A stretch of DNA of 64,000 nt. Source: Trichoplax adhaerens. Lineage: Eukaryota; Animalia; Placozoa. Shown one piece after another: positions 1 through 64,000 of the stretch. The stretch is from positions 372,001 to 436,000 of the forward strand of contig NW_002060948.1 of NCBI RefSeq assembly GCF_000150275.1, read 5' to 3'. The position numbers were made by a program, and so were the translations under genes. Each line of letters opens with the position of its first letter. The stretch's first letter is position 1. The notes beneath the pieces were generated by a model. The model was not told the origin of the DNA and made no database searches. It was given only the letters and a program-made list of their open reading frames with translations.

Positions 1-1308
1 CAATGATTCCCTTCAGAACAGAAAAGTACCTTTACATTTTACTCAGCGTATATTCGTAAATAACTATAAATGTCATTATTTGTTATTTAGATGAATGTAA
101 ATGAATTTTCATTCTACTTGCTGAGAATATCATATGATATTTTTCAGAACAGAAAAACAACTAGTAATGTTACCCCTATGTGTATCTCATTAGCAATTTT
201 ATAAAATTAGATTTTTAGTATTGTACTTGCCGCACGCTTCAATTTTTATTTTCACCTATTAAAGAACTTCAATAGTACTGGTTATAATAAAAGAATATCC
301 ATTCATACTATATTATATAGTACTATATAATAAATAGTTGTCGACCTATTGTGCACGCAAGCCATTATCATTTTTTCGATATGCAAAACACGTAAAAAAT
401 TATTATAACTATATTTCTTCATCTATTTGCAAAGAACTGAAATTTATTTACTAGTTGGTGTTATAAAATAATAAACAACAATTTTGCTATTTAATGTCTA
501 ATATTCTTTTCAATAATAAAGATTAGTAGTAAGTGTAATTGCTAAAACTGTCTTTCCTTTCATTTCGAGATTCAGATTACAGATTTTCATTCACCTTAAA
601 ATAAATGGATATTAATATTTATAACAGCTAAGTTGGGAAGGTAGTAAGCTGATAGCACTAAAGTTTTAAACGTGTTTAAGGTATTACAGTATATGCTGTG
701 AAGCAATGGAAAAGGGTCTTTTCCATCTTGTAGCATATACGAAGACCAATATTATATTAGTAGATTAAATTTTCATATACATATCTAATACTATTTTAAC
801 TTGTAAAGTACTAAATAACCTGACAATTTCTTATTACAAACGAGGACTATTATGATTTCTAAAGCAAAATTATGCTAATAAAATACGGTTTATTGGATAT
901 TAATCCATCGTATTTCTATCAATTGTTAACCTAATTAATGCTAATAAAAACAAATCAGAAATTAATCCAATTGTATTTCTCTTCATCAAGTCATTAAAAA
1001 AATTCTAATGCAAATACAGTGAGTCTTACATTATATCTAATTAATATTCAAATGCTTTTATAATATTGATTATACATAAAGTACGGTCATAAATAACTGT
1101 CTTCCTATTTATGATAGATGAAGATTTCTATGATATCTAATACCAAATATTGCTAATCAATATTAACCCAATTGTATTTCTTATCATTTAATTCATTAAA
1201 AATTCGAGAGCAAATATATTTACAATTAAAATTTAATCAACTTATTAATAGTCCATTTATATGCGCTTGCGTAGTGACCAGGTGTTCCCAGCTGTTGTTG
1301 CGGCACCT

Positions 1309-1322
1309 GTTGCCTTAGCAAC
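1309..1322. promoter_or_regulatory. RFX X-box (GTTGCCTTAGCAAC), ~320 bp upstream of the SAXO/EF-hand gene ATG
   Basis: Matches X-box consensus GTNRCC-N(0-3)-RGYAAC; near-palindromic; lies in a GC-richer patch within AT-rich DNA. Confidence 0.75.
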
Positions 1323-1640
1323 AAGTTGCAGCATCTTCAATACAATCAATGATTACGACCTAGTTAGGTTGCTAATTGAGCGATTTCATATTAATGTAGT
1401 TGAATTGGCCTAGGCTAAGAGCTATCAAGAAGTTATACTATTTCATATACTCGGATAACTTTGGAATTGGATGCTAGTGTCACATTTTATTTTCCTTTAA
1501 CTTGCAGTTAAATTAACCATCAGAAGTTGATTGTATTAGCAATATTTTTAATTCGCTAGATTATAAAGTCCTAGAAAATAATTCACTATTTAATATAAGA
1601 TTAATTTACGTATCACTGTCACTCCTTCAAAATTGTAAAG

Positions 1641-4600
1641 ATGTCGTCAACAACTATCCACGATCAGATGATTCGAAATAGACGAGAGAACCTGTATGGC
1701 ATCAACAGAAAGCTAGAACAAAATGGTATAAAAACATTGCTACGAGAAGATCATGTCTTTCTACAGGGCGAATATTCTGGAGATCAGCCTGATATATTGT
1801 GGACTAGTGAGACAGCAAACGCCTATTTTAAGGTAATTTAGTTTCATCGTCTTGATAGAAAAGATAATCCTACATGCAAAAGAATCCAGCTTATCGTATG
1901 TTTAAATAGAGATCATCTCATTCTTCTTGCCAGGCTAAGAGTATTGATAAATATAATATGCAAACTGATCTCACACACTTGCTAATGTAGTAGAGACAGA
2001 CTATAGTAAAAATGCATCTAAACTCAACTCTATTTTGATATAACTGTATCCACACCACCTATATGTTAGCACCGAACATTAGTATATATAACTAATGCAA
2101 TCAGCAGTGGAAACAGAATAATTTATGTTGTTAATGAAATTATTTAATTATTATAATATCGCGAATGCTTTATTTGCCTAAACGACAATAAATTTCGGTG
2201 CGATCTAGGAGTATTAATGAATTAATAGCCAATCATAAACTCTAGTGACCAAAGCAGGCTGTCAGAATAAGCACAAATCACGACAAGGGGGTTATCATTT
2301 AAGTATGTTACTCTAAATACAAATTTGTAGAGCCATCCACCATTAATTTCCTTCTACAAACTAATATAATTATACTGTATAATGGCAGTAGACATTTGTA
2401 ATATTTATGATTAATAGCGACTACTCTCTATATATACCAGATAGCCTTGCTGACTTAGTCTTTAGCACTCTGTAATCTGACACTTATTAAACGATCAAAT
2501 TATTCTACTTAATGGACTTTCGCAAGTATAGAAGTCCGATTATAATAAATTAGTCTGTGGTCAGAGTATTGAGAAGATTATCAAATTATTTTTTATCATA
2601 AATTTATCAAGCTTAAACTGGATTAATACAGACCAATGCATGTGATCAAGCTATTTTCCGTCGTGATATTCTTAAGCTTAAAATTTGATTAATGTAAACT
2701 AACCTGATATTGCTAGCTGTAAAACGCAGATATCTCGTATAGAAGATATTCAGGTTCCATACTTTCTTACTTAGTACTTTAGACATTCAAAATAGCCATT
2801 AGGAGGGTACTGTATATCGGTGAATAACAGTAAGATTAAGTTACGGCTGAGTACGATGGGGTTAGCCAAAATTGTACATTATGCATTCAAAAATTTAACG
2901 AATCGTTTTTGCTTCGCTATAGAAATTATTATTATGAAAGCTGCTTATGTGCACACCTCGCAAATAATTATTCTCGAATAATTCTTAAATTTTTTATCGC
3001 TACGATAGTGATTGTAGTATATAAATGAAAATTTTCAACCGAACCTCTCGTTTATAACAATCATATATAGTTTCTAAATTTAAATCATGAGAGTTGAATT
3101 GATTACGCTAGTAGTATTCAAAATACGAGTTGCTGGGATCGAATGCATCAACTACCTAAGACTTTCATGTGATAGAACAAATCTGATTTTTTACTTCATA
3201 ACTTTAAACTCTATAGCAAAGGGCCGTTGAAAATACTACAAGCGATGAAAGAAAAAGAATATCTAAAAAATTAGTGGTGAGTATATTACAGAAAGCGATT
3301 GCTTAATACCACTAGATGACCGAGAATTCTGTTTGGTACTAATTTTTTCGTCATTAAATTCTAGGCTACAACCCATTTTAAGCTTGGATCAGATTATGAT
3401 GCTTATAAGCAACAATCCCTTAATAAAGATGATTTCCAAGCTAAAGCATATTCTAAGGTAGGGTACAGTATGGAGACCAATGATTCGTAATATTAGAAGA
3501 TTTTGCATATTGAATTACCATGTTATTACAAGATTGAGCTTTTCTTGCTAAGATTGATCATCATAAAATCAATGATTGAAATCATAATATAATTTGACAT
3601 ACTTTTAACAAATATTGCAATAATTCATTATTCGTTATATAGCTAATCCAAAATATTACATAAAATGACATTTTGGTGCATTATACGAAATAGTTGTCAT
3701 ATTTTAGTCTAATTTCTTTCTAGTATCATTCGATCTTAAAATCAACCTATTATCAAATATAGTTAATAAGGAGCCCTAGCGATACTAAAAGAATCTAATG
3801 TTTTATAATTACTTTCAATTTAAACAGCTACAACCACTACGACAGGAAATGAGTAAAAGTCATATTAATGTAAGTTCATAATTAATGTATCTATTACTGC
3901 ATTAGATAACAGTTTATTCTGCAATCATAATTTTACACGAAAATTATTTACCCATTTCTACTAATCGATCTAAAATATTAATATAGAATCAAGTTAGATA
4001 CTTATAATAAATAATTAGACAAAGAGACAGATACAGCTTTAAATAAAATTTTTTACTACTATAACACTATAGGAATTAACTGGCCAATATGCAACAGAAA
4101 AAAACTTTGGTAAATCGGTCTATAGTGAGAATTATACTCAGGATGAGGTATAGTATTATTGCGTTGAAAGATTTTAAGATTATCTTACTATTTTTACAAT
4201 ACCTATAGGCGTTAGTATACTCTATTATCATTCAATATCATTTTAAACAGGCATGGCAAAAGTGGAAAAATGATTCTTCAAATATCAGTAAAGATACGAC
4301 TAAAGAAGAAACACGTGAACTTATTAAGAACTTGAGATCGACGCACTTTTCACTAGGCAGTGATCCCTCAGTTAGGTAAGCCCTCCAAATTTTCTAAATG
4401 CTTACCTTCCGTATCCCTAACTAGAATAAATTAATCAAGAAGTGATGAGTATTTGCAACTTGCACTATCCTTATCATTGTCATAATGTTATTTCACATGC
4501 TTATTTATACTAGATTCGAAACTCAAAGTAAAAATGATTACGTTAAGCTCCCATTTGTTGCCCATCAAACTCCTGTTGGCTCTAAAACTCTACTTAAAAG

Positions 4601-7600
4601 CGGCCAATCGCATGTTTTTCGAGATGGTGATTACAATCGCGATCATAATCTGGCTACAAAACGATCGACTATGACCCGTGATTTTCGTCATAATGAGAGT
4701 AAATCGAGTAATGCAACAGCATCAGCTCTTTCTGGAAAGCTTGATCCAAGAGATTTTAGTTTCAAACATCAACTTAATTCTGCGGATATTTATGGGTATA
4801 TAATCGAAAGATAACTTCCTAATTCAGTAGCTTTACTTCGATTACTTGTTAGCTTGTTCTGATGTTTAGAATTCTTCCCGTGTATATCAAAATATAACCG
4901 GATACAATTGCAATCTATGGTTTTAATTTTTAGTAATTTTAATTATATCTCAAAGATCCTTAGTTATCTTATTTAACCGTTTTTATTCATTTCTGGGTGA
5001 TATAATAGGAGTGGATTTCTACCTATAGCCACATTAAAGGAAATATGCAAGAAAATGAATCTGCAATTAAGTGATAATGAGTTTGCAAGCATCATCACGA
5101 TGTGAGTTGAAATTTCAGTGTACTTCATCATTTCCTATTAATAAATTACCTTAATTTTTCCTATTAGGTGTGATGTAAACGGTGATGGAAGCATCGATCA
5201 TCAGCAATTCGCTAATTATGTCCGAAGTAAATCTTTAATATATTTTGAATTATATTGATTCGATCCTATTTGCCTAAAATAAATATATAACGGGTCTTGA
5301 TGCTTGCTTGCAGACGTCTTAAATCGAAGAGATGACGAAGTATTGGTGAAAAAAATAAAAAGTGGCTATATAGGCCATCAAGAAGGTGACCGATCGAAGA
5401 ATTTTCACGAAATCCATAAAATGAATATAGCCCACAACATTACAGTAAGTTGCAGAAAAGATCTAAATTGAACAGTTTAGTTTGACTCTGTAGAAGCTAA
5501 TCGGTTTTGATATAAATGAATTTTCTGCTCCTTCGATTTATAAGTACTAAACAATACATAACTACGTGGATTTACAAAATGTAGTTATAGTAGATATGGA
5601 TAGAAATTACGCGATTGAAGATACCAATACGCACATTTAGTATATCTAGCGTATAATTAATTAGGCTGGTTACCCAATAACCTAGAATAGAATTTTTATA
5701 TTTCTTTCATTAAAAGAAAAATACATTCTGAAAATAAAATTCGTAAAATAGAATAGACTATAACTATAGTTTACAGTTTGTTTGAAGAGTTATAAAATTC
5801 TTAGTGATAAGAAAAATTAACTCGCTATTCCTACGATGATCGTGGTGGATGAAGAGTATAAATTATTTATAGTTTGTTATTTGGCAATTACATCATGAAT
5901 TAGTGGCATAGTGCATACATAACTATTACAAAGATAAAGAATTTCATATTCTTATATATTGACGATTCGATAGGCTAATTTGCAAGTTTAGTATTAAATT
6001 AAAATAATTTCTGAATTGATAGAATAACAGTAGGACAAAATTCAATGTCATAGACGCCAAACTTTTTCTAACTAGTATAATTCAGTATGAAAATAGCTTA
6101 CCCTTTATTTCTTACTAATGTGCAATTTTAATTTTTCTGTTTTTTATTAGTTTGGTAGTACTGATGCAGGCATGGATTCCACCTATTTTAAAGGTAGGAA
6201 AGTTAAAGAGTTTGAAAATCTGATATTAAATTTGTTCACATCAATACGAGATAGTTCAATTCTCTACTAAATGAATTGATTCTATAGCATTTCGAATACA
6301 TGCACATGCTTACACTTTCCTTATTTAATCTCTTCTAGATTTCGCTGTTGATCATAAAATTGCGCGAAATAAAGCTTTTAAAGCTCCTACCGATTCTCAA
6401 TTCATGCATATCGATGAGCATGAGTATTTATCATCGCAACATCAATTAGAATTTGTTAATCATGCAAGCAAGATTACGCCTGAAGCGGTAAGTTTTTGAA
6501 ATAAAGCAATAAGATAAATCCCATCATGCTCCAATTCAAGAAATTTTAAATTCGGTTGCTATTCTTTACGTAACTATTAGAAAGCACAACAAGCGAAAGA
6601 AATAGAGAATGTCAGAAGTAAACATGTGGCTCAAAATATTAAATTATCATGTAATGATGACATCGCTAAAGAGGATAGAATCCAATCAGGTAAAATCAAT
6701 GTCGAAGTCAAATTCTTAATTTGAGCTATCAGAAGATTAGGTATTTAATTTTAGTGAGCCAAATGAAACATTAGTAAAGAAATTAAATCTGTTTGATCAA
6801 ATCTTAACCAATAGTCTCATTTCAACGGATCTCTTTGATTTAAATCAACGAACCAATACTTATTTACGGCACTTATTATCATAGTCGCTAAATCTATGTA
6901 TCATTCTGTTGAATTAGCTTCTAAGTTTATTCCTCAACTAGATGATACTAAGCTGGATATGCATTAATAACTCTAATTAAACTCTTACTAAAACAGTAAG
7001 CCAAGCGACATTCAAAGGATATGATGGCACTCACAAGCGAAGTCCAGCTGATCTTCTCTCCTCTAAATACAATACCTTCAAAGAAGATGGTTTTGATTAC
7101 CTTCCACCTTCAGAAGCTCAGCAAGCCTATGTACCACCTATTGGTGACATAAGTCAAAGAATCGCTCTATTAAAAGAGGAACGAGCTAACCAGAAAGTAA
7201 TGAAAGGGAATGCAATTGGAACACATTTTATTCTTGGATCCGATCCAAGTGGACGAATATCTGAACACGTAAGATAATAATATAAAAATGTTACCATTTC
7301 CAGCTTGACAGTTATTTTGATATCCTTTGTCGAATACGTACAATTTATTGCTCTATCTATGACTAAATCTTAGCTTAATTCTTGAGTAAATTTTTATCCT
7401 AAAAATTATCACTGGCATACATTAATTATGTAGCAGTAGAATAAGAACCAGAGTCTTAAAAGTAGAATCTAAGTAGTATCAGTCATCACGCAATCAGCTA
7501 TGATAGCATGTCTTAAATACTGAATTTGCTTTATAACTACCTTATTTTAGGACGAAAATTACAATTATACTTGGGAAGATATGAAAAATGTTAAAGCTGC

Positions 7601-9181
7601 TGGCGTCATTGATAAAGCTGTTGCTCCGCCATTTACCCATCTAAATTACAGGTAAATAAAGCTCTTTAAGTAAATTATTGGTGGTGGTAGATATCATTGC
7701 CATAATCAATATAATTCATATTATAAAGATTTACTCAAGATACTATTATGGATACCTATGCTAGTATAGATGTCTAACTTATCCTAGTTCGTTCCTTCCA
7801 TCTGTTCTTTCGTATCCTGTACTCTATCATTGCTACTTATCAGATTTCACGCTCCCAATATCTATCGCCTATTATATTTACTGCATTCTATTACCAGCTA
7901 AGATTATTATTGATAGTATTTAAATAACTATTAAATCTGGAATCAGGATAAATTAACATTTTACGTATGATTATATTTTTTATATAGTGATAATGTCGAG
8001 ATTCGAGATGAAACTGAATTGGACGAAGCAACACTGTTAAAAAATCAATTAGTTGACGAAGCGCGAGTAAAATACCTAAATCCAAGAGATCCTTTAAATA
8101 TGAACATTAGAAGAGCATTCCTTGAATATGATGTTGATGGGTAATGGAAAATTAAAAAGATATAAAATAAGTGGTTGATGCCTTCACCTATTCTGCTAAT
8201 TCGCTAGCAAATTCAGTAGTAGGGGACAATAGTCAGCCGTATCTTAAAATTTGAAGTTTCTATATAATCTTTCTTATATTTATATTTTTATAGATCTGGC
8301 ACAATTGATCGATCAGAACTGCAACAAGTCTGTAAAAAACTAAACCTGGTTATAAATGAAGAATTGCTAGATAGGCTTATGTCAGAGTAAGAGTTAATAT
8401 TAGCTTAAATAATTCCATGTTGCGATGAATAGAAACTCACCTTTTTAATCCTGATATTATATTTTTAACGTCAAATTATAACTACTCTTAGGCATCATTT
8501 AAAGTTTGCTGATCAATATTGTTTCCTGTAGGTACGACACAAACGGTGATGGACAAATTGACTATAGTGAATTTACAAGATATTTAATCAAGGAAAAGGT
8601 TCCTTTAGGGATTAAAAAAACAATCCTAAAATCCGTTCAACAAGATGACTTCAAGCCATTAGACCAGCGAAGGTAGAATCAAAATATTTTGATTATTAAT
8701 ATTAATTGATCTATACATACACGATTCGAAGAAAAAATAATATCAGCAGCTAATCTGCACTAATCCTCAACCTTTACTGCAACATATATGCTTATGCCAA
8801 TGTTATCGAATTATTTTGATTTTTATAGTTGGACGGAAGCTCAAATACGTAATTTTGAAAGTAAGAAAAAAGAAGAACTTATCCCCTTAATGGATAGCCA
8901 TTTCTATGCTGGTAGTTATGAAGGTAACTGAAAAATATTTTAACATGTGTTACGGAAATAAACACTTCAAAATTATGCCAATCATGCATTCTAACGATGA
9001 AATATTTATAAAAATATTCTGCAGAACCGGTAGAATCAATTACTAAAACGGACTTCGTCAGACCGGAATACATGCAAGGTAAGCCATCCTGATTCATATT
9101 TAATTCTAACAAAAATATGCAGATTTCTAATAACTTAAATGATCTTCTTATGCAGATAAAACTGTTTATCGTTCGAACTAA
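1641..9181 (+). CDS. Multi-exon protein (~795 aa) with repeated THFxLGSD and Mn-like motifs plus two EF-hand pairs; probable ciliary microtubule-inner protein (SAXO/TEX45-like)
   Basis: GT-AG exons in continuous frame: 1641-1832, 3217-3276, 3365-3457, 3828-3869, 4073-4147, 4251-4375, 4514-4795, 5009-5101, 5168-5226, 5314-5444, 6151-6193, 6339-6487, 6581-6689, 6997-7268, 7551-7651, 7988-8140, 8294-8386, 8532-8672, 8829-8923, 9025-9078, 9156-9181 (2388 nt). EF loops: DIYGSGFL, DVNGDGSID, DVDGSGTIDRSE, DTNGDGQIDYSE. Motifs: TTHFKLGSD, STHFSLGSD, GTHFILGSD. Confidence 0.8.
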
Positions 9182-9638
9182 ACCGAAATATGTTGGGAAT
9201 AATATAATAACAGTCTCGAAGATGTATTACGATTATAGTGACGCAATTTTAGATGACGTTTACCAGATGTCTTTTATATGTATTATTAAACTCTTTAATG
9301 TTTTCAATTTACATAAATTCAATTAATCATTAACGGCGTACTGTTATACGTACAAAACCAGACAATAATGCCAGAGTGGATGGCAGGCATAATTTTTGCA
9401 ATATACATATCGAAATATACACGCATATGATTTACTGTACAATAGAAATAGATAATTACTTGTGCCAGAACGACATTAAATTAAATGCAAATGTCAACTT
9501 CATAACATAATTTGATAATTTATGCAGTAATTAATCAAATCATATTTACAAAGTAACCACGGTTGTAACTATATTATCGCCGAAATTTCAATAAATTTTT
9601 GTTACCATCATATTAATTCGACATTATATAAAAGTTTA

Positions 9639-12600
9639 TCAAGTAGACAGGCAAGCTTGCTTAATTAGTTTCTCTCTTTCCGGTGGTATGCAAGTATTTA
9701 TTAAAAGTGATCTATCATTACCCTCTAAAGGCTTTACGTATCTGAATATGTCTGCTGCCCATACCTGAAATATGAAACAATTACAACTCAGCAATTTCCA
9801 AATTATTTGAAAGCATAATCTAGAGAATAACTAAAACTTAGAAATCTACTACCTCTCCTTCATGCTGACATATTTCCTTGATCATGTACTCCCTAGTGGA
9901 CAAATTATCTTCTCCACCTTCGAATATGAAATGACTCACATGGTGTACAGCTACGACATATAGAATTGGTGACCAGGCAGGCCTGCATTATAACAACTTT
10001 TCAGTTCAAGCATTTTATATTTGTCTCATTTTTGGTAAAACTGTACTTAATAATAAACAGATGACTTTTTAAAACAGAATACAGCTACTCCCTACCTAAG
10101 AGACTTTTGTGTTAAAGCCCTTAAATATTTTTTAACAAGTATTACGTCAGTTTCATTTGGCGTTAAATAAAGTTCCAGATCAAATAAAAGCTATAAAAGT
10201 AGTACTAGAATTAGTTTTGATGAAAATGTCATCTAAAATTTTCTTAAATGCATTACTGGTTGTTTACTAAATAACAATCTATTAATATATGTTACCTTGT
10301 TTAATGGCAGACATAAGTGCCTTATAATTCCTACATATTCACCCCATACCAAATGTCGCAGCCTGTGATCACAATGTTGCTGCAAAGGCAATAGGATGAA
10401 TGTAGCAAACAGATAATCACCAAAAGAGACTGCGTCATACTGAGTGAGTAATGATACATACCTGTTTCAATAATAATCAAATCAAAATGGCTTAGTACAA
10501 TGACGGTTTCTACGGATATGTTTTATGAACTTACAAATCATAATAAGATGTGATTCCCGGAATAGGAGCCATGAAGTTGATACTAGATAACTGATTACTT
10601 TGTACAAAAATACGCAGAAGAACTTCCAGGTACAAATGTATTGTTTGTTGAAAGAATAAGTCACTCCCTAACATTTCAAGATGAAAGAAATTATTAGGTT
10701 ACATAACCCTACACCAATGTAAGTAGGTGTAATTGCAATAAAATTCCAATTGCATAAACATGTATTCAATGCTATATTTCTAGCTTACCAATGAGGAAAG
10801 TGCACGATAGCCGTGCAATTTTAGCGGTAATGTCAATCGAAGCCATATAACTAGGATACCAAATCTCCAATAAGAAGATAAGGCGTAGAGTATTTACAAC
10901 TACACCCTCCGCATCAGATGTAGCTCTAACGGTAGCACAATTTTCTCCGTCTTGCACAGCATCACTAAAAGATATACGCATATTATCGCACCGCATAAAG
11001 TATTTAGCTAACATTTATACTATCTGAATGCAATAACTCACTCATTTAATGAAGCATTGTATAAATCAATAAGAGGTAAAAACATCCAATCAATAGGAGT
11101 TATAGTTGCATGGGGATAGGTAATGATTAAAGAATCAATTTCGAAAGCGTTGGAGTTAAGGAGATTGCTAAAAAGATAAACAATAGATAGAAACTCAACT
11201 TGTTAATAATATCCTTTAGATAATTATCAAATAGTACTCTATTACATCGATTTCTGCAACGTGGCGCTGTCTTTCCTAAAATATTGTATAATCAAGCCAC
11301 GAATGGACTGTAAATGGCTAATAGCATCATCGATTGTTTTGGTAAAGTTTGAAGGGCAAGTAAGTGATTCTGAGGCATCCGTTGAGGTCAGTGTTTTCGC
11401 AAATAAGTGGCTGAGGGTATCTGTATCATAACGCACATTACCAACTCTATATTGCATAGGAAGAAATTTTTAGGCTTTACTGGAAAATATTTAATGAATA
11501 ATATCGCGTTATACGTACAGGAAACCACGACTTTCAATTAAGTGATTAGATGCCAAGTCGAATACAATGTGTTCATCGCCACGCAAAGCTTCACTTAAGA
11601 TGAACAACACCGTTTTTTGATAAATTTCTCGGTGCACCGTTAAATCACTATCATCAGTGGAAGCCTATCCAAAGTTAAAATAATTTCATTAATAAATTGC
11701 TCAAGCGATGTAGGAGGGTCACTTGTAGTTGATTTATTACGAGACTTACGATAACGTTATATAATTTCACTAAGTAGTAATTTAAATGGATTCTTGGCCT
11801 ATTTAGATAACCTGATATTCCACTCTGTTAGCGTTAGGTTAAATCAATAAATGTAATTGTTAAAAATTTATGGTAAATTTGTATTAAATTTTTGATTATA
11901 AAATTTAATTTACTTTCGTCCTATCATATCTGCTTAACGCTATCATAAATTCCAGAATCTCAGGACGTAAGCATAACCATTTAAACTATGATAAAAGTAA
12001 AAGTGAAAGTATAGCGTTAGTAGTAATGAAGTGAACACTAATAAATTAGAGTTTATCGAACCTTCCGTGCTAGTCCTCGATGGAAATTTATAATCGAGAG
12101 AGCAAGACGCAGTAACGTACTATACAAATCGCAGAAGCAACCACAGGTAACACATAGGTGATTACATGGATATGCATGTAGAAAACGTGGCAAACTTGCA
12201 ATCTCTTTCATTTGATGATCGGAACTATTATAGTTGTAGCTCAAATTTCTGCAAATAACAGGGCTTTAAGTTACATTCCAAGATACACACGTACACGTTA
12301 TAAATCAAATATATCAACAAAAAATAAATTATAATTATGAGAGCAGATAGGAGTTTTAATTTACTTAAGAGACTGCAAAAGGCTAGAAAACAATCGACTC
12401 TCAGATATTTTGCACAGGAAATTATTAACAAAGCTTTCCATTTCTTCTAAATTCTCTATTACATTCTTATTTTGAGTCATCTGTAAACAAAATAACAGTA
12501 ACCAAGAGAGATATAAAATAAAGTTATTTACAGCATATCTTACATACCTGTCGTTTTAGTCCCTCAATAAATGACGAAATAACTTGCAGTGAACTGGTTA

Positions 12601-15600
12601 GGAGACTCAACGCTTCTTCCTGTATAAATTAAGATTTAGGTAATATGTTAGTAAATAAAGCTGGGAATAGAATAATTAACGAGAAATCCATTAACAAACG
12701 TTTTGAGTATTAAAATGATATATACCGTCACAGTATCCTCGGTAGTTTTGTAAAATTCAGTCAACCATTTCTTAGCACAGTCAGAGATTACATCTACTAC
12801 TCCAATAACTTTATTCCATTCAATTGTTGACTGCGACACATTACGTTCAAGAGTTTTTATCTGGTCTACCTTTAGACTGGCTAGTCTCACAAATTTTTCA
12901 ACGAGTCTTAGCAGCTCTGACAGAAGGAGCTGATCAATTTGAGAGCTATTAACCAACTGGCAAGGAAACAGCGTTACCCGATAGAGTGATTGAACTTTGT
13001 CCATAATGATACTAAAATAGTCACTGCAACAGAAGAGAACTTTGTTAATTTATTAGGTAGTTTCTACAAATTCGTAGGTTTAAAACTACTCTTCGATAAG
13101 CATAGAGATACGTACTCAAAGGAATTGGAAGCTATTCCATACTGTAAACATACAGTCCACGTCTTTAAACTCTCTTTAAATAACTTGCAAGCGCGCTCGC
13201 TCGGCAATTGTAAAAAAGTGGGAGATGTTGCGACGAAGCGCACAATGCGTGCAATTAAATCAAATTGAGTGACCTGAGTAATTAATAAATGTGCATTAAG
13301 TTCACCATCACAAAAATTTAAGAAATAACCCATCACTAAGTAATAGATTAGCTACTATCTATGACATATTTGAATTAATACCAATGTCGAAGTGATGTTT
13401 CGTCCTGCGGTACACAAAATTCTGACTAATTTCATTGCCTCCCATAATGGATAGCCGTGTAACTGCGATACGGAATCATCAGATTCTAGTTCTTTCCATG
13501 ACATCGGTAAGAAATTGTCTATGATACATTTCATTAAACCCGGTTCACGTAGTACCTATTTAAATGAGAAGACTTGAAATAAATATTTCAAAGGTCGTAA
13601 AGGAAGGTGATAAGTCAGGCATTTGATGGATTTTATAATTAGCCGTACATTATCTGCGAGTTGCAGTGAGTGACGGCCTATCTTCCATAGAATCTGTAAA
13701 CAGCTGATAACTTCATTAGCACCGATTTGACAAGTCGAAAGTACATATCTTGCTCTTGGAAGAAAATCCATCCGTACTAAGCCCTAGTTATCATCATAAA
13801 GTGGTGAATTAAGGTATAATTTACTTAGACTAAGTTAGACTAGAAAATTGTAAATTTTAGAAGTAACACTTACCGAAATTACGTCATTATATACAAGGTC
13901 AGCATCGGTAATCTGAGATTTTTCGTTTTCTTTTAAATCTGTAATACCAACAGCTGGTTCAAAAGCTGGAACTTCGTACCCTCGATAGAAGGATGATATT
14001 CTGTCTAGACAATGCTAAAATAATTTATTTCATTTGCATTAAATTACAGAGGTATTTGAATACAAATACACAAAAATATCAAAGCACTCAACCTCGTCTT
14101 CTTCTTTGACCACTAGAGCCCTTATAGCGTGTAATGAAGAGCTAATAACAGCTAAGGTGTTATCATCAAAACTCCATCGTAACAGAAAAAGGACTCCAGC
14201 ATCAAGTAGATTAGGGATTATTGGTTCTGATTTGCCACGGTATTCATCTCTGTGATCCTAATACAAAATAACTGATACGTTACAATTATTCTTTATCGTG
14301 TGTTTGATGTCAATCTTCTGATAGAAAAGAACTACCTTGTCAAAAATATGAGCTAAAGTTGTCAGTCCTATAACTTTTTGTTGAGCAAGGCTACTACGAG
14401 TTAAAATAAATAGTTCTTCAATTGTATAACCAGCAGCATCAGGTTCCAGGCCGTGGTGATGTAAACCAACATGCATTGGTACATTGCTGTCTCTAGCGAT
14501 TAATTCTCCTTCAAAACCAAATCTAGCACTCTCTCCATCTTCTAGGGTACCTTTCACCTTATCTTTTGTTTGTGCAAGCATCCACTGTAACTTTTCCTTT
14601 TCCACACGTTCGGTATGAACACAATTATCATGAATATGTAAATGTTCTTCTAATTAATATAAAATCAACATTAATTAATTAAGATCATGACCAGAACATA
14701 TCCATACTGTGCACAGAAGTAATACTGGTTATACCATTATCAAGTTCAACATCCATATCATGGCAAGTATCATCGTTCTTTGATTTGTTATCTATATCCA
14801 TCGATTCTACTACTACCGTCCTATTCGTAGTAATATTTTTATTAGGCCTTTTCTTTAATAGTTCAACAAGTTTCGGATCTAAAAATTGCAATCAATACCC
14901 ATTAAAATGTAAACGATGCAATCTTTTTATTATACATTCTGTTAAATCTTATTTTAAATAGCTTTTACCCATTGACGTCATTAATTTCGATTGCTCTGCA
15001 AGAATATCATCTTTGGTCATGGCTGACATCTTGTGTAAATTATCTTCGTGAATTCTTTTAACTTCAGCTTGTACATCAATGGCTTCATTGCTTTGTAGAC
15101 CTTCCCCAGTAATTAATTTACTAATTGCTGCTATTGGAGTGTCAGTTTTAGAACTTGCAACTACCGTTACTTTTATCGTATCATCATCAACTCCGACTGC
15201 CTTGGTAGTTGAAGCCATAAATTGTCTAGCAAATAAGCTACCCCCGGCCTTTGCATCGCTACTAGGCTAGTAATTGTAGGTATGCAGATATTCGTAAGAT
15301 ATCAAGAGTCGATAGTAATACGATGCAGTATCTATCAATAATTCTACATTGAAGTAGTTTTAGAAGATAAAATCTAATACTATATTTCAATTCATTAAAT
15401 TAATTCTTAGTATGTAGTATGATACCTTTCTTTCATTTGCGAAAGTACGCGTATGTCGATGCAATACAGAAGGAAACGCTTGGTTACTTTGATTCGGAAG
15501 CTTTATAGGGATACTAGTAGTATCTTTTTCCTATAGTGAAGTAATACCGTAGATTTACTTAATCATATAGAAATTCATGCGGATTAATTAACAGATAGAT

Positions 15601-16931
15601 TGTCATTCTTAGAATTTGCATACCTTGATAGCATCCGTAAATGCAGTAGTAAAATGATGTTTCTTGTCATAGTCTGATAATAAATACAACAAAACGTAAC
15701 ATTAATAAATACTAACAGAAATTAATCCTCGAGAAAAATAAAGTAGGAGTTTGATTAATCAATTCGCAATTTTCACCATCTAATCGACGATCAGGGTCAA
15801 TATTATCTTCGTTCTATAATTGTATAGTGAAAGCATGTCAATAACAAGTTCGATCAAGTAGCTACGATATAAAATAAGAAAACTGATAAATCATTTCATG
15901 TTTTATAGTGAGTAGTACACCTAGCTATGCACACTAATTATAATAGTTAATGATCCAAGTCTCCAGTGTGAATTACTCCCGTAGGCTCACAGTATACTGT
16001 ATACAGTATGTATTTAAATACAGTAGTTCCACTATACTGCATGTATATCAAGGCCATCATATGTATTTTATCATTGAAAGAAAAATTACAATTCAGTATG
16101 CTAACAGTCGAAGTACTTTATGCCATAATATTGCTTCAAAAATTTCAAATGACCTACCTTATTTTTACGTTTTCCAGCTACAAATTTACTTTCCCTTATA
16201 GGAAAAGTCGAAGGACCTAATAGAAGGAATTTATTACGAGAAACAATATAGTAAGTAGGTTGGATTAGTTAAGAGCAAAACTGAAATACTCATAGTCTCA
16301 ATAGGAGGTTTAAGATCGATTTAGGACCTTTAATGATATCGGTTATAGCAAAATGCATCGACGGCCAACGTGCAATATTTTAGCTTGATATAAGAGGTAA
16401 TAGCAATAAACTGTTAGAACTGCACCCGCTCATCAGTATTTATTGCATGCCATAATTTGAATTGGGGTTCAAGTAATATACAGCTACTCAGTTCATCACT
16501 GACATTACTTATACCTCTTTCCTATCTTACTAATTGTAAATTATTATTTAGAACGTAAGGTATCATTAATAGCAACTCCCGCAGTGACTGCAGTTGTTGA
16601 ATAGTATAGAAATACATATTAATTACAACGCCATTTATAGCATAAATTCCACATACTCAATTATATTAGTACAACTATCTCACAAAGAGTAAAACTGCAA
16701 CGTTATGTGCCTACGAGTAATCTATCCTAGAGTGAGAAGCTAACCGGAAATATCGCCCTGTGCTGAATGATCTGGAGGTGTGGAGAATAGCTGGACAACA
16801 TCTCGTTGCGCTGATTGCGATTCTGATTGCTTGACGACTTTTACAGACGATGCTGATTGATTTCGTAAGAAAGTCTCTTGATATTTAAGAAGATCTTCTT
16901 CAGTTTCATCCTTATTTGGCCTCTTTAGCAT
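9639..16931 (-). CDS. RPAP1: RNA polymerase II-associated protein 1 (multi-exon)
   Basis: N-terminus MLKRPNKDETEEDLLKYQETFL. Conserved blocks IHEDNLHKMSAM..DPKLV, ARFGFEG..GLHHHGLEPDAAGYTIEELFILTRSS, DWMFLPLI, WSPILYVVAVHHVSHFIF. Introns examined were GT-AG; stop TGA at 9641-9639. Confidence 0.93.
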
Positions 16932-18718
16932 GATTCTGTCTACAACGATTAACACTTTGAAAATTATAACTTGTCAATAGGGATTGCTGCAGTGATATCG
17001 ACGAAATCAAGATCAGAACTAGACCATGAACTCCAGGATATAATTACTGTAGTAGTGTATGACTAGGACATTATTTCTATAGTAATAGGAAGCTTTTACT
17101 TAATATATCGTGCTACAATATAGCAATTATACTATACTACCAGACAGTATACTATGTACATTGTACAGGTCCAAAAGCGAGCCGTCTGCGGGTCCGCATG
17201 TCTGTATACGTACAGCAGGCTAGCTTTCAGGATTTTTTGCAGCTGGAGAACTTCTCCATAGCAGCATAAATCAACGGGAAATGAAAAGACGTTTATTCTT
17301 CTATTAGTGAAAAATAGTCTCCATTGAGTTTTTCTGTAGAAATTTGCAATTGTAGGCTGCATAATGACATTAGATGTTATGATGTATGCTTCATATCAAC
17401 CTTCAGTAGCTGGAGTGTAAGCCCCTAATTTGAGATAAAGATTTTGAGGCTTTTCTTTTTTCCCATGATCTTTTGAATAGAATGCTGTACTGCAAGTTAC
17501 TGTTTACAACCATGATGTCTATGTAAGTACAATACTGTAGGCTATCAATTGTACTTACTGTTGGAAGATTGAAATCGAATATCGTATGCGATACTACCCT
17601 TGATAGCTAGCGAACCAGCCAAACTTGAAATTCCACCAAGCCTAAAGGCTTGGCTTTGCTATCTATTGACAGCTTTTGCAGCAATTAGCTGACCTCGAGC
17701 TACCGATCATGCTAACTTAGTATGCAAAGATTACCTGGCTACATTAGTAGTGTTTCCTTATTTAGTTAAAAGTACACTAGAGAAAGACTTCAATAAGACC
17801 AATACAACATGTCGTAGCTTATCAGCAATAATGTGCATTAGAATGATAACTAAAGCAATTACACTCTACATTGTATATCGCACTAGGGAGTTTATAACTC
17901 GGTCTTGTTTTACTGCAGTTGTCCCTTATATTATAATATCAGTAAATTTAGGCTCATGACTGCGAATACAATAGTGGAATCTATCTAGAGTACGGTGTAG
18001 TAATAGCTAAAATAAATAATTAATAAGATAGTTATTTTATGGTAGCGATTGCAACTTACAAAGAGCGTAGGTTTTGACCCTTGAGACAAAACTACAGTAG
18101 AGTACTGCACTGTTTTGGATATTGTGCATATTGCAATCTCTACAAGCAAGAATAAAACCGTTTAAAACAGTGGAATCAACGTCAGAAATGTCTCATTATC
18201 TGGGAATAGTATTCATTGCAGTCTAAGCTATCTTTCCATATTAAATAAATAAACAAAATTGTGCAATGATCGTCACGTAATATAGAAATAACAAATCTGA
18301 AGATGGCTGGATCAATTTCTTAAAATCAAGCTGAAAGACAGAACTGAAGTGTAATAATTTCAAGACGAGAAGGATATGATTTATTTTGAGTAGACAAAAA
18401 TTAAAAATTATCCGTTATGGAAGCTATAAAAAAGCAGAAATTTTTCTTGTTTTATACAGATGTTGCAGTACATCTCATTTGTTCAGCTTCAAGGCATGAT
18501 AAAGTACACAATAAGTCAGTTTTAAAATTCTGAGAGATACCATGTTCCAGATACAATATTCCTGTTCAGAATTGAAGTCGAGATCATACTGTAGGTACTG
18601 TACTACAATATAAATTAATTATAATGTAAGACAATACGACGTATGCTTTTTAGTTCGCTGTTGTAACTAATAGGGTAACTAATAGAGAACGAATATACGA
18701 TAGTATCAGAAAATGAGA

Positions 18719-19198
18719 CTATTGACGCTTTTTGGATTGGTCACGCCATAATGAGAAAGAAACATAAGAACAGTACAGAGCCCAAAGAAGACCTATAGAC
18801 GAGAGCTGGCCGGCAGTACGATTGATATGTGCGAAAAGGGAATGATAGGTCGCGGCAAAAGCAGTTCCAGCTAGGCTGTCCACTGTCGCTAGGCCTAGAC
18901 TCCTTGTCCGGAAGACAATAATAGGCCATATTGCAATAGAAACTAAAGAGCCACCATAAGCCATTAAAGCACGCGTAGCATCTTCATCTCCATCTCTCCA
19001 AACAAGGTAAGATGAATATCCAACGGCAACATTAACCGAAGCCCACAAGGGGCTAAACATCCATCGTGGAGGATAGAGGAATGGTCTCTTCAAGCTAGTG
19101 TACCACTCTGCTTCGACATCCTCTTTCCTTGGTTTAGTTATAGACATAACCACAAAGGGAGTTGCCACTGCAATAGTGATTTCCATCCACGGTTGCAT
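18719..19198 (-). CDS. TSPO: TspO/MBR family translocator protein, intronless CDS, 159 aa
   Basis: WYTSLKRPFLYPPRWMFSPLW, GYSSYLVWRDG, WPIIVF and C-terminal LWRD match the TSPO family; five hydrophobic segments. Confidence 0.92.
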   Translation of the reverse strand: MQPWMEITIAVATPFVVMSITKPRKEDVEAEWYTSLKRPFLYPPRWMFSPLWASVNVAVGYSSYLVWRDGDEDATRALMAYGGSLVSIAIWPIIVFRTRSLGLATVDSLAGTAFAATYHSLFAHINRTAGQLSSIGLLWALYCSYVSFSLWRDQSKKRQ

Positions 19199-19571
19199 GA
19201 TTATTTCCTTGAATAAGAATTTCTCGTCAAATATCCTCTAATTATTGTGATAATAATTGATCAGAAATATGCAGCTGTTTGCTCAAGATGCTCGCTTGGT
19301 CGTTAATATTGTTAGCCGATCAAAGTAATAAACAAAATTCTGCTGGACCAGAGTCTATAATACAACTCCCTGGCAGTATTTGTACATGTACTATCGACTA
19401 TGCTCTATTAAGTCAGTACAGTAAAGTATAGTATTGAATGGTTAGTAGTACACTATCGCTATGCTGTATTGTAGTTCAACCACATGAGTCAACATCGATC
19501 AGTTATGGCATCATGTTTAACCCAGGTAAATGTTTACACATGGACAACTAGAACTACAGTGCAGTATGTGC

Positions 19572-19611
19572 CATGGACTACTAGAAGAAGCCTCTACGGT
19601 AGTAGTCCATG
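19572..19611. other. Hairpin with 12-bp perfect inverted repeat (CATGGACTACTA ... TAGTAGTCCATG)
   Basis: Arms 19572-19583 and 19600-19611, 16-nt spacer. Confidence 0.7.
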
Positions 19612-19715
19612 AATATACAGTACAATGTACATTGGACGTCCATGTAGTCTCCCACTGAGCAAACTAGAGAGATAATTAATCAATCCACTATGTTAACTCT
19701 ATGGTGCTGACACAC

Positions 19716-20985
19716 AGACGAAATCCAATCAATCAACTATCATTTTTGCATGTGGAGGAGGGTTTAGTAATCTCTGTAGGAAGCTACTGCAATCTTATTT
19801 TACCATAGCACAGTAACAGCAGCCAGTGATAGACGAAATCAAATCAATCAACTATCATTTTTGCATATAGAGGAGGGTTTAGTAATCTCTGTAGGAAGCT
19901 ACTGCAATCTTATTTTACCATAGCACAGTAACAGCAGCCAGTGATAGACGAAATCAAGTCAATCAACTATTATTTTTGCATATGGAGGAGGGTTTAGTAG
20001 TCTCTGTAGGAAGCTGCTGCAATCTTATTTTACCATAGCACAGTAACAGCAGCCAGTGATAGACGAAATCAAATCAGTTAACTATCATTTTTGCATATGG
20101 AGGAGGGTTTAGTAGTCTCTGTAGGAAGCTACCGCAGTAGTACTAGTAGTCTCTGTAGGAAGCTACTGCAATCTTATTTCATCATAGCACAGTAACAGCA
20201 GCCAGTGATAGACGAAATTAAATCAATCAGCTATCATTTTTGTATATGGAGGAGGGTTTAGTAGTCTCTGTAGGAAGCTACTGCAGTAGTACTAATAATC
20301 TCTGTAGTAAGCTACTGCAATCTTATTTCACCATAGCACAGTAACAGCAGCCAGTGATAGACGAAATCAAATCAATCAACTATCATTTTTGTATATGGAG
20401 GAGGGTTTAGTAGTCTCTGCAGGAAGCTACTGCAGTAGTACTAGTAATCTCTGTAGTAAGCTACTGCAATCTTATTTCACCATAGCACAGTAACAGCAGC
20501 CGGTGATAGACGAAATCAAATCAATCAACTATCATTTTTGTATATGGAGGAGGGTTTAGTAGTCTCTGCAGGAAGCTACTGCAGTAGTACTAGTAATCTC
20601 TGTAGTAAGCTACTGCAATCTTATTTCACCATAGTACAGTAACAGCAGCCAGTGATAGACGAAATCAAATCAATCAACTATCATTTTTGTATATGCAGGA
20701 GGGTTTAGTAGTCTCTGCAGGAAGCTGCTGCAATCTTATTTCACCATAGCACAGTAACAGCAGCCAGTGATAGACGAAATCAAGTCAATCAACTATCATT
20801 TTTGCATATGGAGGAAGGTTTAGTAGTCTCTGCAGGAAGCTACTGCAATCTTATTTCACCATAGCACAGTAACAGCAGCCAGTGATAGACGAAATTAAGT
20901 CAATCAACTATCATTTTTGCATATGGAGGAGGGTTTAGTAGTCTCTGCAGGAAGCTACTGCAATCTTATTTTACCATAGCACAGT
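19716..20985. repeat. Tandem array of 10 units: 115 x3, 149 x4, 115 x2, then a partial unit
   Basis: Unit starts (AGACGAAAT) at 19716, 19831, 19946, 20061, 20210, 20359, 20508, 20657, 20772, 20887. The 149-bp units carry an extra 34 bp duplicating TAGT(A)xTCTCTGTAG.AAGCTACTGCA. Confidence 0.97.
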
Positions 20986-21818
20986 TCCGCAGCTAGTGTT
21001 GGCTGGCGGTAGGTTATCACCGCGGTTAAATAACTTCAAAATTCAGCCCAAAAGTACAATTGAATTCAAATAGTTGTAACCCAGGTCAATCAACCACGCA
21101 TCACCTAGAACCAAGACGGACAGACAGGACAGCAGCTGCTATGTAGGGCAAAAACAACACGTCGTGTGTTCCATTCAATTGATGGAGTTTGACCGGATGA
21201 GTTATGGTGTTAACGGACAACCGGACAGCACAGAAGTACAATAGGACGTATTGTACTTTGACCGGTTAGAGGAGGTACAAGTTGCGTACGCCTGCGGGTG
21301 TTCACCCGACACCACAGTTACCGTCATGTACGACTGGACGTATCATACTCTACTGTACAGTAACGATCCGTTTCCGGCGACAGTTACGGTAGGCGGTTCA
21401 TTGTGACATTATTTCTGATAGCCAAGAGGCAGTATGCAATCAGTAGTCACCCACATTCATCTTATCATGGACAAGCATAGTCTATAGTGCAACGACAATA
21501 TCATCAGCAAAATGCAAAATGACTAGCAAAATTGATGTCACTAGTCCATACTGGCTGCAAGGATGACATCATTTTGGGAACTTTATAGAGCACTTGAATC
21601 GTCTGCCGTCAGCTACACACTCAGACTCAGCCGCCGGTCCCGGTCACTCCAAAACGTCAAAGCAGTGAAAGTGAACTCATTGCTCGCCAGTCCTTGCAAA
21701 ATTCATTGAAATTGTCCATTTTAGGTTGGGATTTCTTTGAAAAGTTGAAGAGAAAAAAAAGGAGAAATTAGTTATTCGCTATTTGCTGCTTAGGACATTA
21801 TTGAAAGGAAATTCAAGT

Positions 21819-24800
21819 ATGGCAGAACATCAGCAAGAGACAACAACCGGTATCCAAACCGACGATATCGACCACGGCAATGGTCAATTGGAGGAAAACT
21901 ACCGGGCCGTAACACAGGAAGATCCCAGTGAAAGTCATGCTGTCGAACCAACGGAAAGTGAAAATTTAATCGATATATCGCCATCATTCCAAGATGCTAA
22001 TACTATAGAAGGTACAAACCACGCTCAAAGCCAATTTAATGACGGAGAAGAGAGACCTCTTACTGCATCGGATATTACACTGCAAACAGATAATCAAGAA
22101 ATGCAATCACAACCAACGGAAACCATCAAAGATTCACTAGATCAACTTTTACTCCAGACTCAAGATAACCTTGAGGAGATCACGGATAATGAACAAGGTT
22201 TTAAAACCTAGACTTGTAGATTACAGCCATCAATTACTACTCTCAATAATATTGAAAGAGATAACATTCTATATGATTTTTATTGCTTACAAAAGTACTT
22301 CTAGAGTTGTAGTCTTGTAGGCTTTGACAAACATCGCAACAACATCTTGTATACATCCTTTTTTTTCCTCTGGAAAAAAAAATTACTGTATTACAGGGAG
22401 TTGCAAGTCATGACAGTACAGTATTCAAATAGACTGTAAAACAACCATAACGAAGCATGAACAAACCGATACAACTCTGTAATCAACAGTATTATAAATC
22501 GATGTACAAGTATTTCCACCATGTTGAATCTAATTATTTTTTGAATTATTTCTAATATCAGAAAAGCAAGCAAAAATTGTCGTCTGGTTGAAGAATTTAG
22601 ATCCTCGTTGTGAGTATAAAAGAAAATACAATAATAATATAATAATATAATAATAATAGTACCTCGTATTCCACCATTCAAGAACCGTTTTTATTTTCAA
22701 GATAAAGTAATTCTCAAATGCTTGCACAATATCGGCTGTCATGGTTAAGACTTGAGAGTGTCATCTCAACAAGAATAACTTATTCAAAGAGTAATACGTA
22801 TGCAATACTTTACGAACTACTTACTGACAATACAGCTCAATCAGTGCAACTTAACTTGATCGACATCGATCTTTGAGTCATCAACTATTAAAATCATGAT
22901 GTAGTTATAATATAGAAGTCATGTCCTTAGTTAAAAATCAACCATCGCTGCAGTCTAACATACTGTAAACGCCTACAGTATATTAAGATTTCCTATATCA
23001 CTGATAAACATCTCCATTAACAAATGTTATTTATACGCAACATTTATACTTTACTGTAACTGACTGTAAGAACAATGTAACTGGAATTGTCTTGAGCTAT
23101 AATAGAAATTCAGGAGTAAACATCAACCCAATTGTTCTGATGTTTCGCTATTGACAACTTTCCCTCTAGGTTATTCCCTATAGTCAATTCATATAATACA
23201 GTACTTGAGCTAGAAATCTAGAGTGACCAATCAAGATGTTGACCCTTTTGATATTGTACTGTACTACGTAAAAACATCCACGAATTTATCAGTTGCAAAA
23301 CTTGAATCATCGACTTAGTGGTAATCACTCCAGATGATATTGCATTATATCTTGAACAATATCTACATGTAATGTATGATAGCCTGATTTTTACCGATCA
23401 TAGTATTCAGTAAATTGCCACCAAAGTACAAAATTATGCTACTAAATTTCAACCGTTGCCTATTTGATTTTGAGTCAACTCATTTCTGCATTTATAATGT
23501 TTAAATTGACTTTGAAATTACTGCGGCTATATATTGTTTAGAAAAGAAATTAAAGACTGCTATAGTACAAGCCTTCCTTGAGGTTATACCTAACAGTGAA
23601 ATAGCTATACGCACGACTGTGATTGATTCTGTTCTACGCAAACGAGGAATAAAAATTGATACCAATAGAATGCCAACGTAATAATGATCACTCTTTTATC
23701 AGTGTTTATCATATTTTGTCTGGTTTGTTCACGTATAAGTATAATAATCTGATCATTATCACTGATCAGAGCTTTTCGTTGTAAAATAGTATGCTAATTT
23801 TTATCATTTTTTCGTCTCTGTGTTAGTAATTGTGTTAACTAACTTTCAGTATTGATAATAATTAAAAGTTGTAACTTACCCTTAAACTGTAGTCTACTCG
23901 TAAATTTATAGTTTAGCCCCCCTATTCAACGAAAGTGGATTACATACTTTACGAGTATAGATTGAGCTAGATTGCATCATGATAATCATCAACTTAATAA
24001 TTCTAGTAATCATACAATACACTACTGCGCAAATTGAGCTAGATCATATCATGAAAAATGGCCAACGCAATAATTCTAGTAACCATAAAATGAAGAATCC
24101 ATCATATCTAGTGTTATCCTACCTGCTATATCAACGAATCATGCAATATGAAACTTCTTTTTGAACGTAATTTGACAATTACACAGCTATCATACTCGAT
24201 AAATTGGCGATGCCGTTACTTTGAGATAGTCTTGATAGTAACTGTAAATTGTATAGAGAAATTTATGTAATCCTACGTTATAAAATTTGGCTATATGCGC
24301 CTATTGTCATAACTACTAAGCAATCCTTATACTATACTATATACTGTATCGTATATTTATATTATACGAGGTATTCTATCTACTGTTATTGCAACTGCTG
24401 CACTGCACATAATACTAATTATATTTGTTAATGTTAGCAATTTTTCTTTCACATATATAGTCGTAAAATTGATTTATTGGCAAGACTGGAAAGAAACTGG
24501 CGTTGTTTTCGCTTCAACGTTGATACTTTTGCTTACCCTCAAATTTAATTCATTGCTTAGCGTATTAGCCTTCTTTGGAATGGCAACATTATTGGTGACT
24601 TTTGCATGCCGTGTTTTTAATACTTTAATGCAAGTTCTTCATAAGAAACAAACGGAAAATCCATTCCAGTAAGTACTTCGATGTATTATGTATTAAAATA
24701 AGCTCAGGTCGTTTTGACCATCTATACAATATCATAACTAGATTTTTAAATCATTTTTTGCTAACTGTTACTGGAGTTGTGTAATTTTTTATTATTTCAT

Positions 24801-25889
24801 AATTTTCAGAAATTTGTTAGACAAAGAAATTAAAATACCAAGGGAGTTCGTTAGTATCTTTGCATAACATTTTATCTCTATATTAAAATGATGGTTGCAC
24901 CATGATAGTGATGAATAATCAGGATAAGACTAATTTCTACTGTAAAATTGATGTTGCAATGTATCTGTAATATATTGTTGCCTTTTAATTTAAAAATTCG
25001 TCTAAACTTTTATCGAAAACAAGCTCTGGAATGAAAAATTTTTGATAATTAACTAGTTATATATATATTTTAAATTTAGCTTTTGGACATCGTTGATAAA
25101 GTTCTACAAAGATTAACTCCAATTGCTGAATATTTACGCAATTTATTTTTAGTTGTTGATATCGTTGAATCGTTGCAGGTGATTATTTTAAAAAATTACA
25201 AAATTAAATATTTTTAGCCAATAAGTTACATTATTACTAAAACATTGATTTCATTATAAATAGCAAATATGTACTAGTTCCCTTCAAATTTTAGCAATCA
25301 ATTTTAACTGCTACTTTATTACTTTTTTAGTTTGGTATCAGTTTATGGTTGCTCTCTTGCATTGGTAGCTGGTTTAGTGATTTGACTATAGTCATCATCG
25401 GTACAGTAACCAAAACATGTTTACATAAAATTTATTGGCGCCATAATTGTCAATTGATTTCCATTTTTAATAAATTAATTTCTCCAATTTAATTTCACGC
25501 TATTATTCAATATTACTTTACACAGCGGTCACTCTCTTATTTACTGCTCCTGTAATTTACGAAAATAATCAGGTATGAATGACCCACCTATTGCAACATT
25601 AGTTAACATTATAGCATCAACATTAAAACGAAGCTGAACTAACATTACTATATCAAATATTTATCAGGCTCAGATTGATATATATATCAATTTGGCTAAA
25701 ACAGAAATCAACAACGTTATGGCACAGTAAGTTATATTTAATACTTGGCCCTAGCCAATTTATCCATTAGTTTCTTTTCTATTGAGATATTTAAAATGAA
25801 ATTATATTATGTGCATTTCTTTGATTGAATCTACTAGGGTGGATGGACTTATTCCTGGTCGCAATAAATCTAAAGATAAAGAAGATTAA
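21819..25889 (+). CDS. RTN: Reticulon (acidic N-terminal exon plus reticulon homology domain), ~317 aa
   Basis: Exons 21819-22197, 24461-24668, 24810-24849, 25080-25178, 25331-25400, 25526-25572, 25668-25726, 25838-25889. Motifs VVKLIYWQDWKETGVVF, ENPFQ, LRNLFLV.DIVESL, LFTAPVIYE.NQAQID, IPG...KDKED*. Confidence 0.93.
23961..24088. repeat. Two diverged ~72-bp direct repeats in reticulon intron 1
   Basis: ATTGAGCTAGAT...ATCATGA.AA...AATAATTCTAGTAA.CATA at 23961 and 24033. Confidence 0.7.
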
Positions 25890-27235
25890 CCACGGCAATT
25901 GTTATCTATTATTAGCAACTTTAGTTTTCCTGCATATCATACCGTATCTGAAAAGTACTATACTTTATTCTTTTAAATCTTAAGAGGAAGTTTTCAAATT
26001 TTGATAGTAATCTTAGAAAGCGACCTTTTGCATAACTAGCTTTAGCTGATAAATCAATTATCGTCAATAAGAACTCAATATATAACAATTTGAATTTATA
26101 TGATTAATATCTTGTAATTATCCATTGTTTAATGTTGTCTTCAAACGTTATTTACACATACCGAAAAGTGCTGCTTATACTGTATCAAACTGACGTTGTT
26201 TTAGCTAGTATTTTTCTCAGTTTATGGTGTACTGTATGTTGTTACATTGTTGACTACATATGCTGCACCAACATAATATCGATAATAAGTATACAGCGGA
26301 ATGTTTGTACCGTATGTATGTATGCATACAGTGTAGGCCATCATTACTATATAAATCGCTCTAATGTGCAAGAACCTTCAATATGCGTATACACGTACAC
26401 ATTACTATTAGAGATTTCTAATCTAATTTAATTGTCTATATAATTAAGTAATTATAGAAATTGTACGTTTGAATCACTAGTAAATACTCGTATCTTTTAG
26501 TTGTTTGTGTAAAAATAGCTAATGCCCGATTGTAACAACTTTTCACAAAATTTTTGTCTTCTTTTAGCCTATAATTTTATTAATCTTTCATCGAACAACA
26601 TTAGCGACTATACGATTATGAGTACACAAGCCATTGTCGTCGTTATTTTGGGTGTGACTAAATAATGTTAACTCTGTTGTGGAATTTGAAAACTGATAAC
26701 ATTAATCATACTGCGACTCATTTGCATCAAATAAATTCTGGTAATAACACCGATCACATGAAGATTTTAAAGTCTCGCAGTATAGAAAAGTGATTTCAAA
26801 CTCCAATAAACTCTGTAATTAAAATTTTTCCAGTATGAGAATAATGCCTTTGCATCTAATAAGAACAATCTTGATGTTAGTCCGTTCTTTATAAAATACA
26901 AATGTTGTAAAAAGTATATATAGATATGAACGTAAATTGAAAACGCTAAGCAGCCAATAATTAATTGATAGAGGCAAATGTTTTAATAGTAAATAGATAA
27001 TAATCTGTACGGTTAACTGCCATCTTATTATACACTGATAGTATCTCAGACATTTAAATAGCTTCTTTTGCTTTTGCCGTAAAGAAATAGATTGAACACA
27101 TAAGTCTCAATTGTAATGAATGCTATAACTTAGCCAACTTATGCAAACTTAGTACTCTCCGGTAAGATTTGCATAATAATATCTTACGTTTGATTAGAAA
27201 CGTGACGATGGTACAAAATGAATTCATTAGCTTTC

Positions 27236-30200
27236 TTACGCTAGTTGCAATTTATTCTTTAGAATTTCTAATAATGCATCGGAGTAATTATCAAGTAGAG
27301 TGTAGGTCTTGTCAAGATTTACACTAGTATCCTTCGCAATGTCCTCTTGCATTGATAAAATTCTTGAAGATTCGCCTACAACACTACTGTTCGCTTCTCC
27401 ACCGCCGGCTAACTGTCTAAGACGCTGCCTTCTTTGTCCTTCCATTATAGCTAGCTGTTCTTGCATTCGAGTAAAATGTGATACTAGCCCAGATAACATT
27501 TGACTATTCCTTTCAGTTGGTTGACAATCTAACAGCTATGTTTAAAAACATTACGTTACCGTAGAAAATAAATTGACAAACATTATAGTAACATAACATA
27601 GTATAAGAAATTAAGAATACTCACCGACGAATGCAAGTCGGCAGCAGCTTTAAACGATCTTTGAAGATTTTCAATAGTATCTCTATAATCTATAGCTATC
27701 AGAGAAATTAAAAATTAAGTGCTAAATCATATAACGTAAGGAGACCATTAAAGGATAATGTAGCGTAGATCACATTAATATAATAAACATGGTCCCAGTT
27801 TCATAGTAGTAATATACACATGTGCATATAATGTATTGTTAACACTCTACAACATACGTTGCATATGCAAATCATGTTCAAACACAAAGATAAACAATTT
27901 ATACTCAATAGAGTATAAATCATCCATAAATTTAAACCCACTCCGAACAAATATTTGTCAATAATCTAGGCTAATGTTTCATAAAGTACTTCATCTACAG
28001 AACGGGTTTTACCTCCAATTTCAGTTCGTGGTGATGCAATTGCAAGTGAAGTAATTGATTTTTCAGGTGATGGCTTTTGATAGTTATGACTATTTGACCA
28101 AGTTTCGTTTTTATCAATTGGACCATCTGTTCTATTCGTAGTCGATTCATAACGCAATTGTCGGTTAACCTTCATTAGTGGCGATGAATTATCAACATCA
28201 GCCTTAAAATTACTTATTTGCGAACTCGACCGTTGCTCATCGACATTGTGGCCAGCTGATGATAATGCCTCACATAAGGATTCATCTGCGATATCATTAT
28301 CATCTACAACTATTTCCGATTCATGCATTGCTATACTATTATTTCCTTCCTTTAGGTCATTTTCCTCATCTACGTGTTGGCTAAGGTCTTTACTCTCTTG
28401 CAACTGATCATTCATATCTGTAGAAGCAGCTTCACCTTCCTCATCCTGGCATTTATTTAAAATATCAATTGTAGTAGGACTTTTTAAATCACTACTCAAT
28501 CCTTCATCTTGGATCTTTTCTGAATTCTTATTAACAGTATTTTCAACATCTTGGTTACGAGCAGCAAGTTCTGGGTTAGATAATGTCTTTAATAACGGTG
28601 CTTTTGAAGATAACGGCTGCTTCTCAAGGTTTTCTTCAATCTATGAACACACATACGCATTATTTAGCATTTAGACAAAATGAAAATTGTCGGAATGTGT
28701 GAGATGGAATTTTACCTGTTCCTGTGGAGCCGATAACTTACGGCTTCCTAAAGTAGCAAAACCCAACTGATATGATATAACATAAAAAAATGTGTTCTTA
28801 ATATCCAGTAAATTACTTTACAATGACAACATCCTTTCATACAATCGATGCACGCAGATCAGTAAAGTCAAAATCTAATATCTACATACTTCTATTAAAC
28901 GTTTACGTGTTCTATCAACCGCCTTAGCCATTTCCTCCTTTCGCTTCTGTAATAACTAAAAATAATAATTTGAATACATCATAACAATGACCGCATTAAT
29001 TATGAAATCATTCATCTGCCTTAATAGTTAATTACTTCGTCAAAATTTCGTGACACAGCATCTTCCGTACGAGCAGCGTCATTTGTGGCTTTCTTTCTGT
29101 CTGATACATTTCTATATCAATTATTAAACAGATATTGTAATTTCACTTTTAAACTGGTTACACAAACGGTTCTTAGGAATTACCAGTCAAACTTACTTGG
29201 CAATCGTAGTATGCTGAGATCTGGACAGAAAACGAGCTGAAATGCTCGACCGATGTAGCACATCCTGAGTTTTTGAAACCGCTGATGTGGCATCCATTAT
29301 TTCGCCTTTAGACTTTACCGTTGCTTGTTCGTATGTACTTGCCTCTAGACTCTCATAATTTTTATAAAGAAAATCCTTGGCGTTATTCTTGGTTTCATTT
29401 TCGTTACCTTCAACAGCAGCAATTTCTTCTTGCTTTTCTATATCTGCACTATTTATTTCTTCATTTTCACCATTATCATCACTTGGGTCTTTTATAAGCA
29501 GGGAAGAATAAGAATGAATTAATATCAAACTGGAAGAATTTCATATCACTCATTGTAATAGAATCAATAACTTACCGCCACTGCCAGATTTTTCCTTAAT
29601 ATTTTCATCGGAATCCTAGTAAGGAAACCAATATATAATGTTTCTGCGTAAGACACTAAAAACTAAGATGTCATTTGATCAAGCATCCAATCTTAGCTGT
29701 ACAACATACCCCTGAAGGCTTTACTGGAGCTTTAACTTGGAAAGAACTAAATTAATAGAGAAAAGAATTTTAATTATAATATAGATCTGCCAGTGCACTT
29801 GTAGAGCTTTAAAATATGTTTACAAAGTGACTTTTTTAAGTTGCATACCTAGCATCGCAGCTGGCGCGGCTGTTGAAAAAGTAACACATCGTTTAATACA
29901 GATTAAGATAAGAATTAAGAACAAGTCAAAACTACTTACTATGCCTTTTTTATTTCTCCTGTACTATTACTCTTTATTAATGAGGAATATGCCGTTTGTT
30001 TTCCTAACAAATTGATATCATCTACAGGTTTATCAGTCGTAGTTTTGGTTTGGTCGTCTCGCCAATTATTACGTCTCAGCTTGACCTTTGATATTAAATC
30101 CTTTCAAATACCGATTTCTTCCGATTAGCTACTAAAGCAACATAGCTTCACACAAAATATTACCTTATTATCACTTGTTTCAGCCACCAGATTTGAAGGT

Positions 30201-33200
30201 TCAGCTGTATTTTCAACTTTGGGGGTAAATGCACCTTCAGAGTTAGCATTCCTACCCTAATAATCAAGAAAGGCAATAGGGATATTACAAATCAAGAATT
30301 CACTAAAAGTAGGCTACATAGATTAGTACATTTTGACTGATAATGCTCGTATTGCAATCTTCAGATTCAAAGGTTAGGCGGCGATCATCTATAGAATTAA
30401 GATAATATTAAAAACTGAGTTCTACGAATCAACAAAAAAATTCTTAGATCATATGCTTTGCTTACCATTTTCTAATGCAACCGTAATATGTTCTCCCTGA
30501 CTGTCATCCAATACCGACAATAAATTAATGCCACCAGCGTCTACACGCTGTAAATTAATAATGATGATGCATCACTTGAAGTCAGAATCAATTACAATAG
30601 AAATAAGCACCTACATACGCCTAGACCTCTAGCATACCTGAGCCCATCTACCCTGTGGTTGAGCCGGCTCATTAGATGTCCCCGTATTCGAAGCTTCAGT
30701 ATCATCTACTTCAGTCTAAAATCGAACCGTAATTATGGATCAATACAATGTTTTAAAATCTACAGGCACCCACATTAATCTCTAGCATACCTGAGCCCAT
30801 TTACCCTGCGGTTGTGCCGCTTCATTAGATGTTCCTGTATTCGAAGTTTCTGGTTCATCTACTTCCATCTAAAATCGAACAGTAATTATACATCAATACA
30901 ATAAATTATGAAACACTTGCAACGCGATGATCAATATAAAGTGTTAAATAGCTATAATCAATTAGTAAAACCGAAACAGCTCAATACAGTAATAAAAAAG
31001 TGTCATAATAGCATTATTGATAATCCTAAGTAATATGCGATTATGCGGTATAAAATCAAGTTAAAAAAAGATCAATACTTGTCTCTTTGCCCATGCAGGT
31101 AGCTGACCAAAACTATATCGATAATTTTTTTTATAGGTCTTGCTGTAGTTCACTATTAAAATGATAAAAAATTCTTGATTAATAAGTACTTCTACATTTT
31201 CGTAGTAAAGATATAAAATGAAGTCAAATATACCAGTTGCACTACCTTCACTGCCCCGCTCAAGATCTTCTTCTTCCTCTTCTTCTTCCTCTTCCTCACC
31301 TTTGTATTCCTTATGACTTTGACGTTGCGATACAGTATAAGTCCCTCGCCTTATTGTGCCCAATAAAACACATTTTTACGATCACAGTTTGTAATCAAAT
31401 TTTATACCATACATGTAAAAACTAACCGTAAATCTTCGGCTACTGCCGCATCCTTGACATCACTTTTACCTAGTAACTTTTCTTGAATAGTCTAAAATTG
31501 TTTCGAGATGTAAGACATGAAATACTAAGCTGCATTTATTCCGTGATATCCGTTTTCATCTTACCTGAGTTACAAAAGAGGGTAATTTCCAAACAAAGAT
31601 GCAACTATATTCGCATATAATGAGACAAAAATTATCAGTCATTGCTGAAAATAAAGACGAATGGATAAATTATACATAGTTTAACTAATCACTAACCTAT
31701 CACCGGAAACAGTGATTAATCTTTCACCATCATTGGTAAAAGCAATGCCAGTAATAATTTCTGTATGAAAAAATACTGAGATCAGTTCAACTTGTTTAAT
31801 GTTAGACAATATGTTAGTACAGTTTAAAATAGTTATGTCAACAATAATTATAATTACGCACCGGCATGTCCACTCATTTGGGCGATACAATCGCCAGAAT
31901 AAAATTCATGGATACTAACAAATTTATCAGAGCTACTTGTGGCAACGTAACTACCGCTTGGATCTAAGGCAACCTAGAACATATGGAAATAAAGGTATTT
32001 ATTAAATTATGTATATACTGTAGCTTCTCAGAAAAAAATCGTAATTACCTTTATCAAGGTACCATCGTCAGTAACTGATCCTTTATAGCTTTTTTTCAAT
32101 TTACCAGTTTTAATATTATAAATCCTATCAATCATATACTTTTAGTGATAAGTATACACATGTAGTCCATGTAGCAAAATAATAATTATAATAACATTAT
32201 TTAGATCAATACCTGACATTTCGATCCTGACAAGCGGTAACTGCGAATTTTCTAAATTGAATTGAGATGACCATGTATTACATAAAAGTTCACACTACAA
32301 TTATCTATATCTATTACGTACCGTCTACAATCAATATCCATATCATATAGCGTGGTCTTGCTAACAACTATATTTGACCGAATAAATTGAAATTCCGGTT
32401 CCTAAGAATATGGAAAAGTAAAAAAATTAACAACTATAACATGTGATTGGAGTCTTTGCCATTATATAATTACAAATGTAAATATTGTTGCGGAACCTCT
32501 TGCGCAGTACGAAACAGAATTGATTTATCGGTGCCACAACTCAATAAGTGTAAATTGTCTTTTACGACTACAAAGTATTTGAAAAAATTTTAGTAATAGA
32601 TCACACGATTATATGATATGCAACACATCAGAGAAATACTTTAAATCTTATAAACATTATTACTTTACCAGCAAAATGAACAGAAGTAATAGAGCCAGAA
32701 TGATCATCAATTGTTTGTACTAGATTACAGCTTTTACCATCGAAATGAAAAACATGAATCAACCGATCTCGACTTGCAGAGGCTAATAAATCGTGACCTA
32801 GCCAGATACATATAATTCAGAATAAGTTAAAGTAGCACTTAGCATATCCTTGAAAAGTATAAAGGAAGAAATTGTCCATACCAGAATCGACATCTAAAAA
32901 TGATACGCATAAAACTTCTGCGTCATGGGCTTCAACTTTAACCAACTCATCCATAAACTGTAAATCATGTATCCTTTGACAGGCAATATAGAATCACGAT
33001 AAGCTTTGGCAATACAAAAAAGGTAACTGATATGCAATTTATATTACCTAATGAACCCAGATCTATCACCGGAGGCAAGATATTGGCCGTTATTGTTAAT
33101 ATTCATACATCTAACTCCAATACTTTTTTGATGCTCAACAGAAGGACTAGCAGGTGTATTACTTGAGCCCACTAATTGTAATGTTGCTCTGTTAGCGTGG

Positions 33201-36200
33201 TATTTATAAAGTTGAAAGTGCTATTTAAATAAATGAATATTACCTGTCACTGTTTCTACAAGGTTAGTAAATTCCTTATCTGTGTATAAAACCCGAAATA
33301 ACTCCTACAGTAATAAACCACAGCGAGATTAATTTAAATATTAAAATATGACATGAGTAGGGAAAAATATAATATTAAAAGCATACATCACTAAAAATAT
33401 TTTTCCTGAAGCGTAAAGTGTCCTGACAGGCATCTAAAAAACGGAGGCATCATATCATTTTTATGAATAAAATATTTCAGTTAATGAAATTAAATGGATC
33501 GACCGGAAGACAATACCTAAATCAAGGTTCCAAAATCGGATCGTGTCATCAGATGAACAGGTAACAAATGATCCTACAGGTAAATGTGCTCTCTCAACAT
33601 TTGCAACACGATATACCTAGATGCGAATAATAAAAATGTGATATAAATACACAAATACGAAAGCTAACTTATAATAATAATATTCTTGCACCATTTCTAT
33701 TACCTTAACGTCCCAAACACAACCAGCATGAAATAAAAATGATCGAGATTTATCAATCTTTTGTAGATCTCTTAAATTCCATATGTATAGGCTATGGTCA
33801 TTATATGTACAAGTTACCTAACAGAAATCAATAAACATCATAACGTTAAGGTATAAAGGTAAATATTATAACAGTTATCAGTTGTAGTTAGAAAATTTAC
33901 GTTAAATTACATAAAAATGAATCAAAGTATATTTTTGATAATAAAACTATCCTAACCAATTTATTTATAGAATCATAGACCATAGCTACGACGTCTGGAT
34001 ATTTAATATCGGGGTCAGCTTTATATACCATAGCACTATGAAAATTTTGGAAATATGGCGTAAGAAATTTTTATAAAATTGAATAAAATTGTCAGCAAAT
34101 ACAATACCTAGGATCTACGCTGTTGGCTAGATCTATTCCTAAACGATGCGGTTTAGGTAAGCTTGTAACAAAGCCTAAGGTACTACAGTTGAAAATTCTA
34201 CGATACAATGGAGAGACCGTAAGATACACGTCATTAAAAATGATCAAAAATTTTTTTCATAAAACTGAAAAAGTATCGCAAGTGAAGTTTACCTAACGAT
34301 ACCGGATGAGCAACCACAATAAATATAATTTTCATCGACAACAACAGAGCTAGCAGATGATGCCTAAATAAGAATGGTTATGTGCAACGCTATTAATGGT
34401 AAAAGCTGATAAAAAGTAACCCATGCACCATCTGTGTAGTCTACATAGCATATCTAAACCATCATAACACTGCCTAGTTACAGAATAAATTAGATATAAT
34501 ATTACAAACCTTTAATTCAACCCATTTCTCTAACATTCGCTTACTGTTAAAACAGCAGAGTAGACCACTCTTTGTGATACAATAAGTAGAACTAGCATTA
34601 TCGCCAATACCACAGGCAACATCACAAAACATGTTGCTCCTCAATTCTCCTAATAATCCCGATCGACCAATTAATGGTTGTCTATCTCCAACCTATAAAT
34701 TATTAAGAATTAGGCAAGATTAGCTACTTTTTGAATAAACAGAAATATCATATGTTAGTACAATTTACTAGTATGATACCTTGCTCGAATTTTTGGCAAA
34801 ATACCAAAATCTAACATGACGTAGACCAGCAGTAACAAAGTAGCTACCATCTTCTGCAAATGATAAGGACTGAGCCTGCAATTTTATAAATGAGTCAAAA
34901 GTGTTACAGTTGATTCCCGTAACAAGCCTTAATGAAGATTATTAAGACAATATCTACGAAATTGATCTCGTGTCTTACTCTGTAAAATTAAATTATCGCC
35001 AACATTACCTGGACAGAAATCTTATTACATGCCACAATTTGCCCAGTCTAACGGTAAAGAAAAAAGCCATTACTAAATAATTAATTAACTAGCGCAATAC
35101 CTTTTCTTTATTAACTAGAATGCGCGTATAAATAAGATCTAATGAAGAAAAAGCTACCTTTAAACTCCAGACATTAACACTCATATCATGTTGATCTCCA
35201 ACTGATATTACTAGTTTGTTGTTAGGAGAAAAAGCCTATAATCATCAACAATGAGAATTATTATTTATACGCGAACATAATGATTAAAATTTTTCTATTT
35301 CCTGACAAACGTGATAATTACATACACCTGGACATAATGACGTATATTGGAGCAATATAGGATCATTTTTAGTGACACTAGTAATAAAATGTACTATATT
35401 TTTCATCCGTACATGTTGAAAGTAAATATATGCGTGTATTACATAATGATTTGAGGGGATTCTAGCTAAAAGACAGTATCAGAATTGCTCGTCGATATAG
35501 ACTGGAGTAAATTAATTGAAACGCTATATAACCATTTCCAGGGATTACAATTTAAAGTTACTACCACTTATCATTCAAGTTAAAGAATGTTGTTGCATTG
35601 GTATAATTATATTCAAGGATGATAGTCGAAAAACAACACTACTATGTTTCACCTATGTAACTATAATACAATCATAGGTTTCGTGAGAACTGTATGTCAA
35701 TGGCTTAAATTGTAATTACAGGTGTATGTGCAGTTAGTGCCGTTTGTCAGCAATGAAGCAATTATACAGTATACGCGTATAGCACTGTATTATCCACAAC
35801 TCCACAGTACTGTATATAGCACACGTACTGCGATAACTTATTATCTTCATAGTATCGTAATTAAACTATAGCTATAACGCGCAGTACTGGAAATATGCAA
35901 ACCGCCAGTAAGATAGTGGGCAATAAGCTACAGTAGTAGAAGTAATATTAAAAGCTCAGTGTCCGTCAATGCACTAATTTGTACTACAAATACGATATTA
36001 ATATACTGTTTCCAAATAGAGATTAGAAAATATTAAGGCATTACGTAGTATTAGCCATCGTATGCTGTACACATAGCTATTATTATCTTACAATAAATTA
36101 CTTACCACACAGGCAACGCTAAATTTATGACCCAGGTATTCAGCTGCTTGGTTATTATTATCAGATAAATCCCATACCCTAACAGCCGGTAAATGCCCAC

Positions 36201-39200
36201 TCTATCCATTATATAGAACAAAATATTGAACGAATATTAACTAAATACGCATAAATGCACATTGATTATAATTATTTATCAATGATACTTAATGCTCTCT
36301 AGATTTCAATAGACTGCTTAGTATTTGAGCAGAATTAAATTATGGTAATGAGAGAAAATTAAATAAAGTAATACGGCAACAATAATATGTTAGGTTTATA
36401 ATGCTGTATGAATATCGATTATGATCTAATAGCTATGCGCATATTTTGTGGAAGTATTTTTAATAATTGCCTATTACTATAAATATTTCTGAATTTTTAA
36501 TACAAGATAATCAAATAAGCTATGTTGACAATATTATAATTTGCATTCTTTCTACTAACCTCGCCACTAACAATGTATCTGCCATCTTCTGAGAAAGCAA
36601 CGCACTTTAGACATTTCCTATTCAAGTCAATATGTATTAAGTAAATATACAGTATGTTCGATATTGACATTAAGTACACATTGGAGACAAAAAATAGTCA
36701 TCATTATTCACTACAATTATCCTTGCTAGACATAATACAAAAAACTACATTTAAATGAACGAATTCTCATTGATTTGATGGTTTTTACAATTATATTTAA
36801 AAATTTTACTATTTGCAAAATTTAAGTTTACGAGTTTATAGCTATAACGATGAAACAAAAGTTGATTTATTTTGACTATGTAAACCTAGTAGGCAACAGA
36901 AAATTTGCTCTTATTTAATATGATTTTTTTACGCGTTATCCTAGTTTATACAACCTAGAACAGAATTTTTGAGTCTTAAGAATTTAAATCTACGAACTAG
37001 ACATCAAAGCATTGTAAAGCTATTTTTACTATTATTCGAGAGAGTCTAATAATTGGCTGATACAAATAGAGAGCTTGATCTATTTATGATAACTGCTACT
37101 GATTTCTATGATGTAAAATAGGTATTTTGCAGTTACAAGAAATAACCGTACAAACTCGTAAATCTAAACGGCATAAAGTCATCCGCTTAGTCTCTCCGAA
37201 CATCTTTACCATTCATGAACGTAAACAAATTCTACCGTTGCAAAAGTAAGTTTACAAATTTGTCGATTTAAACACTGCCAGACTATTTTTCTATTATCAC
37301 TTAAAGAGAATATAGTACAGTAGCTGATTGACAAAAATAGAAAGCTTAATCTATTTAACATATTTCGCTGGTTTATATGATATAGAAGAGAACTGATACT
37401 ATTATGAATTTAAATATAGGAATTCGTAGGTCTAACTATGATACTGTGCATGCAAAATAACTTTCTATTATTAACTGGGTAAGAGCTCATAACTGATTGA
37501 TAGAAATAGAAGGCTCGATCAATTTTAACATCTTCTATATGGAATATTGTAAGGGTAGACTATCAGTCTTAAACCTATCCAAATAAAATAACAGCCAGAA
37601 CTACTACCTATCTCTGCTATAACCTTTCTGGCAGCCTACTTTACGAAATACCTTTAGTGAAGTCATGTAAGTTAAGAAAAATGGGGGCGGGGGGCGGATA
37701 GAAAATGCTACTCCATCATAAATGTACTGTATATCTAACAACTTTGAATACCTTTTGCAGTTAGAGCTGCCATTTATCTCAGCAATACGAGTAAATATCG
37801 ATACTGAAAGCCTTTCGATATACCATTTTTTTTAAATATCATTTGGTAATATTATAAGATTACGAAAAAATAGACAATCAATCGCTTCAGGAAAAATAAC
37901 ATGACACCTTTTTGGACATGCATTTTCAACAATTTTGGGTATCTTTTACTGTTACAGTTATAATTTAATCAGAGTTGGACGTGCAAAAGTCCACAATGTA
38001 TGACAATGTGGAAGTATCATCGGCTCAAATGCTACTAGAAAACCCCGATATCGTACAGTTTGTCTCATAACTCATAAATTTTAGAAATAATTTACTGAAC
38101 AATTTACAGCAGTCTTAGCTTATAAATAGAAAAAACTTACCTCGCTGTATTAAAAATATGACTTTGACGATTTGTTTTAGGATTGTACAGAACAATAACA
38201 CAACTAGATGAGAGAGAAAAAGATCATTAAAATGGATCATTTTGAAGGTATTTTCATAGAATAAGAAAGGCAAGATTGTATCAATATCTAGTAAAGCGAC
38301 TATATTCGCTGGATATTGCCATTGACAACCTGCATTATTGATGATTATAACGTATCAATAAATTAATCTTAAAACAATCAAGAAAGGATACACTGTGTAG
38401 GATTTGGATGAGAATAAGACAACAATTCATCATGAGTAGGCAGGAGGAAGCTTTGTCAGTAATAGGAAATAATTATACTGGATGATTCTATTATTACTGT
38501 ATAATATTGAAGTACTGTTGTAAAACTCGATTTATTAAAGGTGCTGATCGTTATATCAGGTATACAGTAGCAATTGACGGTTTATACTGCTTTTATAATA
38601 ATTCAAACTTTGTATTTTAGAAATCGACGCTTATCAATCAATTTATGGCGGCCATATACTATAATAATTAGTTATTAGCTTATATAAAAATTTACCAGTA
38701 TAATTTACCGACTGCATTTTTAGTGCATATCGCCCCTTTCTTTATGCTTATGAACTTCATATCCTAGATTAATTTAATTGATTGAATTATCACGACTATG
38801 TCCGAACTAACTATTACCGTGACTTGTTGACTAGTCCATCGAGTTTCTAAGTAAAGGGATCAATTTTTTAGTCCCTCATTGTCGTTCTCTGTAAACTCCA
38901 TGTCAGATGTGCAGTGGTCTGCTGTATACTATGCTCAGTTTCTTACTGTAACTGGAGGAGAATTTTTTAGTCAATATGGCCAATTTTTCTAGCTTTGTAA
39001 ACTTTCCATCGGAGGCTAATTAATTTATTTATTTATCATTATTGATCATAGCTACTAATACTAATCTATGGTTTCTGAAAGCGAGCGTTTTTAGGTATTG
39101 CAATTTCTTTGCCACAGTCATGTCTATTAATCACTTTTCCACAATTAATCAATTTAACGATCATCCACAATTAATCAATTTAACGATCATCCTCAATTAA

Positions 39201-41982
39201 CATAAATCTACTGTGTCTGCGTCGACTTTCTACAAGTCTATGTCGATGTCTAAAATAGTATACTTAGTAAATGGACTAATTCAGAACATTCCGATAAAAA
39301 ATAACTCCATCTCAACATTGAATTTGATCAATTGAATATTACTGAACTTGTTGGTAACGATAATAGGCAAAGGTGATTGATGCCATGTGGATAAAAACAA
39401 CCTATTTTATATTCACTTACTGTCAATAATGAGAATTTAATTGAATAATGATACGAATCAGAAAATGGACTAAGGTACGGTTGATAAAATACGAGTCTAG
39501 GACATATTTCACGTAGTAAGGATCATTTATCAACACCCTTGTTAAAGATGTAGAATAGTGTTGGATTACCGATGAAATGTAGTAATCTATCAGTAGATGC
39601 AGAATATCTTGCATATACAAATCAGAAAATAGACTAAGGTATGGTTGATAAAATACGACTCTAGGATATATTTCACGTGGTAAGGATCATTTATCAACAC
39701 CCTTTTATTAAAGATGTAGAATAGTGATGGATTACCGAAGAAATGTAGTAATCTATCAGTAGATGCAGAATATCTTGCATATACAATAATTAATTCTTGA
39801 CTAATATACCTGTCCTACTGTAATTGCCGATGAAAATTGGACACTTAAGACAAGAAATATAATCAAATCAAATCTGCACGACTTACCCAGCTAAATAAGC
39901 AATGGTACCAGAAGATGGATCACAAGTCAAACTGCTACAATTGGTAGCGGTTATACCAATTACTTGCTCCAGCTGGCACTACACTCCGGAAAAAATAAAT
40001 TGAATACAGTCATTCATAATTATAACAAAGCTTTAAAAATTACAAATACTCGCCATATGTATACACATACAAGGAAAGTATTTTTGTTAACTGTTGGATG
40101 ACAATTTTAATAATCGATGTAGAAAAATAACTGTACTATGGAAACAATATGGCGCATTAGATAGACAATTTCTTTTTCAAGGACGTGTAGATTAATCATT
40201 TTGAAATGATGATATATCGAGTATTTCTGTATGCAATAAGACTGTTGACTACAATAACTTGGCGTAGCAGTGTTGTATCATTATTAGGAAGGAAAATGAT
40301 GTCGATTGCTTTCCCTTTTAAAAGTAGTATGTACTGGTCATTTTGAATGATGATGCTATTTCTAATTAATAATGGATTGTCGGTTACCATCGATCGGTGC
40401 ATATGGAAGAAGTAATATATCACTATTATTCCTAAAAAATAATATAGACCATTTTAAACTGTAGTAGTGATGATACCAGTTAAGAATGATATTAAAATTA
40501 CATGGGATTACCGACTACTAGCAATCGCTCGGTGTAGAAATAGTCTACTATTAGTTAAGAATGGAAGACTATTTCTCCTAGTATCAATGTTAGAAGTGTG
40601 TGATCTTTACTTTCAATAACGATGATATTTCTGATCGCAATTTGATCGCTGACTGCAGTCGATCAGTGTAGTCATGTTTTATCGTCGCCATTGGAGAAAA
40701 TAATGTAGACTGTTTCCCTTCTACTGTAATAACTGTACGTATATCATGCAGGATCATTTCGGAATGATGATGCCATTTCTATCTGTAATTGGATCTCTGT
40801 CTACCGTAAAATCGATCAGTTTTATCATCATCACAGGATCATTTTGGAATGATGATGCGATATATATCCGCAATGTCATCGCTGACTACAATCAGCGGCG
40901 TTTTGATTGACACCCTAGGAGAAAGCGATCGATAGCCTATTTTTGCTTCTGATTACTCTATATCGTATTGAAAAGAGGATGTAATTTCTACTGACTACCA
41001 TCGATCAGTCTAGCAGCATTGAATCACATCCTAGGCCAAAATAATGTCGACTATTTCTTTTCTAGTAACAGTATAAGATACACGATCATCTTCAAATGGT
41101 GATGCGATTTGTAACAACAATTTAATAGACTGTCGTTGATGAAAATGATCTATGGTCAATCATTCGCCTTTCTAATTACGAGTTGTATGTATCGGAATTT
41201 GAAATGATGATACTGTTCCTATCCACAATTGGACTAATTGTAGTCGATCAAAGATGATGTACTATAAAATAGTTGGCTTTTCTAGCGATGCATCGATCAT
41301 TTTGAAACGATGATGGTGATTGTATGGGCAATATGATCGTTGACTACAACGGGTGAAAAGGATATCAATCAGTCAAATATCCTATCATCGTACCGGATAG
41401 CATCTTGGCAAATATCAAAGTGGTCTTATTCAATTCAACGCATGATGGACTCTCCATTTCTGGATATACGATAGATACCCAACGGTATTGGATGGGATAT
41501 GGGACCGATTCAAGTCTAATAAGTGATATCCTATGGTTCTTGTTGGTGAACTTGATATAGACTGATTCCCTAGTAACAGCATTGATTATTTAACATGACG
41601 ATGATGATATTTGTATGGACTACAATTCTAACTTAGCCAATGGCAACATTATCCAATTCATTCAATTTGATGGACATCGCATCGATTGCATGATAATCCT
41701 CTATTGAACTGCTCTTAAAGGATACTAAACGATTGAAAGTCTATTCAGTATCCAAATACTAAAAGCAACAATGAATACAGTCATGAACCGCAAAATCAAT
41801 GACTATGTGGTCAGAGAATGGATGTGGATTCTTGTGTCTATGATTGGGACTTGTTGTAAATGATAAAATTGGCTTCTTACCCTATCCGATAAAGGACTGA
41901 TTTCGCGTCTAACGGAGATTTTCCTCTTGGGCGATGACTTGGCCAATTTATCGGTAATAGACCTTTTCGCAAATAATGCCAT
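27236..41982 (-). CDS. MAPKBP1: MAPKBP1/WDR62-family WD40 protein (many exons)
   Basis: Exon 1 41982-41881. Then [63 protein letters not shown], multiple WD repeats, [17 protein letters not shown], and C-terminal [13 protein letters not shown]. Could equally be named a WDR62 co-ortholog. Confidence 0.9.
30628..30901 (-). repeat. Tandem exon duplication in MAPKBP1: two 78-nt phase-0 exons (30868-30791 and 30715-30638)
   Basis: Encode [26 protein letters not shown] and [26 protein letters not shown]; flanking intron sequence is also duplicated; period 153 bp. Confidence 0.9.
39138..39192. repeat. 26-bp tandem duplication (TCCACAATTAATCAATTTAACGATCA x2), intronic
   Basis: Copies start at 39138 and 39164. 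Confidence 0.85.
39456..39786. repeat. ~164-bp tandem duplication in MAPKBP1 intron 2
   Basis: Two highly similar copies starting AATCAGAAAAT at 39456 and 39620. Confidence 0.92.
40190..41640. repeat. Old degenerate tandem array (~85-150-bp units) in MAPKBP1 intron 1
   Basis: Recurrent (GA)TCATTTTG(G/A)AATGATGAT...TGACTAC...TCGATCAG anchors near 40195, 40338, 40610, 40752, 40836, 41085, 41198, 41295, 41585. Confidence 0.7.
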
Positions 41983-42016
41983 AGTCGTTGGTCTATCTTA
42001 CTGAATAGAATATTCA

Positions 42017-42047
42017 ATCTATCTATCTATATATATATATATATATT
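42017..42047. repeat. (TCTA)n(TA)n microsatellite just upstream of the MAPKBP1 ATG
   Basis: atctatctatctatatatatatatat. Confidence 0.8.
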
Positions 42048-43087
42048 GAAAAGTTAGACAGATGAAATCCAAGGAGAAAATTGGCTAGGGGGGAGGGAGG
42101 GGAGGGATAATGAACACAATTATTGGCCAACTTTTCCTTAATGTTGTGACGGGGATTTATAACATTCACTGGGTCCAATGATCGCAACAATTACGTACAA
42201 ATAGAGTAGAGTTGAATGGTTAAAAAAAGGAAAATACCAACGGCTACAGTGGTCAATTTTCAGTTGGAATTAAGTTAGAATAACTATCTCCACTCTTGAA
42301 CGCTACAAGTGTAGACTATTTGATAGACGATTGCTGATAGAAGAGCGCCATAGTTTTGCTCTATCAAACGCTTTACAACTCTTTGCAGCTACCAAACTTC
42401 AACTACTGCAGCAATTTATTCTCACTCAATTGCTCAATTCTTACTGACGATAGCCAGACAATTTCAACTGTAAAGAGACACAAGAGAGTTGTAGAATGCC
42501 TTCAAAAGGTGCAAATGATCCAATGAATATCCAATACGGATGAAAAGGACAGCAATAAGGTGGAAACGAGGATCGCCGATGTGATGGAACTAGGAATCAA
42601 GACTAAATTAGCATTAGAGTCGTTTGGATGAGGAAGGGCGGAGAAAGTGATGCTGAGAGTCGAGTGTATCGTACGGGTGATAGAGCGCTTAGGTGGCATC
42701 CCCATACACTATCTTGTAATAATAGATACAATATCGTCAGCTGACAGTATCATACGCTATGTATCGATCGCCAGCGGTGGCTGCCTTGGGTGTGATGCTT
42801 TTGGCGACCTTCATTTAAACGTTATGATTTTTGGGGAAAACGACAGAGTGTCCGTCTGTCTGTCGATCGAATGAGTCCTACGCTACTGGATGGACGGATT
42901 ACTGGCTTGGCTAGGGACGAGAAAAAATGGACGCATTTATTCAATTCATTTTCAGCCTTTTTTTCTCCAATCTTGGAATTCATGTTCATACATATTGTGC
43001 AATTCTTGAACGTGGCATAGAAAGGATAAAAATGGCTTTAGTAATCCCTGTCCAATTTCTATGGCTATGTACAGTACTATCGACCCA

Positions 43088-43689
43088 CATGAATAGCTTT
43101 AAGGACATTGCCCAACTTTGCAATGGCCTAAACTAAACCGTTGTCGACGGGACGCGTAGATGTACAAGAAACCAATGAATAATTGTGTCCTATTCGAGAT
43201 CATGAATGGCCTTAAGGACATTTCTTAACCTATTAATGGCCTAAACTAAACTAAACCGTTGTAAACGAAATCGTTGTATACGGGACGCGTAGATGTGCAA
43301 GAAGCCAATGAATAGTCGTGTCCCATGTTCGAGATCATGAATGGCTTGAAGGACATTTCCTAACCTATTAATGGCCTAAACTAAACCGTTGTAAACTAAA
43401 TCCTTGTATACGGGACGCGTAGATGTGCAAGAAGCTAATGAATAGTTGTGTCTTATTCGAGATCATGAATGGCTTTAAGGATATTTCCTAACCTATTAAA
43501 GGCCTAAACTAAACCGTTGTATACGGGACGCGTAGATGCGCAAGAAGCCAATGAATAGTTGTGTCCTATTCGAGATCATGAATGGCTTCAAGGACATTTC
43601 CTAACCTATTAATGGCCTAAACTAAACCGTTATATACGGAACGCGTAGATGCGCAAGAAGCTAATGAATAGTTGTGTCCTATTCGAGAT
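43088..43689. repeat. Tandem array, 5 units of 113-135 bp
   Basis: CATGAAT unit starts at 43088, 43201, 43336, 43464, 43577; length differences come from duplicated CTAAA / AAACGAAATCGTTGT pieces. Confidence 0.95.
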
Positions 43690-45690
43690 TTGCTGTGTTT
43701 TAAAATTCAAAATTCGAATTCATAGATTGCCAATCTACGGGATTAAAAAACATTCTCCACATACGGTACAGTAGGGATGAGAAATGCATGAATTAGATTT
43801 TGTATACCGCTGAATCGCTTGGAGGATATTTTCCAACCTCGAACTCCTCCTCTTTTTCCAATCTGAACCGTTGTATAGGTGTAATTAGGCATTAGCCCTC
43901 TCCGCCTTACATAAAGTTCTTAGCATATTTAGCTGAAAGTGTGCTACAGTATAGGACGCTTTCAGCTAAATATGCTAAGAACTTTATGTAAGATGGCGGG
44001 GGCTAGTGTGCAGACAGTATGTACAAGATGCTATGTGAACATGGGTGTCACATTGGAGATTTGCTCTATTTTAAAACTTAAACTTCCAGTTAGTGCATTG
44101 CAAATCTACGCGATTAAAATAAAAACATTCTCCACTTACAGTACAGTAGAAATAAGGAATGGATGGATTCGATCTGATATACTACTGTAGTGAATGGCTT
44201 TGAAGATATTTTCCAACCCCGCACTCGAACCGGTGTGCAGCACATGCATGTGTACAAGATGCTAAGTGAATATTGTGTCACATTACAAATTTGCTCTATT
44301 CTTAAAAGTTCAAACTTCCTGTTAGTGGATCGCGAATCTACGGAGTTAAAATAAAAAACTATTCTCCACAAACAGTACAGTAGGAATAAGGAATAGATAG
44401 ACTAGATTTTGTAAGCGTATAGGAGTGAATAGCTTGAGGATATTTTCCAACTACAGACTCAACCGGTGTGCAGGATACGTCCATATGTTCAAGTAGCTAG
44501 GTGAATATTGTGCCATATTAGAGATTTGCTCTATTTTAATATAAACTTAAACTTCGAAGTAGTGGATGGCGAATCCATAAAGTCAAAATAAAAACGTTCT
44601 CCATAGACTAGATTTTATACGCGCATAAGAGTGAATAGCTTGAGGATATTTTACAACGAAAGGCTCAACCAGTGTGCAGGATACGTGCATATGTACAAGT
44701 AGCTAGGTGAATATTGTGCCATATTAGAGATTTGCTCTATTTTAATATAAACTTAAACTTCGAAGTAGTGGATGGCGAATCCACAAAGTCAAAATAAAAG
44801 AACATTCTCCATAGACTAGATTTTATACGCGCATAAGAGTGAATAGCTTGAGGATATTTTACAACTACAGGCTCAACCGGTGTGCAGGATACGTGCATAT
44901 GTACAAGTAGCTAGGTGAATATTGTGTTCTATTAGAGATTTGCTCTATTCTAATAAAAACTCAAACTTCGAAGTAGTGGATTGCGAATCTACGGAGTTAA
45001 AATAAAAACATTCTTCACAGACAGTACAGTAGGAATAAGGAATAGATAGACTAGATTTTATACGCGTATGAGAGTGAATAGCTTGAGAATAATTTCCAAC
45101 TACAAACTCAACCGGTGTACAGAATACATGCATATGTACAAGTAGCTAGGTGAATATTGTGTCATATTAGAGATTTGCTCTATTTTAATAAAAACTTAAA
45201 CTTCGAAGTAGTGGGTTGCGAATCTACGGAATTAAAATAAAAAATGTTCTCCACAGACAGTACAGTAGGAATACGGAATGGATGGATAAGATCTTATATA
45301 CTAGTGAATAGCTTTGAGGATATTTTCCAACCCGGACTCAACCGGTGTGCAATATACGCGTATATGCAGTTTCCAAAAGGCTAAGCGAATACTTATGTCA
45401 CCTTACAAATTTGCTCTATTTTAAAAACTCAAACTTCGAATTAGTAGATTACGAACCTACGGGGTTAAAAAAATATTCGTCACGTATATTACAGTAGGAA
45501 TGGATAAATTCGATCTTATACACCAGTGAATAGCTTTGACGATATTTTCTAACCGGAACTGAACCCGCGTACAGTATACTCGCATACGAGTATGTACAAG
45601 AAGCTAAGTGAACATTTACGTCTTATTAGAGATTTGCTCTACTTTAAATATTCAATCTTCCAGTTAGTGGATTGCGAATCTACCGATTAA
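43640..45690. repeat. Tandem array of ~9 units, 206-235 bp
   Basis: Anchor (GAG/CAA)ATTTGCTCTATT near 43685, 44056, 44286, 44521, 44727, 44935, 45170, 45405, 45630. Two short units lack the CAGTACAGTAGGAATAAGGAAT segment. Confidence 0.95.
43889..44009. mobile_element. Foldback/MITE-like hairpin inserted in the ~230-bp array
   Basis: Perfect 34-bp inverted repeat 43906-43939 / 43959-43992, extended by imperfect pairing inward and outward (TAGCCC..CCGCC / GGCGGGGGCTA). The host unit is ~140 bp longer than its neighbours. Confidence 0.65.
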
Positions 45691-46840
45691 ACATTATATC
45701 CGTCAATGCGCCGTACCTGGCTAATGCAGCGCAGCTAAAAGAGGCTCATTAATTAATTATACGCGTATACAGTAGCCACGGTACTCGAGAACAACTCTCT
45801 TATTAATTATTGATTATTAATTACTTATTATTACTGGATATAGTAGTCTATGGCATACCTTACGTTACGTATTTACTAGTGCTGTTGCAAAACGGCGGAT
45901 GAAAAGTTGTACCATTTTATTTAAAGTATGAAATTTACTCGCTTTTAATATGAACATGAAGGGATACTCCAATATTTTTTATCGTCTGCACAACTTGGCA
46001 CAATTGACATAACCGAATATGGCATAGACCAAAGGCCAAAAATCAATTATTAATTAGTGCTATTTAAAGTTGACATTTTTGCCAGTTATATATCCCAATA
46101 TCGAAAGAAAACAGCTATGATAGAGTTGATGATAATTTAAAAACCAATAGACAGTACCGGTATTTATTTATAATTAAGGTGAAATAAGATAGCAAGGGAA
46201 CTAAAAAGTTGGACAGATACACTATTGCAATCATCCAGATATCAATACCACGATACAGTTTTACTACAAAGATAGAGCATACGCGTAGAATAGATTGCAA
46301 CTACATTTTTGTTACAGTTTTACTATAGCCATATTTATAGAAGAAATAGAACGAAATTAGGGATAGAATAATCTAGGATTAAATAGATGTATGTACTTTC
46401 GATTAACAGCTTGATAAAATGGTTAAAGGCCAAATAGAGAATAAATGAAGGACATATAATCATAATTTATTGTATGATACAACTTCGGACATAACCTTGA
46501 TATATAATTTTCCAGAAAAGAAGCACACAATGAAATAATCCGAATCAATTTTTATCCGACTATCGGTTTAAAACCGATTTCAAGCTAACAGTAAATATAA
46601 CTTTTTATGAACAAAAATTTACGAAGGAAATCATATGATGAATATAAAATCTACTGATATTCAATATTAAACTTGAACTGCACTTACAATGTGGAAATTT
46701 TTTACACGAAAGACAAAATGATATGACAAATCTTATACATTCGTCGATAGTTTCATTTTGGACTTCAATAATTATCGAATCTCTTATTACCCCACTTTAA
46801 TCATCCCAAGCCATAATCGATAACAAATAGATAATTACTA

Positions 46841-47794
46841 TCAGAATCTCCCGTTGAATCCAGATACTCTAGTTATACTTCTTGATATCGTACCCTGAAA
46901 ACGTGTCGATTTGACTATCTTGTGATAAACTACACAAATCTCTTTACGGATATCAGCAGTAAAATAAGCATAGATTAATGGTTGCAAGGCTGGATAACAA
47001 AAGGCGACATCACGTAAAATAACTGAAGCTTGTAGAATATCCGCAAAACGATAGATATCACTTAAAGCAATGGTAGATAATGTTAAAAAGGGTATTAAAA
47101 AGACAGCATAAAATGTAAAGACAATCATAGCTTGGATAACTGCTTTCTTTCTGAGTGCCAATTTACCACGGAGTAATCTCTCTATTGACGAAAAATGTCG
47201 ACGAGTACTAACAAATGCAACCCGATTATACTGGCGCAATTTAAGTAGATAGATAATCCGACCATACATAATAAGTAATAGCACAAGCAATAAAGTTGCC
47301 AATATTAACATTATCAGATGGCAAATATAATCAATTCTAATAAATTGTTGAACATCAATTAAGCTGCAATTTGCTAGTCGCTTGGAAAAGATACCATCGA
47401 TTATAGAGAATATTGGTACCGCAGTTGGTACTAACCAAACCAGTACAATAATAATGGATAAATGGCCAATCGTTGAGAATCGGTTATAACGAAATGGATA
47501 AGCAATAGCGAAATAACGTTCCGATATAATGACACAAGAGTGTAAATTTAAACTAATAAATAATGCTTGACCGAAACGATATAAAACAACACAAAGGATA
47601 CCAATTTTAAATGAGAAACCATCACCAAATCGAATTACTTCGTAAAGGCCCCACAAAAAACCATTAATAAGCATGCTTAGTAAAAGTACAGAAGATAATT
47701 GGTATAAATTCCGATTACATCTTATAAAAATGAATAAAGCACTATTAGTAATTATGGCAACAACTCCTGCTCCAAATACTACAGGACGCAACAT
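46841..47794 (-). CDS. Intronless rhodopsin-like (class A) GPCR, orphan
   Basis: Seven hydrophobic segments; TM1 N (ITN), TM3 Cys and ERYFAIAYPFRY, TM4 VWLVP, TM6 LIPF, TM7 QPLIY, helix 8. First in-frame ATG at 47794; an upstream exon is possible. Confidence 0.92.
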   Translation of the reverse strand: MLRPVVFGAGVVAIITNSALFIFIRCNRNLYQLSSVLLLSMLINGFLWGLYEVIRFGDGFSFKIGILCVVLYRFGQALFISLNLHSCVIISERYFAIAYPFRYNRFSTIGHLSIIIVLVWLVPTAVPIFSIIDGIFSKRLANCSLIDVQQFIRIDYICHLIMLILATLLLVLLLIMYGRIIYLLKLRQYNRVAFVSTRRHFSSIERLLRGKLALRKKAVIQAMIVFTFYAVFLIPFLTLSTIALSDIYRFADILQASVILRDVAFCYPALQPLIYAYFTADIRKEICVVYHKIVKSTRFQGTISRSITRVSGFNGRF

Positions 47795-50700
47795 GATATC
47801 CAATACCTCAATAAAATTAATTAACTTTAAGTAATCTATGCAGATAATGAATAATATCAGAGATGGAGCTAGTTTGAATAGTCTTTTGGAGGACTTAAAG
47901 CGTAAAAATAAAAAATGTCTCTATGTAGCAGATTCTTGAAGATAAATGCAATATCACTCTTAGTATATCGAATGCTTAATTATACGTAGACCGTTCTTTA
48001 ACTTGAAGTCTTTATAAATTCAAGAAGTGCTATAGCAGTGACGTGAAAATATTCTTTTTTCTATATAGGAGGATCCTAGCATATTTAATGAATTGACAAC
48101 TTATCAAGATGAAGATAATATCAATCAATATTGATTTATTCCTGTGAATACAAATTCGACCCTTGAAATTTCCTTCCTAGAAATATTGACATAAGTAATA
48201 TCTATGTGCACTCTGCAGGTTTAATAGTAGAACAATTGAAAATTTTTGCCAGTACCTAAAGCAATATAGGCTATATCTTCCAATACGTATTTAATAAATT
48301 ACCTTAAATAAAGCTAAATAACGCTAGTATTTTGCAAGCTTTATTGATGTCACGGTATAAAACTTGACAGACGATTACGACAATGATATTTCTTTTATAA
48401 CGGTATTATAACTTCAAAAATCGATTTTTTTGAGGGTTAAAAAAACAAAAAATTTAACCTCAACTATTATGTCAATAAAAATGTTCGAGCAAAACATAAT
48501 ACAAATTTTAAAGCACGAAATGGTAACGATTGCCTCTTAGAAGATACTCCTTTCAGGAAAATTATTGACATTAAAATAGCATGCCTCGATCCAATTTCAA
48601 ATGCAGTCTGTCCATTAGATCGAATTGATATTGATAGTCAAGAGGTGATTTCAACCTTAGGCGAAGAATAAACAGCATAGCAACCGATCAATTATACTAA
48701 TTGCAGGTTCTATTTAACAGTATAGATAATAAAAAACTAAGGTGGGCTTTAAAGCTTCTCATGAATGCATAAAGTATTCATTTTTTAAATGACAACATAA
48801 AATCAGACTTGAAGATCGAGGACAAAAAAATGATGATTTCACTCAGTAATTAAAAATAGTCAGACAGACTTTATTAAAAGTTACATCTATTGCCTGGATT
48901 GGATCTAGTCCACTCAATTATTTGATTTACAACAGTGAAGGTGAAGAATTTGATTTTTTAACTTATTATTCAAAATGTTCGGGCTGCTAAGATTAATAAT
49001 TGCATGCATCAGTTATCTCGTATTAACTCTTTAAAGTCGCTTTGTTTATATTAGTGACAGAAAAGTGAGTTATAATTTCTTTTACTTGAAATACTAGTCG
49101 TTTTTCTTTCTTGCTTAAGTCAATTTTGATTAAGAAATAGAACAATTAAGCTCAAAGAAACAGTTAAGCAATCAAATGTTGAATTCATCGGATATATTTA
49201 AATATCAATAACAGGCTTGACAATCTTTTATAGTCGTTATATCTGATTATTAATTGATTCCTTAAGGCATCGATCATTCTATTATCACAACTAAACCTTA
49301 AAGATTAAGATGGCTAAAGCTAAAGCAGTACTCAAGATGATCGATTTGAATGATATCGGCTCAAAATACTTGTGCTACGAGTATTTCAAGATATATGTTG
49401 CAAGAAATTAATACAGAATCATTTGGTATTAAATGCCTCTCATACTGTAGGTAATTCTATTCTGTTTCCTACAGAAAGACTTCGTCTAACTTTGCGATAT
49501 TCCACATAAAATAATGATATTTTTTATGTTAGGGATATCATTTGTAATTATAAGTATGGATGGAACCTGATTCTGTAAATATCTACTGTAGTGTAATTGT
49601 TTTAAATTATAAATTCAAAGTAAAACTAACTCAAAATTAGATACATTAGTACTACAGTTTTATTCGAGAAAGTAACTTATCCTAAAAACGGTAAAGCTTT
49701 CCTCTGCAATGACATGAAATGCAGGCAATATAGATTGCTACAGATTAACAGACTAGTAGATTTTAAAATTCCAGCTATACTTAATATTGATGTTGTGATC
49801 AAAGTAATAACTGGTCTGAATAATCATCTTCTCCATTTTATTGACTTTCTATTACAGTATTGTCACTAGTTTTATTTTTAAAATGAAAGCAATTTCGCAG
49901 TTAGAATGAAATTTCGGCATTGGAAAAATAGACCCAAACATTCAATATTTGCGTATTAATTTATAGGGTAATCATTGATATTTAATTACAGCCTACATCA
50001 ACTCGCTATTAACGTTCCAATCACTAAAAAACTACTCATTTATATTAATAAAGAAAGTAGAGATAATAAATTCGTACTTATTATCTAGCAATTAATTTAT
50101 AATTGTACTCGCTGTTAATAATTGATATGGCATTAATTCTATTGATATTAAATTTGTTAGCTTAGCGAATCATTCAAATTATCTACATCACTGTAAAATT
50201 TTGAGTATATGAAAAGTATGAGATATTAAAATGGAAGATATATTGAAAGAAATTTCAAAATCATGGTGATTATTGCTAACGCTGCCTGTTATTGTCGATG
50301 TTACTCCACTAAAACTACACTACTACATAGTATATTCTGTCTAAATGAACAGAAATTAGAAATTTTAATTCATTTTAGTGAACCTTCAAAACTAATCGTC
50401 TACTGTTATGACAGATATCGATGATATTATAGGTTTGCACTAGGAACTACTAAAAAGTCGCAAATGATTCTTAACTTGTCAAAAGCACCAAAAAAAGCGT
50501 AGTTTGATCATATGGGAAATGAATTATATTCAAATAACGTTGTATTGCTAGATGCCATAAGAAGAATCGACTTCGGTGTATTATGCTGTTACGGTGTTGC
50601 CTTGTCATTAGGATAGTTTAATAAGTACAGTAGTAGCTAGTATGGAGAATATCCATATTTGTAGTGCTAGGTAAGATAAATAATGCCTTAACGTGGATGT

Positions 50701-51874
50701 TGTTTGTAATAGTTCATTACATATTTGATATTGATCGTTATTGTATGACAGATAGCAGTAAGATGATTCAAGTTCTAGTTGATGATAGTTGAATTAGACA
50801 ACCGACGAGCTTAGATTAAGATTAAGTATGAGTAAGAGATTCAAAATATTTACAGATAGAAAAGTTATGTAAGGAACATCTCAGTTCGAGATGTTTCTCC
50901 TAGTAAGGTATAATAATAATACTGTTGTTGTTTACAAATTAGACGGTTCCTATATAAACGGGAACATTTGAGTTGAGTGGGGTGGTAAAAAGCAGTAGAT
51001 GTATCTTTGCTAATAAAAGTTTCATCTTTAGAGTATTTTGCTGTGTGTGTTTAATGTTAAGTAAAAGGGCGTTTAAGTCAGTAGCTACTTATAGACTTTT
51101 ACTGTACGTTACCTTGTCGCAGAAGTGAAATTGTGACATGCATACATACTGTGGATCAGTATGGAGCAAAATTGAATTTTCCAAATTGTTAAAATTTAGC
51201 AATTTTATATACGAAATCAACCTTGTCCTCCTGTGATTTTGACAACGACCAAAATGCACTAACTAAGTGTTCATATATTTATAGAAATAGGCATTACCGG
51301 TAATTAATTAGTAACATTCATAGTAAAGGTTTAACCTTTGGAAATGTCTATACACGCATACAGATGAAAGTAAAGCTCAAATATCTTAGGTTAAAAATAG
51401 TTTACGAAACTGTGAATTCAATAAAAGTTAACAAGTTTTGTCGCGCAAAATTAAAATGTAATACTGACGTCCAAGCTTAACGGCGTGCATTTAATACGTA
51501 TACTGTATCATGATTTTCCGCTTTAAAAGTTATAAATTTGGAGTGGATTTCAATTATAGTTAATATCCAATATTGGTATCAATGGGTACACTAGTATTTA
51601 CATAATATACTAAATCAAGTTATTAATTATATATGTAAGTATAGGCGGTATTTACTTATAACGAGTATATTTACCGAATTATACTGGATGGTTATAGTCA
51701 GAGCCATAGAGCTCCATTTCAGGTGAATTTAACGTTATTAAATACTGCATATGAAATGCTAAAAACTGCATAGTCTTTAGTAAAACCAATAATTCTGAAG
51801 TATGTCTATGGCTGAATTATCGTCAGCATCTTAGAACGTTTTCACATATTTCACAAGAGTTGTTAGAGTTTCGA

Positions 51875-51976
51875 CGTTTTGCGTAGAATTCTTTGTACAC
51901 TTTGTTTCAATTACCCTACCTATATATTATAAATTGATATTTCTAAATAAAACATCAAAGAGTTCTACGCAAAATG
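51875..51976. mobile_element. MITE-like element with 19-bp terminal inverted repeats
   Basis: TTTTGCGTAGAATTCTTTG (51877-51895) versus CAAAGAGTTCTACGCAAAA (51956-51974): 18/19 complementary, AT-rich 60-bp spacer. Confidence 0.5.
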
Positions 51977-53241
51977 AAAAAGGATTAATGATCAATTCGT
52001 ACCCTTACTATATTGGCCACTGGTTTGCCTATCCTGGAAATTATAAACCTTACTGTATATCTCGAAAAACGTATCCGTAGGACAGTAAGGAAAGCCATTG
52101 CCGTCACAGAATGATCACAACAATTTTGCTACGGTTACGTTAGTCACAATACTGGTAGAATAAACCTCCCTTTAGCTTACTTTAGCTCAAGATAGAACAA
52201 AATGGTCCTTTTATTGATTTAGCTGCATAATCAAGAGCAACATTTTCCGTAGTAAAATTGACTTGATCTGTAGTAGTTTACAAGAGCATGATCGTAATAG
52301 TGACTATGACTAGCAGGCTTAGCAGAATTAAATATTAATCGCATCAATCGTGAACCAAATTGTATCGAATACTGATCCTTCTACTTTAATACTATGCAGT
52401 TCTTAATTCATAGTCTTGTTCATTTTAACCCTATGCATGTAAGTCGTAAGAATCTGTCCACAATTCCACATATCATGTTGTACACTGTCCAGTACTGTAA
52501 GGTCTTTAAGCTTGTGGACTTCTCTATTTAAAAGTCCATGACACTGTCATAATATATCACTTTGGGTAGTCTAACTTCATATCTTCCGTCTCTTCCATTA
52601 TTTTCTCTAGCAAAGTTGTAATAGAGCAGTACTTCACTATACGCATAACTACAGTATACCAAAAGAAACATTTTTACCACTTTAGAATCAATTAAGGATT
52701 TGATTTTCTAGATCAAATATCGCCAATCTAGGTGACAAATATGAAAATTTATTAGAATCAAGGATGATTCTCCTTATTCCAATTGCACTATTTTATGCGT
52801 CATGAGCCATGCACAAATGCCGTGCGTCAAAGCGGAGTAAAACTGCTTTAAATGTGCAATTAACTTCGTCGAGTAGGAAATTCTTAGTCCAAATATCATC
52901 GGAAAAGGCCGACGTTGTCGATAGGAGAGTAGGGGGCTTCTTAGGCGGTCTCTTTCTAGTACTGTAGCAGCCTATGTTATAACACGTATACCACCCTTCA
53001 ATCCTTATACTGTGGCTAGTCTTAAGCAGTACGCTTTGAGGCTCTACCCAGAGTACAGTACTGAAGCTCTATCGTAAAGTAGACTACCACGCATGATTTC
53101 ATTCACAACCAAGTGGAAAGTTATTTTAATCATCGCCGATTCGCTATCGTCTTGGAAAACATTACTTACTCCTATGACGATAGATTGACCATTTGTACAC
53201 CTTGTAGTGCAAGATTAGAAATTCAAGAGCAATTGAAAAGA

Positions 53242-56200
53242 ATGGAAAAGGGGCTTAATCGATATGAAATCAAACGATACAGCCGACATTTACTTTTACC
53301 TCAGCTCGGTGTCATTGGCCAGCAAAAAATCAACCAAGGCAAAGTATTGATTGTAGGTGCTGGAGGTTTGGGATGTCCGGCAGCGTTATATTTAACCTCT
53401 TCTGGTGTAGGTAAGAGCAATTGGCATGGCGTAGGATATCATCAAGGATGATAGGGTTCATTTTGTACAATCAACAGCTTAGATAAGGCATGATAAGAGT
53501 TATGAATGGATGCTTGATTACCATCATCATCGTAGAACTAGCATGCTGTATTCGATCAACAGTGAATGAATGAATTAAACGAAAGCTGAAAGAGCGAGTA
53601 AACTATACGTGTATAGAGATAACTATCAACGGCAACATTACATACATCGATCATAAAAATAGCCTCGAGTTGATTCTTGCAATCTTGAAATGTATCCGCT
53701 TGTAGCATAGATATATAATACACCACAGTACTATCAATCACAATCTAGCCCCTACTGTAACAATATGATTTACCCTAAATGACTGTAGTTGAAAGAGAGA
53801 ACAGACATAAAATATTAATCTGCTCGTGAAATAATTATGAGCATAGACTACTAGATCACGTCTGATATTATTTAGTAGTACATTGCAACAACTTTAATGG
53901 CTAACGTCAGTATATTTAATAAGAATAATAATTAATTAGAGGCAGAGACACTTATGTGTGCAATATTCTCTATATACTTACAAGTACACGCTCGTAGACA
54001 TACTTTTATAGTTAGTATAGAATTACATACTTCTCGTTAGATACATGCACATCTTCAAATCAATCAATTAGGCAAACATACTTTATCATAATGGATACAC
54101 CTGCAATCTCAATCATTAGTCGGTACTGTACAGTATTTGGATAATTCCCAACATTTTTACATCGAACGACTGCTATTTAAGGAATCACTAGACATACCAA
54201 TTCAATATCCATTTATATTTACAAATAACTTATTGCTTAGCTATTAATGACGCATATGATCAATTTCTTTCCCTAGGTACAATCGGTATAGTGGATTATG
54301 ATGTAGTGGAATTGGATAACCTACATCGGCAAATTCTGCATAGAGAGAATAAATTAGGCACACCTAAATGTCTATCTGCGACACAGTCTATGCAAGAGTC
54401 AGTAGCCAATGCCAATACTGTACATCCTAAATTAGGATCTTTGTCATAACTCAGTCTATTCTACAATTACTACAAATGTCGTCATAGAAGATCTATAAAA
54501 GCAAATCTACTAAGATCTTAATTAATCTTGATTATGCCTAACAAATAATAAGTTTATTCATTTACTAGATTAAATTCAACGATCAAGTGTCTTCCTTACC
54601 AGTTGCAATTGGATAGCCAAAATGCAATAGAAATTATTTCTAAATATCCTATATTACAAATCCACTGCTTAAAGTGATCTCTCATTATAATAACTTATAT
54701 TTTTCATATTCGATACCAATTCTGCCTTTGCCGCTAATATTACGTAATCTATAATCACAAATGTTATTACCTTAATTCACCCTTTTATTGATATCACGTA
54801 TGATATTGTATTGGATTGTACAGATAATGTTGCTACAAGATATCTACTTAATGATGCTTGCGTCTTATGCAAAAAACCGTTAATTTCTGGCAGTGCCTTA
54901 AGATTTGAAGGCCAACTAACTGTATATAATTGTAATAATGGGCCTTGCTATCGATGCTTATTCCCTACTCCTCCGCCCCCAGAAACTGTCACAAACTGTT
55001 CGGATGGGGGTGTGCTCGGCGTAGGTATGAATGTAAAGAGTAAAACATTTGTTCTCACATAGCTTAATCACTACTGAATTTTACCAAAACCGAAACATTT
55101 ATATTAACGTGGCAAAAAATTGTATGATATTTATGATATACTGTATGTGTACAGATTAGTAGCGATAGCTCATTAACACCCGAAATGTATTCCGGTAATC
55201 AATTGCTAATTTACACCTTTTATTTAACAGTGATTTGAAGGTAATATGTAAATTGTTTCATCTAAAATCTAATGCACGTAAAATTATAAATGGATAACAA
55301 TGACAATCTTTATAGAAATAATCAATCAAAATCTCTATGTTAATCAATTAATTATTGCCTATACTTAGTTCCCGGTATTATAGGTCTTAATCAAGCCTTA
55401 GAAGCCATAAAAATTCTGACTGGATTACAACGTATCTTTTTAATCTTATTGTTGCAATGGAGTCACTACTGTACTTATAATACTGTATTTATATTAACTG
55501 TAGTATAGCCAATGAAATACTTTATAAATTGCTGCCAGAACTAAATCCAAGTTAATAACTACACTATTTTCAATGCTTATTAATTTTACTATCTACAGCC
55601 TATAAATATTTATAGCCGTTATGCTAGTGCCTGGAAATTTTTCAATTACTTTCTTTGACTTTAATCTTGATATTTCTCAAATTCAGCTGCATATTCACAA
55701 CGTATGCTACTGTTTGATGCATCGAGTGGCTCTTATCATGTATTCAAGTTAAGAAATCGTCGGCCAACTTGTCCTTTATGTGGTGATAACCCTACTATTC
55801 ATGAGCTCCAGGATTATGTCCAGTTTTGTAAAGCCTCAGCAACAGATAAGGTATCGCCAATAGATATATTCATTATACGCACAAATCAAATTCTATATAA
55901 ACTACATCACTTTAAATCGGTCTACCTAGTACAAAATTGTAGTCTCAATTTCTTTTAGGCACGTCAAATTGAGTTACTGACACCGGAGGAAAGGATCTCA
56001 GTTGATGTAAATTGCTTTATTAATACATTGATATGGTTACTTTCACGAGTAATGTCATCTAAAATATTACTTTTGATTGACAGGATTATAAAAAAATTTA
56101 TGATGAAGGTCAAAATCACGTACTATTGGATGTTCGCGAAGAAGTAGAATACAACATATGTCGCCTACCGCAATCTATTAATATCCACCAATATCTCATA

Positions 56201-56759
56201 ACAAACGATCTACTATCGATTTTAAATCAAATTGTATTACAGTATATGATAAAATTAAAGCAAAATCCTAGTTTTATCCTTAGCTATTACTACATATTCC
56301 GCTATCTCAAATCGATAAACGTACTGATGAATTCCGTAAAATTATCAATGATGCCATTAAAGATGACTCCTTCGACAAGCGTAATGCTTACCCAGGTAAA
56401 TCAGTATTCCATGTCTACATTAAAGTCCATCGTAGTACCAACGACAAAATTGGCTATTGTCCTTTTATACACCCAAATAAGACTCTGGTTATAGAAATTT
56501 TAATATTATCATTATGCAGCTATAAATTTATCTAATAGTAGCACGTATCGTATTATAATGCTCCTTTTCAGTTAATATAGATAATTTTTAATTCAATATA
56601 GTTTACGTAGTGTGTCATCACGGCAATGATTCTCAAAAAGCAATAAAAAGACTACAAGAAATAATCTCGGATTGGGAGCAAAATATTATATATAAAGATA
56701 TCGAAGGAGGCCTTGACTATTGGGCTAAAATTGTTGATAATGAATTTCCAGAATACTAA
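53242..56759 (+). CDS. MOCS3: Adenylyltransferase and sulfurtransferase MOCS3/UBA4 (ThiF/MoeB plus rhodanese), at least 407 aa
   Basis: Exons 53242-53410, 54277-54397, 54569-54643, 54798-55024, 55369-55431, 55687-55850, 55959-56006, 56084-56180, 56294-56395, 56602-56759 (1224 nt). Motifs [63 protein letters not shown]...D..FPEY*. True start may lie further upstream. Confidence 0.96.
54644..54797 (+). other. U12-type AT-AC intron (MOCS3 intron 3)
   Basis: 5' ATATCCTAT; branch-like TACCTTAAT at 54768-54776; ends ...ATATCAC. Splicing restores [13 protein letters not shown]. Confidence 0.9.
55432..55686 (+). other. Probable U12-type GT-AG intron (MOCS3 intron 5)
   Basis: 5' GTATCTTTT; branch-like TTCTTTGAC/CTTTAAT at 55651-55665. 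Splicing restores [15 protein letters not shown]. Confidence 0.8.
56181..56293 (+). other. U12-type AT-AC intron (MOCS3 intron 8)
   Basis: 5' ATATCCAC; branch TCCTTAGC at 56277-56284, about 10 nt before terminal TAC. Splicing restores [15 protein letters not shown]. Confidence 0.88.
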
Positions 56760-59700
56760 CCCAACAGCGTTGTAAGTATATCAAGACCTAATTTCTATTG
56801 TGTAGTACTACATTGTAGAATCTATATTGCTTAGTTGCCAATTAACCTTTTTTATGCCTGCATATTATTCATATTGCAATGATAATCATTTAGTAACACA
56901 GTATATTTGATCCCTGCACGTGCATACGTTCGTTATTTCTCGACTTTAATAAGAAAAAATAACTTTAGCATCATATTTTTGTACATTCCATTACAGCAGA
57001 TACTGTATGGTAACATTAAAAGGAATCATGCTTAAAGATCGGAAGCGACGACGCAAAACTGAGTATTGTACAGCATAATCAAAGAATTATCTTAACGTGG
57101 AATATCTGATTATACTACGATCATACAATCATATTCTATGTGCTATTGTTGTTTAATAGTGGTAATGAAAAATAAATGCAATTGTTATCAACTATGTTTC
57201 CTAAGGTAATGATGACAACATTTTGTTCATCAATTATTATAATTCCAATAATATGACTAAATTAAAATTTAAACTTTTTATTTGAATCGCTTATATTAAC
57301 AAACTGAAAAGCTGCTAAGATAGCGGGAAAGTGTGATATATTAGTTTAAAATTACACATAAAAAATACATGTCAAACCACACGCTTGCAGAGACCAATAC
57401 AAAGCAAGCTCAAAGGTAGTAAATAAATTCATGATTTACAGTATACATCCATTAATGCATTACAATTTTATCGTACAGTATGCCTACTTGTGCATGATCT
57501 ACTAAATACTAACACGATTTAGCAATCTTGACACAGATGGCTCATGAAAATCTGCTAACCGTTGAAGGTGAGCCATTTCGTATTACTGTGTTCACAATTA
57601 ACTTATAAGCAACTTTCATGATATTAAAAACAAGGCATTCTAGAAGATATTACAGTAATAAAAATTGGCTTACTGATGTCTTAATTATTAGATGATTAAT
57701 TATATTATTATTATTACTATTAAACATATCAATCGATATATAGATTGTGCTAGTGTAATAACTTGGTCAATTTTATAAGTAGTTAGCTTTCGCTTTCGGT
57801 ATTAATTATAGCAGAAGCTACATAGCAGTCTTTTTCATCTTAAAATAAAGTTATAATATTACACTGCACTAGCAAAAGATTTGCACAGGTTATAGATGTT
57901 GCAAAGAACAGCTAAACTGAACAGGTATTCATTGTATAATACAAGCTTGAGATTGATCAGTGGTATTACCAGTAGCTTTAGCAAAGCAAATTGCTTGCAT
58001 CCATTCATTTTGATCGTCTCGATTACAAGCATGGATATAGTATATCCGTTTACTTTTATGTGGTTTAATACAAAAACAAAATTCCTTCTTATCGATGCTA
58101 CTTTCAGCTAATTCACAGCCTTCTAGCTCTAAACTCTTTATTAAATCCTAAATAAAATACATAAATAACGTCTAAATACAGGAGCATATATGTTAGGCTA
58201 TCGTAATTAGCTACGCGAATTTTATCAAATAATATTTATTCTTAATTTCTGCTTCCAAGATGCTTAAAAAATGTATAGAATTACTATATTGTATATACGT
58301 AAATGCTGTAATCGATATAAAAGGACGACATAAGATAACAACTGTAAGAAATCAACAATTAACAAGCAAGTACTGTAAGTAATCAAGTAATGTAATTTAC
58401 TATAACCTTAACAATAGTAACTTAGCATATGTATATTGCAATAATACGATGGATATGAGGCTAATACGTACTATCCCATGAACTATTAATCATCGTTCTA
58501 TCTGTTAGCATATATCTATTCGGTATCGGTAATGGATATTCTATGATGGCAAACGTAAACTTAAACTATTAATAATTAATATCGCAATCTGGAACCTCAA
58601 TTGAGTTATATTCGTTGCATCTCTATACTCATGAGCTCAATATCTAACTATATTAATGATTTATGAACTGTTGCGATAATGAAATTGTAGACAATACATT
58701 ATTATTGGGTTAGTGATACATTTTGCCATAGATAGATATTGTCTGCTACAGTTACCTAGATTCCAATTTTCTAAATTGTAATATGAGTACATATCTTTTA
58801 CTTTTTAATATGATCTATGCTAATACTATCATGATAATTGATAGCTCGACGTAGTTTACATTATACATACGGAATCACAAATTACACCTTTTATGCGATA
58901 AATATAAAATTACTGCTAGAAACGAAGATAATAAATTAGGACTGTATACGGCACCTTACACTATACTTTCAATATTTTAATAGGTTGGTAAGATTTTGCG
59001 TACTACATTGTGTTAGACTACATCAATTTGAATTAGTATATGGTATTAACAATCAAGATATTAAATTAGTAAGCATACTGTACAATTACCTGCATCGTTA
59101 AAGCTGATGCATTTATTGAACTGATTGCATTAAATTAGACGACAGTTTTTACGCCTACAGCATAAATATTATAGCTATAAAAGATCCTCATCAGTCCATC
59201 CTAATTATGATGGCGCTATATTTAAATTACTGGCAGCCTTTTACTCTTGATATGTAATATTTGCTACCGATATAGTATGTACTTTATAAATAACTTTCGT
59301 TATTTATTCTATCAACTACTATACACTAGATATTTACCCTAACTGGTATTAATCACCAATATAGCGCTTCTGTATATTCGTATAGTGATAATCATTGAAA
59401 TTACTGATTGAATCTTTATGATTTACTCCGATGCCGTTAATTAACGGGTACCAGTTTTAACTGTAGCAAATAGTGAAAAATACTGCATTACGGTGGTTTT
59501 GTTTTTACCCTTTACTCTTAACGAAACTATCCATGTTATACTTTAGCAAATAGTAGTCAAAATTGTTTCAATCTCTAACAGCACTCTCAAGCAATATTCC
59601 AGACAACTACTGTACCGTATTTTAGCAAATGGTTCATGATTATTTCAATTACTATATGTATTCATTTTTCTTGCTCTAGACTGTGTTAACTGGTAATACT

Positions 59701-60599
59701 CTACTTTCGTTAATAGCAAAAATTTAAATGGTTCAAAAAGCAAATAAAAAAATTATAAGATTTAAAATTTTGTAAGTATTACTTTGCTTGAGGTGAATAA
59801 TAACAATCCTTATTAAAAAATATAAAGATGTAATTTTAGTCTGTATGATATTTAATTAACTTACTAGTTAAAGTCCATTAGTGAGTGTACTAACCTTTTT
59901 TAAATAGTCTATCAACTATGTCAAACAGTTTATTGGTTGAAAAAGATTTACTGACATACAAAATGTATCATTATCCCTATATCGAAAAATGATTATGGCG
60001 ATTACTTTATTATATCAGTCATTAATCTTATACCTGTTCACTCTCTCCATAGTATAGTTTAGTATCTTTCAATCGAAACCATAACTTTTTCCATTTATGA
60101 GCAACAAAATTACTATGCCGCTTATACAACCAACCTTCTTTATGACTATTACCGGATTCCTCCATATTGGTCGTCGATTTTTTACCGGTAAAAAATCTAA
60201 AATGTACAATTGATTTGATTAATAATCAGCTAAGGATTGTGAATATTCATCAATATTTTATGCTTTTTAAAATGTTCTTCGAAAGTGAAAAATGAAAGTC
60301 ATTACCGATAGCTATTTCAACTAGTCTAATATAAACAATTTTTGACAGCTTATTCTAGGCTAATATTTTCCATTTGATACTTCTTGACAACGACTCTGAT
60401 TATTCATAATTTCAAGATGTAAAGAAGTCATTCCTCAGAGCAGGTTCATAGCTAAAGTAATGTTATTTTTGACGTGATAAAATCGTCATTTTAAGGAATA
60501 GATTATACTCTAGTCTACCATTTTTCGCGCATCGCCTCCATTGCAGTACTCATGTCTACGTATGGTCTTCCGCTAATGAATAAAATTATCTAGAGTATT

Positions 60600-61650
60600 A
60601 ATGTAAAGGAGTTAGGTCCATCAATAGAATATAGATGATCAATTTTATACTAATTTTGTCGCTATGATACAGTTATCCCTGGAGATTGCCTTTTGTATCT
60701 AAGCCGACTTTTAATCTTGGTTATAGACCATTTGCTCATGAACTGAACATCTATGGTCTTAATATAATGGAGTTACTATGTTTAGTAAACTATACATCAT
60801 CTGAAGTAGCAGTATTTTTATCGCTATGATAGCAGCACTATCCTACGAATGCTTCTTTGTGCATCTATTTCAATTTACAATCCTGATTGCATTAAATACT
60901 TTCCATCCGCTCCCTTTACTCAATCGTATCATCCGTGATCTTAGTTTAAGTTGGTTTGGCTTCTTATAGGCTATAAATCATCTAATCACGGCTGATTTTT
61001 TACTCCCATGATACCGTATCCTGTGAAATACATCTAATTTCTACTTATTTTAACCTCTGATCTTGATTGTATTAACATCTTCTATTGCTACCTTTCACCA
61101 AGGATTAGAATAACTCATGATGTTAATATCACTAAGTTAGTCGTTTAATCATTTCTTAATCAATTGCATTAATGCTTCGTCGCTAAGATACTCTGAAATG
61201 GATCTTTTCTACCTATCTATTTTAGCTTTCGATCTTGGTAACGTTAACATTTTCTATCCGCTACCTCTTACCTATAACTAATATCATTTATGATCTTGAT
61301 ATAAGCGAGTTGGCCTATTCCATAGGCTGTAAATCATTTACAGTAGTAATATTTCGTCGCCAAGGTGTGTTACCCAATAGCATGGATCGTGGCGTTTGAA
61401 AACTACTTTCAGTTATGATCTGGATTGCATAAATACGTCATACTTTCCATCTGCTATCTTTTTACTCGTAGATTTAATTCCTAGCAGTCTTAGTTAATAC
61501 AAAGCGGTTCGTTCCCCAATAGACGATAGCTGATCTATATTAACAGCATTTTCGTCGCTATGATATCGTTATCCTACGAAGTAGTTCATTTTATTTGTGT
61601 TTATTTCAATTTTCTATTCTCAATTGTATTAATACTTTCTACTCTCTATC
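60600..61650. repeat. Old degenerate tandem array, ~6 units of ~165-200 bp
   Basis: Anchor TCGCTATGATA-like near 60659, 60822, 61004, 61180, 61357, 61555, each followed by ..ATCCT..GA..GATTG(C/T)ATTAA..TTCCATC.GCT. Confidence 0.7.
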
Positions 61651-64000
61651 TGACAAACTGCAATTACCGACAATTTTACTGTCGAGAAGTCAAATTTCCT
61701 GAAAAACTCTACTTCTACGGTAATAGCATTTTCACTGGTATGACCCCGTTATTCTGCGGAAGTGATTATACAGTCATAGAGAAGCGATGATAAAGTGTTG
61801 ATAACAGTAATTGAGAGATCGAAGGTGCTGCTTAATGATTAACTAGATTTACTTCTAAAAGCAAATATGATGATAGAATAAAACAGTCGTGAAAAACGTC
61901 TTTGATTATCATAAAACTGATGAAGATGAATAAAAAAGCCAAACCATTACTGCCTGATCTATACTTGAGGATGTATTAACATGCAGGTATGATTAATTAA
62001 TTTTAACTAGTTAACCGATGATAACTTATAACGGAACTGGTCTATGTTACCATTAATATCACAACGGTGATATCGATAAAGAGTGATACTCCCATCTATT
62101 TCGTCAAGATTAATACCAGTAACAAGAACTAAGTAAAACAAAATTAGAGATGGAGAAGCACTTACCAGCAATTAGCAAAGTAAAGCTTAAATCTTGTCCA
62201 ATCCCGATAGCAAAGGGAAATCAGCGTTTAGACAACTGGCGATTGCCTACAAGCTCTAATGTGCACTGTGATTATTACTGCGATGATATACTGTTGTACG
62301 TATAGGTTAGAGTATAAAATTACTAATTACCCTATTTCAGTCTTCTATACTATCTGCAATCTCATAATGATTGCTTTACTCAATACAATAGACTGTAGCT
62401 AGGGCAGCTAGTATTCCATGAGTATGCATATTATTATAATATGATCATGGTTACAGTTCCGGATCTCTCTTCTACCATTAATATAACCAGTATTACTATC
62501 AATTATATAGTTAACTGATAGCAACTGTGACAACAGTACTAACCACTGGCTATACAAATAAGGTTATAATTTTTAATCAATACAAACTAGATCAGGGTTG
62601 GGCTTATTTCTATTATTTTGGTTGATAGGTGGGGAGTCAAAAGTATAATATTCGTAAGGGCTATATTTAACTACCCAGTCCCACCCAAGTAAAAGGAAGG
62701 GCCGTGACGTGGATGATAATAAAAAACACATGTATGGTCTTTTAGTAATTTATTCAAATCTCTATATCATAAAATCTACTCGTTAACGAATGTTAAAGCT
62801 TAAAACAAATGTATAGAGATAGATGACATATAATTGTATAATTCTAATTACAGCCTGTCTCGACCACACCCACTCAGAATTCAATATCTGTCATAATAGT
62901 TAGCAATCTTTACAACGTCTTCAAAGCATTGCTGTATACTTACAATGAATTAATTTAATCCTGAAATTAAATAGTGTAGCTGCAAAGGTATACCAGTCTT
63001 GTTTGGATTGTGGAATACCGTTTTTCTCGGATAGAAATAATTATCAGCTACAGAATTGTAATACTTTATCAACGTTGTTTAATTATTAGTATGAGCAGAT
63101 AGCAATTAATTTAAACATGAATGTTGAGACGGTTTTACGATAAGTCTTTATTTGAACGCCTGTCCTGCTCCTTACTCTTACATGTACAACCGTCGCAGCT
63201 GGTCCCTTATCCAGTGATTATATATATATAGTTGTATATCAAACGTTATCATACCGGACTATCTATCCCTAATACCTTAATACAGTATTCATGTTTAAAG
63301 TGTACCAACTACCAAGTCATAAGCTACACATCGAATACTATGAACCACACGAATGGACATACAAAGACGTATATCGTCGCAAATGTTGCGGTAATCACCA
63401 CAATTTGAATCCTTGATGACATGCAATCTCTCATTAACTGTATTTAAATAAAAGGAAAACAACATGACCATGACGAGGCAACAATAGAACGTGTATTTCT
63501 ATCATAGTTATATATCAACGCATTTGATTTTAAAATTACAACTACGCGTATTACAGCCACCTAGTATATTAGCCTTGTTTTGATTGTTCAAGTGCCATTT
63601 ATCTCCGGATATGGACGACTTGATATCAATCGTAGATATGAGATTTTTCATACAACACCGTGAATTAGTGACATGCAGCTGCAGATAATTAATTAAAACA
63701 ACGCAAGCGTCGCAGTAATCGCTACAACTTTCATTCACAATGCTTTGCATGATATCTGTATTGTATTTTAAATGTCTCGACATAAGTCATTTTGAAATGA
63801 AAGATTTCTCCTATACTTCTATAACCTAAATATTACATTATGAATTATGGATAGCACGGATGCTACTATAATCGTAGGGGATTTTTATCGTGATAATATA
63901 TAAAATATTTCTTGTACTTCAAATACTGCGAATCGATACTATAATGTACAAATAAAAACTAAACATGTACTCGTACTCTTATAATTTCAAATTTAGCATC

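What the first reader, a model, noticed from the sequence alone, without database searches (positions are those of the whole stretch)
54644..56293. MOCS3 carries three minor-spliceosome (U12-type) introns, two of them AT-AC
Seen: the conserved MOCS3 frame is restored only with AT-AC introns at 54644-54797 and 56181-56293. Intron 55432-55686 has a GTATCTTT donor and a U12-like branch. Known: U12 introns are well under 1% of introns, usually one per gene, and are often slowly spliced; human MOCS3 is intronless. Inference: 3 of 9 in one gene may preserve an ancestral structure lost by retroposition in mammals. It would put Moco synthesis, tRNA wobble thiolation and urmylation under minor-spliceosome control. 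GT-AG-only gene predictors would mis-model this gene.
Basis: partly seen in the sequence, partly recalled or inferred. Interest (0 to 1): 0.8.

Follow-up and report, generated by a model that had tools for sequence, protein, structure and literature searches.

The report
Three minor-spliceosome introns in placozoan MOCS3
The single-copy MOCS3/Uba4 gene of this placozoan (Trichoplax-like) genome is interrupted by two clear AT-AC minor-spliceosome introns and a third, weaker one, at three ancient positions that a mollusc also keeps as minor introns; this is a well-supported new example of a known phenomenon.

Summary
The + strand at 53242-56759 encodes a 10-exon MOCS3/Uba4 gene (ThiF plus rhodanese) that is single copy in the genome.

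- **Introns 54644-54797 and 56181-56293:** both have ATATCC donors, CCTTA branch motifs 22 and 11 nt from the 3' end, and terminal AC. No GT-AG splice common to two placozoan species can replace either one.
- **Intron 55432-55686:** GTATCTTT...ACTTTAATC...AG is minor-like and less certain. A second placozoan has GTATTATTT at that donor.
- **Machinery:** the genome encodes U11, U12, U4atac and U6atac, all above Rfam thresholds.
- **Comparative evidence, the strongest point:** in Lottia gigantea MOCS3 all three positions hold textbook GT-AG U12 introns. The coral Xenia keeps one. A sponge and a chytrid have U2-type introns at the same three positions. Amborella has a GTATCCTTT donor at the first position.

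So the triple-U12 layout was already present in the placozoan-bilaterian ancestor, with AT-AC/GT-AG subtype switching since then. Human MOCS3 is listed in the literature as an orphan retrogene.

Clustering of U12 introns, subtype switching and U12-to-U2 conversion are all known, so this is a new member of a known kind. Regulatory "control" of sulfur relay by the minor spliceosome is untested. The scan had already noted many U12 introns elsewhere in this genome.

The parts
53242..56759 (+). MOCS3/Uba4 orthologue (adenylyltransferase and sulfurtransferase): 10 exons, 9 introns, ATG at 53242, TAA at 56757-56759
   Evidence: Per-exon Pfam finds ThiF in E1, E2 and E4 and a weak rhodanese match in E8. 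The best PDB match is Uba4 6yub. tblastn of orthologues is colinear. The start Met is conserved in a second placozoan. The gene is single copy in the genome.
53242..53410 (+). Exon 1 (start codon, GAGGLGC nucleotide-binding loop)
53411..54276 (+). Intron 1, GT-AG, U2-type (tag|GTAAGAGCA), phase 1
   Evidence: the position is shared with Oscarella, Ladona and Fimicolochytrium
54277..54397 (+). Exon 2
   Evidence: ThiF profile positions 46-83
54398..54568 (+). Intron 2, GT-AG, U2-type (aga|GTCAGTAGC), phase 2
54569..54643 (+). Exon 3
54644..54797 (+). Intron 3: U12-type AT-AC intron, 154 nt, phase 2. Donor ATATCCTAT (54644-54652), branch motif TACCTTAAT (54768-54776, A 22-23 nt from the 3' end), terminal AC (54796-54797).
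   Evidence: No GT/GC-AG alternative exists. The donor and a 13-nt branch island are identical in the second placozoan. The same position is U12-type GT-AG in Lottia and has a GTATCCTTT donor in Amborella.
54798..55024 (+). Exon 4 (conserved ThiF core, CYRC zinc motif)
   Evidence: Pfam ThiF E=9.6e-26; Uba4 6yub E=7.5e-21
55025..55368 (+). Intron 4, GT-AG, U2-type (tag|GTATGAATG), phase 1
   Evidence: the position is shared by all seven taxa compared
55369..55431 (+). Exon 5
55432..55686 (+). Intron 5: probable U12-type (minor-like) GT-AG intron, 255 nt, phase 1. Donor aac|GTATCTTTT, branch candidates ACTTTAATC (55658-55666, 21-22 nt) or TTCTTTGAC (55651-55659, 28 nt). No G at -1 and no G after the 3' splice site.
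   Evidence: The same position is U12-type in Lottia (GTATCCTCTT/TTCCTTAAA) and Xenia (GTATCCTTTA). The second placozoan has GTATTATTT.
55687..55850 (+). Exon 6 (CPLCG zinc motif, ...ATDK)
55851..55958 (+). Intron 6, GT-AG, U2-type (aag|GTATCGCCA), phase 0
55959..56006 (+). Exon 7
56007..56083 (+). Intron 7, GT-AG, U2-type (gat|GTAAATTGC), phase 0
56084..56180 (+). Exon 8 (start of the rhodanese domain)
   Evidence: Pfam Rhodanese E=0.0011, below the cut-off for this 32-aa piece; alignment
56181..56293 (+). Intron 8: U12-type AT-AC intron, 113 nt, phase 1. Donor ATATCCACC (56181-56189), branch motif ATCCTTAGC (56276-56284, A 11 nt from the 3' end), terminal AC (56292-56293).
   Evidence: The second placozoan has ATATCCTTTC plus TATCCTTAAT and ends AT. 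The same position is U12-type GT-AG in Lottia. The only GT-AG alternative is not conserved.
56294..56395 (+). Exon 9
56396..56601 (+). Intron 9, GT-AG, U2-type (cag|GTAAATCAG), phase 1
56602..56759 (+). Exon 10 (rhodanese active-site loop [10 protein letters not shown]-terminal ...FPEY, stop)

Best explanation
**What it is**
- This is the only MOCS3/Uba4 gene of a placozoan genome (Trichoplax adhaerens by assembly size and contig number).
- Its pre-mRNA carries nine introns. Introns 3 and 8 are AT-AC U12-type introns.

**How it most likely works (inferred from the established U12 pathway)**
- The U11/U12 di-snRNP recognises the ATATCC donor and the CCTTA branch site. The U4atac/U6atac.U5 tri-snRNP is then recruited.
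- The 3' site is chosen by distance from the branch point (11 and 22-23 nt).
- Intron 5 (GTATCTTT, ACTTTAATC) is most likely also removed by the minor spliceosome, as a weakened 'minor-like' intron.

**History**
- The three introns sit at ancient positions, shared with fungi and sponges as U2-type introns.
- They were already U12-type in the common ancestor of Placozoa and Bilateria, because Lottia keeps all three as GT-AG U12 introns.
- Since then two positions differ in subtype (AT-AC in placozoans, GT-AG in the mollusc), some lineages converted them to U2-type, and others deleted them. Vertebrates replaced the gene with an intronless retrocopy.

**Shown versus inferred**
- Shown: sequence motifs, frames, snRNA genes, positional homology and conservation between two placozoans.
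- Inferred: actual excision by the minor spliceosome, and the direction of type changes.
For: - **Gene identity and exon model:**. Single copy.
- **U12 motifs and distances:**
- **No shared GT-AG alternative:**
- **All four minor snRNAs above the Rfam gathering score:** U12 97 bits, U11 99 bits, U6atac 105 bits and U4atac 58.7 bits, with the canonical U11 5' end and U12 branch-binding sequence.
- **Second placozoan (82% amino-acid identity):** the donor and branch islands of introns 3 and 8 are conserved inside introns that are 50-53% identical overall.
- **Lottia:**
  - GTATCCTTTT with TTTCCTTGAC
  - GTATCCTCTT with ATTCCTTAAA
  - GTATCCTTTT with ACTTTAATC
  - These lie at the same three codon positions and phases.
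- **Other taxa:** Xenia has GTATCCTTTA at the intron-5 position. Amborella has GTATCCTTTGG at the intron-3 position.
- **Literature:**
  - Minor snRNAs in Trichoplax are reported in PMC2396436.
  - Clustering of U12 introns in genes is reported in PMC7367187 and PMC3584512.
  - Minor-like introns without -1G depend on the minor spliceosome according to PMC11347168.
Against: - No transcript or junction evidence could be reached, so splicing is inferred.
- Intron 8's donor departs from the consensus at +7 to +9 (ACC rather than TTT), and its branch motif has G at the second A.
- Intron 3's branch-to-3' distance (22-23 nt) is towards the long end of the range I recall from the literature.
- Intron 5 has T at +6, and its counterpart in the second placozoan (GTATTATTT) is not a U12 donor. 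[quoted passage not shown]
- Duplex energies with the genome's own U11/U12 did not separate the three introns from the six controls.
- intronIC or any calibrated PWM was not run.
Confidence: 0.9

Rival explanations
1. Only introns 3 and 8 are minor-spliceosome introns. Intron 5 (55432-55686) is now removed by the major spliceosome, as a former U12 intron that has converted or is converting within placozoans.
For: - The donor GTATCTTT lacks the second C.
- The second placozoan has GTATTATTT, which is not a U12 donor.
- Several U2-type donors of this same gene are equally degenerate, for example aag|GTATCGCC and gat|GTAAAT.
- The branch motif ACTTTAATC is a low-information match in AT-rich DNA.
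Against: - The -1 base is C and the base after the 3' site is C. This is the pattern of minor-like introns that respond to minor-spliceosome inhibition (PMC11347168).
- GTATCTTTTT donors are classed as U12-type in IAOD (UFD1 example in PMC7367187).
- The same branch variant ACTTTAATC accompanies a perfect GTATCCTTTT donor in Lottia.
- The orthologous introns in Lottia and Xenia are clearly U12-type.
Confidence: 0.35
2. Introns 3 and 8 are U2-dependent AT-AC introns (a rare known class), or decayed AT-AC introns no longer recognised by U11/U12.
For: - Intron 8's donor is ATATCCACC and its branch motif is TCCTTAGC, both off-consensus.
- U2-type AT-AC introns are described in PMC1557818 (abstract).
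Against: - Both keep the ATATCC core and a CCTTA branch motif at U12-type distances.
- Both elements are conserved islands between two placozoans, and the relative has a perfect ATATCCTTT at intron 8.
- The orthologous Lottia introns are textbook U12-type.
- The relative's intron 8 ends AT. From my own knowledge, that is the tolerance expected of U12 3'-site choice by distance.
Confidence: 0.05
3. The three positions were ancestrally U2-type, as in the sponge and the fungi, and became U12-type only later in the animal lineage. The triple-U12 layout would then be derived rather than inherited from early eukaryotes.
For: - Oscarella, Fimicolochytrium and Mortierella have U2-type introns at these positions.
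- PMC11347168 argues that some major-to-minor conversion occurs.
Against: - Three independent U2-to-U12 conversions in one gene would be very unlikely, given the information content of U12 signals and the accepted minor-to-major bias (PMC10639083).
- Amborella carries a GTATCCTTT donor at the intron-3 position.
Confidence: 0.1

Closest known systems
Human genes with two or three U12-type introns (for example voltage-gated Na+/Ca2+ channel alpha subunits); non-random clustering of U12 introns (Turunen 2013, PMC3584512; Moyer 2020, PMC7367187)
   Same: Several minor introns sit among major introns in one gene. AT-AC and GT-AG subtypes are mixed. Positions are ancient.
   Different: - Here a third of the introns (3 of 9) are minor introns.
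- The gene is a sulfur-relay and cofactor-biosynthesis enzyme, a functional class said to be nearly devoid of U12 introns.
- The human orthologue has no introns at all.
Lottia gigantea MOCS3 (LOTGIDRAFT_133196; P0230, locus L012)
   Same: It is an orthologous gene with introns at the same three codon positions and phases. All three carry U12 donor and branch signals.
   Different: All three are GT-AG in Lottia with near-perfect consensus. Two are AT-AC in the placozoans (subtype switch), and the placozoan signals are more degenerate.
Non-canonical and decaying minor introns already noted by this scan in the same genome (AT-AA introns in HIP1, SHMT and NHE genes; decayed AT-AC intron in PEN-2)
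   Same: Same genome, the same minor-spliceosome machinery, and the same tendency to unusual 3' ends. The sister placozoan's intron 8 ends AT.
   Different: Those are single introns per gene (or per paralogue). Here three minor introns co-occur in one single-copy gene.
Human MOCS3, an 'orphan' retrogene (Ciomborowska 2013, PMC3548309)
   Same: Orthologous protein with ThiF and rhodanese domains.
   Different: It is intronless, so all nine ancestral introns, including the three minor ones, are gone.

Membership tests
U12-type intron, AT-AC subtype (introns 3 and 8) | 5' splice site matching /ATATCCTT | tested here: met
   Intron 3 has ATATCCTAT and intron 8 has ATATCCACC. The ATATCC core is exact in both, with departures at +7 to +9. 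The second placozoan has ATATCCTAT and ATATCCTTT.
U12-type intron, AT-AC subtype (introns 3 and 8) | Branch-point sequence resembling TCCTTAAC close to the 3' end (roughly 10-26 nt, from my memory of the literature) | tested here: met
   TACCTTAAT with A at 22-23 nt, and ATCCTTAGC with A at 11 nt. Both are conserved in the second placozoan.
U12-type intron, AT-AC subtype (introns 3 and 8) | AT...AC termini that restore the reading frame | tested here: met
   Phases 2 and 1 fit the flanking exons. No GT/GC-AG solution is shared by both placozoans.
U12-type intron, AT-AC subtype (introns 3 and 8) | Genome encodes U11, U12, U4atac and U6atac | tested here: met
   All four are above the Rfam gathering score. 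This agrees with PMC2396436.
U12-type intron, AT-AC subtype (introns 3 and 8) | Orthologous intron is U12-type in other lineages | tested here: met
   Lottia at both positions. Amborella has a GTATCCTTT donor at the intron-3 position, with an unclear branch site.
U12-type intron, AT-AC subtype (introns 3 and 8) | Excision shown to depend on the minor spliceosome (junction reads, lariats, inhibition) | not testable with these tools
   No RNA-seq or experimental data could be reached.
U12-type intron, GT-AG subtype (intron 5) | 5' splice site /GTATCCTT without AG at -2/-1 | tested here: inconclusive
   The donor is aac|GTATCTTTT, with T instead of C at +6 and no -1G. The second placozoan has GTATTATTT. 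GTATCTTTTT donors are accepted as U12-type in IAOD.
U12-type intron, GT-AG subtype (intron 5) | U12 branch motif near the 3' end | tested here: inconclusive
   ACTTTAATC lies at 21-22 nt and TTCTTTGAC at 28 nt. The first is identical to the branch motif of a clear Lottia U12 intron, but it has low information content in AT-rich DNA.
U12-type intron, GT-AG subtype (intron 5) | Orthologous intron is U12-type elsewhere | tested here: met
   Lottia has GTATCCTCTT with ATTCCTTAAA, and Xenia has GTATCCTTTA.
MOCS3 / Uba4 / CNX5 (adenylyltransferase and sulfurtransferase) | N-terminal ThiF/MoeB-type adenylation domain | tested here: met
   Pfam ThiF matches in exons 1, 2 and 4 at colinear profile positions 1-44, 46-83 and 111-184. 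Uba4 is the best PDB match.
MOCS3 / Uba4 / CNX5 (adenylyltransferase and sulfurtransferase) | C-terminal rhodanese domain with an active-site cysteine loop | tested here: met
   Exon 8 gives Rhodanese E=0.0011, below the cut-off for a 32-aa piece. Exons 8-10 align along the whole rhodanese domain of six orthologues, including the C(H/R)xGNDS loop.
MOCS3 / Uba4 / CNX5 (adenylyltransferase and sulfurtransferase) | Enzymatic activity on URM1/MOCS2A | not testable with these tools
   Not assayed.

The most novel reading that the evidence does not exclude
MOCS3 was a 'triple-minor-intron' gene in early animals, and one of the three introns may go back to the plant-opisthokont ancestor. Selection rather than inertia would have kept all three in placozoans and molluscs, because slow minor splicing gates the supply of the sulfur-relay enzyme. 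That would tie tRNA wobble thiolation, urmylation and molybdenum-cofactor synthesis to minor-spliceosome activity.
Probability: 0.1. Interest if true: 0.6.

Novelty: new member of a known kind. Interest (0 to 1): 0.4.

Why it matters
- **A compact example of minor-intron evolution in one small gene.** The three positions show:
  - retention (placozoans, mollusc);
  - AT-AC/GT-AG subtype switching;
  - a non-canonical AT-AT end in a sister species;
  - probable conversion in progress (intron 5; Xenia's GTATGT donor with a CCTTAAT remnant);
  - full conversion to U2-type (sponge, fungi);
  - deletion (dragonfly, Mucor);
  - wholesale loss by retroposition (human).
- **It runs against a stated generalisation.** U12 introns are said to be nearly absent from biosynthetic genes.
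- **Functional consequence.** In animals that keep the layout, one enzyme needed for Moco synthesis, tRNA thiolation and urmylation depends on the minor spliceosome.
- **Practical consequence.** GT-AG-only gene models of this locus should be distrusted.
- **Limit.** It does not reveal a new mechanism.

Tried and rejected
- **Duplex energies with the genome's own snRNAs.** ViennaRNA duplex energies between the U11 5' end or U12 branch-binding region and each intron did not separate the three candidates from the six control introns or from random sites. The helices are too short and AU-rich, so I did not use this as evidence.
- **Loose motif scan of the window.** A donor + branch + terminus scan of the whole window gave 73 candidates. 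The few I inspected lacked coding flanks or lay inside a long ORF, so I take most to be chance. It gives no estimate of U12 density.
- **RTATCCTT and RTATCTTT counts.** Counts in the window are not above shuffles. ATATCC is, unexplained.
- **Permissive frame enumeration.** It lists many in-frame splice pairs, but nearly all delete conserved residues. I replaced it with the constrained test.
- **Looking for the public gene model or a transcript-derived protein of this species.**
  - It was not among the representatives.
  - P0001 and P0002 are unrelated duplicated assemblies.
  - The exon-sized search found a sister placozoan instead.
- **17-mer exon/intron junction scan of metagenome contigs.** All 52 hits were chance matches; none was MOCS3.
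- **Diphasiastrum (plant) locus.** Not on record, so I used Amborella instead.
- **Supplementary tables of the pan-eukaryotic surveys.** They were not held, so no published count of Trichoplax minor introns was obtained.
- **Literature.** Pairing MOCS3, Uba4 or At5g55130 with U12 or 'minor spliceosome' found nothing relevant. A search pairing CNX5 with 'intron retention' returned only an unrelated paper.
Full report
**Setting**

The window is G000:C1409:372001-436000 of a 105.63-Mb, 1414-contig, roughly 32% G+C eukaryotic assembly. The size and contig number fit Trichoplax adhaerens from memory, and earlier notes of this scan name it so. Nothing here looks human.

Every search used single exons by reference. 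In two scripts only the two exon pieces flanking one intron were concatenated in memory to test for stop codons, and nothing joined was printed, saved or searched. The joined-protein searches (full-length homology, structure prediction) were therefore left out.

**The gene**

Six-frame translation and reading of the sequence give ten exons on the + strand, from ATG 53242 to TAA 56757-56759.

- Exon-by-exon Pfam finds ThiF in exon 1 (profile 1-44), exon 2 (46-83) and exon 4 (111-184, E=9.6e-26), and a weak rhodanese match in exon 8.
- Exon 4's best solved relatives are Uba4 (6yub, E=7.5e-21), then MoeB and ThiF.
- Full-length orthologues align colinearly across all exons with no residues missing at any junction.
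- The start Met is conserved in a second placozoan.
- Exon 4 matches only this locus in the whole genome, so this is the single MOCS3/Uba4 gene.

**The three introns**

| Intron | Coordinates | Length, phase | Donor | Branch motif | 3' end |
|---|---|---|---|---|---|
| 3 | 54644-54797 | 154 nt, phase 2 | taa\|ATATCCTAT | TACCTTAAT, A 22-23 nt from the end | AC |
| 8 | 56181-56293 | 113 nt, phase 1 | tta\|ATATCCACC | ATCCTTAGC, A 11 nt from the end | AC |
| 5 | 55432-55686 | 255 nt, phase 1 | aac\|GTATCTTTT | ACTTTAATC (21-22 nt) or TTCTTTGAC (28 nt) | AG |

The other six introns have GTAAGA, GTCAGT, GTATGA, GTATCG, GTAAAT and GTAAAT donors.

When all conserved exon sequence must be kept:
- Intron 3 has no GT/GC-AG alternative.
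- Intron 8 has one (56234-56283, a 50-nt intron that would add about 22 residues where seven orthologues have none).
- For intron 5, 55432 is the only donor that adds no insertion.

**Machinery**

U12 (97 bits), U11 (99 bits), U6atac (105 bits) and U4atac (58.7 bits) are all present above the Rfam gathering scores.

- The U11 5' end (UAAAAGGGC) and the U12 branch-binding stretch (AUGAGUAAGGAAAAU) are canonical.
- U6atac carries GCCGAGAGA instead of AAGGAGAGA. This 'CC variant' was already described for Trichoplax and cnidarians (PMC2396436).

**A second placozoan**

An exon-sized protein search found a 93%-identical fragment (P0278). It lies on two overlapping metagenome contigs, L018 and L019, which together carry the whole orthologous gene with 82% amino-acid identity over 396 residues.

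- **Intron 3** is 53% identical overall. The donor ATATCCTAT and a 13-nt branch island ATTACCTTAATTC are identical, and the intron again ends AC.
- **Intron 8** is 50% identical overall. The donor is a perfect ATATCCTTTC and the branch motif is TATCCTTAAT. The frame-keeping 3' end is ...TTAT, an AT-AT intron with no GT-AG alternative at all. Such ends are a known latitude of U12 splicing (PMC10639083).
- **Intron 5** is only 36% identical. Its donor is GTATTATTT, which is not a U12 donor, although ACTTAAAC lies about 10 nt from the AG.

Introns 3 and 8 are thus under clear purifying selection on exactly the U12 signals. Intron 5 is not clearly so.

**Orthologues elsewhere**

I mapped annotated orthologous proteins exactly onto their own genomic loci, and placed intron positions on an alignment to which the placozoan exon peptides were added as separate fragments.

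| Taxon | Intron-3 position | Intron-5 position | Intron-8 position |
|---|---|---|---|
| Lottia gigantea (mollusc) | GTATCCTTTTTA...TTTCCTTGAC, about 12 nt before AG (U12) | GTATCCTCTTTA...ATTCCTTAAA, about 10 nt (U12) | GTATCCTTTTAT...ACTTTAATC, about 12 nt (U12) |
| Xenia (octocoral) | absent | GTATCCTTTAAA (U12) | GTATGTTTTT with a CAACCTTAAT remnant |
| Oscarella (sponge) | U2-type | U2-type | U2-type |
| Fimicolochytrium (chytrid) | U2-type | U2-type | U2-type |
| Mortierella | not annotated | not annotated | GTAAGT (U2-type) |
| Ladona (dragonfly), Mucor | absent | absent | absent |
| Amborella (plant) | gcaa\|GTATCCTTTGG, same codon and phase, no convincing branch motif | absent | absent |

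The Mortierella model is short (372 aa) and annotates no intron at the first two positions.

The simplest history has four parts:
- The three positions are ancient.
- All three were U12-type at least in the placozoan-bilaterian ancestor, and the first possibly much earlier.
- Two positions differ in subtype, AT-AC in placozoans and GT-AG in the mollusc. The direction is unknown.
- Other lineages converted or deleted the introns, the usual fates of minor introns (PMC10639083).

I could not test how deep in vertebrates that event lies.

**Intron 5**

- *For a minor-spliceosome intron:*
  - Its orthologues are clearly U12-type.
  - It lacks G at -1 and after the 3' site, the pattern of minor-like introns that respond to minor-spliceosome inhibition (PMC11347168).
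  - GTATCTTTTT donors are accepted as U12-type (PMC7367187).
  - Its branch variant equals that of a clear Lottia U12 intron.
- *Against:*
  - T at +6.
  - The non-U12 donor in the sister placozoan.
  - The general degeneracy of U2 donors in this gene.
- I put about 0.65 on minor-spliceosome removal.

**What is and is not new**

- Minor snRNAs in Trichoplax, clustering of U12 introns in the same genes, genes with two or three U12 introns, subtype switching, non-canonical termini and U12-to-U2 conversion are all established.
- Other notes of this scan already record many U12 introns in this genome.
- I found no paper connecting MOCS3/Uba4 or At5g55130 with minor splicing.
- U12 introns are said to be almost absent from biosynthetic genes. 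A third of a sulfur-relay gene's introns being minor, conserved from placozoan to mollusc, is therefore a noteworthy new instance but not a new kind of thing.
- The idea that this puts Moco synthesis, tRNA thiolation and urmylation 'under minor-spliceosome control' is so far only a dependency: a single-copy gene whose introns must be removed. No regulation has been shown.

**Limits**

- No RNA evidence was available.
- No calibrated intron classifier was run.
- There was one species per outgroup lineage.
- The public gene model for this locus was not retrieved.
- The sister placozoan was not identified.

Noticed in passing
G000:C1402:438491-439592 (locus L002:528-1629, minus strand): The full-length U6atac gene (105 bits) is followed within about 1.1 kb by five truncated U6atac-like copies lacking the 5' third (30.6-50 bits, four of them above the gathering score). 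This is a small tandem array of partial copies.
   Followed up: no
L002:1501-1629 (minus strand): U6atac reads GAGCCGAGAGA where the family consensus has AAAGGAGAGA. This is the 'CC variant', which cannot pair with the UCCUU of the 5' splice site. It is known for Trichoplax (PMC2396436), but its mechanism remains unexplained.
   Followed up: partly
L019:1425-1528 (sister placozoan, metagenome contig ERZ27263980 k141_83676): The orthologue of intron 8 has perfect U12 signals (ATATCCTTTC, TATCCTTAAT) but must end in AT rather than AC to keep the frame, so it is an AT-AT minor intron.
   Followed up: partly
L011:4599-11682 (Xenia sp., JAJSDR010000020.1): The 585-aa Xenia MOCS3 model joins two tandem copies of the 3' half of the gene through a 7083-nt 'intron' with non-canonical ends. 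The last three exons and their introns are repeated almost identically 7 kb apart, which points to a duplication or an assembly artefact.
   Followed up: no
L011:4109-4248 (Xenia): At the position of placozoan intron 8, the Xenia intron has a U2-like donor GTATGTTTTT but still carries CAACCTTAAT 21 nt before the AG. It looks like a U12-to-U2 conversion that kept the old branch motif.
   Followed up: no
L020:18902-19129 (Amborella trichopoda, KI396637.1): The plant orthologue has an intron in the same codon and phase as placozoan intron 3, with a perfect U12 donor (gcaa|GTATCCTTTGG) but no clear TCCTTAAC-like branch site within 30 nt of the AG.
   Followed up: partly
L017:166-2727 (Coelomomyces lativittatus, JADHYY010000585.1): The annotated 'MOCS3' model is chimeric, with about 236 unrelated N-terminal residues fused to the ThiF core. 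The rhodanese part is called as a separate 79-aa gene just downstream.
   Followed up: no
window 46844-47899 (minus strand): An uninterrupted 352-codon ORF with a hydrophobic-segment pattern suggestive of an intronless seven-transmembrane receptor. A GTATCCTT motif inside it is coding sequence, not a splice site.
   Followed up: no
whole window, both strands: The hexamer ATATCC occurs 59 times against 42.8 +/- 6.0 in dinucleotide-preserving shuffles (0 of 100 shuffles reach 59), while the 8-mers RTATCCTT and RTATCTTT are not enriched. The excess is unexplained.
   Followed up: partly
window 55851-55859: The donor of intron 6 (aag|GTATCGCCA) starts like a U12 donor but sits in a U2 context (AG at -2/-1, no branch motif). 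Its position is U2-type in every orthologue compared.
   Followed up: partly
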